This document shows positions 1 to 64,000 of a DNA stretch of 64,000 nucleotides, in pieces. How positions within the stretch are numbered: the stretch's first letter is position 1; the number at the start of each line of letters is the position of its first letter. The notes beneath the pieces were generated by a model. The model did not search any database and was not told the origin of the DNA. It worked only from the letters and a program-made list of their open reading frames with translations. A program made the position numbers and the translations under genes. This DNA is from Mytilus edulis (lineage: Eukaryota): assembly GCF_963676685.1 (NCBI RefSeq), contig NC_092348.1, positions 12,958,001 through 13,022,000 of the forward strand, given 5' to 3'.

Positions 1-749
1 TTGTTTCTTTTTTGTGTTTTCAGTGAAGATTTTACAGAAAACCATATTCATGTTTACATAATTTGAATTATTTTTTTTGAAATCTATTTACTGGGTACCA
101 GAGCCAGGGAAATCGTCAAGACACTCATTTGGCAGATTTAAGGAGTAAATCGAACAAAATATCCTATGTTAAAATATAGTAAAGTTTTTGTCAATGCGAA
201 ATGCAAAATGACTTTAGATGGATTTGGCTACTTTTTGGTATTTTTTTTGTTATATATCTTTTCCACTCTTCCAGTTTTTATACATTCTTGCCCCCCCCCC
301 CCCCCCCCCCCGAAGTGTTGAGCATTCTTGATGAAAATGAATACAGAAAACAGCTTCGGAAACATGCGATTTAATATGTTTTTTTTTCCATCTTTTGTGA
401 CAGAAATAGCTATGAATAATGTCTAATAAGCTGTTTAACAGTCCCCTAATCGTTCATTTTCTAGTGAAAGTGTAAATAACCATACAAAGAACATTTAACT
501 TTCTCTAATTTTTACAAATGGGTCCTTTAAAAGAGGGACGAAAGATATCAGAGGGAGAGTCAAACTCATAAATAGAAAATAAACTGACAACGCCATGGCT
601 AAAAATAAAAAGACAAACAGACAAATAATAGTACAGTAGATCTGCATTGCTTTCATGGTGTTTACAACAACCATGGCTACGGTCGACCATAAAAATTATT
701 ATGGAATCCAAATTAGGGAAGAACAAAATATTAAGCGCAAATACTTTAT

Positions 750-3700
750 AACAATAATGACAATTACAATTACAGAACGTTCAGCAGATAATTCAAATGT
801 ATGATATAAAATTACATGAAAATAAAATTTTTATATTTCAAATAGAAATAAGCACCTTTAGTATAAATAAGTAGGATATAAATCAGAGTCAAACACTAAT
901 GTTATAATAGCCAGTCACAAACAGTACAAAAGCATTGGTTGATATAATGATAGAGAACTGAGCAGATACAAAAGCATATCATACAAATATATTTTGATTT
1001 CACAATAGTAATTGGTAATACTAGCAAATATCACAATATCACGTGACAGAAATACTGAGTATTCATATCGATAACATACTACATTAAATGTTTGTTGATA
1101 AAAACACAACACCATATTGAATGTACATATTTCTTCAATATTTCATACCCTAGAGTATTAAATCTGATCAATTCAACAACGACGTTATACAATAAATTTA
1201 TATAGCTAAAAGCATCAGACATGAAGCAATTTAGCATGAAGAGATTGAATGTCTCATACAGAGAGGATCAGTTATTTTAAACATGCTTTTTCTGGAAATA
1301 TAATGAAATATATGAAACTTAAATAGCTTGTGACCTTTCAAAATGAATTACTACAACGAGATATTATATATAATGATGAAACAATTATATTGTTAATGGC
1401 TTTAATGGTAATACATTTATATAATCGCAATTTTTTTAACATTATCAAGTTAACTATTTACACTCAGTTACTCATAAAAAAAATGAAATATATTATTCAG
1501 GTTTTTTAAAGTTCGTGTGGAAATCAGTTGGCTAGTTTCATTAAGAGATTTACAATGAGTCACAATACAGCTAACGGGTTGTCAGTTTCCCAGGCTACCA
1601 TCCAACTAGAAGAAAATATTTCAACGTTGGTTATAATTCACTACTAACAGACATTCCTTTCTCATTTGCTAATTGGACCTGTGTCATTCGTTAATGCCTT
1701 TTGAAATGCTTAAATGGTAATAAATTTATATAAACGCAATTTTTTGAACATTATAAAGTTAATTATTTACAATTAGTTACTCATAAAAAAATGAAATATA
1801 TTTTTTAAGGTTTTTTAAAGTTCGTATGGAAATCAGTTAGCTAGTTTCATTAAGAGATTTACAATGAGTCACAATACAGCTAAGCGGTTGTTAGTTCCCC
1901 AGGGTACCATCCAACTGGAAGAAAATATTTCAACGTTGTCAATAATCACTACCAACAGACATTGTTTTCTCATTTGCTAGTGAGAACTGTGTCATTTTGA
2001 AGGCCTTGGTCAAAGCAGGCCTCAAATGGTTTATGATCTTGATTTTTGGTTCGTAAAATAGAACGTTCCCCAATATACTAAATCGTTCAAAGTGGGTGAG
2101 GCAATTCTTTATTTATATGTTGACTGCCCAAAAAGCACTGAGACTTACAAGGGAAAGTAAATCTACACAAGTACCAATGACAGGGAAGGAAGTTTGACAT
2201 TAATTTCAAATAAAGAATTAAATTAACAGGCAAAATTGAGAAAGGACATGCGAAATTTGTCAAAGAGACAACAACCCGACCAAAGAACAGAAAAATACTT
2301 GAAATATTGATATACGCGTCTTTATATCAACTTCAACTTAACGATTTGTTTCTTTTTGTGTTTTTAGTGAATTGTTTTTTGCATATAAAATTATTACTTT
2401 AAGTTAGTATGCACATGATTTGGATCATGGACATTCCCTGGAACGGAGTAATTTACATTTCGTAATTATTGCTACAAAATGGACACTATGTGACCTACAG
2501 CAGAATTGTGTTATCTCTTGTCTAGCCTTTAGCTAAAATCGATATCTGTATATAAAAATCAGACGCTAAAGATACGATGTTCATTTATAGGTTTTCTAAG
2601 TCTTAGCTCTTACTGCCATCGACGGAAATGTATGTTTGTTAATTGATAAAAATTTGATCTTTGATCGAATAGCACAATAATCATCTTGAACCTACAAGAA
2701 ATTAATGTAACATATGCATAATTCAAAATCATATTTTTAAAGGTTTATAGATACTAGCCACAGATCACGGAAATATTTCATGTCAATTAATGGACATTCA
2801 AAATAAAACAAAATACTCTCGCATACAAGTAAAGTATGATATTAAGCCTTCGTGAATGTGAACAGGCGAACATTACCTTACATGGATGTTGCTATTATTT
2901 TGATGTCCTTGTTGGTCATAAAGATCATCACCTTTTTCATTCCCTACACATCATTGGTTTTCATAAGTATGAGGTTTAGTTAGCTTTCAAAACCACGTTA
3001 ATCCACAATTTTCTACATAAGAATATGCCTGTATCAAGCTAGTCAGAAATATGACAGATGATTTAAATTCGTTTAATGTGTTTAAGCTATTTATTTTGAT
3101 ATACGATAAGGAACATTCAGATATGAGTTTGATATTTTTATTATTTTTCTTTACTTTCACATAATCGGCTTAGAGTTTTCCGGATAAAGGTAAATCCAGA
3201 AATGAGCTTCGGGTGCATGGAATTCATATAAGTATAATGTATAGGTTTCTTTATTATTTCGACAGAAATATTGAATAGATTATGACAAACCGTTTAGCAC
3301 TATTCGATGGGGATCAAAATCGTACAATCATTAACGATATGCACTATACCAGAGCACCTTCCGCTAAAATAAGGTTTCAAATAGGTTATTTCACTGTGTA
3401 TGGCTTTGATGTTGTTTTAAATCATCTTTTCCTAATGGCGCCATAAAGGTTATAAAAATACCCAGCTAAACAATAGTAACAGAAATACCAGTAATGACAA
3501 AGTAGAATTACAATAAGGTCAGCATATCATACATACACACAATAAAGAATGCTATTAAATACTATTAAATTCTTTAAAATCATTTTACATTTTTAAATAA
3601 GAATAAGCATATTCAGTTTAATTAGAACATAAATCAGAGTCATACACGGAGTTATAAATGTTTTGATAGCCAGTTTTAAATTTACAAAAATATGGATCAA

Positions 3701-4340
3701 TATAGTGATACGTTCATTTAAGAGCAGTTACAAAAGCATATCATACGATAATGTTTTAATTTCACAATAGCAATTAGTTATGCAAATACAATAGCACAAT
3801 ACCATATCACCGGAATACTGATTACAAAAATTATTATCATACTACATTTGTTCATAGAAACACATCATTTTGTCCAATGTAGATATTTGTTCCATATTTC
3901 ATACTTGGCACAAACTCTGAAAATTGATATACGTGCATAGTTTCAACTTAAAACAGGGCGTTATGTTTTTTATTGATTTTTTTTCTTTTGAACGTGTAGT
4001 TTTCAAGTAAGCACATTTATTTGATTTTCAAATCAAAACACATGAATTTGAAAACAGTATATGACATATATAGTTGTAAAATTAAGGTTAAACGTCAGTA
4101 TGCACACCGTTTAGATCATTCAAAATCCCTGGAATGAAGTAATTACCATTTTGAATTATGAAAAAAACCCAGATAAATACAAATGCTACAAAAATATATA
4201 TACGGTGACCTACAGTAGAATTGTGTTATCTTCTGTCTAGCATACCACTAAAATCGATATCTGTATAAAAATTAGTCGGCCAAAGATAAGATGGCTATTT
4301 CTAGATTCTTCAATGTTTAGCCCTCACTGCGATCGACCAC
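750..4340. repeat. Older diverged local duplication (750-1150 ~ 3470-3905; 2300-2620 ~ 3920-4340)
   Basis: Shared motifs in the same order: ataaatcagagtca, caaaagcatatcatac, atttcacaatag, gtgacctacag(c/t)agaattgtgttatct, aaaatcgatatctgtata. Confidence 0.7.
1398..2000. repeat. Tandem duplication, 2 x ~310 bp
   Basis: 1398-1690 and 1708-1998 align almost base for base (e.g. gctagtttcattaagagatttacaatgagtcacaatacagctaa occurs in both). Confidence 0.9.
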
Positions 4341-4860
4341 ATAAAAATTCTAATTATTTGATTTTCTATTCAACAATAGTGTTGATTTGTAATGTAGTTC
4401 ATTTTCTGAATGAAATCTGGTAACATCTTTTGCAAATAATAATGATGCTTGTGTAGCACAAATTGACTATGATTAGATAGACATATAAGTATTTTACGTA
4501 CATTCAATACATCAATTTAAAAAAAAAACACGTTTATTAAATAAAATCCTTGAAATAAGAAAAATGTTAATAATAGTTATCAAAGATACCAGGGTTTTAA
4601 TTTAGTACATCAGGCTATAACTTACATCTTTTACCAAACATGTCACGAATGTTTAATTGTCTGTATTTATGAAATAGAAAATAAGAACATTTAAAGTAAT
4701 GATTGGTTCATGTCCTATGACCTGATACCGCAACTCTGTCAAAATGGTTATTGACTATACAAATATATGTTCATATTAATGTTTGAAGCAATATAATTGA
4801 AATATAAAAACGAATCCTACAGAATAAGCTTTCATCGTATATCACTTTGATTGATGTGTA

Positions 4861-7791
4861 TTAGACATTAGAAATTTTACTTGCTCTTTCTATGACAAGT
4901 AAATCAATTCCCTGTTCATCACTACTATGATAGAAACCAATAGATTGTTTCGGTGGTTCCCCTAACAGTACACCCGATTCATTTTCTAATGTTGTCATGA
5001 CAGCATCGTTGACCTTGTCGATAAGACGAGCCGTAACGCTGTGTGACTCGCCGACATTATCACTTCTATTTCGGTTTTCGTCGATATCAATATCATGTAT
5101 GTCCCAAGATTGGATATACTGGTCAATTTTTGCTTTGAAATTACTTTTAAAACTAAGATTGTTTGTATCTAACTCTAACGGGTCTCTTCCACTGAATAAA
5201 ACATTTTCGAACACCCATGGTAAAAGTCCACCAGCCAAGGTTGCCAACATTTGATTTGCACCTGATATATTATATTCATCACCAAAAGCTAACACAATAA
5301 GAACGACGAACATCAGGAATGCGCATATACACATAAATCGCCATACGGCGTGTATGATATTCGGAACGAGAGGGCCAGGTGCCCCGACGGTATCCATATA
5401 ACAAGTTGAAAAGAAAAACTTTTCTGTTAAATACGGTTGATCTTGTCGGTCTAAAAATAGAATTAGTTTTCGAATAGACCATTTTGGTATTCCATCTTTT
5501 GATACAATCAATCTCACATTTACGTCTTTTTTATTTTTCTGTTCATCACATTGACCATCTTCGTTTGCAGTTATCTGAAATGCAGTATTTTTCTGTTCTT
5601 CAAAACTGTCACTAGCAACTGCTTCAACCTGCGAGCGATTGTTTTCCACTATCAAACTATTTATTGTTTGATTAAATTTGAGATATTTTTCACCTATACC
5701 TTTAAAACAATTTCGCGCATAAAGACCAAGCATAAAAACTAGTGTAATGTACTTGAGCATGTCAGAAGAATTCATTATAATGCCTATGACTGTGTATAAA
5801 ATCATTTCAACGAAGAATATAATTGTTTCCATTGTTAACAGAACAAGGGCAAATATAGTAATCAAACACATCGGTAACACAAAAAGTTGCAAGAGTCTAT
5901 TTTTACAGGACACCGTTTCTCGTGTTTTGTCAGGTACGTTTTGCAGATGAAATAGGTCAAACATGAAACCACATCTCTTTTTACAGGAAATTAGAGCTTC
6001 TCTGTTACACATTCCTGACCATTGAGTTAGATAGGCTAAGAAATGCGCCAGTAGACGTACAGTAACGTTGATAGTTGGTACACAGTAAAAGGCTAAAGAT
6101 ATCATAATTATTGGAAAAGCAAATATGAAATAAAAAGGGTATATTATTAACCCAGCTATCCCACATATCTCGCATGGAATGAGCAGTTGAACAATTGAAC
6201 CTTTAATTTTGGCAATCTTCGAAATTTGACGCATATCCCTCATTGACCGTCTCATCAAAGATTGTAATTTCTTTTTAATTCTAGGGTTGACCAATGCAAA
6301 AACTATCACATCAGTTATAATAACGGCGTAGCAAAGTAAGAACATAGGATGAAGAGGTGTAAGAGTATATGTCAAACTCCATTTAAATGCTGGTAGAGTC
6401 AAATTCCGAACTTCCGCTGCTAGTTTCTGATCTGAAGCTTCCAAATCTTCATATTCATAGTAGAAATATACTCTGAGAGCCCAAGGAACGGATATGGCTA
6501 AAATCAGGAATAGCCTCATGGTCTGTCGAAGACATCTGTGCCATGGGTATTTTATTATGTCAACAGGTTGAATCGTACTTGTCTGCATCTCGTCCTCGGG
6601 CATCTTTTCGGTTTCTTCATCGATGTTAAGTTTCTGGGACTTTTTATCAAATAACCATTGAAACCCAAAAATGCTGCTTCTACAACACTTTTGAAAAGAT
6701 GGCGATTTTCGTATGTGACACTTTACAAATAAAGAATACACTACTTGTAAAATACCAACTGGTACATAATTTGACGGAACCAGTCTATCGTATCTAACAA
6801 CCATATCCAATTTTCGGAGAGATACAGTCACAACTTTGTTAACAGGGACCGTTTTCATTGTTTCATAAAATTTCTTTAATTTACAGACTCTATTCCACTC
6901 GAAAGAATCTTGCATGTTTTTAATCTGGTTCATTTCCACGATCGGTACATTTAAATAAGCTAATTTGGATTTGTCATCTTTTGTTATTTTTTTTATTCGA
7001 AGTTCAATCGGGTTTGACAGAATATGTTCATAGACAGTTTCTGTGTATTTCTTTCTGTACAGGGACGACGGTATGAGAAGCGGACAGAACATAAGCACAA
7101 GTATTTTGATTATGAAGATACATGTAAATAATATTTCCATCCAATAATCGCTCGATATATTCTTACATTCTAAATGTTCATTTGCTTTACTGTGACCATG
7201 CCAGCAGCATATGTATTTGAAAGCAACAACAGATTGTTCGTTTTTTACCTCTACATTACAGATCTTTTCATTTTCTACTTCATGATCGTCTTCAAGATTC
7301 ATTTTAAAGTCCATGACCAGTAGCCTTCGCAAATTGTCTTCAATGGTGGAGAAGTTATGCCTGGTAAGACACTGAGTTGGTGTCTGTTTCAACTTAACAT
7401 CAATATGTTCTGTGTTGAAGGAAAGTGTTGTGAGAGATAAGTGTTCAAACTGAGGACGGAGATAAAGCAGGCTCCGTCCATGTCTTCCATAAGTTCGAAT
7501 CCAGTCAAGTGGTTTATAAATATTCCCTTGATGGCTTTTAGATTCCAGACTCATGTGATCCTCAAATTTAAGATGAATGAATATTAGTTTCTTACCTTCA
7601 CTTAACATTAGGTTTAATTTGCTCCTCAATTCAGGATCCACTGGTTGTACTTTACAGTTCGGAATAAGTAATCCAACAGCAAATATAGTGTTATAGGGGT
7701 CACTCTCATTGTGGCCTGAATGTTTATGATTATCCTCTGTAAAACAGCATGTGAAGATACATAAAGACAGGAAAACAATAAATAATGTCAT
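4861..7791 (-). CDS. Uncharacterized multi-pass membrane protein, 976 aa, single coding exon
   Basis: Uninterrupted 2.9-kb ORF in AT-rich DNA. Hydrophobic N-terminal signal peptide (MTLFIVFLSLCIFTCCF), Cys-containing ectodomain of about 200 aa, then roughly 8-10 hydrophobic helices (e.g. WMEILFTCIFIIKILVLMFCPLLI, FMCICAFLMFVVLIVLAF). No family recognised. Confidence 0.85.
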   Translation of the reverse strand: MTLFIVFLSLCIFTCCFTEDNHKHSGHNESDPYNTIFAVGLLIPNCKVQPVDPELRSKLNLMLSEGKKLIFIHLKFEDHMSLESKSHQGNIYKPLDWIRTYGRHGRSLLYLRPQFEHLSLTTLSFNTEHIDVKLKQTPTQCLTRHNFSTIEDNLRRLLVMDFKMNLEDDHEVENEKICNVEVKNEQSVVAFKYICCWHGHSKANEHLECKNISSDYWMEILFTCIFIIKILVLMFCPLLIPSSLYRKKYTETVYEHILSNPIELRIKKITKDDKSKLAYLNVPIVEMNQIKNMQDSFEWNRVCKLKKFYETMKTVPVNKVVTVSLRKLDMVVRYDRLVPSNYVPVGILQVVYSLFVKCHIRKSPSFQKCCRSSIFGFQWLFDKKSQKLNIDEETEKMPEDEMQTSTIQPVDIIKYPWHRCLRQTMRLFLILAISVPWALRVYFYYEYEDLEASDQKLAAEVRNLTLPAFKWSLTYTLTPLHPMFLLCYAVIITDVIVFALVNPRIKKKLQSLMRRSMRDMRQISKIAKIKGSIVQLLIPCEICGIAGLIIYPFYFIFAFPIIMISLAFYCVPTINVTVRLLAHFLAYLTQWSGMCNREALISCKKRCGFMFDLFHLQNVPDKTRETVSCKNRLLQLFVLPMCLITIFALVLLTMETIIFFVEMILYTVIGIIMNSSDMLKYITLVFMLGLYARNCFKGIGEKYLKFNQTINSLIVENNRSQVEAVASDSFEEQKNTAFQITANEDGQCDEQKNKKDVNVRLIVSKDGIPKWSIRKLILFLDRQDQPYLTEKFFFSTCYMDTVGAPGPLVPNIIHAVWRFMCICAFLMFVVLIVLAFGDEYNISGANQMLATLAGGLLPWVFENVLFSGRDPLELDTNNLSFKSNFKAKIDQYIQSWDIHDIDIDENRNRSDNVGESHSVTARLIDKVNDAVMTTLENESGVLLGEPPKQSIGFYHSSDEQGIDLLVIERASKISNV

Positions 7792-9423
7792 TTTGCAATA
7801 CTATTTTCTAAGAAATTTCGATAAACCTTGTCAAATCGCACAATTTATCACTAGGCAGAATTCACAGTGCTTCAGCTCTAAATATGATCCTAGTATTGAT
7901 CGATGAAGTCATGTCTAAAAGGAGGATGAACTTAGATTATGGAAAATTGTGAACGTAGGCAGAAAAAGTATTGGAAAACACAAAACGTGTTCTCATCATC
8001 TGTAATCTGCTTTAATTGCATATATGATAATATGTGATAATGATAAATAGTTGTATCATACTCAAAGTTAAACGTCGGTGATCCATATGAAAATCTAAAA
8101 ATGATAATGATCTTTATTCATTTATAATCTTATAATCAGTGATTTTTTTATGAAAATTTAAAAAAAATACATAGACATATGCATGATAGTTGAGTAATTT
8201 TGAAAGTTTGTTCTCCTATATTCTGAATTGTTATTCAGCGTGCAAAGTTTGTTTATGTTACCGATACATATTTATATTGTTGCAAAACGAGAACAAAGAT
8301 AGACATGGAAAATTGAAAAGATACGAAGTATTTAACCCAACCATAATAAAATTTGAATATTATACGTGTGTGTGTAATTCGAAGACACCAACTCCCCCAT
8401 AACACAAATCGGTAAAAAGCAATATGCAAGTGCAGTGTTTAAAATACGCTGTTTTCGACTATTTTACCTGACTGTTTTTGGGCGAGTTCTATGTGTTATA
8501 GTAACGCGATTGCTTTTGAAACTCAGTCGATCGGTCCAACTTAATTAATCTCTCAACTTACAAAAATTGCAAGTAAAGAAATTGTTTTTAAAGAAATAAA
8601 GATAAAACGTCTATTCTTCTTAGTTTTGTGTTTTTGTATGGTGATTTATATATTTTGAGCAAATATTTAAATTCTTATTTAAGTATTTTTATTGATTTTC
8701 ATCAGGGAACCACGGGCCCGTATGCACAGTAAAGCTACTTACGTTAAGATTTGTTCCGAACGGACGGATTTTTCTACATGACCTACGATAAATTAGAATT
8801 ACGATTGGATATTTTAACTTAAGTGGTTTTGGCAGACGTTCTTTATGTATATCCCTTTCTATATCTATAGATTCTCTAATCAGTTTAGCTAGTTTCGGTG
8901 TAACTTTGAACTGTTAATACAAAATATGGATTTGCGAATATGATTTGCATCTTAATATAAACATACTGATTAGTGGGATGATTGCCGATGAGACAATTAT
9001 CAATAAAGACCAAAGGACAAACATGTGAACAATAACAGGTCACTGTACGGATTTAAACTATGTATAAACTCATACCGTATAAGTAAGCTAGGCCACGGGA
9101 GGTCAAGATTTTAAACAACCTCATACCGTATAAGTAAGCTAGGCCACGGGAGGACAAAATCTTAAACAAATCAAAAGAGTAAAACAACGGCTTTATGTTA
9201 CTACAACAATGAACGAAATACAAATATGACGGACTTAAACTAAAGAACAACTAGGCCTTTCGCTGTTTATTTTCGATTTGCTAAACAATCATTTGAGTTG
9301 ACTTTGCGGATATGATATGTATCTTGAACACAATAAAATCAAGAATACAAGTTATTAAGTATCACGGTATAAAAATATACTGTCAATTATAGAAAGGAAA
9401 CTCATTGTTCCTATTCTGCTGAT

Positions 9424-9556
9424 ATAGAAACCATAACCGTCTACACTTAACTACTGATAGAAACCATAACCGTCTACACTTAACTACTGATAGAAACCAT
9501 AACCGTCTACACTTAACTACTGATAGAAACCATAACCGTCTACACTTAACTACTGA
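9424..9556. repeat. Minisatellite, 33-bp unit x4
   Basis: atagaaaccataaccgtctacacttaactactg repeated four times, identical. Confidence 0.95.
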
Positions 9557-9800
9557 AAGCAGTTCTTAGAAACGTCTTGTAGAGTGCGAAAAGAGAAGAT
9601 TGTTTGAAAGGATTATATCAAGTATGTACAGAACTTTTAAATTCTTGCGAGTAGATTTATGATTTCACAATAAATGTTTATATATTGAAAGTTTCAGCTC
9701 CCTCAGGCAAAGTTGACCTTAGATTGATCTGGCTACTTTTTTATAGCACTTCAACTGTTTCGGTTCTTCTACATCCTGGACCTTTACATATTCAGCTTTG

Positions 9801-9843
9801 AGCGTTCCTGATGATGGTAAATCCAGAAAAACGCTTCAGACGC
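9801..9843 (+). ncRNA. Type I hammerhead ribozyme motif (family 2) in a dispersed repeat
   Basis: gcgttc-CTGATGA-tgg taaat cca-GAAA-aacgct-TC-agacgc. Conserved core, stem II tgg/cca, stem I gcgtt/agacgc, near-palindromic stem III. Decayed relatives at about 320, 3175, 34055 and 34785. Confidence 0.65.
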
Positions 9844-11772
9844 ATGCCATTTATAACGTGTTGTTTTAATTTTTCAATAAAATTTTGAAATCACATTGAT
9901 AAATTCATAATATTTATATCCTTATTGTAAAGATATTTTAGTAAGGAAACTATTGCATGTATTTAAAGCTGAGCCTTAACTGCAACGTTCCATATTTTTC
10001 TCGTTGTTGAGGGCCGTACGGTGACCTATTATTGATCATATATCTTGATCATATTAACTATGGTGGATAGTTGTGTCATAAGGAATCTTACAACGTATCC
10101 TTGTTTTTATATAAGAAACACATCAAATGTAAAATACGGCAATTTTAAACTGCAAAATTGTTTGTAAAACTACGCTCTATGCCCAATTTATCCGTTTCTT
10201 ATTGAAATAAAGTTGCATCGTTCAAGATATTTTATTTGTTTGAACTTTTGACTTCATCCTCTACTATATAGTTATTTTAAAGTTAAGTGCATATTAAAGG
10301 ATTAAAAGTGAGAGGGTTATATTTTCAAAAAAAATTAAAAAAATTAACACAGTAACATATCAAAATGCAGGCTTCCCTAAGTCACAAACCTCCTTCGTGA
10401 TTGTCTTATGCCAAATCTTTAGTTTTGTGTTTACAAGAGGAATTTTGTGTTACATATAGTCTTACACACTTTGTAGGTCTGTGTCATCCCGTGACATTTG
10501 TCTGTCCAAAGTCAGAAATTTCTTCAGTGGATTACAATGTTAAACCTGATTGCTTGGGATTATTTGAAGAACTTGGTATTGATTGAGGACATTTGATAGT
10601 TTCTTTTCACAACCTTTGTAGTATAGGCACACGGCTGTATGTATGTGAAACTCTTGATGACTTTTGGTTATTTGAATATATTCATTCTGATATCAAAATA
10701 TCTCTTGAAAAATGCGTGCAAATATACGTTTTACAACGCATGACTTATTGTTGATTCGTAATTAACCACTTATACAAGATTTAATTTATCTTGAGGTTTT
10801 ATATTCGGCCAATGATTATTTTGCTAGGTAGACCTTCAAGGTTACTGATAAATAACTAATATCAAAAGATAGGCGAAAGATACCAAAGGGATTTTCTAAC
10901 TCACAAAGCTACGAAATGGACACATCATATCGTTGCCAATACATTGATCTAAAACTCGTTTTGATGGTTAAGTGAGGCTACAGTTTTGGCTTCGAAATCG
11001 GAAATTCTTACTATTATAAATGACATAAGTTGTTCAGTTATTTGTAAATAAAAAAACCATGCCTGTACGATAACATTATTTATACTCAGATTTAGCTAAC
11101 AGCGCTAATCAAGATTACAATCTACTTAATAAAATAACATGTATGCACTGATATAGGCGGATTGTTCGATAAAATTTTTAGCAACAGTATGAAAATATGT
11201 AAAATTTTATTGATTTCTTTGATATATTTCAGCCTATCATCGGTGTCAAGCTAATAGATAGATAGGAAATCATAACATTTATTGTCAGATTAGTTGTTTG
11301 CTGCAGACACAAATACTAAGTTAATAGAATTATCCGTATGTTATTACAAATGTAGATGTTATGTTACCAACTGGTGGGCTTCCTGAATATATACATTTTG
11401 CAGTTGATTGTCGTTTTGATCAATTTCAGTTTTGTTCTGCTGATTCAAAATTGGTATTTATTTCACCTTAATTGGTTATACTTTCCATGTCATTTCATAA
11501 ACATGCACTATCGTACGTAGGCAGAAAGTACAGCAGAAAAATCAACATTATAATTCGTAATAATTTTGCTTTAGATGTATAATAAAAGTGATTAGAATGT
11601 TTAATGTACAAAGATTAAAAGTTTGATGTCCAGAAGGTTATTAAATTTGTCTTACAATTCTTACAATTTGTAGGACACTCGAAATTTCGTGTGATTTCGT
11701 TTTTCCTTTAAAGTTAAAATACATATAAATGTATATTTATGAATCTGACTTAAAAATCAACTCATATTTTTT

Positions 11773-11933
11773 CAGTGGCGGATCCAGAAACTTTCATTAG
11801 TGGGGGCCCACTGACTGCCTAAGAGGGGCCTGCTCCAGTCATGCTTCAGTGATTCCCTAAATAATCAACCAAATTTTTCGCACAAAAGGGGGGGGATGTC
11901 CCCCTCCTCCCCAAAGAAAGTAATCCGCCTCTA
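11773..11933. mobile_element. Small MITE with terminal inverted repeats
   Basis: GC-rich 160-bp island beginning cagtggcggatc and ending atccgcctcta (imperfect inverted termini) in T-rich flanks. Confidence 0.6.
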
Positions 11934-13019
11934 TTTTTGTTTAATTTATGAAGTCAAGGGCTTGCTATCAATGTCTTATAAGTTGCTTATACACACGTAC
12001 GCTATGTGTGGTTCTCAAACACCCTGTATCACAACCCTGTTTGGAATACTTCTAGAATTATCTTGTTTTAATATATGGTAAAGTGAACACCAAATGGTTT
12101 AGAACGATGACCTATAGTTGCAGACATTACCGGCATGAGAATTTTGACGGATTGCTTTCCATTGACAATCATAATACATTCCCTTATTTCCATGATGCAT
12201 TGTTTTGCATGCTATAACAATCCTTGGTTGATATTAGTACGTAGGCATACAGGTATCTCTCGTGTTTATACAAAATATATAGTGAACTTTACTATACTGT
12301 ATGGGTTTTTATCATTGTTGAAGGCCATACGGTTGCCTATATATTTTTTTTTTATCTAACCTCCATTACATTTCTAGGATTATGATTGGTTAAAATCGAC
12401 CGCGTGTAAACCGTGTTTATTTTAAAAAACACGGTTAGTAGTAGTGTTACGTCCTTTTATAAAAACAACACGGCGATGAGGAAAATCTGAAACGTTTTGC
12501 CCGGACAACATATGAAGGATTTGTTGATGAACGATTGAAATAAATGCAGAAAACACTTTAAAAGCTAATAAGTTTGGTATAAATATTGATTTTGTTATCA
12601 GTAAATTAAAAGCTAACTAAATTTTACTAGTATGTTATATGTATATACATATTCATGGATCTACAATCTGTCGATACCTGTAACTTGGCATTGCACAAGG
12701 TCATGTTTTTCTCTGGCTGTTTATGACGTCTTTACACTTAATCCATTGGATGTTGGATGTGTACGGATTGATAATTTAGTCTTATCGGTCGTCCCACTGT
12801 CTATATCACTCTGTTCAGCTCTTAATATTATTCCGTATCATGTCTTTGTGACGTCAAATACGTTGACCCGGCCTTAATAACTTTGACCCGGACATATCAG
12901 CGACGTCATAATGTTTGAACCGACGTTAATAACTTTGACCCGAACTTATCAAGTCATCTTTTGGGTGCTGGTGAAACAAAGAAAACACTTCTGAAACACG
13001 CAAATATAGCCCGATAAAT

Positions 13020-13182
13020 CGATTATCAGATTATCTGCATATTGATATTGTAAAATATCAGCTGCTTGACATAATATGAAGGCTTTTTGATCTCGTTCGC
13101 TACGCTCACTCGACAAAAAGCTTCATATTATGTCTCGCAGCTGATATTTAACGATATCAACATACAGATAACCTGATAATCG
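13020..13182. repeat. Long imperfect inverted repeat (~70-bp arms), probable end of a non-autonomous DNA element
   Basis: cgattatcagattatctg...gacataatatgaaggcttttt pairs with aaaaagcttcatattatgtc...cagataacctgataatcg around the loop ctcgttcgctacgctcactcg. Confidence 0.85.
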
Positions 13183-13750
13183 GTACTTAGTTGCATGATT
13201 TTTTTTATTAGTTGTTAGTGGCTTTGAACTACATGTAGCTGTCAGATAACTGCGAGTACTCTCAGATCTGTTCATTGTGTCTTTTTGTGTCAAGATGTAT
13301 AAGTACCGGCCCACGTCCACTTGTGTTTTTGTCCATCTGATGAGTTAAGCCTTTTTCAACTGATTTTTATAGTTCGTTCTTATGTTGTACTGTTATACCA
13401 CTGTCCTAGGTTAGGGGGAGGGTTGGGATCCCGCTAACATGTTTAACCCCGCCACATTATTTATGTAGCAGCCTGTCCCAAGTCAGGAGCCTGTAATTTA
13501 GTGGTTGTCGTTTGTTTTTGTGTCACATATTTGTTTTTCGTTAATTTTTTTTACATAAAGAAGGCCGTTAGTTTTCTCGTTTGAATTGTTTTACATTGTC
13601 TTATTTTGGGCCTTTTATAGCTCACTATGCGGTATGGGCTTTGCTCATTGTTAAAGGCCGTACGGTGACCTATAGTTGTTAATGTCTATGTCCTTTTGGT
13701 CTTTTGTGGATAGTTGTCTCATTTGCAATCATACCACATCTTCTTTTTTA
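13183..13750 (+). repeat. Abundant dispersed repeat related to the 3' region of a Penelope-like RT element
   Basis: Shares tttaaccccgcc...gcctgtcccaagtcaggagcct with the reverse-strand tail of the RT fragment at 39240-39560. Its terminal part (gttgtctcattggcaatcataccacatct) recurs at about 10070, 21126, 21840, 35825 and 36440. Confidence 0.65.
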
Positions 13751-13852
13751 TAAGTTGTTATTGTTGGCATTTTTTTTATGTAAACACTAATAGAAGTATG
13801 TTCTTTATATTGAAGACTTTATCATTTTGATAGGCCACTAGTATAGTATGTA

Positions 13853-14633
13853 TGTTATGGATCACAAGAAAGACTAATAAGACTTCAAATTCTTTACTTG
13901 ATAAACAAACCTCCGGAGAGGGTGAAAAACTGAAAAATACAAAATAAGCAATTCTTACTAACAATTAGCATTACAAAAATTTAGCATAACAGTACACAAT
14001 AAAGTATCAATGCTAAAAACACAATATTTGGTTTTAAATCATCTTTTTTTCTTTTTGTCAAATGAAATGTTCAATATTCAACTTGTGTTATACAATGATT
14101 GTCATTTATAGTCTAAGCAAATTCACAGTTCATAATAGATGTAATAAAATAATTCAGTTACAGTAAAAAACAGTAGCACATGTGCTTGTGGTTTACAGTA
14201 GAAAATAGTCGCCTTTTTTCACGAATCGAAGTGAGTAGTTTACAATAACAAAAATCGCAAATTAAATACTTCTCAAGAGAAAACATCTTAATCAAAGCAA
14301 TGGAAATACAAATCAGCACACTGGATTTAAGAATTAATGTAAACAAAAGGTATGATAAACAGTTCATGTAAAATGACCAAAAAGAATGTTTGTCAACTGT
14401 TTAAGACGACTTGAAATAATATACTTGTCAGAAAAGGTTTATACATATGTAAAGAAAAATATGCTACATTTTAACTTACGCTTTGGTGTCGTGAAGTTAC
14501 AAATTTCATGAGAAATTGTACGAAATTTTGCGTGAACACATTTTCCAAACGTGCCGGATATAAAAATAAGTGTATATAACAAGAAGATAAAAAACAAAGA
14601 CGTGAACTCCGTTTCATTTCCGGAAACACGACA
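13853..14633 (-). repeat. 3' LTR of BEL/Pao element
   Basis: 781-bp direct repeat, adjacent to the polypurine tract at 14634-14643. Confidence 0.97.
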
Positions 14634-14748
14634 CTCCCCTTCTGATTTTTAAAAAATCACCACAAAAAAAATACAAATTTTATGCTTATCTAGCAATATA
14701 CATGTACTGAACAAGAAGATAGTATAAAGTTGCAAAAATAACTGACTG

Positions 14749-17700
14749 TCATTTTGGATCAGTAAGAACGAGAGGAATGAGTTCAACAATTGGTCTTATG
14801 AATGAACTGGGTTTGTCGTCTCTAATAGTTCGAATTTCCACTTTTCGGATTTTCATGTCGGCACTGGGGAAAACTTTTGTTACTATTGCCATCGGCCACT
14901 GTGGTCTTGGTAACTCTTTGTCCCTCATGAGAACTATGTCTCCTATATTTAAGTCCTTTATCGGCAATTCCCACTTTTTCCTTACTTGAAGTGTATGTAA
15001 ATATTCTTTATTCCATTTTGACCAGAATTCATCTGCGAGTCCTTGAACCATCTTCCACTGACTACGTAGCATGTCCTTAGTTCCAAATTGTAGCATAGTT
15101 TGTTCATCCTGTCCTTTCTTGTGTGTTAAGAGCATAGACGGAGATAATACTTCCGGGTTATCCGGGTCAGTAGAGACAGATACTAACGGCCTTGAATTCA
15201 CAATAGCACTGACCTCTGCCATTAGAGTAACTAAAATTTCATGTGTGAGTCTATTTTTCTCACGAATGAGCATGCAATCTAAAATCCTTCTGCTTAAACC
15301 TATCATCCTTTCCCATGATCCACCAAAATGTGAAGCATGCGGAGGGTTGAATTTCCATATAGTTCCGTATTGTGATAGCATTATATCAACAGTGCCCTTT
15401 TCAATGAATTCAGCTGTGATTCCTAAATCTTGTATTGCACCAACAAAATTTGTTCCTCTATCTGATCAAATAAGTTTAACAGATCCTCTGATAGCAATGA
15501 AACGACGATATGCATTGATAAAACTGGCGCTACTCATTTCTTCTATGACTTCAATATGTATCGCTCTTGAAACCAAACATGTGAATAATATTGCCCATCT
15601 TTTCTGATTGATTGATGAGCCTCTAGTTTTTCTATGGATGATTTGGTATGGTCCAAAAGTATCGATTCCCACAAAGGTAAAGGGAGGTCCTGGAGTGAGT
15701 CTATCTTCCGGAAGGTCAGACATCTTTTGTACTTTAAACTGACCTCGCAATTTCTTACATGTGACACATTGTCTGATGATTGTAGAAACTAGCCTTTTAC
15801 TGCCTATAACCCAAAAGCCTCCTGAACACAAGGCTCCTTCAGTCATGTGTCTGCCTTGATGACATGTCAATTCATGATAGTGACGCGTCAGTAACACAGC
15901 TAAATGATGTTTCTTTGGAATAATTATTGGCTGAAGATGTAGCTCAACAGTTTTTGCATGTCGTATACGTCCACCAACTCTAAGAATATTATGTTTGTCT
16001 AACACAGGTGAAAGCGACAATAAATTTGACGTAGGAAGTAACTGACCAACGGAACTAATTGCATTGATATCGTTTGAAAATGCCTCTGCTTGCACTGTTT
16101 TGATGATAAATTGTTCCACTTCTTGTCGAGAAGGTGGACTCTCTTGATGTAACTTTCTAATAAAGGCTTTAAGAAACTGAATAGCTCTCACTAGACTTTT
16201 CCAAGATGCAAGTCGCGAAAACCTGCTTGACAATCCTACCTCCTCATTAATGTCAGTTTTATTAGTAACTACAGACGGACGGACTTCTTTATCATCATTT
16301 GGATCGACAAGTGGATACATTTGTTTTCCAATATCTGAATCTTGACTCAAGAATGTTGGTCCCTGCAGGTAGACTGAACTGGGTAAATCTACAGTATTAA
16401 GGCTTCTTGTTGCTACATCTGCTGGATTCAGATCAGTTGAAATGTAGCTCCATTGGCTAGGAGAACTTGATGTTCTTATTCGGTTAACTCGGTTGCTCAC
16501 ATAAACATAAAATCTACGTGTTTCATTAGTTAAGTAACCTAAAACGACCTTACTGTCAGTATAAAAATGAAAACAAGTCGAGTCTAATTTGAGGTGTTCT
16601 TTCAAAGTATCTGCAATCTCGACGGAAAGGACAGCTGCACATAACTCTAAACGCGGAATTGTGTGGCCGTGTACTGGCGACACTTTAGCTTTGCCCATCA
16701 GAAAGGAGACTTCACTTTTATTCTCACCAAACAATTTCAAATAAGCCACAGATGCTATCGCGTCCTTTGACGCATCACTGAATACATGAACCTCCAAATG
16801 TGTAGAGTTTAAAAATGATATATCTGAATATCTACGTGGTATTTGTAAGTTTTGAAGATGAACCAATGAGGATACCCAATTTTCCCATCTTAATTTCAAA
16901 TGATCAGGGAGATCTTCATCCCAATTTGCAGGTCCAGATTCTGACATCATCTCTCGGAGAATTAGTTTTCCATTCATTGTAATTGGAGACGCAAACCCAA
17001 TAGGGTCAAATATGCTATTAATGACCGACAATGCACCTCTGCGAGTGTACGGCTTTTTCTCTGAAGACACTTTGAATGTAAATTGATCGACAGAAATGTC
17101 CCATGAAAGTCCTAAGCTGCGTTGTACAGGAGGAGTTTCAGATCCAAGGTCCAGGTCCTTGAGGTCCGAAGATAAGTCTTCTGATGGAAAGCTTTGAAGA
17201 ACGGCTTTACTATTCGACACAAATTTATGGAGTCGCAATCCACCACCATCTACAAGAGCCTTTTGAGTTCGCTTCATAAGGTCAACTGCGGACTCAACAT
17301 CTGGGCATGACATCAACCCATCATCAACATAAAAGTTGTTATAAACAAAGTCCTGAATGTCATTATCTGCATTTTGCACTGCTCTCCTTAAACAATATGT
17401 GGCAACAGAGGGAGAAGGGCTATTCCCAAAAACATGTACAGTCATTCTGTAATCAATAAGAGGGCGATGAACTTCATTGTTTTCATGCCATACAAAACGC
17501 AAATAGTCTCTATGTGAATCTGTTACCTTAAAGTTGTAAAACATTTGTTCTACGTCTGCTGTCACAGCTACAGCCTCTTTACGGAATCTAAGTAAAACAC
17601 CTAATAAATTGTTTGTTAGATCTGGACCTTTTATTAAGACATCATTCAATGAAGTTCCGCTAAACTTAGCTGACGAATCAAAAACAATTCTCACTTTTCC

Positions 17701-20235
17701 AGGTTTTTTTGGATGATATACCCCAAAAAAGGGAAGATACCAACATTCATTTCCTATGGGTAGATTTGGTGCCTTCTCAGCATGTTTGTTCACAAACATC
17801 TTATTCATGAATTCAAGTATATGCTCTTTTTTGTTAGGGTTCATGCGAAGACTACGTTCCAACGAATTAACTCTCTGCACTGCTTGTACTCTATTATTAG
17901 GCAACACAGGTCTGTCTTTGCGAAACGGAAGAGGTGCAGTCCACCGATTATCTGACCCTTGTTTCACTTTAGAATCCATCAATTCTATAAATAGTTTGTC
18001 CTCGATTGAAGGTCCAATAGTTTCATCGTAAGGTGTTCTCTCAAAGATAAATTCAGGTTTTACAGTAAAAGCATTTGCACAAGGTTGAAAATGAGAGGTG
18101 CGTCCATCTGGCAAAATAAAAGTTTTGTTTACAGTTACAGTTTCAGTTCGATGAATCTGACCGAGACAAGATTCTCCTACGATCACCCACCCTAATGGCA
18201 ACTTTTGAGCATAGGGCAAGTTGTCACCTCCCAAGCGTTGATCAAGAACGTGATGGGCTTGAATCACATCTCTACCAATAAGTAATTCAATTTTGATATT
18301 CTGGTCAATGGGTGGTATGTGCGACGCTATGTTGTTAAGATGATCATGACTAGCTGCCACTTCTGGTGATGGTATCTCATCACGGTTGTTTGGTATGTCG
18401 TTGCATTCAATTAGTGATGGAATGTTTATAGAAGTACTATGATCTAACGCTTCAATTGTATAATGTCTTGCTACTCTACCCATTGTAGATACTTTGCCTG
18501 AGCATGATGCTAATGTAAAATTTATATGTTCAGCATTCTCATTAAATATATCGAAAAACTTTGATGTACCTAATGAATGAGTACTTTGATCATCTATGAT
18601 TGCATATACTTTCTGAGCCATGTGTGTTTTATTTTTTGGATAAACATAAATTGGCAAAATCTTAGCACAAGACTTGCTACTACTTAACGGATTTCCACAA
18701 ATCTTTGTACAAATAGCTGATACATGTGATAGGTTATTAAGCTCCCCTTCGTGAATCTTCTCACTTTCACAGTCATTTACAGATTGAGAGCCGTTATATG
18801 GATCTATGTTTTGGTCTTGTTGGTAAATGTGTAAAGCTGTTGGATGATTTGAACTTTTACAAATATTACAATGTATGTTTTCTCTACAGCTTCTTTGTAA
18901 ATGTTTCTGAAGACTGCAGCAACGAAAGCAAAGCCTGTTTTTCTTTAACAAGTCCATACGTTCAGTCATTGGCTTTTGACGGAAAGCTCTACATTCATTG
19001 AGATCGTGATTTGTGCCATGAATAGGACAAACTTGCTTTTCATCTATTGTGTATACATCAGTTTTTCTAGTAGATACACGCAAATTAGATTGCATACTAG
19101 CAGGATTAGAAGTTTTATTTGTCTGCGGAGCAAACTGAAAACTCGGATCTGTACGCCATTTTGCCATGTCATAAGTAAAGTCAACAAAGAATGAGAATGG
19201 CGGGTACAACATATTGTGCCTTTTCTTGTATTTAATAGCTTCTGTTGACCATTTTTCCTGTAAGTTATGAGGAAGACAATTTACGATCTGATTAACGCCA
19301 GTTGAGGAGTCATAATAAGCGAGAACTTGTGAATATTGTGGATTGTTTTTAACAAATTGGATTTCACATAATATGTCATATAGTTCATACAGGCGTTCAT
19401 AATCTTTGGCAGTATTGCTTAACTTCGGAAAGTTAGCAAGTTTGGTTTTTAAGCATTGCTCAATCAATTCTGGACTTCCATACCGAACATCCAATCGGTC
19501 CCAAATTTTGTGTAAACCACCAACATGATCACTAGCACTGGCAGCTTTGATACTTTCTGCTTGTCTTGCTGAATCTGGACCAAGCCATTTTATGAGAAGA
19601 TCCAACTCTTCTGAAGGAGTCACACTAAGTTCTTTCATAACATCTTTAAATGTCTCTTTCCAAGATAGGAACTGAAATGGGCTATCATTGTATTTGATAA
19701 GTCGTGATAAAACAATATCCTTCCGAGCCATCATCTTTGTGATCAAATTACACAGTTCCATTTGTGAATTATTGTTGTTAACATTAGGAGGCACATATGG
19801 TGTCGATGTATTTGCATATGCGCTAAGTTGTGGAGATTGCTTTTCTGGTGTATTCACTATTGCAATTGGTTTTGTATCTAGTATATGTAGATTTTGAACA
19901 TATTCTTTTGTTCGTTCTTTTTGAAATTCAGATACAGAGTCTAGATCGTCATCCTCTCCTACCATGGACTCATTTTCCAATATCCTGATCTCTGACTCCA
20001 ACACCTCAGTCTCTTCTTTAATCTGAAGGATACTTAATTCTGCCTCTAGGGCAGCCTTTTGTCTTATAAGACTAGCCTGTTTTGCACTGTATTTAACCTT
20101 CGTCTCTAATTGTGCTTTTTTTCTTAATATATCAGATTTACTTGATAAGTGACTGTGATTTGAAACTGAACGACTCGGTTTTATCTGAGTGAAGTCTATC
20201 TGTTCATGCTGTTTTAGTTCTCGGTAGGTTGCCAT
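14749..20235 (-). pseudogene. BEL/Pao Gag-Pol polyprotein (~1828 codons) with one in-frame TGA at 15466-15468
   Basis: Three Gag Cys/His knuckles (CPIH...C, CFRCC...H...C, CNIC...H...H), protease AIIDDQS, RT FYVDD, RNase H FSDAS and TIPRLELCAA, integrase HHCC, GIDTFGP, *SDRGTNF and GGSWERM. ORFs 15466-20262 and 14749-15381 are in the same frame. Confidence 0.93.
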
Positions 20236-20262
20236 TGTCACAACTGGTCGAAGCTTTTTCAC

Positions 20263-21043
20263 TGTTATGGATCACAAGAAAGACTAATAAGACTTCAAAT
20301 TCTTTACTTGATAAACAAACCTCCGGAGAGGGTGAAAAACTGAAAAATACAAAATAAGCAATTCTTACTAACAATTAGCATTACAAAAATTTAGCATAAC
20401 AGTACACAATAAAGTATCAATGCTAAAAACACAATATTTGGTTTTAAATCATCTTTTTTTCTTTTTGTCAAATGAAATGTTCAATATTCAACTTGTGTTA
20501 TACAATGATTGTCATTTATAGTCTAAGCAAATTCACAGTTCATAATAGATGTAATAAAATAATTCAGTTACAGTAAAAAACAGTAGCACATGTGCTTGTG
20601 GTTTACAGTAGAAAATAGTCGCCTTTTTTCACGAATCGAAGTGAGTAGTTTACAATAACAAAAATCGCAAATTAAATACTTCTCAAGAGAAAACATCTTA
20701 ATCAAAGCAATGGAAATACAAATCAGCACACTGGATTTAAGAATTAATGTAAAAAAAAGGTATGATAAACAGTTCATGTAAAATGACCAAAAAGAATGTT
20801 TGTCAACTGTTTAAGACGACTTGAAATAATATACTTGTCAGAAAAGGTTTATACATATGTAAAGAAAAATATGCTACATTTTAACTTACGCTTTGGTGTC
20901 GTGAAGTTACAAATTTCATGAGAAATTGTACGAAATTTTGCGTGAACACATTTTCCAAACGTGCCGGATATAAAAATAAGTGTATATAACAAGAAGATAA
21001 AAAACAAAGACGTGAACTCCGTTTCATTTCCGGAAACACGACA
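20263..21043 (-). repeat. 5' LTR of BEL/Pao element
   Basis: 781 bp. I found only one difference from the 3' LTR (aaaaaaaagg versus aaacaaaagg). Confidence 0.97.
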
Positions 21044-21949
21044 ATGTAAGATAAATTCGTTACACAGTGTGCTAGTGACCTATAACGATATTTATGGGGT
21101 CAGTAAATTCCATATGGGGTGAGAGCAATCATACCACATCTCCTCGTTTTTATATTGTTTGAAGTAGGAAGATAGATACCTTAGCGTAATTTGAAACATC
21201 GAAAAAAAAGAAGTATATTAAAGTGATATTACATTTTCCGATTTGTTTTGTTCAGCTGTTATGAATGTTAATATTTTTTTCATTTAAAGCCACAAAATTG
21301 AAATTTCAAAAACCTTTTATTCAAGTTTTTTAAATGTAGCACGAACTCCTTGTCATAGAATTTTGTTTGTGTTATAATGACACGAAAAATATTCATCTAT
21401 TTCATATTATATACGATTTGATATGTGTTGATGCAGTTATAAGACTAATGCAACCTTACCATATATATTTCGGCAAGTGATTCGTTATTCGAAAATAGTC
21501 ATTGTGTAAGGAGAAAAACAAATGGAAGCAAAAACGTACATTAAATTCTTCACATACGGACACATTGCAACTTCCATTTATCTTTGAGCTATTCTACATT
21601 CTGATATCAGTAAAAATGCTAGTTATAGATACGTTAATTATTGTAGTGTCATAATAATTAGAGTGGCGAAGACCCTTAATGTGTTAAGGACGAGGAAAAA
21701 AACCCTGTTCATACCGATATTAAGCTATGTTTTTAAGGACGGAATTATTTTAACACGCACCCGTAGATTAAGTAATTTGAGATTGCACCCATTAGCATTA
21801 TTTGATTCGATATTTTGATCATTTGCTATTGGATGGAGAGTTGTCTCATTGGCACTCATACCACATCTTCTTATATCTATATAGAGAGTTGATATGTAAA
21901 AAACATAGTTTAACCACATAATTAAACATTTCCCTGTTCCAAGTCAGGA

Positions 21950-24900
21950 ATCTTGTCAGCTTTTACTTTTGGTGAAAATGGCATATCTATTGTCTTTTTT
22001 AGGAAGAGTTATAACCCCTTATTGAAGGAAGTGTCTTATATTCGCTCTTGAAATTATCTAGAATTGTAACATTTCCAGAGGAGTATTTTCTTTGGAAATT
22101 TGTGTATGTGGAAAATATGAGCTGACTGTAAGTGAACGTACATTTTCTTTACTTGCTCACGAAAGTTGCTTTTGCATCTTGTATAATAAGTTTCTTTACA
22201 TTTTCGTAAAACAACTCACAACACAACGTCTACTCACAACACCATATAGCCAGAGTACCGTTGTATTAACCTCCGGGCGAACGGTTCATCGAAGTTGGAC
22301 TTTGGACTTTACGCATTAAGTGTTCACCGACAATGAGTGCTAAAGATCAGATTGGTCGTTTTGATCTGCCGCCTAGGGAACAAGCACAACTTTTGTCTGC
22401 GGTAAATATGATAAAGGATAGACACCTTATTAAGGTTCAAAATCTCTCTATGGCAGAGCTTCGAGCTTTTAATTAAACATTTCCATAAAAAATAATGATA
22501 AATGAGATAAAAGCTTTATTACCAGACTTTAGTGATAGTATTATATCAGAAGCCTGTCACTGCGTATCTAACGCATTAAACAACGAAAGTCAAAAGGTCT
22601 TGGGTGAATTAAAACGTAGTCGCAAGCAAGTTCCAATATCAACCAAAGTTAGCCGAGAACAAGACATTACTGTACCTAAGCTAGTAACAACAGCCAATGA
22701 TGACCTAGAAAATCAAATACATAATGATCCATCTGACTCGTTGGTTAACCTCTGTCTCACGCAAAATGAACCGATAGACAATTGCGAAAATGACGTGACC
22801 AACGCTACTGATTCGGAAAATCTAGACACCAGCCTTACAGCTCTGACAGAAGCCGTACAAACTTCACAAAGCATGGAAATAAGTCATTGCATCGACAAAT
22901 CAGGTGACTGTGGCCGACTCACCTTTGCCAAGATCGAATAAAACTCAAAAGCCTATCAAATCTAGCGGAGCCGACGAAATGGCTAAATGCATTTGTAACG
23001 CTAATAAAAGAGGCGATATGATACGTTTAACGCGTTAAATATATTGATTTCTTTACGCGTTAAAATCTTGTTTTAACGCGTTAAAACTGTATTTATAGCG
23101 TTAAATGTGATTTTATCGCGTTAAATGTTAACGTGAACGCGTTACTTTATCGAGTTTTGACATGATCGGCCTTTCATAGACTGGTGCCGAGATTGGTTTC
23201 ATGAGAAATGCATGAACATAAAAAAGAACGAAAAGATTGGTTTCTGGGTTTGCTCGGTTTGTAGGGACATCCCGATGTCGATCAAACGTATCGAGTAACA
23301 GTCAAACTCTGTAATTTTGAAAAATATGGACATGATCCGTGACGTAGCTTCCAGAATTACGCAGATACATGAACTGCAAGCAGAGAAGGACCACCTTCGG
23401 ACTCTTTTTAACAAGTTAAGTACATCCGAAGTTTCGCCTTTTTCTAAGAGTGCTAGCCGGCGTAAAAATAAATCCAGAAAGAAAAAAAAACTGCTTCGAA
23501 AGTCCCCGAAAAGACTATTGACGAGGATGTTATGAGTCGATTCAACAGTATTCTGACCACAGAACATGTGAGTGACAATGAGGACCTAGTGGAGATCTCC
23601 TGCGACGACCAACCTGGTTCATCGCAATCATCCAGATCGCTCCAAAGGAATCAAAAAGATCTACAGGAAATTTACTGATGGGTAGTTTAATTATACGGGA
23701 TATTAACAAGAACAAATTTTTCCTAGATACGAATCCTATATGTGTCCGTGGAGATAAAACCAACGATATTTCTGAACGTCTATTGGCGCTTCCTAAAGAT
23801 ACTGAGCTAAAACATTATTATTCAAGTTGGTAGTAATTAGTGTTGTGGCTCCAACTTTGAAAATGACACATTTAACGAAGACTATAAAATACTTGTGGCA
23901 TTCAAGGTAAGTGTTGGAAACTGCTGAAATCACTTTACAGTAATGTATCAAACAAAGTTTTGTTTGGTGATTGTGAAACAGACTATCAAGAATTTGGCTT
24001 GAAACAAGGTTATGTCTTGTCTCCAGCTCTTTTCTCTGTTCTAATGAATGACCTCGTAAGTATGCTCGAAGCCAATAATTTTGGTGCCGAACTATCCTCA
24101 CAACTAGTGTATTGCCTTTTAGTTGCTGATGTTGTAGTCCTTATCAGGAAGTCCGAGGCGGAACTACATCGTCTGCTTGATATAACAGCTAATTTTGCTT
24201 CAAAGTGGTATCTAAAATTTAACCAAAACAAATCCAAGGTTATGATAATAGGCAAGCGTTGAGATATTGATAAGAAGTGGCAATTAGGTAACCTGCTCCT
24301 GGAGGAAGCCAATGAATACAAATATCTCGGTGTTTATTTTACCCGTTCATTGACTTTTGCCTACCAAATAAATTGTTACTTAAAAGATAACTTCGAGCAC
24401 AAGCTCAATTATGTGATAAAGTTGCTAAATGAGCATGGATCTTTCAATCGCATATCCTTCGGAGATGCCATCTGGAACTCGGTAATACGGCCATCTATCG
24501 CACACGGTTGTGCTGCATGGCTGCCGTCGTCAGCTTCAGGCAAAAAAATTCTTAAAAATTGGCAATATAAATCGGCGAAATTCATTTTTTTGTACTAATT
24601 GAATATCCCTAAGTCGGCTCTGTTCGTAGATTTGGGTTGGGAACCGATAAATGATTTCCTAGACAGACAAAGGGTGTCTTATTTTGCTAGATTTCATGAC
24701 CTAGATAAGAATAGATGATGTCGAATAATATTTCACGAGCTTAAGGGCTTAACGCTATATCGAGGATGGGGATATCCCCAGTATATGAAAAATGTGTTTA
24801 ATTCTGTTGGTCTTGATCATTTTTACAACTCAAATGTTAACCTGAATATTTTCAAACAGTTTTTTGGAAGGTTTGTTCGTGAAAAATAATTTCAAGTTAT

Positions 24901-25648
24901 AAGAAATAAAAGCAGTCTTAATACGTTCTCCAAATTCAACCTTTCGTCTGGTAGACAGCCTTATTTGTCAAACTTGCTCGATTTTAAGTTTGCAAGGTTA
25001 AAATTGTTAGCACGAACAAATTGCCTACCCATATATCAAGTTTTGTATAGAATGAATATGTCCGAGACTACCATTTGTCAAATGTGTTCATGCAAATCTG
25101 AGGAGTCCGTGGAACATGTCGTTCTCGGATGTTCTGAATATTCTCCTAAACCATGTATACGAAGTTAGTATTTTCCCGATATAAATGAGTACCTAAGTAC
25201 TAACTTCCCCGCCTTTTGCTTCACAGAGTTACCGTCCTACGAAAAAATAAACATACTGCTAGGTGAATGTTTTTATAAGGTTGATCCAAATGTTTGTAAA
25301 CATGTTGACACTTTTAGTAAAAAGATGCTGAGTGAAATGTACACTTACAGATCTTCAATTTTAGAAGATTAAGCTAACTGTGATTTACGTGTGCAGATAT
25401 CAGAAGGCAGCTTAATCGGTGTGATCTCTAAATGTTGAGATTTTATATTAATATATAATGTTGTTATGTTTTACATGAATGTTGACTTGTTTTAAAAGAG
25501 AATTAATTTTTAACTTTGATATTGTCCTATGTGTATTTTATTTAATTGTAAATTATTCATTGTATATGCTCTTAGACGCATTTGTGGGTACCCTGCCTAC
25601 AAGTGCCCCGTTGTAAAGGGGTAGTTTCTTAATAAATATATATATATA
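21950..25648 (+). mobile_element. Decayed, internally deleted non-LTR retrotransposon (CR1/L2-group-like)
   Basis: ORF1 remnants from ATG 22333 with a PHD finger (CICN...WCRDWFHEKC...WVCSVC) and an SGNH/esterase-like segment (MGSLIIRDI...CVRG...IQVGSN). These join directly to the RT C-terminal half (GLKQGYVLSPALFS, degenerate ADD motif, LKFNQNKSKVM, YKYLGV) and a C-terminal CQMC...ESVEHVVLGC finger. 3' stem-loop, AATAAA and (TA)n tail. Many stops and frameshifts; boundaries approximate. Confidence 0.8.
23025..23180. repeat. Insertion of short palindromic repeats (ttaacgcgttaa) splitting the LINE PHD finger
   Basis: About six acgcgttaa-like palindromes interrupt the DMIR / WCRDWFH coding continuity. 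Confidence 0.7.
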
Positions 25649-27548
25649 TAACATTGTTGGGTTGATGTTTAGACGAGTTGTATATACATTATGTACACAG
25701 CCATGTATCACCATCATTGATGGCGATCCGATGGACACATCTGTTGTAGGGTTGTCACTGACTCAGACGTACTTATGAATATAATTATTTTCTGTGACTG
25801 TATCTTACATTAATTTGTAGGATCCTTTACTATAGATAATTTAGCTGATCTGTAACAATAACATCTTCATGCCTTATATATATCATGTACTGCAGTACGC
25901 CGCTAGATTAAAACTGACGTGGAAAGGTAACACACGGCCAGCGAAAGCTCTATTTTTTAGAGCCCAGGTGGTCGTGTGGTCTAGCGGGACGGCTGCAGTG
26001 CAGGCGATTTGGTGTCACGATATCACAGTAGCATGGGTTCGAATCCCGGCGAGGGAAGAACCAAAAATTTGCGAAAGCAAATTTACAGATCTAACATTGT
26101 TGGGTTGATGTTTAGACGAGTTGTATATACATTATGTACACAGCCATGTATCACCATCATTGATGGTGATCCGATGGACACATCTGTTGTAGGGTTGTCA
26201 CTGACTCAGACGTACTTTTGAATATTATTATTTTCTGTGACTGTATCTTACATTAATTTGTAGGATCCTTTACTATAGATAATTTAGCTGATCTGTAACA
26301 ATAACATCTTCATGCCTTATATATATCATGTACTGCAGTACGCCGCTAGATTAAAACTGACGTGGAAAGGTAACACACGGCCAGCGAAAGCTCTATTTTT
26401 AAGAGCCCAGGTGGTCGTGTGGTCTAGCGGGACGGCTGCAGTGCAGGCGATTTGGTGTCACGATATCACAGTAGCATGGGTTCGAATCCCGGCGAGGGAA
26501 GAACCAAAAATTTGCGAAAGCAAATTTACAGATCTAACATTGTTGGGTTGATGTTTAGACGAGTTGTATATACATTATGTACACAGCCATGTATCACCAT
26601 CATTGATGGTGATCCGATGGACACATCTGTTGTAGGGTTGTCACTGACTCAGACGTACTTTTGAATATTATTATTTTCTGTGACTGTATCTTACATTAAT
26701 TTGTAGGATCCTTTACTATAGATAATTTAGCTGATCTGTAACAATAACATCTTCATGCCTTATATATATCATGTACTGCAGTACGCCGCTAGATTAAAAC
26801 TGACGTGGAAAGGTAACACACGGCCAGCGAAAGCTCTATTTTTAAGAGCCCAGGTGGTCGTGTGGTCTAGCGGGACGGCTGCAGTGCAGGCGATTTGGTG
26901 TCACGATATCACAGTAGCATGGGTTCGAATCCCGGCGAGGGAAGAACCAAAAATTTGCGAAAGCAAATTTACAGATCTAACATTGTTGGGTTGATGTTTA
27001 GACGAGTTGTATATACATTATGTACACAGCCATGTATCACCATCATTGATGGCGATCCGATGGACACATCTGTTGTAGGGTTGTCACTGACTCAGACGTA
27101 CTTATGAATATAATTATTTTCTGTGACTGTATCTTACATTAATTTGTAGGATCCTTTACTATAGATAATTTAGCTGATCTGTAACAATAACATCTTCATG
27201 CCTTATATATATCATGTACTGCAGTACGCCGCTAGATTAAAACTGACGTGGAAAGGTAACACACGGCCAGCGAAAGCTCTATTTTTAAGAGCCCAGGTGG
27301 TCGTGTGGTCTAGCGGGACGGCTGCAGTGCAGGCGATTTGGTGTCACGATATCACAGTAGCATGGGTTCGAATCCCGGCGAGGGAAGAACCAAAAATTTG
27401 CGAAAGCAAATTTACAGATCTAACATTGTTGGGTTGATGTTTAGACGAGTTGTATATACATTATGTACACAGCCATGTATCACCATCATTGATGGCGATC
27501 CGATGGACACATCTGTTGTAGGGTTGTCACTGACTCAGACGTACTTAT
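25649..27548 (+). repeat. Tandem array of a 443-bp unit (4 units + 128 bp) flanked by (TA)n
   Basis: Unit starts taacattgttggg at 25649, 26092, 26535, 26978 and 27421; about 99% identical; (TA)n on both sides. Confidence 0.98.
25959..26400 (+). ncRNA. Putative ~440-nt structured Pol III RNA with tRNA-like head (further copies 26402-26843, 26845-27286; partial 27288-27548)
   Basis: A-box-like TGGTCGTGTGG (25969-25979), perfect B-box GGTTCGAATCC (26036-26046), T5 run at 26396-26400, extensive 5'/3' complementarity with G-U pairs. Confidence 0.55.
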
Positions 27549-27829
27549 ATATATATATATGTATATATTAGTTCTGTTACATAGCATTTCTAGAGTCGGG
27601 GTAATTTAGAGCCGACTGACTACTATATATATGTAGCTCTTTGTTCATTGTTGAAAACTGTATGTATTAACATAATAGATCTATAATTAACCAAGCAGTG
27701 TCATAATAATACTTATGATAAACATTTGCATTTTTGTTATTATGATCTTTTTTCATAATGCAAATAATATCACAATAAGATATTAATTTGGTTCTTAACG
27801 CTTTATTTCGTTAACGGAAAACCGTAACG

Positions 27830-30800
27830 TCAATAACAGGAAGTCCATCCGCATTTTCTGCCATAGATTCTGCTACATGTGGTTCCTCGGCATGGTGCTT
27901 GGGATACTCCACAGCAGTTAATGTTTCCTTTAGAGCATCTTACTGCAACCTATAAGATTAAAAGGAATATTTCTTTAATTGAGAGTTTTTCATCTAATGA
28001 ATATGCAATATCCATTTTAAGTAAGCATATAAAAATTTAAAACAAAACTTACAGCGAAGTAATTGAGATTTTTACAAATTTAAACTCAAGAATTTTCTAA
28101 ATAAAAATTAACTGAATAACAATGCGCATTTATGGAAATAGAATAATCAGAAATCAAAAAATGTGAACGAATAAACAACAACTAGAAAGTTATGGCTAAC
28201 TAATCAACCAAGGAAAAGTGTAAATTTTCTACCGAATTCAAAGAAACTTGACAATTTCCGTTTTTTTCAAAGGACCGGAAATACATAACGCTTTTAAAAA
28301 GGATATTACATTATGATTGACAATTATGAATATTTATTCAATGGAACCCTCCTCTCTGTTTTTCCGATGTCATACTACTAGAATGACTAATGACGGATTT
28401 GTCCTTAGGTTTGAATTAACTAAATGATAACTAAAATTTGCCTATATTTATATCAAGCTTTATTTGTTAAAATCTTAAATTTAGAAAAAATAGTATATGA
28501 AAATGCTATGACATAAAGCGTATTGTTTTTTGAACTACCGTTTAATAAAAGACTGCTTCCTTATAGAAGAAAATTGCAAATGAACAATTCGAAAGATATA
28601 TGTATTATTAACTCTGTAAGTACACCTACATAGCTTAAGTTAAGGACTTACATCACAGTTGTTAGTACATGTTTTAGCATAACCTCCAGTTCTAAGAGTC
28701 CTTCTTTCCAATTTGGTCAAGTAATTCCAACTTGCGATCCAGCTATTACATGAAGATAATGTATTTCGTCCATTTTCAATGTTTCCTATTAAAGAGTAAA
28801 ATGACAACCCGATTAATAATTGATTGAATAACAATAAGTCAATGCTATTTTTAAGACAATAAATGATTAAAGAAGAAGCCACAGAAACGGGTGATCGTCT
28901 TCATTACAGAAAATATTATAAATTTTCATATAAATATGTAAGTTGTTTTGGGTTGTTTTATTGACGAATACTTCACAAATTTCTCCTTTAGTTGCAATTG
29001 ATCAATTGAAATACGTTTTTGTCTTTCTGCTGAAGTTGATAATTTGAAAATTGGCCTGTGTGAAAGGAGGATAGTGTGTCAATAAAATGGCTAACAAACA
29101 TTTTTTAAGGGGAAAAAATAAAAGTAATAAAAAAAAGCCACATATGCACAAAGGTAAGGAAATCATATTCCGAATCTAATGCAACGCAATAAATCATATT
29201 GCAGTTTTGACATTTAGGCTGTAACTGCGTACCTGTTACAAGGAAGTCTTTTCCATCCAAGACTACACCACATTGAGCAGCAGTGCCGGTTATCAAAGTA
29301 GTTTCCTTTCCTTTATAAAGATTGCTCTAAAATATATAAAAACGCTTAAAGTCTATAACACGCATTTACCTTTTTATTAGATTTCTTTATATATTATCAA
29401 TATTTGTTATGTTTACTACAATTTATTAAGTCATGGTTGCAGCCATGTCTTGATCTGTTTCCTGTTTATACTCATTAGTAATAGGGGTCATAATTAAGTA
29501 AACTATTTTTCAGAATTGCTCTCTCTGATTTTCTTCATGGTTTCTACAGTGCTTGATGTAATAATCTTAAATGGGAAAACCATTGTATCATTTTCTAAAA
29601 GATTGAATGCAATTAGATTTTTGCAGATTTTAAGCATAAAATTTTGTAATGCTCATTAATTCTGTTTATATTTGAGGATGATGGAGGTCTTCAACCAGAG
29701 CTCTTTCTTCGTACATTTTCTTTAATTGTTGATGGCAGTTAAGGTTTTCATGATTCTTAGATACAGCATAACTGTATTATCCAGTTCAGTAGCGATTAGC
29801 AATTAACTAGATATTTGGATTTTTTCTTTGATTTGTTTTGTTGATTCTACCAGTAGCTACCATGTTGTCTTTTCAACAGGGGGTTTTACAGAATAATCAT
29901 ACAACAATATACAAGAGAATTGTTGTTGCGCATGTTACATGTACAACTTGGAGACATTACTTCAAAATAACTACTTACCTTGAAGGCTTCAGTAACCCTC
30001 ACAAAATATTTGGTACCACGATTGTAATTCAATCTCTTTTGACGCAGAACAGTCACTCGAATTACTATAAGATAAGATAAGAAGATAAGAAAACTTTATT
30101 TTGATTCGGCATTTAAGTACAAATATGCAACACAAGATCTAAGGAGCTTTTGAGTAAAATACTGTAAAAGAAAAACAACACAACATCCATAAAATATATA
30201 AAAGAAACATGACATGACATGAAATGAAGGCACTAGGAAAGGCTGGGGTTATGTACATTAAGTCATTTTGTATGGGATATTTTACCAGTTACGGTCATGT
30301 ATTTTTGAGTGTAAGTCATTTGGCAATTGATATTTAACCAGTCGGTTTATGAACGTTTGAGGATATCTAATTTGGTATGGAGTATTTTTAACAATGCATT
30401 AATAAAGCACTATATTAGGAGTTTTTGGAAACAGAAGTGATTTATTAAATATCGGATTTTGAATTAAAATATATTGAATGATAGTTACTGTAATTCAGTG
30501 AAGTTTTAACTATTACAGTTGTTTCAAAAAACATTACTAGATACTATGTATCATTTGTTTAATCTGGATTTTATATTTAAGGAATGACTGTTATATTTTT
30601 TCTTTCTATCGAGAAAAACATAAAAAAAACACTAAATAACCACTGCCGAATAGACTGAAAAAGATATCACAGTAATTTCTTATAATTTAATTCTAAATTC
30701 CATTTAAACCGGAGTAAACCATGAAAAAATGTTAATGACGTAACGATCAGAAGACAAAATTATGTCTCTGAACTAATAAACAAAACAACGTCAGCCAATC

Positions 30801-31569
30801 AGAAGACGCGTTACATCGAAAATTAAATTATAAGAATTTGTGACACAGCATATATTTCGTCTTCTGTTTGTTTTGCCAAAATTTTTAGTTTGTAAAACTA
30901 TGAGTTATTATGCTTTTATGAGGATGTGAATGTACATTTAATAGAATTGAATAACTAAACACAAATTTGAGAGGACATTTTAATTAAACAAGTATAAACA
31001 GTGAAAAATACATTTAACATGAAGAAAATTTGAATATATTTGTGATGTCGTTACACTTTTCATGGCTGTTCTGACGTAAGATTCAGAAGTTAGAAATACA
31101 AACTTTTACCATGCATATGACTTGAAAGTTAACACATGTAGAAGCATGACACAGTAAAGTTGTTTTCCTTTTGTTAGAAAATGAAGTTAGATTGAGTCAT
31201 ATGGATTTTTATTTTTTTTTGCAATAAATAGACCTTGAATTTTTGAAATTTGGCTATAGACTGAGGATATTATAGGGTTTCCCATATGATATGTGTTTTT
31301 CCCCTATTATTTCAAGGTCTTGTGTTGTTCTGTTGAAAGTTTAATTTTGATTTCAAAGTGCATTCGTGGAACTGAGGGTTACCCCACACATTGTTTACAT
31401 ATTTGAGAAGTATTTATGTATGTGTTTAGATTAAATCCTTACCAAAATCAGCATTACAAAAGTATTCTTGTTCATGGTTGAGTACCTCTCCTTTACATCT
31501 GCAACCCCCTCTGGCGTCAACATTTCCGAAGACAAGCAGCGATAACGCCAAAGCAAATACACACCACAT
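27830..31569 (-). CDS. TIMP-like (NTR-domain) secreted protein, 186 aa; coding exons 31569-31443, 30064-29979, 29326-29233, 28785-28652, 27949-27830
   Basis: All introns GT-AG with consistent phases (1,0,1,0). Signal peptide, then CRC...HEQEYFCNADFVIRVTV, AAQCGVVL...FLVTG, SSCNSWIASWNYLT...GYAKTC, and a short Cys-rich C-terminal domain. AATAAA about 25 nt after the stop. Confidence 0.85.
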
Positions 31570-31838
31570 CCTACAAAACACACTTATTATCAACAAGAAG
31601 TACATCAATTGAAAAATTTGAAGCGGTCCTAATAATTTTCGTTGAATAATCGTAGAATTATTTTTGGTAACACCTCAACCAACAAGTACACACAGACCGA
31701 CTGTATTTCAATATTCTATCAATTACTTTTGATATCTCTATTGCAACATATGATTGTGCCCAAGTAGTTGTTTTGAGATCTAAAATAATAAGTTAAATGA
31801 CTCACATAAAAAATCGTCTGCATGTCTCTATTTAGTGA

Positions 31839-32150
31839 TAACACCACTGGGTCGATGCCACTGCTGGTGGACGTTTCGTCCCCGAGAGTATCACTAGTCC
31901 AGTATTACGTACTTCGGTGTTGACATGAATATCAATTATATGGTTATTTGTTTTAATTTACTGTTTGCAAAGGTATGAATAATTTGAAATACTATGAATT
32001 TTCTTATCCCAGGCATAGATGACCATAGCCGTATTTGGCACAACATTTTGGAATTTTGGGTCCCCAATGCTCTTCAACTTTTACTTATTTGGCTTTCTAA
32101 CTATTTTGATCTGAGCGTCACTGATGAGTTTTGTGTAGAAGAAATGCGCG
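31839..32150 (+). mobile_element. Retrozyme-like repeat (family 1) monomer with degenerate hammerhead
   Basis: Homologous to 34325-34702; ends gcgtcaCTGATGAgttttgtgtagaaGAAAtgcgcg. Confidence 0.75.
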
Positions 32151-33465
32151 TTTTTTTTTTACAACGTCTCAGAATGAATAGGAATATAAAAACAGCCACA
32201 TTCTGATTAAATTTATAACTTGCACAACAAACCTACATAACCGGGAAAACAGTGTGTTGTTAGAAACACACGGTCGGGTAAACCACTTCCGGCTGCATTG
32301 AAAACTGATATGACAGGAAAGTAAAGACCTATATTAATAGCTGGTGTGCTTGGGTTGTGATCGTACCGATACTATAATGCTATCGACACATAAGTAAAAG
32401 ATTGAAAATTACATCCTCAGATAACGTTTTGCACGTGGAAAAGTAATTGGAACGGAAAACTTATTTAACTTACCATGACAATAAAAGATTTTGATTTTCC
32501 ATAACATTGAGTTACTTAGCATTCACGGTCATATAAGCAATTACGATCATTTAACATACAGTAGATTCTATTAATCTTATTGCATATTGACCTTTTTGCA
32601 TATGGTCACTTTTAGTTTAAGTCAAACTTATATAAATGTAAGGCTGAACTACCAAGCTATTTTCATCGACATAAAGGATTCTGATATTTAACAGAGGTTT
32701 AAATAGTTGATGGTTAAACATGTCTAATTTACTATTGTTTTTCTGTTTGTCTTTTTCATTTTTAGCCATGGCGTTGTCAGTTTGTTTTAGATTTATGAGT
32801 TTGACTGTCCCTTTGGTATCTTTCGTCCCTCTTTTAGACTAAACCTGCCCACCTTCAACAAAATAAGTGAAGGCTGGTATGAGTTGGTATGATTTGAACA
32901 TTATTCACTATATCAATTACTATATCCAACCTTTCTCAACTTTTACATCCAATTTAAAATAGTGGTGGTACATGCATTACAAAATATAGCAAGCAATGCA
33001 TGTGTTCCTATATCTAAACATGAAATTGAAGACAAACAACGATGTATTTTGACGATATGGCATCGAAAAGGTGATTTCATTTTTATTTTTATTTTAAATA
33101 TGTTGCTGAACTTGCGCTTTGTATATTACATACATTTCAAGAATATATGCCAATGATGGCAAGATCTCAATCCTAGTCTGTCTTTGGCTTTACTTTAGGT
33201 CATTTTCGTATTTGGCTTATCAGCTGTTCATAAAAAACAACACTTATTAAATAAAATTGTTAAATAAGTTTTTGATATTTAAATATATTGGCCTCGAACA
33301 TCATTGCAAAGTCTTGTATTGCGAAATGTGCATCTGATGCAGAAACAAAATATACCGATAAAGGTTATTATACAAAGGTTTTGAAACAGTATAGTGCGAG
33401 ATTTTGGAAACGAGACGATAATGCTCACACTACATTACATACAGTATGAAGATGTATAAACTTAC

Positions 33466-33522
33466 CTGATATCGTTATAATTTAAAGAATGCATTTTTGA
33501 AGCTTGCACCTCTTTATATAGC
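33466..33522 (-). promoter_or_regulatory. Candidate TATA box and short non-coding first exon of the TIMP-like gene
   Basis: Minus strand reads CTATATAAAGAG about 45 nt upstream of a CAG|GTAAGT donor. The ATG exon starts one base after an AG acceptor, so an upstream exon is required. Confidence 0.35.
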
Positions 33523-34324
33523 TAATTGTGCAGATTTAATTGATCAAAACAACCACAAAGTTCATGAATAACAAAACATAATAATTTATCATGTCAAATT
33601 AATTTGTCTGTAAACTTTTTATTATTGTAGACGAACTTATTATTGTTTTGGTTTTTCCGAAGTGCGTAAGATGAAGTTAATAAAAATGTATTAAAAATAT
33701 GTTAAAATTACACTCTTTTGACATTTATCATATACATGTATTTTAAAATATAAATATCAATTTAGTATTCTGTAGGCATTGAATTAAGGAAAACGATAGT
33801 TTTAGCGTTATTAAAATATAGTGACTTTAGAATCAAGAAAATTTATGTTATGTTCATCCGTATCTCTAGGTGAAAAAAAAAGCAAATTAAAAACCTTTTT
33901 TTTTTTAATTTTCCGTTTATTGAAAAACTAAGGTTCAGATTTCCTCATGGAAAGTACTCTTTAGATGGATTTGATTATTATTCAGTTTTTTTTATCGTTT
34001 AGCTCCCCAACTGTTTATGTTCTAGTACATTCTTGGGTTTAAAATGATCTGTTTTGAGCATTCCTAATAAAGACAAATCCAGAAGAGTGCTTCGGACGGA
34101 TGCAATTATTAAGTGTTGAATTCCATTTTAACAGTACTGAGTCATTAATGCTGCAGATGGACTATCAGTCCCCAATGGGATCACCAGCTCAGTAGTCAAT
34201 ACTTCTGTAATAACATGCCATTTCTTTTAAATTGTCTTACAAATAAAAAAATTAAAAAAAGAACGAAATTTTACAACCAAGAGATTTTGCTATTATTTAA
34301 GATCCCTTTTGGTCATATTAGTTG

Positions 34325-34716
34325 TCAAAGGTACCAGGCTTCAAATTTAATATGCCAGACGCGCGTTTCGTCTAAACAAGACTCATCAGTGACACTCAGA
34401 TCAAAATAGTTTTAAAGCCAAAGCAGTACAAAGTTGAAGAGCATTGAGGACCTACAATTCCGAAAAGTTATGCCAAATACGTCTAAGGTAATCTATGCCC
34501 GGGATAAGAAAATCCTTAGTATTTAGAAAAAATCATAATTTTGTAAACAGGAAATTTATCATTTGACCATATTATTAATTTTCATGTCAACACCGAAGTG
34601 CTGACTACTGGGCTGGTGATACCCTCGGGGACGAAACGTTCACCAACAGTGGCATCGACCCAGTCCAGTAGTGTAAACACTCAATAGAGACATGCAGATG
34701 AATCAAAGGTACCAGG
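34325..34716 (-). mobile_element. Retrozyme-like repeat (family 1), complete ~378-bp monomer with intact hammerhead
   Basis: tcaaaggtaccagg recurs at 34325 and 34703 (period 378). Contains the hammerhead at 34352-34395. Confidence 0.8.
34352..34395 (-). ncRNA. Type I hammerhead ribozyme
   Basis: Minus strand: gtgtca-CTGATGA-gtct tgttt agac-GAAA-cgcgcg-TC^-tggcat. Intact core, stems I and II, palindromic stem III, GUC cleavage triplet. Confidence 0.85.
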
Positions 34717-35680
34717 TTTATAGCACTTTAACTGTTTAGATTTTAATAATCTTTGCAATTGGCTTTTAAATATTAGACTCAAAGTTTTCCCGAAGAAGAT
34801 AAATCCGAGAGCATTAAATTATTTAAGTGTGGTTTTCATATTTTGTTAGAATTGAATTGTGTAGCAAGAATAAACAGAAAAAAAGAAAAGAAGGTCTGAA
34901 GTCATAAGTATCTAAAGGGTAATATCTGTTAAAATCACATTCATTTTAACATACTTAAACACATATCCAATATACAATTAGTCTGAAGTAAACAGTTAAC
35001 AAAGCATATATCAGATAACATATATAAGAATTTCAAGTGTATTTTTGTTTAGACGCCATCTAGTTACCTATCAACATGATCTCCCAAAAATAACGACGGT
35101 CATTTTACTTGATATGAACAGAAAACATAAAAGAAATAATTGATAGCTATCTCGTGCAACTTGATTTGACTATGTTTGCTTGATTTCATTTTATAGGTGA
35201 AACAAATCAGTTAACTATCGTTTTTACCTTTAAATGTTTTTGTTGATCGAATCGGTCAATAAATGATTTACCCTGGTTTCACTTTCAATATTGACATTCT
35301 TTTTCTTATAATTACTGAACATGCACAATGCATGCGTAATCCATCTCTAGCGTAGGGGTTAAATTGAAGGTCAAATAAATACGGATTTATTTAGATCAAT
35401 TGTTCACCAGTAATCTTCAATTGGACCATAAATGTACTGGCTGCTAAAAGCGAATTATCATTTCACTATTTCACTTTCAATAATGATTGAAAAAAAAAAT
35501 CATATTTTTTTTTATCTTGTAGCTAGTCACCCTTTTTATATGAAGATACATTTACCCTTATGTTCTCGCACTACGTACAACACATTAATTCGTTTTGTAA
35601 AAAATATTTCCGTATTTTATGTACCCCTTTCAATAAAATATTTTTATTTAACTGTGAAGCTGTTAAACCAAGCGTTCTAA

Positions 35681-35820
35681 ATGGTGAAGTTGAAATCATC
35701 CCTTCGTAAATTTTACGGACGCCATCACGAGTTGGTTGACCGTTATGGAATAACCGTTTTACTAATGATATCGGATATGTTCATTACGTCGTAACTACAA
35801 TCCCCTTCCCTTTCATGAAT
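35681..35820 (+). mobile_element. Penelope-like RT C-terminal fragment
   Basis: Translates MVKLKSSLRKFYGRHHELVDRYGITV, homologous to 49340-49410. Confidence 0.65.
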
Positions 35821-36694
35821 GAGTGCCAATGAGACAACTCTCCATCCAAGTAATAATTTATAAAAGAAAACCATAGGTCAACACGGAGCTTTGGTTCACA
35901 CCGAATAGCAAGCTATAAAGGTCCCCAAAATTACTAGTTTAAAACCATTCAAACGGGAAAACCAGTGGTCTTATCTATACAAAAACGTGAAACGAGAAAC
36001 ACTTATGAACCACATAAACAGATGACAACCACTGAACATCAGATTTCTGACTTAGAGCAGGTGCAAACAATTGCAGCGGGATTAAACGTTTTATGTTTAC
36101 TTGTTTTGTTAATATGTCTTTTGATTAAGTTAAGTTTAATTAAGCCATTTCAATTGATATTTTATTATGCGTCTTTTTATATTGTAATATTACACTATTG
36201 TTTTAGGTAAGGCTGAAGTTTGACGCCTAATAAAATGTTTAAACCCGCTGCATTTGTGTGCACCTGCCCTAAGTCAGGAACATATTGTGTTTCGTTTTTT
36301 AGTACATATTAAACCGTTGATTTACCTGTTTGAATGGTTTATACTTATCATTTTGTGGGTCATTTATAGCTTGCTGTTCATAGAAGGTCGTACTTTGACC
36401 TATAATGGTCGACTTTTTCAAATTGTGACTTAGATGGAGAGTTGTCTCATTGGTACTCATACCCCATTTTCTTCTTCTTTTCTTCTGTTTTATTCTTGTA
36501 TGCGCTTTGTTTCTAGTGCTAAATTTAACTTTTGTTGATACTGATGTTTTTTTGTGTTCATAAAATGTTAACATTATTCAAAGCACTAAGATTTTTTCAA
36601 ATCCCAGGTTTACTTAACTTTTGGAAAATGTCACAGTGACAAAATCTTATGGGGATTGTTGATTTGAAGTACTTTTCCGTAGTTTTTGATATCA

Positions 36695-36987
36695 ACATGT
36701 AATTCGTCAGTACGAACATCGATATAACCTTGTAAATGTTTATTTCGAACAACGATATAACCTTGTAATTGTTTAATTCGAACATCGATATAACCTTGTA
36801 ATAGTTAAATTCGAACATCGATGTAACCTTGTAATTGTTTAGTTCAAACATCGATGTAACCGTGTAATTGTTCAGTTCAATCATCGATGTAACCGTTTAA
36901 TTGTTTAATTCGAACACCGATATAACCTTGTAATGGTTTAATTCGAACATAGATGTAACCTTGTAATCGTTCAGTTCGAACATCGAT
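36695..36987. repeat. Minisatellite, 33-bp unit x ~9
   Basis: ttcgaacatcgat(a/g)taaccttgtaattgtttaa repeated with substitutions. Confidence 0.9.
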
Positions 36988-37109
36988 GATCACTTTGATG
37001 TATACGGATCGCATGTCTGGCGTATCAAATTATAATAGAATAATTATTTTATGAAAGTATGGTTGACGAGTTTATAAAGCACCAGCTCGTTGTTTGTAGT
37101 TAAAATTAA

Positions 37110-37282
37110 ATTGTATTTGGCAAAACTTTTAGGAATTTTGGTCCTCAATGCTCTTCAACTTCGTACTGTATTTGGCCTTTTTAACTTTTTTGGATTCGAG
37201 CTTCACTAATGAGTCTTTTGTAGACGAATCGCGCGCCTGACGTAAATTCAAAATTTAATCCTGGTATCTCTGATGAGTTTAT
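37110..37282 (+). mobile_element. Retrozyme-like repeat (family 1) fragment, hammerhead core mutated
   Basis: cttcaCTAATGAgtcttttgtagacGAATcgcgcgcctgacg, preceded by the family's cctcaatgctcttcaact block. Confidence 0.7.
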
Positions 37283-38081
37283 TCAAAATCTTGAATTCCT
37301 TTTTGATATTCAAATACATGTATTTTTACATAAACAGGTGAACCATTTAAAATAAAAACTATGATAGTTAAAGTGTACAACGTTTTACATTAAAATATTG
37401 CCCTTCATTATGTCATTGATAAAGAATTATCATAAATGGTTATGCATCAAATACTCTTACTGAACTTAATAGATAAAAGAGGTTCTTATAATGTACCAAT
37501 TCAGTTATCTGCTGTCAAATTCAAAAACGTTGGTTTCTCGTTCGTGTTTTTTTTGTCGATAAACAACCTGATTTTTCTGCTGTTAAATAGGTGTTTTAAT
37601 CGAATTAATTATGACGTTTCAGAGTTTCTTTTTTACGCATATTATATTCAAATCTTTGAGACATAAAGAACTTGTGATGGGTTGATCATGGTTTTACAGC
37701 AGGTCAAACTTCCCTCATGAATTGAAGTCATATCAATTCAGATTTATTATGTATTTCGTAGTGAGTAAATTTCAAAATGTTTTTGGGACTTTTAATTTTA
37801 CCCCAAAATTACTACAAAACTGTACAACGTCACAAATAAATTCGCCATTTAGCTCAGAATTCAGCACTTCTGTGCTGGTATGAATTATTATTGATATGGT
37901 CATATTTATAAATTAACTGTTGACAAAACTTGATATTTTCTGCCACAGGAATAGATTACCGTAGAAATATTTGGCAAAACTTTTAGGAATTTCTGGTTCT
38001 CAATGCTTTTCAAATTCTATCTTTATTTGGTAATTTTAACTAATTTTTATTCAAGCTCATTGACGAGTTTTTCGTAGACAA

Positions 38082-38550
38082 AAGAGGGGCGAAACATACC
38101 AGAGGAACAGTCAAACTCATAACTCAGAAATAAACTGACAACGCCATGGCTAAAAATGAAAAGGACAAACAGACAAATAATAGTACACAAGTAACAACAT
38201 AGAAAACTAAAGACTGAACAACACGAACCCCATCAAAACCTGGGGGTGATCTCATGTGCTCCGGAAGGGTAAACAGATCCTGATCCACATATGGCACCCG
38301 TCGTGTTTCTCATGTTATTACAAATCCGGTAAATAGTCTAATTCGGTAGGTCATATTCGGATAAAGGGAAGGGGACTGTAGGGATCAAGGGAATCATGAT
38401 AGGAAATACAAGCGTGGGAATATAAATTGGGAGATATATACTCCGTATGCAGGCGCTGCTGGAATGTTGCTACATAGAAATGGAAAGTTCACAATTTGGA
38501 GGCTGAAATCATTACATTGGTCATAAAGATTTGTTTTCAACTGACACTAA
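38082..38550 (-). mobile_element. Penelope-like element 3' fragment inserted into a retrozyme-like repeat
   Basis: Minus strand encodes IVNFPFLCSNIPAAPAYGVYISQ. Its terminus recurs at 529-635, 32735-32835, 43625-43790 and 44388-44590. The host repeat resumes at about 38555 (cgcgtctggcg...cctggtatctatgatgag). Confidence 0.7.
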
Positions 38551-39234
38551 TTTTCTCGCGTCTGGCGACAATACAAAATTTCAGTCCTGGTATCTATGAT
38601 GAGTTTATTAATAAGTCAAAATACGGTTTTTAAAGTTCTCACAATTCACATACTGAAGTCATGTTATCATTGTAATATAAAATCAACTCTGTACATCTGG
38701 AAACAATCATAAAGGAACGTTATAAACAGTTCAGGGAGTGAGGCCATATAGGTATATATTTATTTGTGTGTCTTGTTAAAAAGTGTGTTTTTTAGGCAAA
38801 TCTATCTTTTTTTCTGTTTGTTTTAATGGTTATTTTCGAAATTCAAAATTTTAACGATGAATGATTGTACAGTCCATCCTACAAAAACCATTTTTAGATT
38901 TCCATCAATAAGTTGAAAAATACGCACACTGACTTGTTGTTGCAGAAAACATCTTTTCAGAACCCCAACCTTCAAAAATGAATAGAATAAATAAAATAAA
39001 AATGATTTTTTGTTTTGAAAGGAATCACGAAACTGCAAAATCCAATAAATAGTTATTTTAACGAAAAAACAATATAAACAATACTTCTGTTGGACGTGAT
39101 TTGTAAAAAAAGTCGAGTAAATTTTTACAAATATTTGTATCTATTCGAACAGGTACAATACAGTCGGAAACCCGGTTGAAATAGAACAAAAGAATTGAAG
39201 CTCTTTGTTGGAGAAGGCAATAAATGTGTACTGT

Positions 39235-40275
39235 AATAAAATTGAGAAAGGAAATGGTGAATATGTCAAAGCGACAACCACCCGACCATAGAGCAAACAA
39301 CAGCCGAAGGCAACCAATGGGTCTTCAATGTAGCGAGAATTCCCGCACCCGTAGGTGTCCTTCAGCTGGCCCCTAAAATATGCATAATAGTACAGTGATA
39401 ATGGACGTCATACTAAACTCCGAATTAAACACAAGAAACTAAAATTTTAAATCATACAAGACTAACAAAGGCCAGAGGCTCCTGACTTGGGACAGGCGCA
39501 AAATTGCGGCGGGGTTAAACATGTTTATGAGATCTCAACCCTCCCCCTATACCTCTAGCCAATGTAGAAAAGTAAAAGAATAACAATACGCACATTAAAA
39601 TTCAGTTCAAGAGAAGTCCGAGTCTGATGTCAAAAGATGTAACAAAAGAAAATAAATAAAATGACAATAATACATAAATAACAACAGACTACTAGCAGTT
39701 AACTGACATGCCAGCTCCAGACCTCAATTAAACTGATTGAAAGATTATGTCTTCATCATATGAATATCAGGTACAATCCCTCCCGTTAGGGGTTTAGTAT
39801 CATACTATCATAAAATATATGAGAAGAACATAACCCGTGTCATGCCAACAACTGGTTTTTTTAAAGAAATAAATGTGTTTAGTTCCGATGCAAAGACCCT
39901 ATCAGTGAATCAATGTTAAAGCCAAAATATGCAATCTTTAATGACCTGACAACAGTATCGTAACTATATCCCCTTTTAATAAGTCTATTTAAAGGTTTTG
40001 TTAGTTTCTGAGGAGAATACTGACATTTTTGTGCTTTATAAAGAATATTTCCATAAAATTTTGGATGTGAAATACCTGAACGTATAAGATGTCTGCATGT
40101 TGAGTTATATTTACGAATTATTTCCTTATACCGGTGATAAAATTTGGTAAATGTTTTGACCAGTTTGTGATATCGAAAACCCTGGTGTAATAATTTTTCA
40201 GTAATACATAAATTTCTCTCGCTAAAATCTAATACATTGTTACATACACGAGCGAATCGTACAAGTTGAGATGTA
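39235..40275 (-). mobile_element. Penelope-like retroelement 3' fragment (RT C-terminus plus 3' region)
   Basis: SQLVRFARVCNNVLDFSERNLCITEKLLHQGFRYHKLVKTFTKFY, 5'-truncated, followed by repeat sequence shared with 13183-13750. Confidence 0.75.
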
Positions 40276-43200
40276 ATGTTTACTATAGTGACAAAAAATT
40301 TAAAAGTTAAAAGAAACAAACAAAATTACAATTTTCTTCTCAATAACAAAGTGTTATATTTTAAAAACACCATTTGCATAAGTTTTCAATTTATCTAGTA
40401 GACTACATAGCTAAGCAGAACAATTAGATATCAGGTCGACGACATGGGTATCTTTCAAGTTGGATGTATAAAATGCATATCCTCCAATTTCTTAAATTGT
40501 TTTTTACCACGGACGGAAAACATATCAATCTATTAGTTCAGTAATTTTCGTGTCTCACCTTCTTTTTTGTGACTCAAGAAAAAATTCCAAAAAATGGGTA
40601 ACAATAGTATCGAAAAGAGAAACTCGAGTGCACCTTTTTATGTTAGGGCGTGTTTGAGTTGAATAATTTGTCTTGATATCGTACAAAACAAGAATATTTC
40701 ATACACCGTCTCGCTTCAGATTCTATCATTTTTATATATCAAAGCTACAGGTTGACTTTATAACTTATAAAAATCACAGTACTAAAAGATGAAATATATG
40801 GGTCAAATGAAATACCTATCTAATGAATCACAAAATCAAAGTTCGAATAGCTATTATTTTACTAAAAGTACTTGACGACAGTCTTTCAAGTTGGATGATG
40901 AAAATGCATATCTTCGAAAAATTATAATTTTGTGTGTGTGATAACTAGGGTTTATAGTCTTCAACCACTAAAAAAATCTAGTCTGCCCTTCCACGAAATA
41001 TTTAATTAGAATTTTTTTTTAAATGTTTATGAATTTTCGAAAATTCCACCTGACAACCGATCAGACAATAGTTTTAAGTTGAATCAATGCAGACAAGATC
41101 ATTAACTGATGCTCATTAGCGAGTTGATACATTTCTCTTATAAAATGCAACTGACATGTAAGGATCGTACTGGTGCAATGTTGATAAATTTATCGGTTTC
41201 CAAGAGCAAAATTGGTAGCGCGTCATCCCTACAAATGCTTCCATTTCTACGATTGTGAAAATGAACTGGCGTAATGGGGAGATAATTTTGACGAAGTAGG
41301 ATCCTGACTGAATAAGGTCACTTAATACAGAGGTTTACATTCTTGTAACGTAAATACATCATTACCTGTACAAATATTAGTAGGACGGTAGTTTAACTCT
41401 TGCACTTTTATTTCATTGTCATTTTTCATTGATATTCTCATCAGTGATGTTTATACCATATGTAATATTCACTTGAGGGATGCATTATCACCGTGACATA
41501 CTGCAAGATTTATCACTGGCGTCAACACAAATGTTTTCCCACGCCTTTTTGCATATTGAACGAATGTTAACCTTAGCTACTGTACCTTAAAATCATATCA
41601 ACCTTTTGTCGTTGTTTCGTGTCCGTTGTCCGTGGACTAAATTATAACGCAATATCAACTGAAATCATGATGGTAAAATTACTTGACCTGGCAAGGAGGT
41701 TTTCTTTACTAACTTATTTCAGAAATATGTAGCAATCAAAATGATACGGATGTTAGTACTTACGTATCGGATACAAGGATATGATAAACACTAGATAATC
41801 AATTATGGCTTACTTTATTTTTATTTTAAGATATATAACTGCATGCATTGATTGTTAGTACTTCATCTATCTTCAATTACGTTCAATATGCAAAATTTTA
41901 TTTTTTTTTTATTTTAAGGGAGTCCCTGGAGAAAACCATCGACTTTCGGGAAGAAAACTAGTAATCCTGATTGCTGAAGACTGAAGATGAACACACATGC
42001 ACGTACGGGGCTCGAACTAATTATAATTTGGAGGGTGGGAGTGTAGTTAAAAAACAAATCATTGCATATACTTTTGACAACTGAACTTCTTTAAGCGTTA
42101 TCATGTTTTTCTTTATATGAACTAGTATAATATATCAGAATTCAGACTCGCACGTTCTCACTCTTCGAAAGTTTAAAAGTGTTGTTTTCAATTGTTTTCA
42201 TTCTGTTTATAAACATATTTTAAGTCAACCCATCAATTGAAACCAAGAGGTGTCGGATACCCAAAGGAAAATACGCAAATGAAACAATTATAATGAACAA
42301 CAACTAAATGTATTAACAACTACACAATGAATAAATAGGCAATAATTTATCATTGTACAACACTCAACAGAACATTACACATTCAAACTAAACTAATTTA
42401 GTTTGAATAGCATAATTTTACACACAAAAAAAAACGGAGTTGGGGAGCTCGGGTGTTCCCGATGAGTGAACATAACTGGTTGTAACAGTATTGAGTATGA
42501 AAAGCACAAAGTAAGTATTTTTGACACACATACCAGTCACAACGTAAAAATACCTAGACATGACTTTATTTTACAAAAGTTATATGGGGTAATGCAATTT
42601 CTGTAATTGTTGTATTAGAAATAAAGAGCTGATTACATGTATGTACTTTGATATAGAATAAACACAGATACAAACACTATTGCTTTTATACCGTAAACAT
42701 CGCAATACTTCTATTCAGTAACAATTTTACGTATTGGTTTGATTAAATTAGTTTTCTTAGAATGTGAAATCTTTTGGTCATTACTTGTAAGAATTAAAAA
42801 AATATGCACCGTATACAATCTACCAGAGTCGATATGTTCAAGAAAGCTTTATATCTGATATCCTTATGAATAGTGTTAGATAACTACAGAAACTGACTAA
42901 AATATGCTGAATAATTTTGTTTATTTATTTCAAAGTTGATAACTTGCGTTTAAGTCAATCAAGAAAAACTTAAATAAACCGTAAAGTTTTAAGTAAATCA
43001 TGCACTACATTTATTTACAGATAATAGTGTCAAAGTTTCATCTAGCATATATGTTAAGATGACGGACCCTTTCGACTGTCAGGGTACTTTTCTAGTCTTT
43101 AACAAATAGACACCCCATAGTAGAAACATGATAACAATTAATGCTGATCCAATCGATATTCCAATTACAAATCCGATACCTATTATTTTCTCATCGTCTA

Positions 43201-46200
43201 TATCCCTTTTCTTGGAACCACGCATAATCGGTTAGAAAATGAACGGTTCCAATATTTGACAGGTCACTAGTGGTATTTACTTTATTCATAGCTCTTACAG
43301 TTAAAAAGTATGTAATATTTGTTGTAATATCTGGTATTTGAAACACATATGTGAACTATTAACAAGCCCTTTTTATGACATTTTGAACGGACATGAAATT
43401 AGGCATGCAGATCAGTTGTATGTATGTACTTTCGTTTGTATATGTAAGTGCAGTTATTCAGAAGATGATATGTTTTGTCATTATTATTACGCATCATCAC
43501 TTTGTTATTAAAATTGAAGGTTATACACCGATGTTCAGTCAATACGACTTCTATATTCATAAATAAAACAGACAGACCTGATATGAATGTATCAACGTAA
43601 CAGGGTTCAAAAATAAACATAAAATTGAAAGGATAAGAAAACTCATAAAAAGATACCAAAATAACAGTCAAACTCATAAATAGAAAATAAACTGAAAACG
43701 CCGTGGCTTAAAAAGAAAAACACTAACAAACAAATAATAATACACCAGACAAAAGAAAGAAAACTAAAGACTGAGCAACACGAACCCCATTAATATACAA
43801 GACCATAAATTTAGGTCGCCAGATGATGAATTTTCAAACTTTAAAAGTAGTAAATATTCAGCAAGGGGAATGTCATTCTAATGTGTACGATAACGGACAA
43901 TAGGTGAATAACATTCGATCAAAAACTTACAGATCTTCTCGGTCTGAATGACACTATCATTGCAATCGGTTAAAATCAAGAACCGTTTCGGTTAACAGTT
44001 TGAATGCAGTCTCTTAAACTGTTCGTTAAAGCCGTTCTCAAAGGCGTTAAATAAATCGCAATCAACTAGAATTTCGTACCAACAATACAAATATTTCGGA
44101 CCTAATTTCTATTTCTAAAACCAATGACAGACATTTTCCTGGTTGTCTCTTTAACACATTTCCCTTCCATTTTCAAATCATTCATTCGTTATTCATATAA
44201 TATGTAAATTTAGGAAACAAAACTTAACTTTCCTATTAAAATTAGACAATTTAAAGTATTAATCATTGGATATGATAATCCAATCTTTGTTTACAGTATG
44301 GGTTAAGCTCAGTGTTGAAGGTCATACAGTAACTTATAGTTTGCTTAATTTTTCTTCATTCGGATATTCAGCACTTCTGTGTTGCAATAAATGAAAAGAC
44401 AAACAGACAAATAATCGTACACAACACACAACATTGAAAACAAAAGACTAAGTGAAACGAACACTACCAAAAACTGGGGGTAATCTCCGGTTCTCCGGAA
44501 GGCTAAGCAGATCCTGCTCCACTTGGGCACCCGTCGTGTTGCTCATGCATGTTATTACAAACCCGGCAAATAGTCTAATTCGGTAGGTCTCATAATCAAA
44601 GTTATAAATGATCATATGTTAACAAAACTTTGTATTCTTTAAAATGCTAAGGATTACTACACAAGAAAGACTTTCTTATATGCATTTGGCAAAACATTTC
44701 GGAACTTCATGATCTCGATGCTCTCCAACTTCGAAATTATTTAGCTTTTAAATATTTGTTTGGATTTGACCGCGACTTAAAGTTTTCGTTTACGAATTTT
44801 CTTATCATAGTTTTCTCATAATATAATTTGCAATCATAGTTATTCTTTATTTATAAGGTAAAATTCTTTGCATTGCCGTTCTTAGCTATTCGTTCAAAAT
44901 GTTTAACTTTTCAATTGTGTGGTCACGTTTAACAGAAAGCCGTCTTGTTTCAACAGATCATTATGACCATAGTGCCAATCTGAGAGTCTTTGCCTTACCT
45001 TGAAGATTTTAAACTGATGCATCAACTTTTGTTTTTTGTGAAAAAAGAATTGAAGGTTATATTTACATACTGTCTACTTACTCTACTAGTTTTTCCCAAG
45101 CTAAGTTTGGTATGAAATTTAACACGCATCTAAGTATTCATATCACCGAGTGTTTCAGTTTATGTCTTTCTCCGGCGCTAATTCATACAGCTGGGTAAGG
45201 ACGCAAAGCTTCGTCACCTCTTTAAAAAAGTAAAATAAAAAAATATCGAACTCCAAGGAAAATTCGAAACGAAAAGTCCATTATCCAATAGCAAAACCAA
45301 AAGCTCAAAGATATGAAATGAAAAGATAAAAACTGTCATGTTCCTGACTTGGAACACCGTTTTCTTAAAAAGAAAATGGTTTGACAAACCTTCTTTTATA
45401 GGTATTAAACCTCTCACTTATATTACAGTCGAATAAAATTCTATGTTATTGACAACGATGTGTGAACTAAACAAACAGACATTGAGAGGTACAAATTTCA
45501 AAATTAGGGATACAGCAGTCAAACTTGTACATTTGTTATCTTAATCACAGAAATATCAAACAAATTTGTCAACAAAGAAACACAAAAAGACAGATAGACA
45601 AAGAATATCAGCAAAAACGAAAAACGAGAGTTAATTGTTTTACCATAGCACAATAACACAATGACGGGATGTATTAGTACCGAGTCGTGTCAAATTGATA
45701 TTATCAAAATACACTAAAAAGTAAAAATAATAACATATAAAAAGAAAAAAAAGAATACTATATTACGTTAGTAAGATGATAAACAACGTATTTGTGAAGA
45801 TTATACGGAATATTTATCAACAAAGTGTTGGTATCTCCCGATTAACTTTGTTAAAGGCAAAATGGACGAAACGTTCTTTGACCTACTGTAGTTAATTAAC
45901 TTTTCATACTGATTATCAGCTGCACGCTCTTTAATAACGAATGAGTATAGAAAATATATATCCACTATGCAGGTGAAGTTGGTAAATTGCTACTCAAGTT
46001 GAGAAAATTTATGATTTCAAAACTATAATCGTCTCGTTTGTCATACATTTTAGACGAATACCATTTAGGTAAGTTGAGGTGGTGTATTGTCCACAGTTAT
46101 TTCGTATTAACCAATGTAGTCAACACGACTTGGAGCTACATATTCCATAGGTTCTAATCGGATCATCACGGTTCAAATAAAAGAAATGCGACAATTTAAT

Positions 46201-46633
46201 CAACCGATAAGGCCAACAAATATAAACTCAATGCATTCATAGTTTTATAAGAAATATTATTAATATTGTCGTAATACAAACTTATGTTTTACACATCAAT
46301 GAAAAGTCACATTGTTTCAACACTTTTATTTAGATATTTATTAATCATAATTTAATGTAAGACAATGAATAAATTTCGTCAATTTATAAATCAGATCATC
46401 AAAAATTATACAAAAGCATCTGTATGATATGTTATGCCTTACTCACTGATTAAATTACTTCAGATACAGAACAGTTTACATATAATGGTTCCATGATCAT
46501 ATAATGATAGAGTAATATATACAATACTTATGGCAATGATTCCTTAATAAAGACTTTAGACTATAAGTTTGAAAGCAGTACACTTGTCATTTGTGTTTTT
46601 TAAAGAAGTAAACACTCATATTGATGGTGAGTT

Positions 46634-49600
46634 TCAGTTATTTACTTTCATCCTTGGAAGCCTCCTCATGGCATAATGATCATCAGCTTCGTATGTGCTT
46701 TTCCTCTTCAAACTTAAAAAGAGATACGAATATATATTCCAGACAATAATAATACATGTCTAAAGGACAGAAGCGTGCACCTACAGTCGAAGTACTCCTC
46801 TGTATACATGTATATTGAAATTATGTACATGATTCAAGTATTTATTTTTCAAAATAACAAATAAACATTTCTTTTTAATTACTAAAATGGTTAGAAATAT
46901 AAGATGGTATTATATATGGCATAATGGGCAATAAAGGGACAAAGATGTATTTAAATAAGGGTTTTAGCTGAAATAAAATACTCTTGAAACATAGGGATCA
47001 CATTGGTGTATTCCATAACCTTTTAATATTCAATTGTACACCGAAAATCATCATCATCACTACATGTCAAAATTAAAAACAATTATAATAGTAGCTTAAT
47101 ATGCTGTACGGATGTTTTGGATCAGAATATGATATACAGTCATGTAGACATGAGTCTTGCGTACCAGATGATAAGTCTGGTACTATTGATGGTTGTTTTA
47201 CTTACAAACCATAATATATCTTATTCATCATACACGTTTTATATAAATCCTCAAGTATTTATACTTATTTGGCGTTCAAGTGTTTATTTCCGAGCGCTCA
47301 TAACCACCTGTTAAGAAAACATATACCACGTCAGTATATGACAGTTGATTTTTACTAGTTCCATTGGTGATAACGTCTGGTTTTTTTTTATGGACGTCTC
47401 CGTTTGAATACAACATAGACTTAATGTTTTGGGTCCTTTTCTATAATATCTCAATACAGATTTATAAAATAATCAATATTAAAAAAAAAAAAATATTCAT
47501 TGAAATAATCATTGAAATTTATTTTTTGTACATAACTTACCGACTATTGTTATTCTTCACATAACAATTAACAATAAAACCAACAATGAACAGGATAACT
47601 ACACTACCAATAGATCCCAGTAGTATCAAACCAAGTTTACTGGACGACTTCTCGGCATTAGATGGTTTGTCGACCTTTATTATACACACTGTAAGTAGAC
47701 AATGATTGCAAAGGCATACAGTACGTACTTTGTAGGTACGTTGAAATTGTATGAGGAAATCAATGGCATCAAAATTTTGAATTAACTACTGATTATGTCA
47801 GACCAATGTTTTCTGAGAACACGTTTAATAACTTGTTTCATAAATTTAAATCTCAGCAGATAACTAGTCTTTAAACAAAAAGCTGACAGATTTTTAAAAC
47901 GTTATGTTAATTGATATTTGGAAAAAACGTAATTTTTTTCAAAGATTATAGATGAACTCATTTGTCGTATCTGCATTCCGCCTACTGTTGGTTCTGCATT
48001 GATTTGTTAAGCTGTTGCTTCGTGCTATTTGATTATGGTATAAGATTGCTTCTTCGTATCCTTTTATTCGTTTATAATTACGATTTCATTTTGTTACAAT
48101 GTAGAATGAATATTAAGAAATATCTAGAACTTATATGATACACATGCGCACATGTGTTTCTGTAAAAAAAAGTACTAGCATATTTAAAGCACAGAAGCTT
48201 AAACTATTTTAAAGGTAAACATAAATATTATATTATTTACAAGATACAACAAATAATTAAAGATTAAAAAACAAGATTATGATCGATTTTATTCGATAAT
48301 TGCATCGTATAAACCAATAAGTAAGATATTAAAACTAGAGGCTCTCAAGAGCCTGTGTCGCTCACCTTGGTCTATCAGCATATCAAACAAAGGACACTCT
48401 ATAACATTGTAGACGAGAATATATTATAACAATTTTCTCTTTTTTTAATTTGCTGAGGATTTAAACAAAAAATTATCAAACATTTACCTTGAAGGAGAAT
48501 AACTTCTAATGGGGTTAATTGACCATTTTTATCATTTGACTTATTTGTCATAATGTACCCTAATTTGTACCAACATTAAAACCTTTGATTTTTCAACTCT
48601 TTATACCACAACTCCACATAATTAACTTAAAGCTCGACTGAAAGAACTCGTAAGCTTATGTTTCTTTAACAAAAAGGACTCTAAACGTTTTAAACATATA
48701 GTTTTGGGGAGGAATTCAGCTTATTTTGTGAAAAATCATTCAGAGTCAAGCAAAAAATACACCAAAGAGGATATCACTGCCATGCTGGACTTTTTAATTG
48801 ACAACATATTTGTTGAATTTGGAGGTTTGGTCTTCATTCAGACTATTGGAATCCCTATGAGTACCAATTGCGCTCCTCTACTTGCAGATTTGTTTTTGTA
48901 TTCCTATGAAGCAGAATTTATCCAAGGGCTTGTACAGAAAGGAGAAAAGAAATTAGCCCAGTCTTTTAATTTCACCTTTCGGTATATTGATGATGTACTG
49001 TCTCCTAATAATATTAATAGATCCAGTGATCACTTACATTTAATATATCCAAGTGAACTTGATACTACCGACACAGATAAATCTGCTTCATATTTAGACA
49101 TTTTTCTCGAAATGACTACTGATGGTAAGTTAGATACCAAAATTTATGACAAAAGCGATGATTTTAATTTTCCTATAGTCAATTTTCAATTTCTGTGTAG
49201 CAACATCCCAGCGGCACCAGTATATGGAGTATAAGTGTCTTAATTGATACGTTCCTTTAGAGCTAGCTTAAAGTATGTTGATTTTGTTGAACGAGGAATA
49301 CTGATTTCTCAAAAGTTGCTCAGACAGGACTAAGAATTATTCAAATTAAGGTCATCACTCGAGAAATGTTTCGGTTGCCATCATGAGCTGATTGGCCATT
49401 ATGACAAAAGTGTGTAAAAAATCATATCTGATATGCTTCTTGAGTCATATTAACCTTCCATCTTTACCGAACTGAACAAAGAAATTACACGACGGGTGCC
49501 GTATACGGTAGGACATGCTTTCACTCACGGTTTTTAGTGGAGTTCGTGTTGTTTCTTATTTATTGTTTGTAACTGTTGATGTAAATGTCTTTTGGTTTTA

Positions 49601-52600
49601 TGAGTCTTAGTTTAATCCTTGGTTTTGATTCTTATTGTCTTGTAGATCTTACTCTTTTACTGTTCAACATGTTTTTTGTTTACAGTTAATCATCTCTATC
49701 TATTATAATAAGCAACAACCGTAAAATTTCCATATAATTATCAATTCTGACGCAGCAACCAAGCAATGGGTTTTTTGATGCGTTTGCAAATTTCAGGGCA
49801 GGTAGGTCTTGACCTGATGAACATTTTTATCCCTGTCAGATATGCTATAAATGCTTTAGTGTCAGAGATATAAGAAAACACTAAATTTTACCCCCATGAC
49901 CTTTTTATAGCCATTGCAGTCATTATGATTGATGCGCAGGGTCATCGGATACATAATTCAAACAAGATACTCTAAGAATGATTTTGGCCAAGTTTGGTTT
50001 TATTTGGCCCAGTTGTTTCAGAGGAGAAGAGTTTTGTAAATGTAAACGGACGACGACGACGGACAACGGACGCCAAGTGAAGAGAGCTGAAAATAACGTA
50101 TACCTTCATCATGCTTTGTCCACTCAAATAAGTTATTTACTGTGTCGCAAAACAAACACTCATCAACCGTATTCTTCTGATTATGTGAAACACAATCACC
50201 ATCGATCAAACAATAGTTCTATAAAAAATGAAAAATTCAAATTAAAAAAAACTTGTAGCATTCATAAAACATGTAATAAGTTACTTACAAAACCTTAAAT
50301 ATAATGATTTCATCATACAAGTGTTTTGATTATATAATATTAGTTATTCAGTCAATACAAGTGTAAAAAGGAAATGAATATCGAGCACCTGTTTTTTTAG
50401 GCTTGTACTACACACATACCTCTTTAAGAGTCCAATTATAAGACGTAATGTCAGGGTTACATAATAAGCATTCTTTGTTAAATATCATGTTGTCCCTGCT
50501 AAAATATTGCTCTTCTACTTTACAATTTTCACTATCATCAAATGTCCACTTATATCGATCAGTAGGTGCATTACAATACAGATATTCTTGTTGTGAATTT
50601 GGTTCCAGGTCCAAGAGGCACTGGTTATCTATAAAACAGGTATCATCCTGAAACATAAGAAACATGTGTGTATGCCTAACTCAAATTATCCCATTTACTT
50701 AAAAATCAAATGATAATGAAATAGTGTATTAATTCTTATGGCGATGTAACAACAACTGCATGGTAACAGAATCTCAAACTTGACCTTATGCAGGACGTAC
50801 GTACTAGATATAAACTAGAAAACGCATGACCCTTTAAATCGTAGGTAGGGCATACACAACTACATAATATATTCTTCGGTAAACATGTTCATATCAATTT
50901 AAAGAATTACAGAAAAATGTGAATTCCAATACCTTTTGTATCTAATTTTTGCCGGTTAAAGAATTTACCTGCACGAAATGTTAACATAACTTAAGTTTAA
51001 ACATGATAATAATAAAATAAAGTTATGAGTTACCTTCAGAACAAAATTAGGGTCAGTGGTGGTCCCGTTGTTTTGTTGACATTTGGAATTCATAAGAATC
51101 ACTCTTTCTGGGTCGCTGAAATCTTCTCTGTTATAACTGACACTGACATCAAACACTTCAACGAAAAGAATGTTACCAGTATTTCTGACGCTTCTTTTCT
51201 GTTTTGAAGTCTTCAAAGGACAGTGAACTTCTACGAGTGTTTCTACATTCCCGCTTACTATTGTTGTTCCTTCAAATGAATTACTGCCATCTGGATGAAT
51301 CTGAATTGTCAGTTGAAAAGGTATGTTTAGAAATTGAGACTGCATAAAATGAAAGCAATTTTCGTTTTCTCTAAATATTTTGTTGATAATAAGTTTACAT
51401 TTCAAGAAGTTTGATTATAAAATCGTACCATATGAATTGTTGTTTTTTTTATTTAGAAAAACTAATAAAACAAAAGAAAACAAAAAGAAAATAATTGAAA
51501 AAACAGTCGAAGTTTCAATTGCCATATTGTCGTTTTAGAATCAAAAAGGCCTTCTGGATGCGAATACTATCTGTTTTGTCTAAAACGAATAATACATAAG
51601 TTGGGACATCAAGAAAACAACAGATATACAAAAAAATAAATGTCTTTTGCCATCAACAAAATAAACCCAAAACATTCACTCTCACCATATCAAAATTTGT
51701 TTGAATTAAACAGATTTGATTGCAGATATCAAATCAGAATACTCAAGACTTACAACATATTTAGATATTTTACAGGACAGTTCGTCACTTTCTTCTATTC
51801 TACTCCCAACAACAAATGCTGTATCACAATTAATCTCATTCCTATCACATATACCATTTCCTCTAACTCCGTATATTTCTGGTGGCACTGTCTTGGTCAT
51901 TGAACAATCATGTGACATAAATCCTTCATTGCAAACACACAAACCTTGAATTAGAGGTTACATCTGAATTAATAATTTATAAATCAATGTAGACTAAATC
52001 AAAAAGTCTGTGGTGACATTTTATAAATCATAACATGTTTAGTTGATGCTCCTCTTAAAACAGTTTAACGATTTTCCTCTCAAGATTCAAAATTGTAACA
52101 TTTGTTTAAATCCATTTTGATTATATTGATTACATATATATGTACAAAAATGTATTTCATTTCTTTGTAAAGAGTCCGGCTGATATGAGATATGATAATG
52201 ATAACAATAACGGAAAATATTTTGCACTAGTAGCTTTAAATTTCACTGCTTGGTAAATGTTGTTCTATAGAAATTTTTAACCTTAATACGTTTTGATGTT
52301 ACCACCTAGCTAAAAGCATAACCGATTACTCAATCATTAAAATAACAAAAGAATGAATATAATTATATGTTTGATGAAGTACATACCGTGATCACATTTT
52401 CCATTCCCACTACATTCAGGAAGACCTGGACAAATAGCCATTATCACTGTTTCAGTTATCGACGGTATATCTTCACTCGTTTGATCTTTTAATGTCTCGT
52501 TTTTCTGAACTTCTGACAAACAACGACTTTTCATTGAATTAACCGTGTGTCTAATCCATGCTCGAGATTTTGATTTCTAGAAGATATGAAATGATTCAAA

Positions 52601-55600
52601 AATAAGAATGAATAAAAGAAGAACGAATCTGAGGACATAACTTGTCCGCTCAAGCTCGCTTAAAACATGTGAAAATATATTTGGGTGGACAGAGGACGAA
52701 CAGGAAGAGCGGCGGGTCAAAATTAATAGTTCACAAACAGTGACCCCGACTATGGTTTGTAATGAGGCTCATATACATGACATATGTTCTTGAATAACAT
52801 ATTGCCCATGTATGCCCTAGACCACAATTTCTTGAAAGCTAAATTAACATTTTTTTGGGGAAAGAAAAGCACCATAGTTTTATAATATGTACATTGAAAT
52901 TACACATTTCATGTAATAGTTTGAACATATCGTGGGAAATTATATATAATTACTGATAGGTTTGTCTAGGTACTGTAGTTGTACTTTTAGGATCCTCAAT
53001 GCTCTTCAACGTTGTCCTTGTTTGGCTTTATAAATATTTTGATATGAGCGACACTGATGAGTCTTGTGTAGACGAAACGAGTGTCTGGCGTACTAAATTA
53101 TAATCCTGGTACCTTTGATAACTAATTATATACCATTTCTAAGATATAAAAAAAACACCTTTGACTAAAAAAAATTAAAATCACAAAAATACTGAACTTA
53201 GAGGAAAATCAATTTGGAAAGTTCATAATCACATGGGAAAATCAAATAACAAAACGCATTAAAAACGAATGGACAAGAACTGTCATATTCCTGACTTGGT
53301 ACAGGCATTTTCAAATTGTAGAAAATGGAATGCATACCTCAACTTCAAAACCACAGATCTGTATAAAATATTCGCTTGGCATGTTTGGTACAACTGCACA
53401 GGCTTGGAAAGCTGTATTGTTTTCAATGGCTTCTCGACAAAGTGACAGAGCACCGGATGACGAAATATTAACGAGCTCAGGTTGCTAAAAGAAAAATCCT
53501 ATAATTAGAATTCAATTTGAAAATACCTACCATAAACTATTCTATGCAGAAGATAAAATATTCAAAAACACATTAATGATTTTTTTCTTTATTTTACAGA
53601 ATTTCGTATTTATGTATTTAGTAATGAGACCACAAATAAAAAAGATGTTCGACTTGTGTTATTTTGTTAACAGGTGGCATTACTTATGTTATGAACAAAA
53701 TATTCGCATACTCCATTCTTAAGCGAAATCAAACGCACAAGTCATTTATTTTAAACAAAACCACAAGTCTTCCAGAGACTAAATTATTCATTTCTAAAAC
53801 CATACGCATAGCCTATCAATGCAATCACCCATGTAGAAACTATTTAAAACAAACAGAAACAAGAATGTGTCATAGTACACGGATGCCCAACTCGCACTAC
53901 GAATATATACATTCCAAGGACCGTGAAGTCGGGGTAAAAACTCTATTAAGCCAATAGCATTTAAAAGATCATATCATTGAGAAAATGTGTACTAAGTTTT
54001 ATGTTGATTGGCCTTCAACTTTATCAAAAAACTAGCTTGACCAAAAACTGAAATGGGACAGACGAACAGATGAACGAACAGACATACGGAAAAAAGAACG
54101 AACGAATGGACGAAATAACGAACGAACGAACGCACTCTTATACCAGACAAAAAATACCCCTCTGCTATTGTAGGTTAGGCATAAAACGATTTATTTTCAA
54201 CATTAATATGATTAAAAAAGTAGCTTACAAATATCATGGAATTTAGGTAGGTTCTGTTTTTAGTCGGAAGATTGAAATCTTCTACTGAACTCAGTTTGCA
54301 TGTAGACTGGCCTATCGTTTTATAATCGTTTTTATTGCTACATGGTACAGTTGATCTTGCTGAACATTCAAAATGATCGGAGATCGCTGCTGAAGGGCAA
54401 CTGCAATACTCATCATGGTTGGTCCATAAAGCAATCTGTTCGCCATTTGAGATATTGAATAGGTCATTACTACCGGATACTCTAAAAGAAGGTTTAATTG
54501 GATATGTCTTATCTTAACATAGAGTTGATAAATATGTAGAAAAAAAAGAATATATATAGATGTCCATGCAATTTCAGTATTGATATTAGTTTTTGCTGGA
54601 TTAAATTTCAACAATCATATTGTTATTTTTCGTTTCAATTTCCATACCTTGTCATAGATATGTTCATCATTGTAAAAGAAGATGATTAAAGCATTAACTA
54701 TACAAAGCATTATATTTGTTTGTTTTTTATAGTGATTTAGGTTGTAACACAATGTTGACTGCTGTACTCCAATTTTGACATTTTACCTAGTATGCCTGTT
54801 TGTTTTGTTAACATTTCGTTGTCAATATAGTAGAATTTTATGCGACATGCATATACAAGTGAGAGGTTTAGGGGTTTAATCCACCATTTTCTACATAGGA
54901 AAATGTCTGTACCAAGTCCGGGATATTTCAGGTTTTATCCATTTGATTGATATGTTTGATCTTTTGTTTTTGCCATTTGCTTAGGGACTTTCCCTTTAGA
55001 ATTTTCCTCGGAGCTCGGAATATCTGTTATCTACAATTGAAATAACATTATTCGACATTGTTCACTCAGAGCATTATTGAAAGTATCAGTATAATTTCAA
55101 GCAATCAATATCACTTTTTTCAATACTTAAAAACGGCTTTATAAGTATTTCTAATTGACATGCTCTTTGATCTAGAAGATATACCACATTTAAACAAACA
55201 AAATATTTAAATCAATACATACATGTAAATACATTTTTGAATTTGATAATAACCACAAACCTCCAGGAATCCGAAAACTTTTGTGAGATTGTATCAAGTA
55301 TTGCATCCGAACAAGTAACAGGTGAGAACTTGCCATCCGTTTCAGTTAGATCATCATCGCATTTGTCGTTGAGAGTACCACAAAGACCTTCTGTCATGTT
55401 TAAGTCAGTTTTTGATGCTCTGATTTCAACATCCATGAAAGTGTTCGTGCCAATGTACTGGATATTAACGGCTACCTCCGTACCAGTTGGAAAGGTAATC
55501 TACAATAAAAATATATAGTTTTCGAATTATTAAGTCTAAATTGAATAGTCTTATTGTAGATAAACTTGTTTTTAGAAATTGTAAATACAGGTTGGTTGCA

Positions 55601-58600
55601 GCAGGGTGTTTCGAATCATATATCTATTAGTGGACACAATGTGCGATCTAAGTACCAGCATATCTTATGAAGTCATTGATAATAGATTCAAGCAAACGAT
55701 GTGTTAACCATCAACCACATTCAGTATACAAAGTTACACTGGCAACGTTGATTTGTTTTGATTTTTTATTTATAAATTATTCAACAATTATAAAGTATAA
55801 AATAAGAGCAACTTCACAAAGTTTCTACATAGGATGCAATTTGTGTACTCATATGTAAAAACAATATCTAAAAAAGAAGAAATGTTTACAAATAAAATAA
55901 ACATATAAAATAAATATATGTTTCAATGATTAAACCATCATTAAAATACTTGCTTACAATGTTGTAATCTTAAGTAAGCACTCATAGCTTACCTTATATT
56001 TTTTATTGTCTTTAGAACGAGTGGTAACGTCTAAAAGTTTTTGTTGACACGACATATATTGTATAATGCTCTTCCCATCACAGAAGTCAAATACATACAC
56101 ATCTCCTCCAGCCCTGACAGCAACTCCACAAATACAATGAACGCCTCTTGTTTCGTCACATTGTGTAAGCTTAACTTGTACCTATTAATATTGGCGGGAA
56201 TGCAGCAAAATGTATTAAATAATGAATTTAGTTGTTACATATGTAATTTTATTTGAAGAATCTTCAATTCTATAAAGGTACAAAAAAATGTGAATTAATG
56301 AAAAGTATATCATTTATTTAGAGTAGCATTGAACCATAGAACAAACAGTTGTTTTGTTAATTTTCAGTGTAGATATAAAAATAAAATGGTTTGAGTTTCC
56401 GTTAATGGGACAGAAAAACCATGACAGAAAAATGCAGGCAGGCCTTTTTAAAATAATCTACAATAGACAAAGCTATCTTTATTTTGCAAAACCATTTACT
56501 TAAAAAAACAACGTTAGCAATAATGACCAAAGACGAACACTGACGATAGTTCGAACACAAGACAGACAAGTGCGAGTATCCGATTGTAAAATCGTATAAC
56601 TTGCAAATTTATACCAGCTTTACGTATTGAAAAAAATATTTTCCAAAAGGGTGATTGGTTTAAAGAAATATGAACACCTTAATATTCTTTCTACTGGATG
56701 ATGAAACCTTGACAAATTGAGGCGGAGTGGGGTGTTTTCAAAGTTTTCACTCAGGTCCGTTCAGAAAGGGAATGTATAATCCGATGCATCGTGTAAAGAG
56801 AGTTTGGTTCTCTGTTTGTTAAAGACCCATTACAACAACTCTTTTAGGTGTGTGCGTTTGCCTAGGCCTACTGCAAGGCAAAATGTCTATCCCTTTTAAG
56901 CAAACCACTATTTTCCAGTGTCACTCTCCTGTCTTTCATCCCAACCAATTGTTTCCTGTTCTTAAAGTGCATACAATAACTGTCACTAGGCGTAATGTAA
57001 TCAATTATCAATCAATCAATCCATTCAAACATTTCAGTTGAAGGGATAAAATGTTCATATATCTTAAGATAATAGCATTACGAAACTTATGCTAATAAAT
57101 TTTGCTATAATTTCACTTTCTGTATATATCAAAACATACATGTATGTGGTTTAACTTTACAAGAATTTTTCTAGCAAAACTATGTAAATGGTGAATATGC
57201 AAATGTCTCTCAGTCCATAAAGTATAAACCATTTTATTCAGTTTAAAGGACAAGCTAATATCGTACCATCATATTTCTTTCTTTTAGTCTGTTATTGTAC
57301 ATAGTAAATGTTCCTTGGTTTGGTTGTACATAGTGCCTATGATATAACGATAAATAAAATTTAATAATTAGTATTCAAGGCATTATCTGAAGAAATCCAA
57401 TGCATGTATTCAGTAAGAACGGAGTTAAAAAAATACATACTTAATAAAGACACATAAATAATAAATCGCAATATCATTTTTTTTTTCAAAGATTTTTTTT
57501 AACCCACATGATCATGATAAGAACATGCTAATTTTCAAATACCATCATTAATTTAAGTTTGAAAATACACTTGCATCTTTCAAAAATAGTTATTTATTAT
57601 ATTTAAAATAAAGTTCTTCATAAAATATGAATAATTTAACATACAATCCGTCAAACGTTGTAAAATGGACATTATATGCTGAGCATACTCTTTCCTGCAA
57701 TTCAACTTTACTATCGTGGACATGCACCTAAAACACAATAAGCATTTGAATATTTATAAAATATTTTGTCTTAAATTTGTTTTCTACACAATTGTTTTCC
57801 TTTTTTAAATGTTTGTTTTCAACGTCTCTTTTAATTGTTTTCGATTTTGTTGATAAATTGTATGTTTTACAATAACTTTATTTACCCTTTATTTAAGAAG
57901 AGTTTTTGTAGTTGTTTCCATTTAATTAATTTTCACGACGAAGCTAGCGGAAATAGATAAATTTATCTGAGAGTAACATGAACATGTGCTAAATCAGTAA
58001 GTTTTTTTTTCCCCCGAAACTTTGAACTATATTTGATCTTTTGTAAGGCTGTACAGTGTGTAAATTATCAGTTCTTTTTCATTTCAAATTGGTTAAACAG
58101 GTCTACATATTATCATCAACTAATCATGCCTGTCAATGGTAGCTTTTCATATTGTCAGGTAAAGGATATACAAGTCTACACGAAATATTGGCAAAGGAAA
58201 CAGTTTGTGTAAAAAATGTGTAATAATAGAATCAAATCGGTAATATTCAAATAGTATATGACTTTCGAACAGCGATATACTATACTGTTGTCTTTATTTT
58301 CCTCCTTCTACCTTCATTTTTTTGTGTATTATAATATTTCAATGAATGGGAAACATAAATTTAAATATTAAGATCATGGACAACGAACATTTGAATAAAC
58401 AAAACAAAAAACTCGGTAATAATTTGAAGTAAATATTTTTAAATAAATTTTTCTTTTTAATGTTGTTTAATGTTATTACTCACTTTAATTTCAGGAATTT
58501 TAGTTGTATCCCATAAGGGATGATCTGCACTTGATGTTTTAAGTTTCATTGATATTTGTACTGGATAAACACCATACATTTGTCGTCCCCTATGTTTGAT

Positions 58601-61600
58601 GGCCAATTTCCTTGGTGAACTCCATGAGTCTCGCCATATCTTTACTCTACAGTGTTCCAAGTTAACTATATCTCCGTAACATTGATCGCTTGTCGTATAG
58701 TCGGGAGAAAGCATATTCAGTTCAATGAAGCACGGAAGAGTTCTGTTATTAAATGAAAGGCATCCAAAAGGAACTGATAGGTTATAACTGATTTCTGCTG
58801 AACCTCCTTTCTGGACAGTCATTAATTCAGTAATCTACAAGAAAAAATGTTAGCTAATTAAACTCAATAGTCATAAGTGTTTTTTAGTATTGATTTGTTG
58901 TTTGTTGTTTGTCCTTTCATTGTGTTTTGTTTTTCGGTATGTATTCCTTGACCCTTTGACTTATGCGTTTTGACCGTCTCCGTGGTTATCCGCCATTTTC
59001 ACAATAGAATTCACGCACAGCTCGTGATCTTAAATAACCTGCATGGTTTCAACGGAGATAAAAGTACATAGAAGTTCAAATATTTAATCATCTAAATTCA
59101 GCAGTTTACACAATTGTGCAAAAGGAAGCGACACCTCTGCTGCCAAAATATTTGCAGCTCTCACGTGAATATAAATCACTACTTCCATGCAATGTCAATC
59201 TTGCTGCAACTTATGTTTGAATGAAACGGTTCGATGACTAGTGAACATAAATTTTGTTTTAGATTTCCTGTTTCATTTGACAAAACTCTAAGCCTCAACA
59301 TCTTGTAGCATGCATTAAACGGAAATATGGGCGCGAATAACACCATCACCGTTAAATCAGGATGGGATTCTGTTTGTGACAAAATTATTAAAATGTAACT
59401 AATCTTCCGACCATTTTATTTTCTGTATAGATAAATGCCTTTACTAAGTCAGGAATGTGACAGTTGACAATTATTTTGATGTGTACGAGCATTTGATTGT
59501 GTCATTTGATCAGAGAAATTTCCAATTTGATATTTCCTTGTGGTTTGCTTATTTTGTTATTTTGCATATTAGAAACTATGACGAGTGTTAACGAAATACC
59601 AGATTGTAGTTGTTATTAACTTACATAAATACCAGCAAAGAACGGTTGGCATGTAAAAACTGTACCATTTTGATCCTCGGGTGAATGTTTCCCACGAAGC
59701 GTGCATGAAATCTGATAAAAAATAAGCGATAATAATATAACTCATATTAGAAAAACGCTTCAATCTAAATTCAGATATAAAATTTAAAAAAAATACTGTT
59801 AAGTTCCATCTTGGTTTTTTTTAAATCATAAGTATTAGAATACTGTAAAAAGAAATAAAAAAAAAGTAATACAAACGAAATCAGTTTGTGGAATCGGGGA
59901 TATTCATAATTTCATTGTTTATATTTATGTTTAGTAATTTATAATGTAGTTCAGGTTTGAAATTAAAGATTCTTCTTTTTTTAACTGGTTGGAATAACAA
60001 AAAATCATTTATTTAAGGAGTTTTCAATTTCAAAGATGAACACTAAAATCATGTACATTATGTAAATTACTTTCTTTCGTTAATTATGAATTTAAAACAG
60101 GTTAATGTCACCAATACACATGGAGTGTCAATAAGATTTGATCTAGGTGTACAATTTGTTACATGGTGTCTTTTACCCAGTGCAAAAGAAATGGGCAAAA
60201 GACTTTAGAGTTTCACAAGTTAGGAGTAATTGAAAAAAGTAAAATCACAAAAATACTGAACTGAGAGGAAAATCAATTCGGAAAGTCCATAATCACATAG
60301 AAAACAGCAGGAGTTGAGTTTTAACGAAACGGTGAGATTGAATTAAGAATTTCTACTTTTATCGGTTGATATTCAATTGGATTTATTTGTTTATGTTCAT
60401 AGCAAGCTAGTTCAAAGCCAATAGCAATTAATGATAAAAAAAAATCATGCATCAGAGACCAAAATCAACTGAAACACATCCCAGGGAAAAGAAAAATCAC
60501 AAAAAATACTGAATTCAGAGGAAAATCAATTCGGAAAGTCCATAATCACTTGGCAAAATCAAATAACAAAACGCATCAAAAACGAAGAACAAGAACTGTC
60601 ATATTCCTGACTTCGTACAGGCATTTTCAAATGTAGAAAATGGTGGATTGAACCTGGTTTTATAGCTAGCTAAACCTCTCACTTGTATGACAGTCGCATC
60701 AAATTCCATTATATTGTCACCGATGCGTGAACAAAACAAACAGACACAGATGCCAATAGGTAAAAATGTCAAAAACAGGGGTACAGCAGTCAACATTGTG
60801 TTATCATCTTAATCACTATACAAACAACAATTGTAACGAAGAAGCACAAAAATGCATACATCAAATTAACATCCTCATTTTGATTATATTATATTATAGA
60901 CCCCAAGGGTGACTGGGGTATAGAAATATTGTCACTTGGTCTTCTCCCGACCGGCAGTAAAACGCTTACTGAAGTGGGGCGTCCGTTTGGCTGTGCGGGA
61001 TGTATCAAGTTTGCAGTCACGTCCGTCAGAAGGGGACGTTAAATCCGATGCCTCGTGTAAAGAGAGTGCCACGCTCTTTGCACGTTAAGAACCCTTGCAA
61101 CAACTCTTTGAGGGGTCCGTATGTGGCCTGTTGCAAGGCAAAATTTCTGTCCCTATCCAATATACCCTCATTTTCCAGTGGCAGTCCAAATTTCCCCGAC
61201 CATCATCCTAGATGGCCTCTGTCACAACAACCTACCTATTGTATTTATTGTGAACTTGTTCTCGTCCTGAATATGCATGAAATATTTGCCACTGGACGTT
61301 AAACAACCAACAATCAATCAAATCAATCAATTGATTATATAATACGATTTTATTTGTCTATGTAAAATGAACCCATCAAAGAAGAGGGTTTTGAGTACTG
61401 GTGTAAAATTGCGCGTATGAAATTCGCACAAGTAGACATGAAATAATTTTGTCGTTCAAAGTATGACGTGATGCATAAATACAGTCACGCAAAATAGATA
61501 TAACAAAAACTGACTTAACAGTTAAAATAATAATAATAGATAAAATAATAATGTGGTTCAAAGTATGACAGGATACACTAGTACAGAGTCACGTTAAATG

Positions 61601-62756
61601 TATATCACAAAAAAGTTGGTTAATAGTAAAAGTAATACTAATAAATAAAATAATGCAGTGTTGAATATTTCCTCGAACCTTTCATATACATGTTGACCAA
61701 ATACAATGCATTATCACATACAGATCAATAGCATTTACCACCAAATATGTTATTCAAAGAATATGACTGTCGTATTTAATTATGATCATCTCTGCAATTC
61801 CTTGCATTAGTTTCTGTGTTTTTGTAGCAAACTTCATTTTGGATGGGCACATAAATTCAATACCAGATGTTTAGTCCTTTGAATGTTACAGAATTCTTGA
61901 AACAACGCTCCGAATTGTCAAAGGTGTCAAACATTAAGGGAGTTTGTTTTTCAGTCTCAAAATAGTAAGCTTTTCAAAACACTAGGGTATATTTTGGTAG
62001 GCAGTTAATAAAGGAATCAAAAAGGCAACAACAATATATTTGTCAATGTGCTTGTTTTCAAGATATTATCTATTACAATTTTGGCGGGAAAATGTTCTCT
62101 TTTGAATTTTCATAGCTTTATCAGTGACAAATGTAAGTTCTCAAAAACTGTTAAAAAAATGATTAATTTTATTACACTTTTACAGATGGCTTATCATTTT
62201 ACATGTAAACGATTCACGATTTATAAATAGACAAATGGGGGTCAATGAACATTTTTTTAAGGCATTCAAATGAATAAAATCAGAGTATTCCGTAAATCTG
62301 GCAAAATTTCCATATTTGACAAGCAAGTATCCTTAATTCCTTTCAGTCTTCATGATGTTTGGCATGCAAAAAACAGATGTCTTACATTACTGGCTGTTTT
62401 TATGCTATAAAATAGTTATTTGGAAAGGTTTATAAATTCAAACTTTAATTTCTCATAGGAAAAAATGAAATCGTAGGAACTCTAATATAGGTTGTATTTT
62501 ATTTATTTTATACTTGCATTAGTTCCAAGTGAGTGGAAATGGGTTTCTGTTAACCAAAGGTTTTTCATATTGTTGACACCACTTTTCAGTATTAAAGTCT
62601 GATTTCTGCCCCATGTCCATTTTACTTCATAAAACTTGTAAAAAAGTTTGCTAAAATCCATAACGCATTCAAAGTATAAACGTTCTACATCAACATTCAT
62701 ATTTGTCTGATGTACCTTCAGAAGAGCTGCTCGAACATGAGGTACTAAAACTGATT
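46634..62756 (-). CDS. von Willebrand factor D and EGF domain-containing type I membrane protein (VWDE-like), 5'-partial. Exons 62756-62518, 59711-59625, 58834-58484, 57727-57645, 57336-57267, 56181-55993, 55499-55261, 54481-54229, 53484-53338, 52576-52387, 51944-51754, 51300-51034, 50647-50420, 50218-50104, 47688-47541, 46712-46634
   Basis: 16 exons join in one open frame (about 958 codons) with consistent phases. VWD motifs (CSAYNVHFTTFDG, CICGVAVRAGGDV, TEGLCG), EGF (CPGLPECSGNGKCDHGLCVCNEGFMSHDCS), KQKR furin-like site, Cys-rich C-x-I-D-x-x-C repeats, TM helix LGLILLGSIGSVVILFIVGFIV, short cytoplasmic tail. Confidence 0.87.
48334..50090 (+). mobile_element. Non-autonomous HINE/Pearl-like element interrupted by an RT fragment
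   Basis: Begins aactagaggctctcaagagcct (short hairpin) and ends with a (gac)n/acgg microsatellite; typical bivalve MITE-like layout. Boundaries approximate. Confidence 0.5.
48560..49630 (+). pseudogene. Penelope-like reverse transcriptase fragment
   Basis: IKTFDFSTLYT, QTIGIPMSTNCAPLLADLFL, FRYIDD, SYLD, IYDKSDDFNFPIVNF; stops downstream. Confidence 0.85.
52985..53125 (+). mobile_element. Retrozyme-like repeat (family 1) fragment with hammerhead core, intronic
   Basis: gcgacaCTGATGAgtcttgtgtagacGAAAcgagtgTCtggcgt; core intact, stems I and III carry mismatches. Confidence 0.75.
53848..54185 (+). mobile_element. HINE/Pearl-like non-autonomous element remnant
   Basis: aaacaagaatgtgtc start, (acga)n microsatellite, terminal imperfect hairpin before ataaaa. 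Confidence 0.45.
56700..57022 (+). mobile_element. Degenerate Deu/Nin-domain SINE copy
   Basis: Homologous to 60899-61330 (aatccgatgc.tcgtgtaaagagag, caacaactcttt, tgcaaggcaaaat), with (aatc)n tail. Confidence 0.65.
60490..60890 (-). repeat. Abundant dispersed repeat (aaaatcacaaaaatactgaac...cctgacttggtacaggc family)
   Basis: Copies at 45225-45600, 53177-53330, 54740-55020 (reverse), 60240-60297 and 2965-3130 (reverse). Confidence 0.75.
60899..61330 (+). mobile_element. 5'-truncated SINE with Deu/Nin-like central domain
   Basis: ggacgttaaatccg...gcacgttaagaaccc core, (caat)n tail, flanking duplication ttgattatat (60880-60889 and 61331-61340). Nested inside another dispersed repeat (60490-61640). 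Confidence 0.7.
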
Positions 62757-64000
62757 CTAATAACGAAAAATGTCAATATAGTTCATTTAAATAAATATAT
62801 TAAACATATATATAACTTTCCTCACTACTTATGTAAGTAAACTAAGACTATCGGATTGCTGACTTATTCGTAATTCATATCATAGCAAAACATATAACGA
62901 AATCCAATTAACCTGAAATTTGAAGGTTTTTGTGTTTAAGTTGCTGTCATATTGACGAGTGATCATATTTCTATTGAGAAATTGCAACACTTGTCAATAC
63001 CTTATTCGTACCTTAACCTTATTCAACAATATAATCACTAAAGTCATGTCTGTAATGAAGCACTAGCTAATGGTTGAATTATTATAGGGGACATCCTTCA
63101 ACAGTTAGAAAAAAACAACCTATAGTCGACTTTAAAGGCTCCGACATGAAAATATGACACAATGCAACTGTGAAAATTAACGATCTAATATAAACATAGT
63201 AACGAAAATCAAATATATCTGACAAGCACCAACGACAACCACTGAACAATATGCATGTATGCACCAAAAATATTTATAACATGTCTTGCTAATTTATGAT
63301 AAGCCCAGTTCCGCATCCACAATGAAAAGAGAATATTAATTTGTTCTGATTTACTGACGATCTATACTGGTTTCAAAATATGCTCCTGAGATGCTCTTTG
63401 TATTTAAAGCAACTATAAGATGTACGTATCTCATATCTTCGGGAATAACGCTCCGCAGATAAGAGAGGTTTACATGTGAATTAAATTTTCTTCTTCTGAA
63501 AAAAGCAATTAGTTTTGGTAAAAAGGAAAAGCGTTAATATCTGATACTTTCTGGATGCAGTATTACTATCTGAAGTTGTTTTATTGTTGGATATTTAACA
63601 AGGTTTTATTTAAGAACATTTTCAGATATATACGTTATAAAGATATAAACACACATCAATTACCATTAAATGACCAACTTATCTGACTTTTCAGAGGTTC
63701 GCAATATTCCTCGTCTTTTTGAGGATTGCGATCATTAAGACTGTAACATGTGTAGTTAATAAAACATTCATTCTGAAAAAAAGAAAAGAACTATTGAAAG
63801 ATCTATATCATCGTAATAATTTAAATGGTTAAAACACTACTCTACATGTATTGTCGACGACCGTAACATGTTAACTTCTATATCTTTTATATTTTTGTGT
63901 GGTTTGATTGCTGTATCAAAGACAAATAACCAACATAACTTTCTTTGAATACCTTAAACAAATTTTAGCTGCTGGTTAATATTTGATATGTCAACCATAT

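What the first reader, a model, noticed from the sequence alone, without database searches (positions are those of the whole stretch)
25636..27568. Array is inserted in a (TA)n tract, is circularly permuted relative to its RNA, and carries its own (TA)4T loop
Seen: both flanks are (TA)n. The array has A-B-A-B-A-B-A-B-A architecture with a 128-bp terminal redundancy, and neither end coincides with the promoter or terminator. Each unit contains TATATATAT (e.g. 26318-26326), which lies unpaired between two helices of the predicted fold. Established: some Penelope-like elements insert as partial-tandem arrays into (AT)n microsatellites, and retrozyme arrays are attributed to reverse transcription of circular RNA. 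Inference: a non-autonomous RNA is copied by rolling or template-jumping reverse transcription, perhaps by the Penelope-like RT family seen in this window. The UA loop could act as a target-pairing guide for (TA)n sites.
Basis: partly seen in the sequence, partly recalled or inferred. Interest (0 to 1): 0.78.

Follow-up and report, generated by a model that had tools for sequence, protein, structure and literature searches.

The report
Mobile tandem repeat targeting (TA)n tracts
This 443-base tandem repeat is one copy of a transcribed, non-coding mobile element that has copied itself through RNA into thousands of (TA)n microsatellites of a mussel-type genome, in the manner of Penelope-like retrotransposons but without their ribozyme.

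Summary
There are 4.3 copies of a 443-bp unit (window 25649-27545). They sit between the only two (TA)>=5 tracts in the 64-kb window.

It is not a single-locus repeat. The window's own 3' junction (...CAGACGTACTT|(AT)n) occurs 537 times in the genome. A second, commoner 3' junction (...GACGAGTTG|(TA)n) occurs 2004 times. Reversed-pattern controls gave 0.

In 40 fetched loci the 3' ends fall at these two sites (55 of 70). The 5' ends are scattered over the whole unit, so 'taacattg' is not a fixed end. Head-to-head inverted pairs are frequent, and three have identical or near-identical arms.

RNA reads cover the whole unit on one strand only. No ribozyme or tRNA model matches.

These features are the insertion signature described for Penelope-like elements (PLEs). 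PLE copies lie beside the arrays far more often than chance would give. No PLE sharing the element's 3' end was found.

A circular RNA template was not tested.

Notes s1-834660 and s1-835463 of this scan describe the same family elsewhere in this genome.

The parts
25636..25650 (.). Left (TA)n tract that abuts the 5' end of the array
   Evidence: It is one of only two (TA)>=5 tracts in the window.
25649..27545 (+). The insertion: 4 full 443-bp units (25649-26091, 26092-26534, 26535-26977, 26978-27420) plus a partial fifth (27421-27545). The 5' end is at unit position 1-3 and the 3' end at unit position about 125 (class B).
27546..27560 (.). Right (TA)n tract joined to the 3' end ...CAGACGTACTT. 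This is the primer side in the proposed mechanism.
   Evidence: The same junction occurs 537 times in the genome.
26092..26129 (+). Tail module A (unit 1-38), ...TTTAGACGAGTTG-TATATA. It is the commonest 3' end of the family (class A) and lies inside the array in this window.
   Evidence: 2004 junctions to (TA)n; 2944 internal copies; 40 of 70 sampled 3' ends.
26203..26220 (+). Tail module B (unit about 112-129), ...CTCAGACGTACTT-(A/T)T.... This is the second 3' end site and the one used by this array.
   Evidence: 15 of 70 sampled 3' ends.
26318..26326 (+). It is partly unpaired in the fold and almost never a 3' junction.
   Evidence: (at most 5 junctions genome-wide).
26331..26391 (+). Inverted partial copy of the head (unit about 240-300). 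It pairs with the head in the predicted RNA fold.
   Evidence: MFE -140 kcal/mol, z -5.05; head versus reverse complement, z 4.5, 0 of 1000 shuffles as good.
26390..26406 (+). Hairpin GCTCT-ATTTTTA-AGAGC with the T-run in its loop (unit 299-315). It is a putative weak Pol III stop. RNA reads run through it.
   Evidence: depth about 400-600 across it; identical within arrays.
26420..26489 (+). Head: A-box-like TGGTCTAGCGG (26420-26430) and B-box-like GGTTCGAATCC (26479-26489), starts 59 nt apart. It looks tRNA-derived but is not a tRNA.
   Evidence: Sequence; the box consensus is recalled, not computed. ARAGORN found 0 genes. No Rfam tRNA match.
25407..25632 (+). Neighbouring element: the 3' end of a different dispersed repeat that also ends at this (TA)n tract.
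   Evidence: at least 44 genome matches, with a common 3' end and variable 5' starts.

Best explanation
The array is one insertion of a high-copy, non-coding, non-autonomous retroelement with a 441-443-bp unit.

Proposed mechanism, with the status of each step:
1. The element is transcribed in sense from its own sequence. It carries tRNA-type A and B box motifs. (RNA on one strand is shown; the promoter and the polymerase are inferred.)
2. The RNA template has no fixed ends, so it is concatemeric or circular. (Inferred.)
3. A DNA 3' end inside a (TA)n microsatellite pairs with a short UA run. That run lies just after one of two AGACG-containing tail modules, at unit 33-38 or unit about 123-129. 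(The junctions are shown; the pairing is inferred.)
4. A reverse transcriptase supplied in trans copies the RNA backwards for anything from 0.1 to 15 units and stops at an arbitrary point. (Fixed 3' ends and scattered 5' ends are shown.)
5. Often the other DNA end primes a second, inverted copy. (Head-to-head pairs with identical arms are shown.)
6. [quoted passage not shown] (Inferred from the insertion style and from co-location.)

The window's array is a 4.3-unit product that used the second tail site. Units 2 and 3 later arose from a local duplication.
For: - Copy number: the unit gives 224 matches, with 868 first-look candidates of which 40 were scored, on all large contigs at 97-99% identity.
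- Exact genome counts: class A junction 2004, class B junction 537, internal form 2944, all reversed-pattern controls 0.
- Sample: 40 loci and 74 segments. 3' ends are class A in 40, class B in 15, class C in 1 and other in 14 of 70.
- A TA tract of at least 10 nt sits at the junction in 39 of 40 class A ends and 12 of 15 class B ends.
- 5' ends are spread over the unit (71 ends).
- There are 11 head-to-head pairs, always with the 3' ends outward. The arms differ at 0/443, 0/443 and 1/443 positions in three of the 10 pairs compared. Only 0.8% of 1313 random array pairs show 0 differences.
- Units within an array differ by 1.6 positions on average, against 9.0 between arrays. Array-private variants are fixed in every unit of an array.
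- RNA: X22 and X23 laid 4578 and 5831 reads. First mate on the minus strand outnumbers plus by about 20-100 fold in the high-depth bins (e.g. 1176 vs 10). Depth is zero in the unique flanks. Reads cross the T-run and run from unit 38 into (TA)n.
- PLE link, literature: Craig et al. 2021 describe 5' truncation, partial tandems, an adjacent inverted 5'-truncated copy and a (TA)n bias, with no hammerhead in the Naiad clade of PLEs.
- PLE link, flanks: RT/GIY-YIG ORFs were the only RT-bearing ORFs among the 10 longest flank ORFs of 22.
- PLE link, adjacency: PLE 3' ends abut the same (TA)n tracts in L041 and L064.
- PLE link, co-location: 5 of 8 PLE endonuclease loci on C1 below 54.3 Mb have a class A junction within 2.2 kb; chance is about 1-3% each.
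- PLE link, chimera: in L069 a 3'-cut PLE runs straight into a 2.1-unit array on the same strand. That junction is unique in the genome.
Against: - No autonomous element sharing the tail was found. The 3' UTRs of four PLE copies (L041, L064, L068, L069/L070) show no significant similarity to the unit. The best case is z 4.1 on an AT-rich 26-mer, matched or beaten by 1 of 300 shuffles.
- Target-site duplications cannot be read.
- The 5' flank has no TA tract in 8 of 22 simple insertions. The TA tract is longer at the 3' side (mean 22 vs 8 nt, p 1.3e-4). Part of the TA may therefore be the element's own tail rather than target.
- The RNA strand call assumes the usual library chemistry and I could not calibrate it.
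- The main sample of 40 loci came from the best full-unit BLAST matches and is biased to long arrays. The 12-locus junction sample left out 7 of the first 19 listed sites.
- Array lengths have a heavy tail (two 15-unit arrays) that a single constant fall-off rate would not give.
- tRNA origin rests on box motifs recalled from knowledge. No tRNA model matches.
Confidence: 0.7

Rival explanations
1. It is an ordinary tRNA-derived SINE with a (TA)n tail, mobilised by a LINE. The tandem arrays arose afterwards by unequal crossing-over.
For: - A head with A and B box motifs plus a short tail ending in a microsatellite is the classic SINE layout.
- Bivalve SINEs with tandem and palindromic arrangements are reported (PMC11481361, passages read).
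- 5' ends at unit 311-313, about 16-18 nt before the A box, are over-represented: 4 against 0.48 expected, p 0.0014.
- Units 2 and 3 of the window array show that local unit duplication does happen.
Against: - There is no dominant full-length 5' end. The 11 independent short insertions sampled at class A junctions start at 37, 130 (twice), 215, 220, 232, 321, 333, 365, 379 and 385.
- Sequence beyond the 170-nt 'SINE' part is copied seamlessly.
- Head-to-head pairs with identical multi-unit arms need multi-unit templates at the time of insertion.
- No LINE ORF was seen among the 10 longest flank ORFs, while PLE ORFs were.
Confidence: 0.13
2. It is DNA-level spread. Either a satellite-like repeat is dispersed by circular DNA and rolling-circle replication into fragile (TA)n sites, or it is carried by Helitron/Helentron-type or MITE carriers, as described for oyster and clam repeats.
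For: - Bivalve satDNA-like arrays carried by Helentrons and MITEs are known (PMC7492417 and PMC3879986, search listing and abstract starts only).
- Helitrons insert at A|T, which a (TA)n tract offers (recalled).
- Units within an array are identical.
Against: - One end is fixed and the other scattered. A cut-and-paste or Helitron mechanism would not give this.
- No shared carrier sequence flanks the arrays in an all-against-all comparison of the masked flanks.
- Polarity is strict, with 3' ends outward in all 11 inverted pairs.
- Sense-strand RNA is abundant.
Confidence: 0.05
3. It is the same retroelement, but the template is specifically a unit-length circular RNA copied round and round (rolling reverse transcription), as proposed for retrozymes.
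For: - Arrays of 15 identical units exist (L064: 0 differences; L065: at most 2).
- Array-private variants, including in the T-run, are present in every unit.
- The L064 and L067 variants occur elsewhere only as one or two units per site: 13 hits at 12 other places, and about 33 at about 28 places. No second long array that could have been the source is in the assembly.
- RNA is continuous across the T-run.
- The RNA fold is stable (z -5.05).
Against: - No ribozyme or other known cutting or joining device is present.
- Reads running from unit 38 into (TA)n and varied flanks show that linear read-through transcripts exist.
- On a tandem reference, a circle cannot be told from a concatemer.
- The long arrays could themselves be the sources of the short copies and could have grown in place.
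Confidence: 0.3

Closest known systems
Non-autonomous derivatives of Penelope-like elements (e.g. MRC1 of Chlamys elements in Chlamydomonas; Craig et al. 2021, PMC8557442, passages read)
   Same: - Non-coding.
- Multicopy head-to-tail insertions.
- 5' truncation.
- Adjacent inverted 5'-truncated copies.
- Microsatellite target: (TA)n is the target named for the Naiad clade of PLEs.
   Different: - The described ones share their 3' ends with an autonomous PLE. No such partner was found here.
- This element has a tRNA-type box head and two alternative internal 3' end sites.
Metazoan non-LTR retrozymes (reviewed in PMC7761336, passages read; Li et al. 2026 bioRxiv 10.64898/2026.07.22.740005, abstract and introduction read)
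   Same: - Tandem non-coding units.
- Abundant RNA.
- A stable self-paired fold.
- Thought to ride on PLEs.
- Reported in a Mytilus species.
   Different: - Retrozymes are defined by a type I hammerhead in each unit and have units of about 150-300 bp.
- This unit is 443 bp and has no hammerhead core on either strand.
tRNA-derived SINEs of bivalves (PMC11481361, passages read)
   Same: - A and B box motifs.
- Short length of most copies.
- A microsatellite at the 3' end.
- Some tandem and palindromic arrangements.
   Different: - No fixed 5' end.
- No readable target-site duplication.
- No LINE-like tail identified.
- Multi-unit seamless arrays present at insertion.
Helentron- or MITE-carried satDNA-like arrays of oysters and clams (PMC7492417, PMC3879986; search listing only)
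   Same: Short arrays of a few hundred bp per unit, scattered over all chromosomes of a bivalve, sometimes next to a microsatellite.
   Different: Those arrays sit inside a DNA transposon with conserved flanking modules. Here there is no carrier, and the ends have the polarity of reverse transcription.

Membership tests
Metazoan non-LTR retrozyme | Tandem repeat units transcribed into abundant RNA | tested here: met
Metazoan non-LTR retrozyme | Type I hammerhead ribozyme in every unit | tested here: not met
   No Rfam ribozyme at E<=1 over 3.2 kb or at E<=10 over a dimer. No CUGANGA...GAAA core on either strand. Caveat: Rfam also missed the PLE hammerheads that I read by eye in L041 and L064.
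Metazoan non-LTR retrozyme | Unit-length circular RNA | not testable with these tools
   Reads on a tandem reference cannot tell a circle from a concatemer.
PLE-mobilised non-autonomous element | Frequent 5' truncation with a constant 3' end | tested here: met
PLE-mobilised non-autonomous element | Partial or multiple head-to-tail copies, and an inverted 5'-truncated copy adjoining the 5' end | tested here: met
   11 head-to-head pairs. Three of the 10 compared have identical or near-identical arms.
PLE-mobilised non-autonomous element | Microsatellite target, (TA)n for Naiad-type PLEs | tested here: met
   PLE 3' ends lie on the same tracts.
PLE-mobilised non-autonomous element | 3' end similar to that of an autonomous PLE of the same genome | tested here: inconclusive
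   Four PLE 3' UTRs were compared and none is significant. The genome has at least 858 GIY-YIG candidates, so most families were not examined.
tRNA-derived SINE | tRNA-related head with A and B boxes | tested here: inconclusive
   The box motifs are present by eye. ARAGORN and the Rfam tRNA model find nothing.
tRNA-derived SINE | Defined 5' end at the Pol III start, and target-site duplications | tested here: not met
   5' ends are scattered. Only 4 of 71 lie at unit 311-313, and none of the 11 short copies does. No TSD beyond TA.
Helitron/Helentron-carried tandem repeat | Conserved carrier termini on both sides of the array | tested here: not met
   No shared sequence directly flanks the arrays. 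5' ends are variable.

The most novel reading that the evidence does not exclude
The family is a ribozyme-free counterpart of animal retrozymes. It is an RNA with a tRNA-type promoter and no fixed ends (circular or concatemeric), copied by a Penelope-like reverse transcriptase. The start point is set by pairing of a (TA)n DNA end with a UAUAUA box placed just after an AGACG tail module. That would be an internal template alignment reminiscent of telomerase, the sister lineage of PLE enzymes. Part of the 3' (TA)n tract may be made by repeated copying of that box.
Probability: 0.3. Interest if true: 0.8.

Novelty: new variant of a known kind. Interest (0 to 1): 0.6.

Why it matters
- With more than 2,500 dated insertion junctions, the family is a natural read-out of how Penelope-like reverse transcription starts, stops, switches templates and makes tandem and inverted copies. 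Craig et al. 2021 call that mechanism unresolved.
- It shows that satellite-like arrays scattered over bivalve chromosomes can arise by retrotransposition and not only on DNA transposons.
- It shows that the hammerhead is not needed for a tandem, PLE-style non-coding parasite.
- It marks (TA)n microsatellites as a shared landing site that several families stack onto.

Tried and rejected
- tRNA gene or pseudogene: ARAGORN at default and relaxed settings, and Rfam on the head alone, found nothing credible.
- Known ribozymes: none.
- Weak snoZ103 hit at 25296-25388: 27 bits against a gathering score of 44. It lies outside the array and I set it aside.
- Coding potential: the longest ORF per unit is 79 aa and there is no endless frame. 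Not followed further.
- Bacterial promoter/terminator scan: not meaningful for this genome.
- Partner search by sequence: the unit against one full PLE (L068) and the 3' UTRs in L041, L064 and L069/L070 gave nothing significant.
- Homology of the two tail modules to each other: not significant (z 1.5, 101 of 1000 shuffles as good). The shared AGACG box stands as an observation only.
- Target-site duplications: not above the cross-paired control.
- End-to-end template jumps at every unit: rejected, because the T-run junction is identical within arrays.
- A Pol III unit-length RNA as the only template: rejected, because reads cross the T-run and 5' ends are scattered.
- L064:8230-8938, as a possible PLE arm head-to-head with the 15-unit array: no clear homology, so left open.
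- RNA 'begin/end' pile-ups at 27252, 27523 and 25712: I take them for mapping effects of variant clusters and array edges, not RNA ends.
- Empty-site alleles: not tested, because the one read-laying run went to RNA.
- Literature searches for this family found no description. The searches were: PLE + microsatellite + hammerhead + tandem; Mytilus + SINE + tRNA-derived + tandem; PLE + non-autonomous + tRNA + SINE; Naiad + mussel; two 22-24-nt strings of the head; Mytilus satellite terms.
- Supplementary files were not opened. The PLE and retrozyme sequence supplements of Craig et al. 2021 and of the retrozyme papers could hold this family or its partner.
- The original retrozyme paper on Mytilus (reference 42 of PMC7761336) was not read.
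- The organism name is taken from earlier notes and was not verified.
Full report
WHAT IS THERE

Window 25649-27545 holds 4.3 head-to-tail copies of a 443-bp unit at 99% identity. It lies between two (TA)n tracts, 25636-25650 and 27546-27560. These are the only (TA)>=5 tracts in the 64-kb window.

The array begins at unit position 1-3 (TAACATTG...) and ends at unit position about 125 (...CAGACGTACTT). Each unit carries these features, read from the sequence:
- a hairpin with a T-run in its loop (unit 299-315);
- an A-box-like and a B-box-like motif, starts 59 nt apart (unit 329 and 388; the consensus is recalled);
- a TATATATAT run (unit 227-235).

ARAGORN finds no tRNA. Rfam finds neither a tRNA nor any ribozyme. 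There is no hammerhead core on either strand. The longest ORF per unit is 79 aa.

The unit RNA folds well: MFE -140 kcal/mol, z -5.05, and 0 of 100 shuffles fold as well. The main reason is that unit 240-300 is an inverted partial copy of the head (z 4.5, 0 of 1000 shuffles).

IT IS A DISPERSED FAMILY

The genome has 1.37 Gb in 2368 contigs; earlier notes call it a blue mussel, which I did not verify. The unit gives 224 matches, from 40 scored candidates out of 868, on all large contigs at 97-99% identity.

Exact pattern counts over the whole genome, all with reversed-pattern controls of 0:
- 2004 junctions ...GACGAGTTG joined to (TA)6 (class A, unit 33-38);
- 537 junctions ...CTCAGACGTACTT joined to (AT)5 (class B, the window's own end);
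- 2944 internal copies of the class A site.

Most insertions are therefore shorter than two units.

I also took 12 class A junction sites from the first 19 listed. L079 and L080 are duplicates, so 11 are independent. The copies are 104-459 bp long and start at unit 37, 130, 130, 215, 220, 232, 321, 333, 365, 379 and 385. By my reading of the printed flanks, 8 of the 11 have a TA-rich 5' flank.

ENDS AND ARRANGEMENT

I fetched 40 loci with flanks and resolved 77 segments. I kept 74 after dropping L043, which duplicates L061, and a distant relative in L033.

Of 70 usable 3' ends:
- 40 are class A;
- 15 are class B;
- 14 are elsewhere, several of them in complex nests.

A TA tract of at least 10 nt sits at the junction in 39 of 40 class A ends and 12 of 15 class B ends.

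The 71 usable 5' ends cover the whole unit. There is a moderate excess in unit 293-443 among arrays of at least one unit (28 of 51 against 17.4 expected, p 0.002). There is a small peak at 311-313 (4 against 0.48 expected, p 0.0014). 'TAACATTG' is not a recurrent 5' end.

In 22 simple insertions the 3' TA tract averages 22 nt. The 5' tract averages 8 nt and is absent in 8 (p 1.3e-4). Target-site duplications cannot be told from TA.

Eleven pairs lie head to head, always with the 3' ends and their TA tracts outward. In 3 of the 10 pairs compared the arms differ at 0, 0 and 1 of 443 positions. Only 0.8% of 1313 random pairs of arrays are identical. Neighbours that face tail to tail across a TA tract mostly differ by about 5% (four of six; the other two by 1-1.6%) and are most simply read as separate events.

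UNITS WITHIN ARRAYS

In 160 full units from 54 segments, units of one array differ by 1.6 positions on average (median 1). Different arrays differ by 9.0 (median 7). One 15-unit array has no difference at all.

Several arrays carry private variants in every unit, including in the T-run. This argues against a separate end-to-end template jump at each unit.

The variants of the 15-unit array (L064) and the 11-unit array (L067) occur elsewhere only singly or in twos: 13 further hits at 12 places, and about 33 at about 28 places. So no second long array with the same variant is in the assembly. That fits either a unit-length template copied many times or long arrays that are the sources of short copies. 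I cannot decide between these.

In the window, units 2 and 3 share three private changes. This points to a later local duplication.

RNA

Two raw-read RNA runs of the same coded organism as the best DNA-holding run (X1) laid 4578 and 5831 reads, from about 6% of each run. First mates on the minus strand outnumber those on the plus strand by about 20-100 fold in the high-depth bins (for example 1176 against 10, and 1472 against 26). With the usual library chemistry the RNA is therefore the plus strand. That is the sense of the boxes and the sense required by the insertion polarity. I could not calibrate the chemistry.

Depth is 300-1400 over the whole unit and zero in the unique flanks. Reads cross the T-run at depth about 400-600. 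At unit 38, 19-42 reads run on into (TA)n and varied flanks. Reads prefer units 1 and 4, which look like the family at large, over units 2 and 3 (all).

DNA contamination or random read-through would not give one strand, so the family drives or stabilises its own sense RNA.

DNA runs under four coded organism labels hold the repeat.

WHICH ENZYME

Craig et al. 2021 (PMC8557442; passages read) describe the following for Penelope-like elements:
- heavy 5' truncation;
- partial tandems;
- an inverted 5'-truncated copy next to the 5' end;
- a microsatellite bias, (TA)n for the Naiad clade, which also lacks hammerheads;
- non-coding derivatives with multicopy head-to-tail insertions.

All of these traits are met here.

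The genome holds many PLE copies: 150 GIY-YIG matches over the cut-off from 858 candidates. One full copy (L068) has an RT with a C-terminal GIY-YIG domain.

In the 98.7 kb of flanks of my loci, I scanned the 10 longest of 22 ORFs of at least 110 aa. The only RT-bearing ones are of PLE type, in L041 and L064. L004 has a tblastn match to the PLE protein.

In L041 and L064 a PLE 3' UTR ends on the very (TA)n tract that holds an array's 3' end. Each UTR carries what I read by eye as a minimal hammerhead. Rfam did not call either of them.

On contig C1 below 54.3 Mb, 5 of 8 PLE endonuclease loci have a class A junction within 2.2 kb. Local site density gives about 1-3% each. This is my own comparison of the coordinates listed.

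In L069 a PLE cut inside its 3' UTR runs directly, on the same strand, into a 2.1-unit array that ends in (TA)12. The junction is unique in the genome. The other six copies of that UTR continue differently. The sequence beyond the array is not the rest of the UTR. The simplest reading is one cDNA that switched from the family RNA to a PLE RNA, but it is a single case.

Against the PLE link, no PLE 3' end resembles the unit.

Both used sites lie 4-7 nt after an AGACG box. A distant relative of the unit in L033 ends ...TTCAGAC-TTATATATA.

Pairing with TA is therefore not enough. Something upstream of the start point matters. That part is inference.

VERDICT

The finding is real, and its core reading (an RNA-copied, (TA)n-seeking, PLE-style non-coding parasite) stands. 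The fixed 5' end and the loop-as-guide do not stand. The circular template remains open.

Among known things it is nearest to non-autonomous PLE derivatives and to retrozymes. It fails the defining hammerhead test of retrozymes, and it fails the fixed-5'-end test of SINEs. I file it as a new variant of a known kind.

I found no description of it in the papers searched (supplements not seen).

Two earlier reports of this scan, seen after my own analysis, reached the same reading on other copies. They are therefore not independent support, and the family is not new to the scan.

Noticed in passing
window 25407-25632: The DNA directly left of the array's (TA)n is the 3' end of another dispersed repeat. 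It has at least 44 genome matches (85 candidates). Most end at the same base before (TA)n and start at variable points, and some are in head-to-head pairs. This is a second family with the same insertion style.
   Followed up: partly
L033:2586-2810: A roughly 225-bp relative of the unit (about 70% identity over unit 255-423). It has the same box motifs, a T-loop hairpin kept by changed bases, and a tail ending ...TTCAGAC-TTATATATA in (TA)n. This hints at a wider superfamily.
   Followed up: no
L007, L035, L036, L037, L046, L049, L063 (flanks): A repeat of about 250 bp lies within 1.5 kb of arrays in 7 of 39 loci. A regex/by-eye hammerhead core (CUGAUGA, 4-bp helix II, GAAA) was found in three of them (L007, L046, L063). 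It may be the known mussel retrozyme or a PLE pseudo-LTR. Rfam was not run on these loci.
   Followed up: partly
L069 (G000:C1:27777150-27779050), minus strand: A PLE endonuclease end and about 520 nt of 3' UTR are joined inside the UTR to a 2.1-unit array on the same strand. The junction is unique in the genome and shows a short similar stretch at the switch point.
   Followed up: yes
window 14749-20262, minus strand: A BEL/Pao-type LTR retrotransposon ORF of 1598 aa (Peptidase_A17, integrase zinc domain) and a DUF5641 ORF.
   Followed up: no
window 4861-7791, minus strand: An uninterrupted 976-aa ORF with many hydrophobic stretches and no Pfam match.
   Followed up: no
window 48569-49210: A weak match to a PLE reverse transcriptase (23% identity over 225 aa, E 2.5e-4 against a small database). 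The overlapping 176-aa ORF has no Pfam hit.
   Followed up: partly
G000:C1, 25.0-29.4 Mb: About 30 of the first 100 listed class A junctions fall in this 4.4-Mb stretch, so insertions are clustered regionally.
   Followed up: no

Follow-up and report, generated by a model that had tools for sequence, protein, structure and literature searches.

The 64,000-nucleotide stretch of Mytilus edulis DNA analysed here (the window; NC_092348.1, positions 12,958,001 to 13,022,000 of the forward strand) contains a short tandem repeat whose unit was originally predicted to encode an RNA of ~440 nt, base-paired from end to end. The locus raises the question of whether such a repeat is a plain satellite or the genomic record of a structured RNA, such as a viroid-like or retrozyme circle. 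TRF detected a period of 443 bp in 4.3 copies with 99% matches at positions 25649-27555, and the sequence itself and BLAST with the unit identified the same plus-strand array. It is composed of a 5' partial copy (unit positions ~135-443), the full units 25959-26401, 26402-26844, and 26845-27287, and a 3' partial copy, and is bordered by (TA)n upstream (25636-25650) and downstream (from ~27547). As the focal unit we used 25959-26401 on the plus strand, in the phase of the original prediction from a tRNA-like head to a T-run, as delimited by sequence, fold, and a 100% self match; its GC content is 0.41. The T-run at the unit junction (26395-26401, plus strand) reads ATTTTTA in the window and comprises four to eight T residues in most copies and seven (T7) in the expressed copies.

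Type-2 promoters of Pol III are characterized by an A box and a B box of known consensus. By matches to both, a degenerate tRNA-like head was assigned to positions 25969-26061 of the plus strand. The A box, TGGTCTAGCGG (25977-87), agrees with TRGCNNAGTGG at 9 of 11 positions, and the B box, GGTTCGAATCC (26036-46), agrees with GGTTCGANTCC at all 11; the gap of 48 nt between them corresponds to a tRNA-like spacing, as judged by sequence match only. The first 44 nt of the unit can be read approximately as the 5' strand of an acceptor stem, a D arm including the A box, and the start of an anticodon arm. A local 3' strand of the acceptor stem is absent from the head and is supplied by the tail of the unit: the 5' strand GGTCGTG has no local partner and pairs with CACGGCC in the tail. 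A genuine tRNA gene was rejected, as ARAGORN called none and Rfam returned no tRNA match. Membership in a known RNA family was rejected as well, since the Rfam matches were at chance level only and far under the gathering scores (snoZ103, E 0.025, outside the repeat; AgvB; mir-1277). At E≤10, positions 25000-28200 yielded neither a hammerhead nor another Rfam ribozyme on either strand. The only CUGA...GAAA arrangement is a hammerhead look-alike in the tail (CTGACGT, 26357-63, and GAAA, 26386-89). Manual inspection excluded it as a hammerhead, as it has U for A9, C for U16.1, and no helix I adjoining the core.

The unit had been predicted to fold through six nested long-range helices, and all six are present at the positions given: AGAGC (25959-63) with GCTCT (26390-94), TGGTCGTGTG (25969-78) with CACACGGCCA (26374-83), TCTAGCGG (25980-87) with CCGCTAGA (26343-50), GCTGCAGTGCA (25992-26002) with TGTACTGCAGT (26329-39), GCATGGG (26031-37) with TTCATGC (26309-15), and TTACAGATC (26083-91) with GATCTGTAA (26290-98). 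The non-Watson-Crick pairs of these helices are G-U pairs on the plus strand, as had been noted. Five of the six helices occur in the MFE structure of the plus strand according to the dot-bracket notation, the sixth giving way to a local hairpin. The folding energy of the plus-strand unit (25959-26400) was -145.1 kcal/mol compared to -114.1 +/- 5.6 kcal/mol for dinucleotide-shuffled sequences (z -5.6), and none of 100 shuffles folded as well; the comparison that had been proposed as a check thus came out in favour of the predicted structure. The minus strand folded at -118.1 kcal/mol (z -4.1 against its shuffles). The internal 326 nt were structured above chance to a nearly equal extent on the two strands (z -3.6 and -3.4), indicating that the advantage of the plus strand resides in the terminal helices. 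Both predicted local hairpins were found in the window. The GNRA hairpin AAATTTGC-GAAA-GCAAATTT (26065-26084, plus strand), supported by fold and sequence, folds in the window copy and the L028 copy, and is identical in L068, the one diverged copy examined. The perfect form of the second hairpin, ATCACCATCA-T-TGATGGTGAT (26150-70), is present in the window unit but proved to be a minority variant: 44 of 50 distinct genomic units and ~95% of the RNA reads carry C at 26167, which results in an A-C mismatch.

The origin of the terminal pairing is apparent from the tail (26329-26394, plus strand), which by fold and complementarity is a diverged antisense copy of positions 1-44 of the head. Aligned to 25959-26002, it matches in four complementary blocks (5, 10, 8, and 11 bp), interrupted by two stretches without complementarity and an insert of 23 nt. 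The pairing is thus that of the tRNA-like head with an inverted copy of its own 5' half. Because the units are arranged in tandem, tail, T-run, and the head of the next unit form an imperfect palindrome of 121 nt. The corresponding junction hairpin (26327-26447, plus strand; ~121 nt with 34 bp in four blocks) is centred on GCTCT-ATTTTTA-AGAGC (26390-26406) and has a predicted energy of -59.1 kcal/mol on the plus strand versus -43.0 kcal/mol on the minus strand. In the fold of a dimer, each of the two junctions formed this hairpin locally, both in the MFE and in the centroid structure. In an RNA that continues across the junction, the antisense copy would therefore pair locally with the following head rather than close the 5' and 3' ends of a single unit. 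Accordingly, the pairing proposed in the original prediction is real, whereas its interpretation as a juxtaposition of the ends was not supported. End-to-end pairing and junction hairpin are the same contacts, and the appropriate name follows from the form of the RNA (monomer, circle, or multimer).

The G-U pairs had been taken as a sign of selection on an RNA. Selection was assessed on 50 distinct units, with the copies being only 2-10% diverged. In the terminal region of these 50 units, 28 of 78 paired and 13 of 39 unpaired columns were variable, which is an equal density. Among transitions in the terminal helices, 14 kept pairing on the plus strand and 3 broke it, with 58% expected to be kept (binomial estimate, p~0.03). 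The transition types were overall symmetric (C>T 15, G>A 13, A>G 11, T>C 11), indicating that no simple mutational strand bias lies behind the kept pairs. All 12 transversions in the 50 units disrupted pairs. L068, which is ~10% diverged, contributes a series of G-C, G-U, and A-U at 25995:26336 and a change from A-U to G-C at 25959:26394; it also carries three broken pairs. In the expressed ACACATGCCCACC subfamily the stem is kept by re-registering, as a G-U pair is lost through G26380C and a G-C pair gained through G26384C. When the substitutions defining subfamilies were compared to random placement, the hairpin was kept no better in two subfamilies (fractions 0.24 and 0.31) and only marginally better in a third (0.055). 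As random placement preserves the hairpin about as well, selection is suggested at most, and given this result and the density of variable sites, selection on the RNA helices could not be demonstrated.

The array family is transcribed. We analysed the raw reads of two stranded RNA-seq runs, reading ~6% of each. The depth across the unit was 1,100-1,950 with the first mate on the minus strand compared to 15-140 on the other strand, which is a strand bias of 10-100-fold. By the usual dUTP library convention, the RNA is most likely the plus strand. More than 500 reads per run join the end of a unit to the start of a unit, and junction-spanning RNA was estimated to account for 35-70% of the full depth. 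In neither run did read begins or ends pile up at any position, and reads cross the T7 tract at the junction of the expressed copies, which are marked by 25952 A>T and 25958 T>G. This pattern indicates that the bulk of the RNA is multimeric or circular and not a Pol III monomer extending from head to T-run; the predicted discrete transcript of ~440 nt was consequently not supported. The libraries may represent poly(A)+ or total RNA, so that Pol III monomers could be under-sampled. Circles and tandem transcripts are equally compatible with the junction reads, and nothing in these data shows the viroid-like or retrozyme-like circle of the original prediction. Reads running into (TA)n after position 26129 were observed as well, at ~4-7% of the reads at this position, whereas 36% of the genomic copies end there; reads from array ends are thus depleted ~6-10-fold relative to the genome. 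The tail subfamily ACACATGCCCACC comprises ~80% of the reads and 14% of the sampled distinct units. As a single subfamily dominates, a few loci located inside Pol II transcripts could explain both abundance and strand bias. The statement that the repeat is not a plain satellite held, based on the tRNA-like head with A and B boxes, the abundant, strand-biased, junction-crossing RNA, and the stronger structure on that strand.

In the genome of 1.37 Gb (14 large contigs/chromosomes), the unit had more than 170 matches of 95-98% identity, distributed over all large contigs; its arrays comprise 1 to >20 units and are highly identical internally. The family comprises at least 3,700 units and ~2,600 insertion ends. 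Genome-wide patterns were counted with up to one mismatch. A 3'-terminal module of ~45 nt, ACAGATC...GACGAGTTGTATATA (26085-26129, plus strand; unit position 171, BLAST 174), constitutes the main 3' terminus of the putative retroposition. It continues into the unit in 3,697 cases and ends in long (TA)n in 2,076 cases, whereas a transition from long (TA)n into the unit at that TA site was counted only 19 times. At a second 3' terminus of lesser use, ...CAGACGTACTT runs into (TA)n (26207-26217, plus strand; unit position 259, BLAST 267); this pattern was counted 520 times, and the array in the window itself ends there, at ~27546. The two termini are not recognizable as an internal duplication, as their local alignment scored no better than shuffles. 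The resulting polarity of 109:1 (2,076 vs 19) at one TA site cannot be produced by a symmetric DNA-level process at TA tracts.

Seventeen arrays were examined, and the comparisons of flanks and inverted copies covered 16 loci each. In the 17 arrays, the 3' end was nearly always ...GACGAGTTGTATATA followed by (TA)n at 26129 and less often ...CAGACGTACTT at 26217, while the longest TA tract of the unit (~26316-26326) never served as a 3' end. The 5' ends fell on at least 12 different unit positions. Insertions that are constant at the 3' end and variable at the 5' end are the hallmark of target-primed reverse transcription. Many insertions span ~1.4-1.6 units in unit coordinates, indicating a template longer than one unit, and inverted 5'-truncated copies adjoin the arrays at ~6 of 16 loci. 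With the unit masked, the flanks of 16 arrays had no common element, which argues against a larger carrier at the sampled loci. The 45-nt module was further found on its own or fused to other sequences; its 112 exact copies have differing upstream contexts. In a metagenome scan we obtained five mussel-like contigs, one ~10%-diverged copy among them; the viral and prokaryotic contig collections yielded no relatives of the unit, and a literature search retrieved no paper describing this 443-bp unit. Thus, the repeat is a dispersed, very abundant, and heavily transcribed mobile element that inserts into TA-repeats, with thousands of young copies in a mussel.

Taken together, these results are probably best explained by a non-coding, tRNA-derived retroposon that is inserted as head-to-tail multimers into (TA)n, probably by the reverse transcriptase and endonuclease of a Naiad- or Neptune-like Penelope-like element (PLE). 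The insertions display the structural features of PLEs, namely a constant 3' end, truncated 5' ends, tandems that are partial or multiple, and an inverted 5'-truncated upstream copy, and their target is a microsatellite, (TA)n, as in Naiads. PLE endonuclease genes are abundant in the genome and often occur as inverted pairs (150 scored GIY-YIG matches of 858 candidates). Naiad PLEs have been described to prefer (TA)n, to be 5'-truncated, to form partial tandems with inverted upstream copies, and to lack a hammerhead, and the non-autonomous Chlamys PLEs, from the sister group of the Naiads, form multicopy head-to-tail insertions (PMC8557442). In the proposed mechanism, the arrays would be transcribed, most likely from the plus strand, into junction-continuous RNA; transcription and continuity are observed, and the strand is assigned by convention. 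Nicked (TA)n would then prime reverse transcription at the UAUAUA that ends the ~45-nt module (26085-26129) or at the minor site (26217), a step that we infer from the extreme polarity of the junctions. On a multimeric or circular template, synthesis with variable 5' stops would yield cDNA of more than one unit, as suggested by the insertions of ~1.4-1.6 units. Priming from both ends of the target, or a snap-back, may account for the inverted 5'-truncated copies that were observed. Within this explanation, the terminal pairing would be a fossil of a snap-back at the ancestral 5' end; the junction hairpin may or may not now serve the element, in stability, processing, or template choice. Long arrays could have grown after insertion through unequal crossing-over.

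A particular autonomous partner did not emerge. Two PLE copies near copies of the family on metagenome contigs (L066 and L069) are oriented tail-to-tail with these, and visual inspection of the PLE 3' ends revealed no likeness to the module. The junction between PLE and module in L066 is absent from this genome, indicating that this neighbourhood is a one-off. A 6-kb non-coding family sharing 57 nt with the unit was rejected as autonomous partner, as it is a composite element with an internal tandem repeat of 67 bp, in which the module is represented by a copy with strong 5' truncation. Alternatively, a LINE with a (TA)n tail (L068) may provide the machinery.

A first alternative is a true retrozyme-like circle, a reading we regard as rather unlikely but worth serious weight. 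Here, multimers would be cut once per unit, the cutting agent being either a ribozyme that escaped recognition or tRNA-processing enzymes of the host that read the head, with its acceptor-like stem closed by the tail, and ligated to circles of ~440 nt that act as rolling-circle templates for reverse transcription, with the panhandle as the functional closing stem. Such circles would fit junction RNA at 35-70% of the full depth without discrete ends, the depletion of array-end reads, and insertions exceeding one unit, as well as the pairing of the acceptor strand GGTCGTG with CACGGCC of the tail and the 14 kept versus 3 broken pairs among terminal-helix transitions; hammerhead retrozymes of mussels share the genomic and expression style (PMC7229834). 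However, no ribozyme family was detected at E≤10, the look-alike fails at A9, U16.1, and helix I, read ends do not pile up at a cleavage site, tandem genomic copies account equally well for every junction read, and the substitutions of three subfamilies keep the hairpin no better than random placement (0.24, 0.31, 0.055). We consider it improbable that the family is a ribozyme-less counterpart of retrozymes, in which host tRNA-processing or ligation enzymes cut the multimers to unit length and circularise the products, and the circles serve as rolling-circle templates for a Penelope-like reverse transcriptase. As part of that same improbable reading, the enzymes would recognise a split tRNA-like fold with an acceptor stem closed by the antisense tail 330 nt away. 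If it applied, animals would possess a way of making small retrotransposing circRNAs that depends on proteins.

We give little credence to a SINE-derived satellite, that is, a tandem tRNA-derived SINE spreading at the DNA level only (by unequal crossing-over, reinsertion of eccDNA, or TA microhomology) with the RNA as passive read-through. Tandem arrays with high internal identity, TA-rich junctions on both sides, and rearranged and inverted fragments at array edges would agree with such a history, and SINE-derived tandem structures are known in bivalves (PMC11481361), but the counts disfavour it: the 109:1 polarity at the same TA site, the absence of any 3' end at the longest TA tract (~26316-26326) among 17 arrays, the combination of constant 3' ends with variable 5' ends, and the 10-100-fold strand bias of the RNA all stand against it. 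It is highly improbable that the arrays represent LTR-internal-LTR series of a Helenus-type TRIM, a miniature LTR element whose terminal repeat includes a tRNA-like sequence. Helenus families occur in Mytilida and carry tRNA-like A and B boxes, and for at least one family, from zebrafish, tandem arrays are known (PMC10886601). The variable 5' ends refute this reading, as a fixed 5' boundary is missing; moreover, TG...CA ends are lacking, by eye no PBS complementary to a tRNA 3' end follows the terminus, and the flanks are (TA)n in place of 4-bp target duplications. We see equally scant reason to regard the units as satellite-like repeats carried, as in oysters, by a larger DNA transposon of the Helentron or MITE type. 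Carriers of this type are common in bivalves (PMC7492417), yet for the sampled loci the idea is refuted by the masked flanks of 16 arrays, which have no element in common. The family is best filed as a retrozyme-like retroposon that lacks the ribozyme, probably depends on PLEs, and inserts with a Penelope-like signature.

The hammerhead is the defining feature of animal retrozymes. The present family exhibits a retrozyme-style genomic lifestyle, with dispersed tandems, junction-spanning RNA, and a Penelope-like insertion signature, without it. If the RNA proves to be circular, formation of circles in such elements needs no ribozyme; if it is only multimeric, Penelope-like tandem insertion requires neither ribozyme nor circle. 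Either outcome bears on the poorly understood transposition mechanism of Penelope-like elements. In addition, thousands of tRNA-like and hairpin-forming loci and their transcripts can mislead the annotation of ncRNAs, circRNAs, and satellites in bivalves. New in this analysis are the recognition that the panhandle is an antisense copy of the tRNA-like 5' half and equals a local junction hairpin, the 109:1 polarity, and the tests for selection.

Among known systems, the SINE-like retrozyme Sm-alpha of Schistosoma combines a tRNA-derived head containing A and B boxes with a structured body, tandem copies, abundant RNA, and an active hammerhead. The mussel family shares with it the A/B-box head joined to a structured body, the tandem copies, and the abundant RNA and differs by the active hammerhead of Sm-alpha. 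Compared to a Pol III SINE in general, the A and B boxes are present, whereas neither a transcript start upstream of the A box nor an end at the T-run was seen. With tRNA-derived SINEs and SINE-derived tandem arrays of bivalves the family has in common a tRNA-related head, a defined 3' tail, 5' truncation, and tandem and palindromic arrangements (PMC11481361). Unlike in these, the 3' terminus lies in the middle of the unit, insertions exceed one unit, and the RNA reads through the T-run; a known conserved SINE core domain was not recognised in the sequence of the unit. Helenus TRIMs likewise are short non-coding retroelements of Mytilida with a tRNA-like promoter piece and can form arrays (PMC10886601), while the 443-bp family lacks LTR boundaries, PBS, PPT, and a 4-bp TSD.

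The resemblance to metazoan non-LTR retrozymes comprises short dispersed tandems of a few hundred bp, a low GC content (41% here), abundant and strongly self-paired RNA spanning the junctions, and a likely dependence on Penelope-like elements, and mussels are known hosts (PMC7229834). A derivation of these retrozymes from PLEs has been proposed (bioRxiv 10.64898/2026.07.22.740005). In contrast to them, the 443-bp unit has no hammerhead and carries a tRNA-like head of Pol III type, and on visual inspection it had no segments in common with the published mussel retrozyme Mg353. Non-autonomous PLEs such as MRC1 of the Chlamys clade display 5' truncation, head-to-tail multicopy insertions, and inverted upstream copies and have no hammerhead (PMC8557442), as is the case here. 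A tRNA-derived head has not been described for them, and while the 3' end of the Chlamys elements resembles that of their autonomous partner, no partner carrying the 45-nt module was found for the mussel family. Its (TA)n target, finally, is a feature described for Naiads (PMC8557442).

The 3'-terminal module (~45 nt) of the 443-bp family also occurs in other repeat contexts of the searched mussel genome. On the minus strand of contig C5 it recurs at 51169234, 51170110 and 51170988, at a spacing of ~877 bp and preceded by a context (AGC) unlike that of the 443-bp unit. This recurrence, together with the different upstream context, suggests a second tandem family with the same 3' end. A dispersed non-coding repeat of ~6 kb was observed at contig C2, 16.47 Mb (locus L062:49-6095), and at no fewer than 36 further places. 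Its copies are 95–97% alike and include ~2.5 kb of internal 67-bp tandem repeats; within it, a 57-nt copy of the module sits in a TA-rich site.

Close upstream of the 443-bp array, a weak C/D-box match resembling snoZ103 (25296-25388, plus strand) scored 27 bits against a gathering score of 44 (E 0.025) and is probably due to chance. Two mutually unrelated 33-bp tandem repeats occur at 9424-9556 (4.0 perfect copies) and 36713-36987 (8.3 copies, 87%). On the minus strand, 14752-20271 is the pol region of a BEL/Pao-type LTR retrotransposon: two long open frames there, of 1,601 and 238 aa, contain DUF5641 and Peptidase_A17, the peptidase of Pao retrotransposons (E 3e-42 for the peptidase). A Pfam search with a 979-aa open frame (4864-7800, minus strand) returned zero families at E≤0.001.

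The metagenome contig L068 (JACKZZ010008598.1) carries LINE-like reverse-transcriptase frames at 19-1806, identified by eye only. Downstream, the sequence passes into (TA)n(GA)n, directly preceding a 5'-truncated, ~10%-diverged copy of the 443-bp family; the element with these frames is possibly a (TA)n-tailed LINE. GIY-YIG endonuclease matches of Penelope-like elements in the mussel genome often form inverted pairs 1–5 kb apart, for example C14:51602947(+)/51607512(-), C1:951135(-)/954661(+) and C2:62066209(-)/62068785(+), which is the head-to-head layout typical of Penelope-like elements.

Follow-up and report, generated by a model that had tools for sequence, protein, structure and literature searches.

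A tandem array of 443-bp units in the genome of the mussel Mytilus edulis raises the question of what defines the length of a unit that carries its own promoter-like module. Each unit holds a tRNA-like A/B-box head directly behind a run of T residues. The preliminary description of this locus, made from the letters alone, proposed that promoter and terminator together would yield an RNA of exactly one unit, performing the task that hammerheads perform in retrozymes. Our analysis favors another explanation, to which we assign, as a whole, a probability of about 0.55: the head is the 5' part of a tRNA-derived, SINE-like non-autonomous retroelement, most likely mobilized by a Penelope-like element. 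The features on which this analysis is based lie in one window, meaning the whole 64-kb stretch of DNA that was analyzed, and are collected in Table 1. Tandem repeat detection with TRF gave a period of 443 bp, 4.3 copies and 99% matches over 25649-27555. The array is truncated at its 5' side at unit position 1 and ends at unit position 126, and it was inserted into the (TA)n tail left by a decayed LINE. Two unit variants occur in the order A-B-B-A-A, so that the array is a mosaic of both.

Table 1. Positions of the array, its sequence elements and its neighbors in the window
Feature	Position	Strand	Basis
Non-LTR retrotransposon, decayed (RVT_1, zf-RVT)	23960..25635	+	
(TA)n tract, 5' junction of the array; at the same time tail of the LINE remnant upstream	25636..25650		
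Tandem array, 4.3 head-to-tail units of 443 bp	25649..27546	+	TRF, BLAST map
T6 run, hairpin loop, unit 1	25953..25958	+	sequence, folding
tRNA-derived head, unit 1 (unit positions 311-405)	25959..26053	+	
A-box-like motifs TGGTCGTGTGG and TGGTCTAGCGG, overlapping	25969..25987	+	read by eye
B box GGTTCGAATCC, perfect match to GGTTCGANNCC	26036..26046	+	
Internal TATATA site, unit 33-47; 3' terminus of most insertions of the family	26124..26138	+	
Hairpin, conserved, interrupted, with the T-run as loop	26330..26446	+	MFE fold, RNAalifold
T5 runs, later units	26396-26400, 26839-26843, 27282-27286	+	sequence, folding
tRNA-derived head, unit 2	26402..26496	+	
tRNA-derived head, unit 3	26845..26939	+	
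tRNA-derived head, unit 4	27288..27382	+	
(TA)n tract, 3' junction of the array	27547..27568		

The order of elements is the same in every complete unit: the T-run, then GAGCCCAGGTGGTCGTGTGGTCTAGCGG with the A-box-like motifs, and the B box 48 nt further on. In unit 1, the T6 run is followed by a single A and by GAGCCCAGGTGGTCGTGTGGTCTAGCGG from 25960, and GGGTTCGAATCCC occupies 26035-26047. Both A-box-like motifs agree with the A-box consensus TRGCNNAGTGG at 9 of 11 positions. The joint pattern TGGTCTAGNGG N30-60 GGTTCGANNCC was found four times in the 64-kb window, exclusively in the array, where shuffled sequences lead one to expect 0.00 occurrences; the B box alone likewise occurs four times against 0.06 expected. 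The tRNA-like motif behind a run of five or six T residues, with a perfect B box, is therefore a genuine property of the four heads. The earlier statement that it does not amount to a tRNA gene also holds, as ARAGORN returned no tRNA gene in the window and 27 further loci, and the Rfam tRNA model gave no match even with a search space of 120 nt at E<=10. Since neither the covariance model nor ARAGORN recognizes it, the head is degenerate; it may resemble tRNA-Glu. The best tRNA matches of the genome are tandem arrays of tRNA genes that are unrelated to it. The head is thus a degenerate, tRNA-derived A/B-box module of the SINE type, located on the transcribed strand.

The array belongs to a large family, which occurs in three species. 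A search of the 1.37-Gb genome (14 large scaffolds) recovered 1,728 + 1,729 exact copies of a 28-nt head sequence (about 3,460) on all chromosomes, compared with 0 for the control. The first 45.6 Mb of C1 contain 100 heads at approximately 78 loci; extrapolation to the whole genome gives roughly 2,300. Unit length is 441-443 bp, and divergence amounts to 1.6% between arrays and 0.5% within them; by this low divergence the family is young. To characterize insertions, the unit was mapped onto 24 array loci and 20 unselected single-head loci, both small samples. In head orientation, 3' ends recur at unit 34-51, at the internal TATATA, and 17 of the 20 single-head loci end there, at unit 38-51; rarer 3' ends lie at unit ~123-126 (ACTTAT, the case of the window array), ~140 or 233-240. 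A (TA)n tract adjoins the 3' end in nearly all copies and flanks both sides in most insertions; around solo copies, such tracts on either side mask any target-site duplications. Copies begin at diverse positions between unit 15 and 424, frequently at TA microhomology, and in many cases (TA)n precedes the 5' end; a diffuse scatter of 5' ends at unit 203-222 shows TA microhomology without a sharp start. The mirror arrangement, in which the 5' end would be constant and the 3' end variable, occurs in none of the mapped arrays; in + orientation, each array terminates at unit 38-47 or 126 and continues into (TA)n. The fixed 3' and variable 5' ends imply that only the + strand was copied, which indicates that RNA served as the template and that reverse transcription was target-primed at (TA)n. 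Inverted, head-to-head pairs were also recorded (L004, L007, L021, L028, L035, L039, L040, L044, L045 and L046), and head-to-head arrays with both outer ends at TATATA are common (for example L044, L045, L021 and L046).

The basic mobile element is a tRNA-headed SINE of about 175 nt, extending from unit 310 to unit 39 and followed by (TA)n. In the 443-bp unit, this SINE is joined to a spacer of 270 nt, the end of which pairs with the head. The SINE-plus-spacer layout is old, as it is shared by relatives that are 74-81% identical. In the mechanism that we propose from this anatomy, a nicked (TA)n target would prime reverse transcriptase on the internal UAUAUA of the RNA. An RNA started at the head, with its 5' end at G310-312 and probably initiated by Pol III from the A/B boxes, would give rise to the ~175-nt solos, and long multi-unit + strand RNA would give rise to arrays such as the one in the window. 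Alternatively, arrays might stem from repeated copying of a unit-length RNA.

Among candidate mobilizers, a Penelope-like element is the likeliest, judging from insertion anatomy. Naiads, the Penelope-like elements that dominate in bivalves, prefer (TA)n as a target, lack a hammerhead, and insert with 5' truncation, partial tandems and a neighboring inverted 5'-truncated copy (PMC8557442). The present family displays the same bias toward a (TA)n microsatellite, the same 5' truncation, head-to-tail partial tandems and adjacent inverted 5'-truncated copies, and it shares with Naiad/Chlamys elements and their non-autonomous derivatives (PMC8557442) the absence of a canonical hammerhead. A further likeness would be internal initiation of reverse transcription, which has been observed in vitro for a Penelope-like element (PMC11167929). 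Unlike Penelope-like elements, the family possesses a tRNA-type Pol III head, and the unit bears no significant 3' similarity to the one autonomous element compared, that is, to the 3' UTR of one canonical Penelope-like element. Comparisons of the unit with the 3' UTR of the adjacent LINE and with another (TA)n-tailed high-copy repeat likewise gave no significant similarity and no similarity, respectively. There is also a LINE family whose copies carry (TA)n tails, and this family could be the mobilizer instead. If mobilization by a Penelope-like element is correct, the family would serve such elements as a non-autonomous partner with a Pol III head and would provide a concrete route from SINE to mobile satellite in bivalves. 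At one locus, a canonical Penelope-like element (RVT_1 plus C-terminal GIY-YIG) meets an array tail-to-tail in a single (TA)n tract.

Whether the head has served as a promoter can be judged from copies that begin at it. The upstream unit context is missing in 17 of the first 100 heads of C1, and all 17 sequences were inspected: five are point variants of the upstream context, and 12 start at G310, A311 or G312. These 12 begin directly behind (TA)n or an inverted piece, two of them with a (GA)n stutter and one with a snap-back copy of the head. Genome-wide, (TA)3 lies 0-6 nt from GAGCCC at approximately 120-150 sites; a control window 40 nt downstream yielded about 41, and about 25 of these have a single junction in common at the hairpin base, G350. 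G310-G312 is the strongest 5'-end hot spot. It directly follows the T-run and precedes the first A-box-like motif by 10-12 nt, the usual distance of a type-2 Pol III start. From sequence geometry, this hot spot suggests an RNA 5' end at the head and is consistent with Pol III initiation; alternatively, cleavage in the hairpin loop could leave identical fossils. Further 5'-end hot spots exist, G350 being an example.

The initiation half of the earlier proposal thus gains support, and the same fossils bear on an extended form of it. In that form, Pol III would start at the head and stop at the next T-run, the resulting unit-length RNA would be the template, a panhandle between unit 239-303 and 311-355 would join its ends, and reverse transcriptase would hop from the 5' to the 3' end and build arrays. 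The 5' ends of copies immediately past the T-run agree with this, as does the finding that none of the 12 head-started copies contains a second head. However, 10 of the 12 stop at unit 34-51, far from any T-run, and are ordinary ~175-nt solos with a (TA)n tail rather than unit-length monomers; one ends at unit position 213. The A-B-B-A-A mosaic of the window array also fits poorly with the copying of one molecule.

The structure and variability of the T-run bear on the same proposal. Folding of the + strand of the unit gave an MFE of -145 kcal/mol (z -5.8), and the T-run forms the loop of an interrupted hairpin in which unit 239-303, the left arm, pairs with unit 311-355, the 5' half of the head including both A-box-like motifs. 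RNAalifold retained this hairpin across eight sequences, with 31 predicted pairs, five of them changed on both sides in a compensated manner; six of the eight sequences are older relatives, four of which are just 77-81% identical to one another. The conservation of these complementary termini is what a panhandle between the ends of a unit-length RNA would lead one to expect. As an inverted duplicate of the head, the left arm was borderline, its score of 25 equaling that of the best shuffle. The loop is rich in T and A in all eight sequences, and five or more consecutive T residues are present in only some relatives, the loops of others reading TTCTATTAT, TATTATGTG or TATTATAGT.

At 100 junctions of the young family, the run was T7 in 44, T6 in 9, T8 or longer in 9, T5 in 14, T4 in 15, and T3 or shorter or without a run in 9. 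A run of T5 or longer, which would suit a terminator, is consequently found at 76 of the 100 junctions, the run being interrupted or T4 or shorter at the other 24. The CTATTTTTAA type of the window is rare, being present at 2 of the 100 junctions. No other site of the unit varies as much as the T-run (minor-allele fraction 0.117 versus 0.003-0.018 elsewhere), and the type of run is uniform inside each array and differs among arrays. Both observations speak for a unit-length RNA, whose two ends would meet precisely at this unit-unit junction. Against a terminator role stand the variability of the run, its interruption or shortness at the 24 junctions, and its absence from older relatives, which retain the hairpin. 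The internal T4 runs that the preliminary description mentioned as possible earlier stops are indeed present, at 26216-26219 and 26231-26234.

Evidence on termination also comes from RNA. Two stranded RNA-seq runs of 2026 were compared with one unit by sampling approximately 6% of each run, which returned 4,580 and 5,817 reads; short non-polyadenylated Pol III RNAs may be under-represented among these reads and would be missed if the libraries were poly(A)-selected. First mates on the - strand outnumbered those on the + strand by a factor of 10-100, so that the RNA has the polarity of the head. Depth was 900-2,600 overall and continuous through the T-run: the bin containing the run had a depth of 948 and 1,252, the head side ~1,150-1,600, and positions farther upstream 1,770-2,270. 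The + strand RNA thus crosses the run at about 75% of the adjacent depth. The run that is crossed is intact, since 85% of reads carry T7 (26395 A>T) with a G behind it (26401 A>G). T6 accounts for ~12% of RNA reads, similar to its share in DNA, and the ragged lengths that termination would leave are not seen. No excess of molecule starts or ends was detected at any unit position in the two stranded runs, and the unit-unit joint 26534->26092 was spanned by 1,051 and 1,244 reads.

That this abundant RNA reads through T7 is evidence against Pol III as its maker. We infer that the T-run supplies the U-rich loop in the conserved hairpin and does not act as an efficient boundary of the abundant RNA. 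The proposal that a stop at the T-run defines unit-length RNA is therefore unlikely, and the part of the earlier description that withstands these data is the head as a start point with type-2 Pol III geometry.

The same reads allow the origin of the RNA pool to be narrowed. At unit position 38, 4-5% of reads run into (TA)n, compared with an estimated terminal share of at least 60% in DNA; likewise, foreign sequence lies upstream of the head start in 2-4% of reads versus a counted 12-17% of DNA heads. This depletion of terminal junctions indicates that the RNA pool represents internal units, derived from long arrays or from circles, and the joint-spanning reads fit linear multimers and circular RNA equally. 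Flanking sequence is entered by 7-8% of RNA reads. In a third run, which was random-primed and unstranded, depth was low and concentrated over the SINE part, and 63% of reads continued into other sequence, a pattern that fits solos embedded in other transcripts. Owing to the abundance, strand-specificity and structure of the family RNA, the choice between circle and multimer and the identity of the polymerase are directly testable by standard RNA work.

These properties invite comparison with retrozymes. The retrozymes of mussels are circular, hammerhead-bearing RNAs of 350-390 nt (PMC7229834), and animal non-LTR retrozymes (PMC7229834; bioRxiv 10.64898/2026.07.22.740005) share with the present family dispersed short arrays of 150-450-bp units, abundant joint-spanning RNA from one strand, structured folding and a connection with Penelope-like elements. 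The type I hammerhead that defines them is absent here: Rfam searches of both strands of the unit at E<=10 gave no ribozyme match, and a CUGANGA core was not found by eye. Lacking a hammerhead, the family does not qualify as a retrozyme, although its behavior is otherwise much alike. A genuine hammerhead does exist elsewhere in the window, at 34352-34395, and has no sequence kinship to the 443-bp unit. The tail motif TGATG...TTTAGACGA resembles this hammerhead, but the likeness was rejected, because its alignment score of 28, against a shuffle mean of 31, is at chance level.

A retrozyme-like mobile RNA in which the hammerhead has been replaced by the tRNA-type head and the conserved hairpin, and which is copied at (TA)n by a Penelope-like reverse transcriptase, appears quite unlikely. 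Pol III initiation and termination, or else cleavage of the U-rich loop, would set its unit length, and its ends would be panhandled or circularized. If this reading were true, arrays would be written directly into the genome by round-and-round copying at (TA)n.

We regard as very unlikely the rival reading in which the family is a ribozyme-less analogue of a retrozyme. Here, a host nuclease would cut the U-rich loop of the multi-unit + strand RNA, RtcB-type ligation would produce a unit-length circle, and rolling-circle reverse transcription at (TA)n would generate arrays. Abundant joint-spanning reads combined with undetectable ends are what such a circle should produce, and the strong depletion of array-terminal junctions in RNA relative to DNA, the 0.5% divergence within arrays, the fold at z -5.8 and the position of the copies' 5' ends at the hairpin loop all agree with it. 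We know of no cleavage activity for such a U-rich hairpin loop, and a hammerhead or other self-cleaving motif was not found in the unit. Precedent exists in mussel retrozymes of similar size, which are circular RNAs ligated by RtcB (PMC7229834). However, long arrays alone would explain the depletion of terminal junctions, the reads entering flanks demonstrate that linear read-out of arrays takes place, and the mosaic order of the window array speaks against the copying of a single circle.

The weakest alternative, a DNA-level satellite in which a SINE and its flank were duplicated and then propagated through unequal crossing-over, as extrachromosomal circular DNA (eccDNA) or with a rolling-circle DNA transposon, leaving the head as a vestige, can point to Helentron-borne satellite-like short arrays in oysters (PMC7492417), to the internal uniformity of the arrays and to (TA)n tracts as fragile sites, but is scarcely credible given that the + strand alone acted as template, Helitron-type termini are absent, the outer ends of twin-priming-like head-to-head pairs both lie at TATATA, the RNA is strongly strand-specific, and the ~175-nt solos begin at the head.

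The SINE-like retroelement reading connects phenomena that are usually treated apart, namely tRNA-SINEs, dispersed short satellites and the tandem and inverted insertion style of Penelope-like elements. In its general kind, the family would seem to be a SINE-derived, Pol III-type tandem repeat, as already known from other animals. SINE-derived satellites have been described (PMC10702118), and the newt PolIII/TAN satellite of ~360 bp is derived from tRNA-Glu (Nagahashi et al. 1991, via PMC10702118). With PolIII/TAN and with Xenopus OAX / satellite 1, the present family shares a tRNA-like A/B-box module in each tandem unit. PolIII/TAN and OAX are described as satellites without a related SINE, whereas the present family includes solos and carries insertion signatures. 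The closest parallels are the tandem-like and palindromic structures formed by bivalve tRNA-SINEs (Martelossi et al. 2024, PMC11481361), which likewise have an A/B-box tRNA-related head and a microsatellite tail and are arranged both directly, in arrays of 4-15 units, and in inverted fashion, with TSD1-(SINE)n-TSD1 among the forms described. Unlike those structures, the present unit combines a SINE with a 270-nt spacer, targets (TA)n, and occurs in arrays as a main form; the present family is, in addition, accompanied by RNA evidence.

The array of tRNA-headed, SINE-like 443-bp units begins exactly within a (TA)n tail, which forms the 3' end of the decayed non-LTR retrotransposon upstream. Nesting of this kind recurs elsewhere in the genome assembly (G000), where head-started solo copies of the unit at three sampled loci (L075, L081 and L082; C1:28.95, 43.11 and 43.19 Mb) all lie behind the (TA)n tail of a single high-copy repeat. 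This repeat, represented by more than 1,000 candidates at 91–97% identity and terminating in ...CAATTTAGACTAAA(TA)n, is a further (TA)n-tailed family that has been repeatedly used as a nesting site. At another locus, L042, one (TA)n tract is common to the ends of a canonical, 5'-truncated Penelope-like element and of an oppositely oriented array of the 443-bp unit. The Penelope-like element's own 3' UTR is present upstream as an inverted copy, which carries a hammerhead-like motif, CTGATGA...GAAA.

Genome-wide, approximately 25 insertions share an identical 5' end at unit position 350, with the junction TATATA/GTGCAGGCGATT. This second hot spot of 5' ends is located at the base of the hairpin formed by unit 239–303 and unit 311–355, and it is possibly a site at which reverse transcriptase stalls. 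RNA depth over unit 121–270 (window 26212–26361) was about 1.5 times that over the rest of the unit and reached its minimum at unit 286–315, and read-end pile-ups were absent from the depth profile along the unit.

Features of the window and of locus L042
Feature	Sequence	Position	Strand	Details
33-bp tandem repeat	window	9424–9556		4.0 copies, 100% matches
1,598-aa open frame	window	15466–20262	-	read by eye
Decayed non-LTR retrotransposon	window	23960–25650	+	RVT_1 E 1.7e-13, zf-RVT E 1.9e-6
Type I hammerhead ribozyme	window	34352–34395	-	37.3 bits (gathering score 34)
33-bp tandem repeat	window	36713–36987		8.3 copies, 87% matches
Penelope-like element	L042	1400–3200		RVT_1 and C-terminal GIY-YIG

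The hammerhead in the window is enclosed by a retrozyme-like element of ~377 nt with CCTGGTACCTTTGA repeats at its bounds; the ribozyme showed no significant similarity to the 443-bp unit. Genuine tRNA genes, scoring 73 and 72 bits, were found in long tandem arrays at C7:89824231-89851573, with a period of ~727 bp, and at C10:19277731-19303881, where the spacing alternates between 439 and 1,085 bp. Judged by eye, the 1,598-aa frame resembles gag-pol from an LTR retrotransposon of the BEL/Pao type, with a putative protease, RT, RNase H and integrase zinc finger. The two 33-bp tandem repeats are unrelated.
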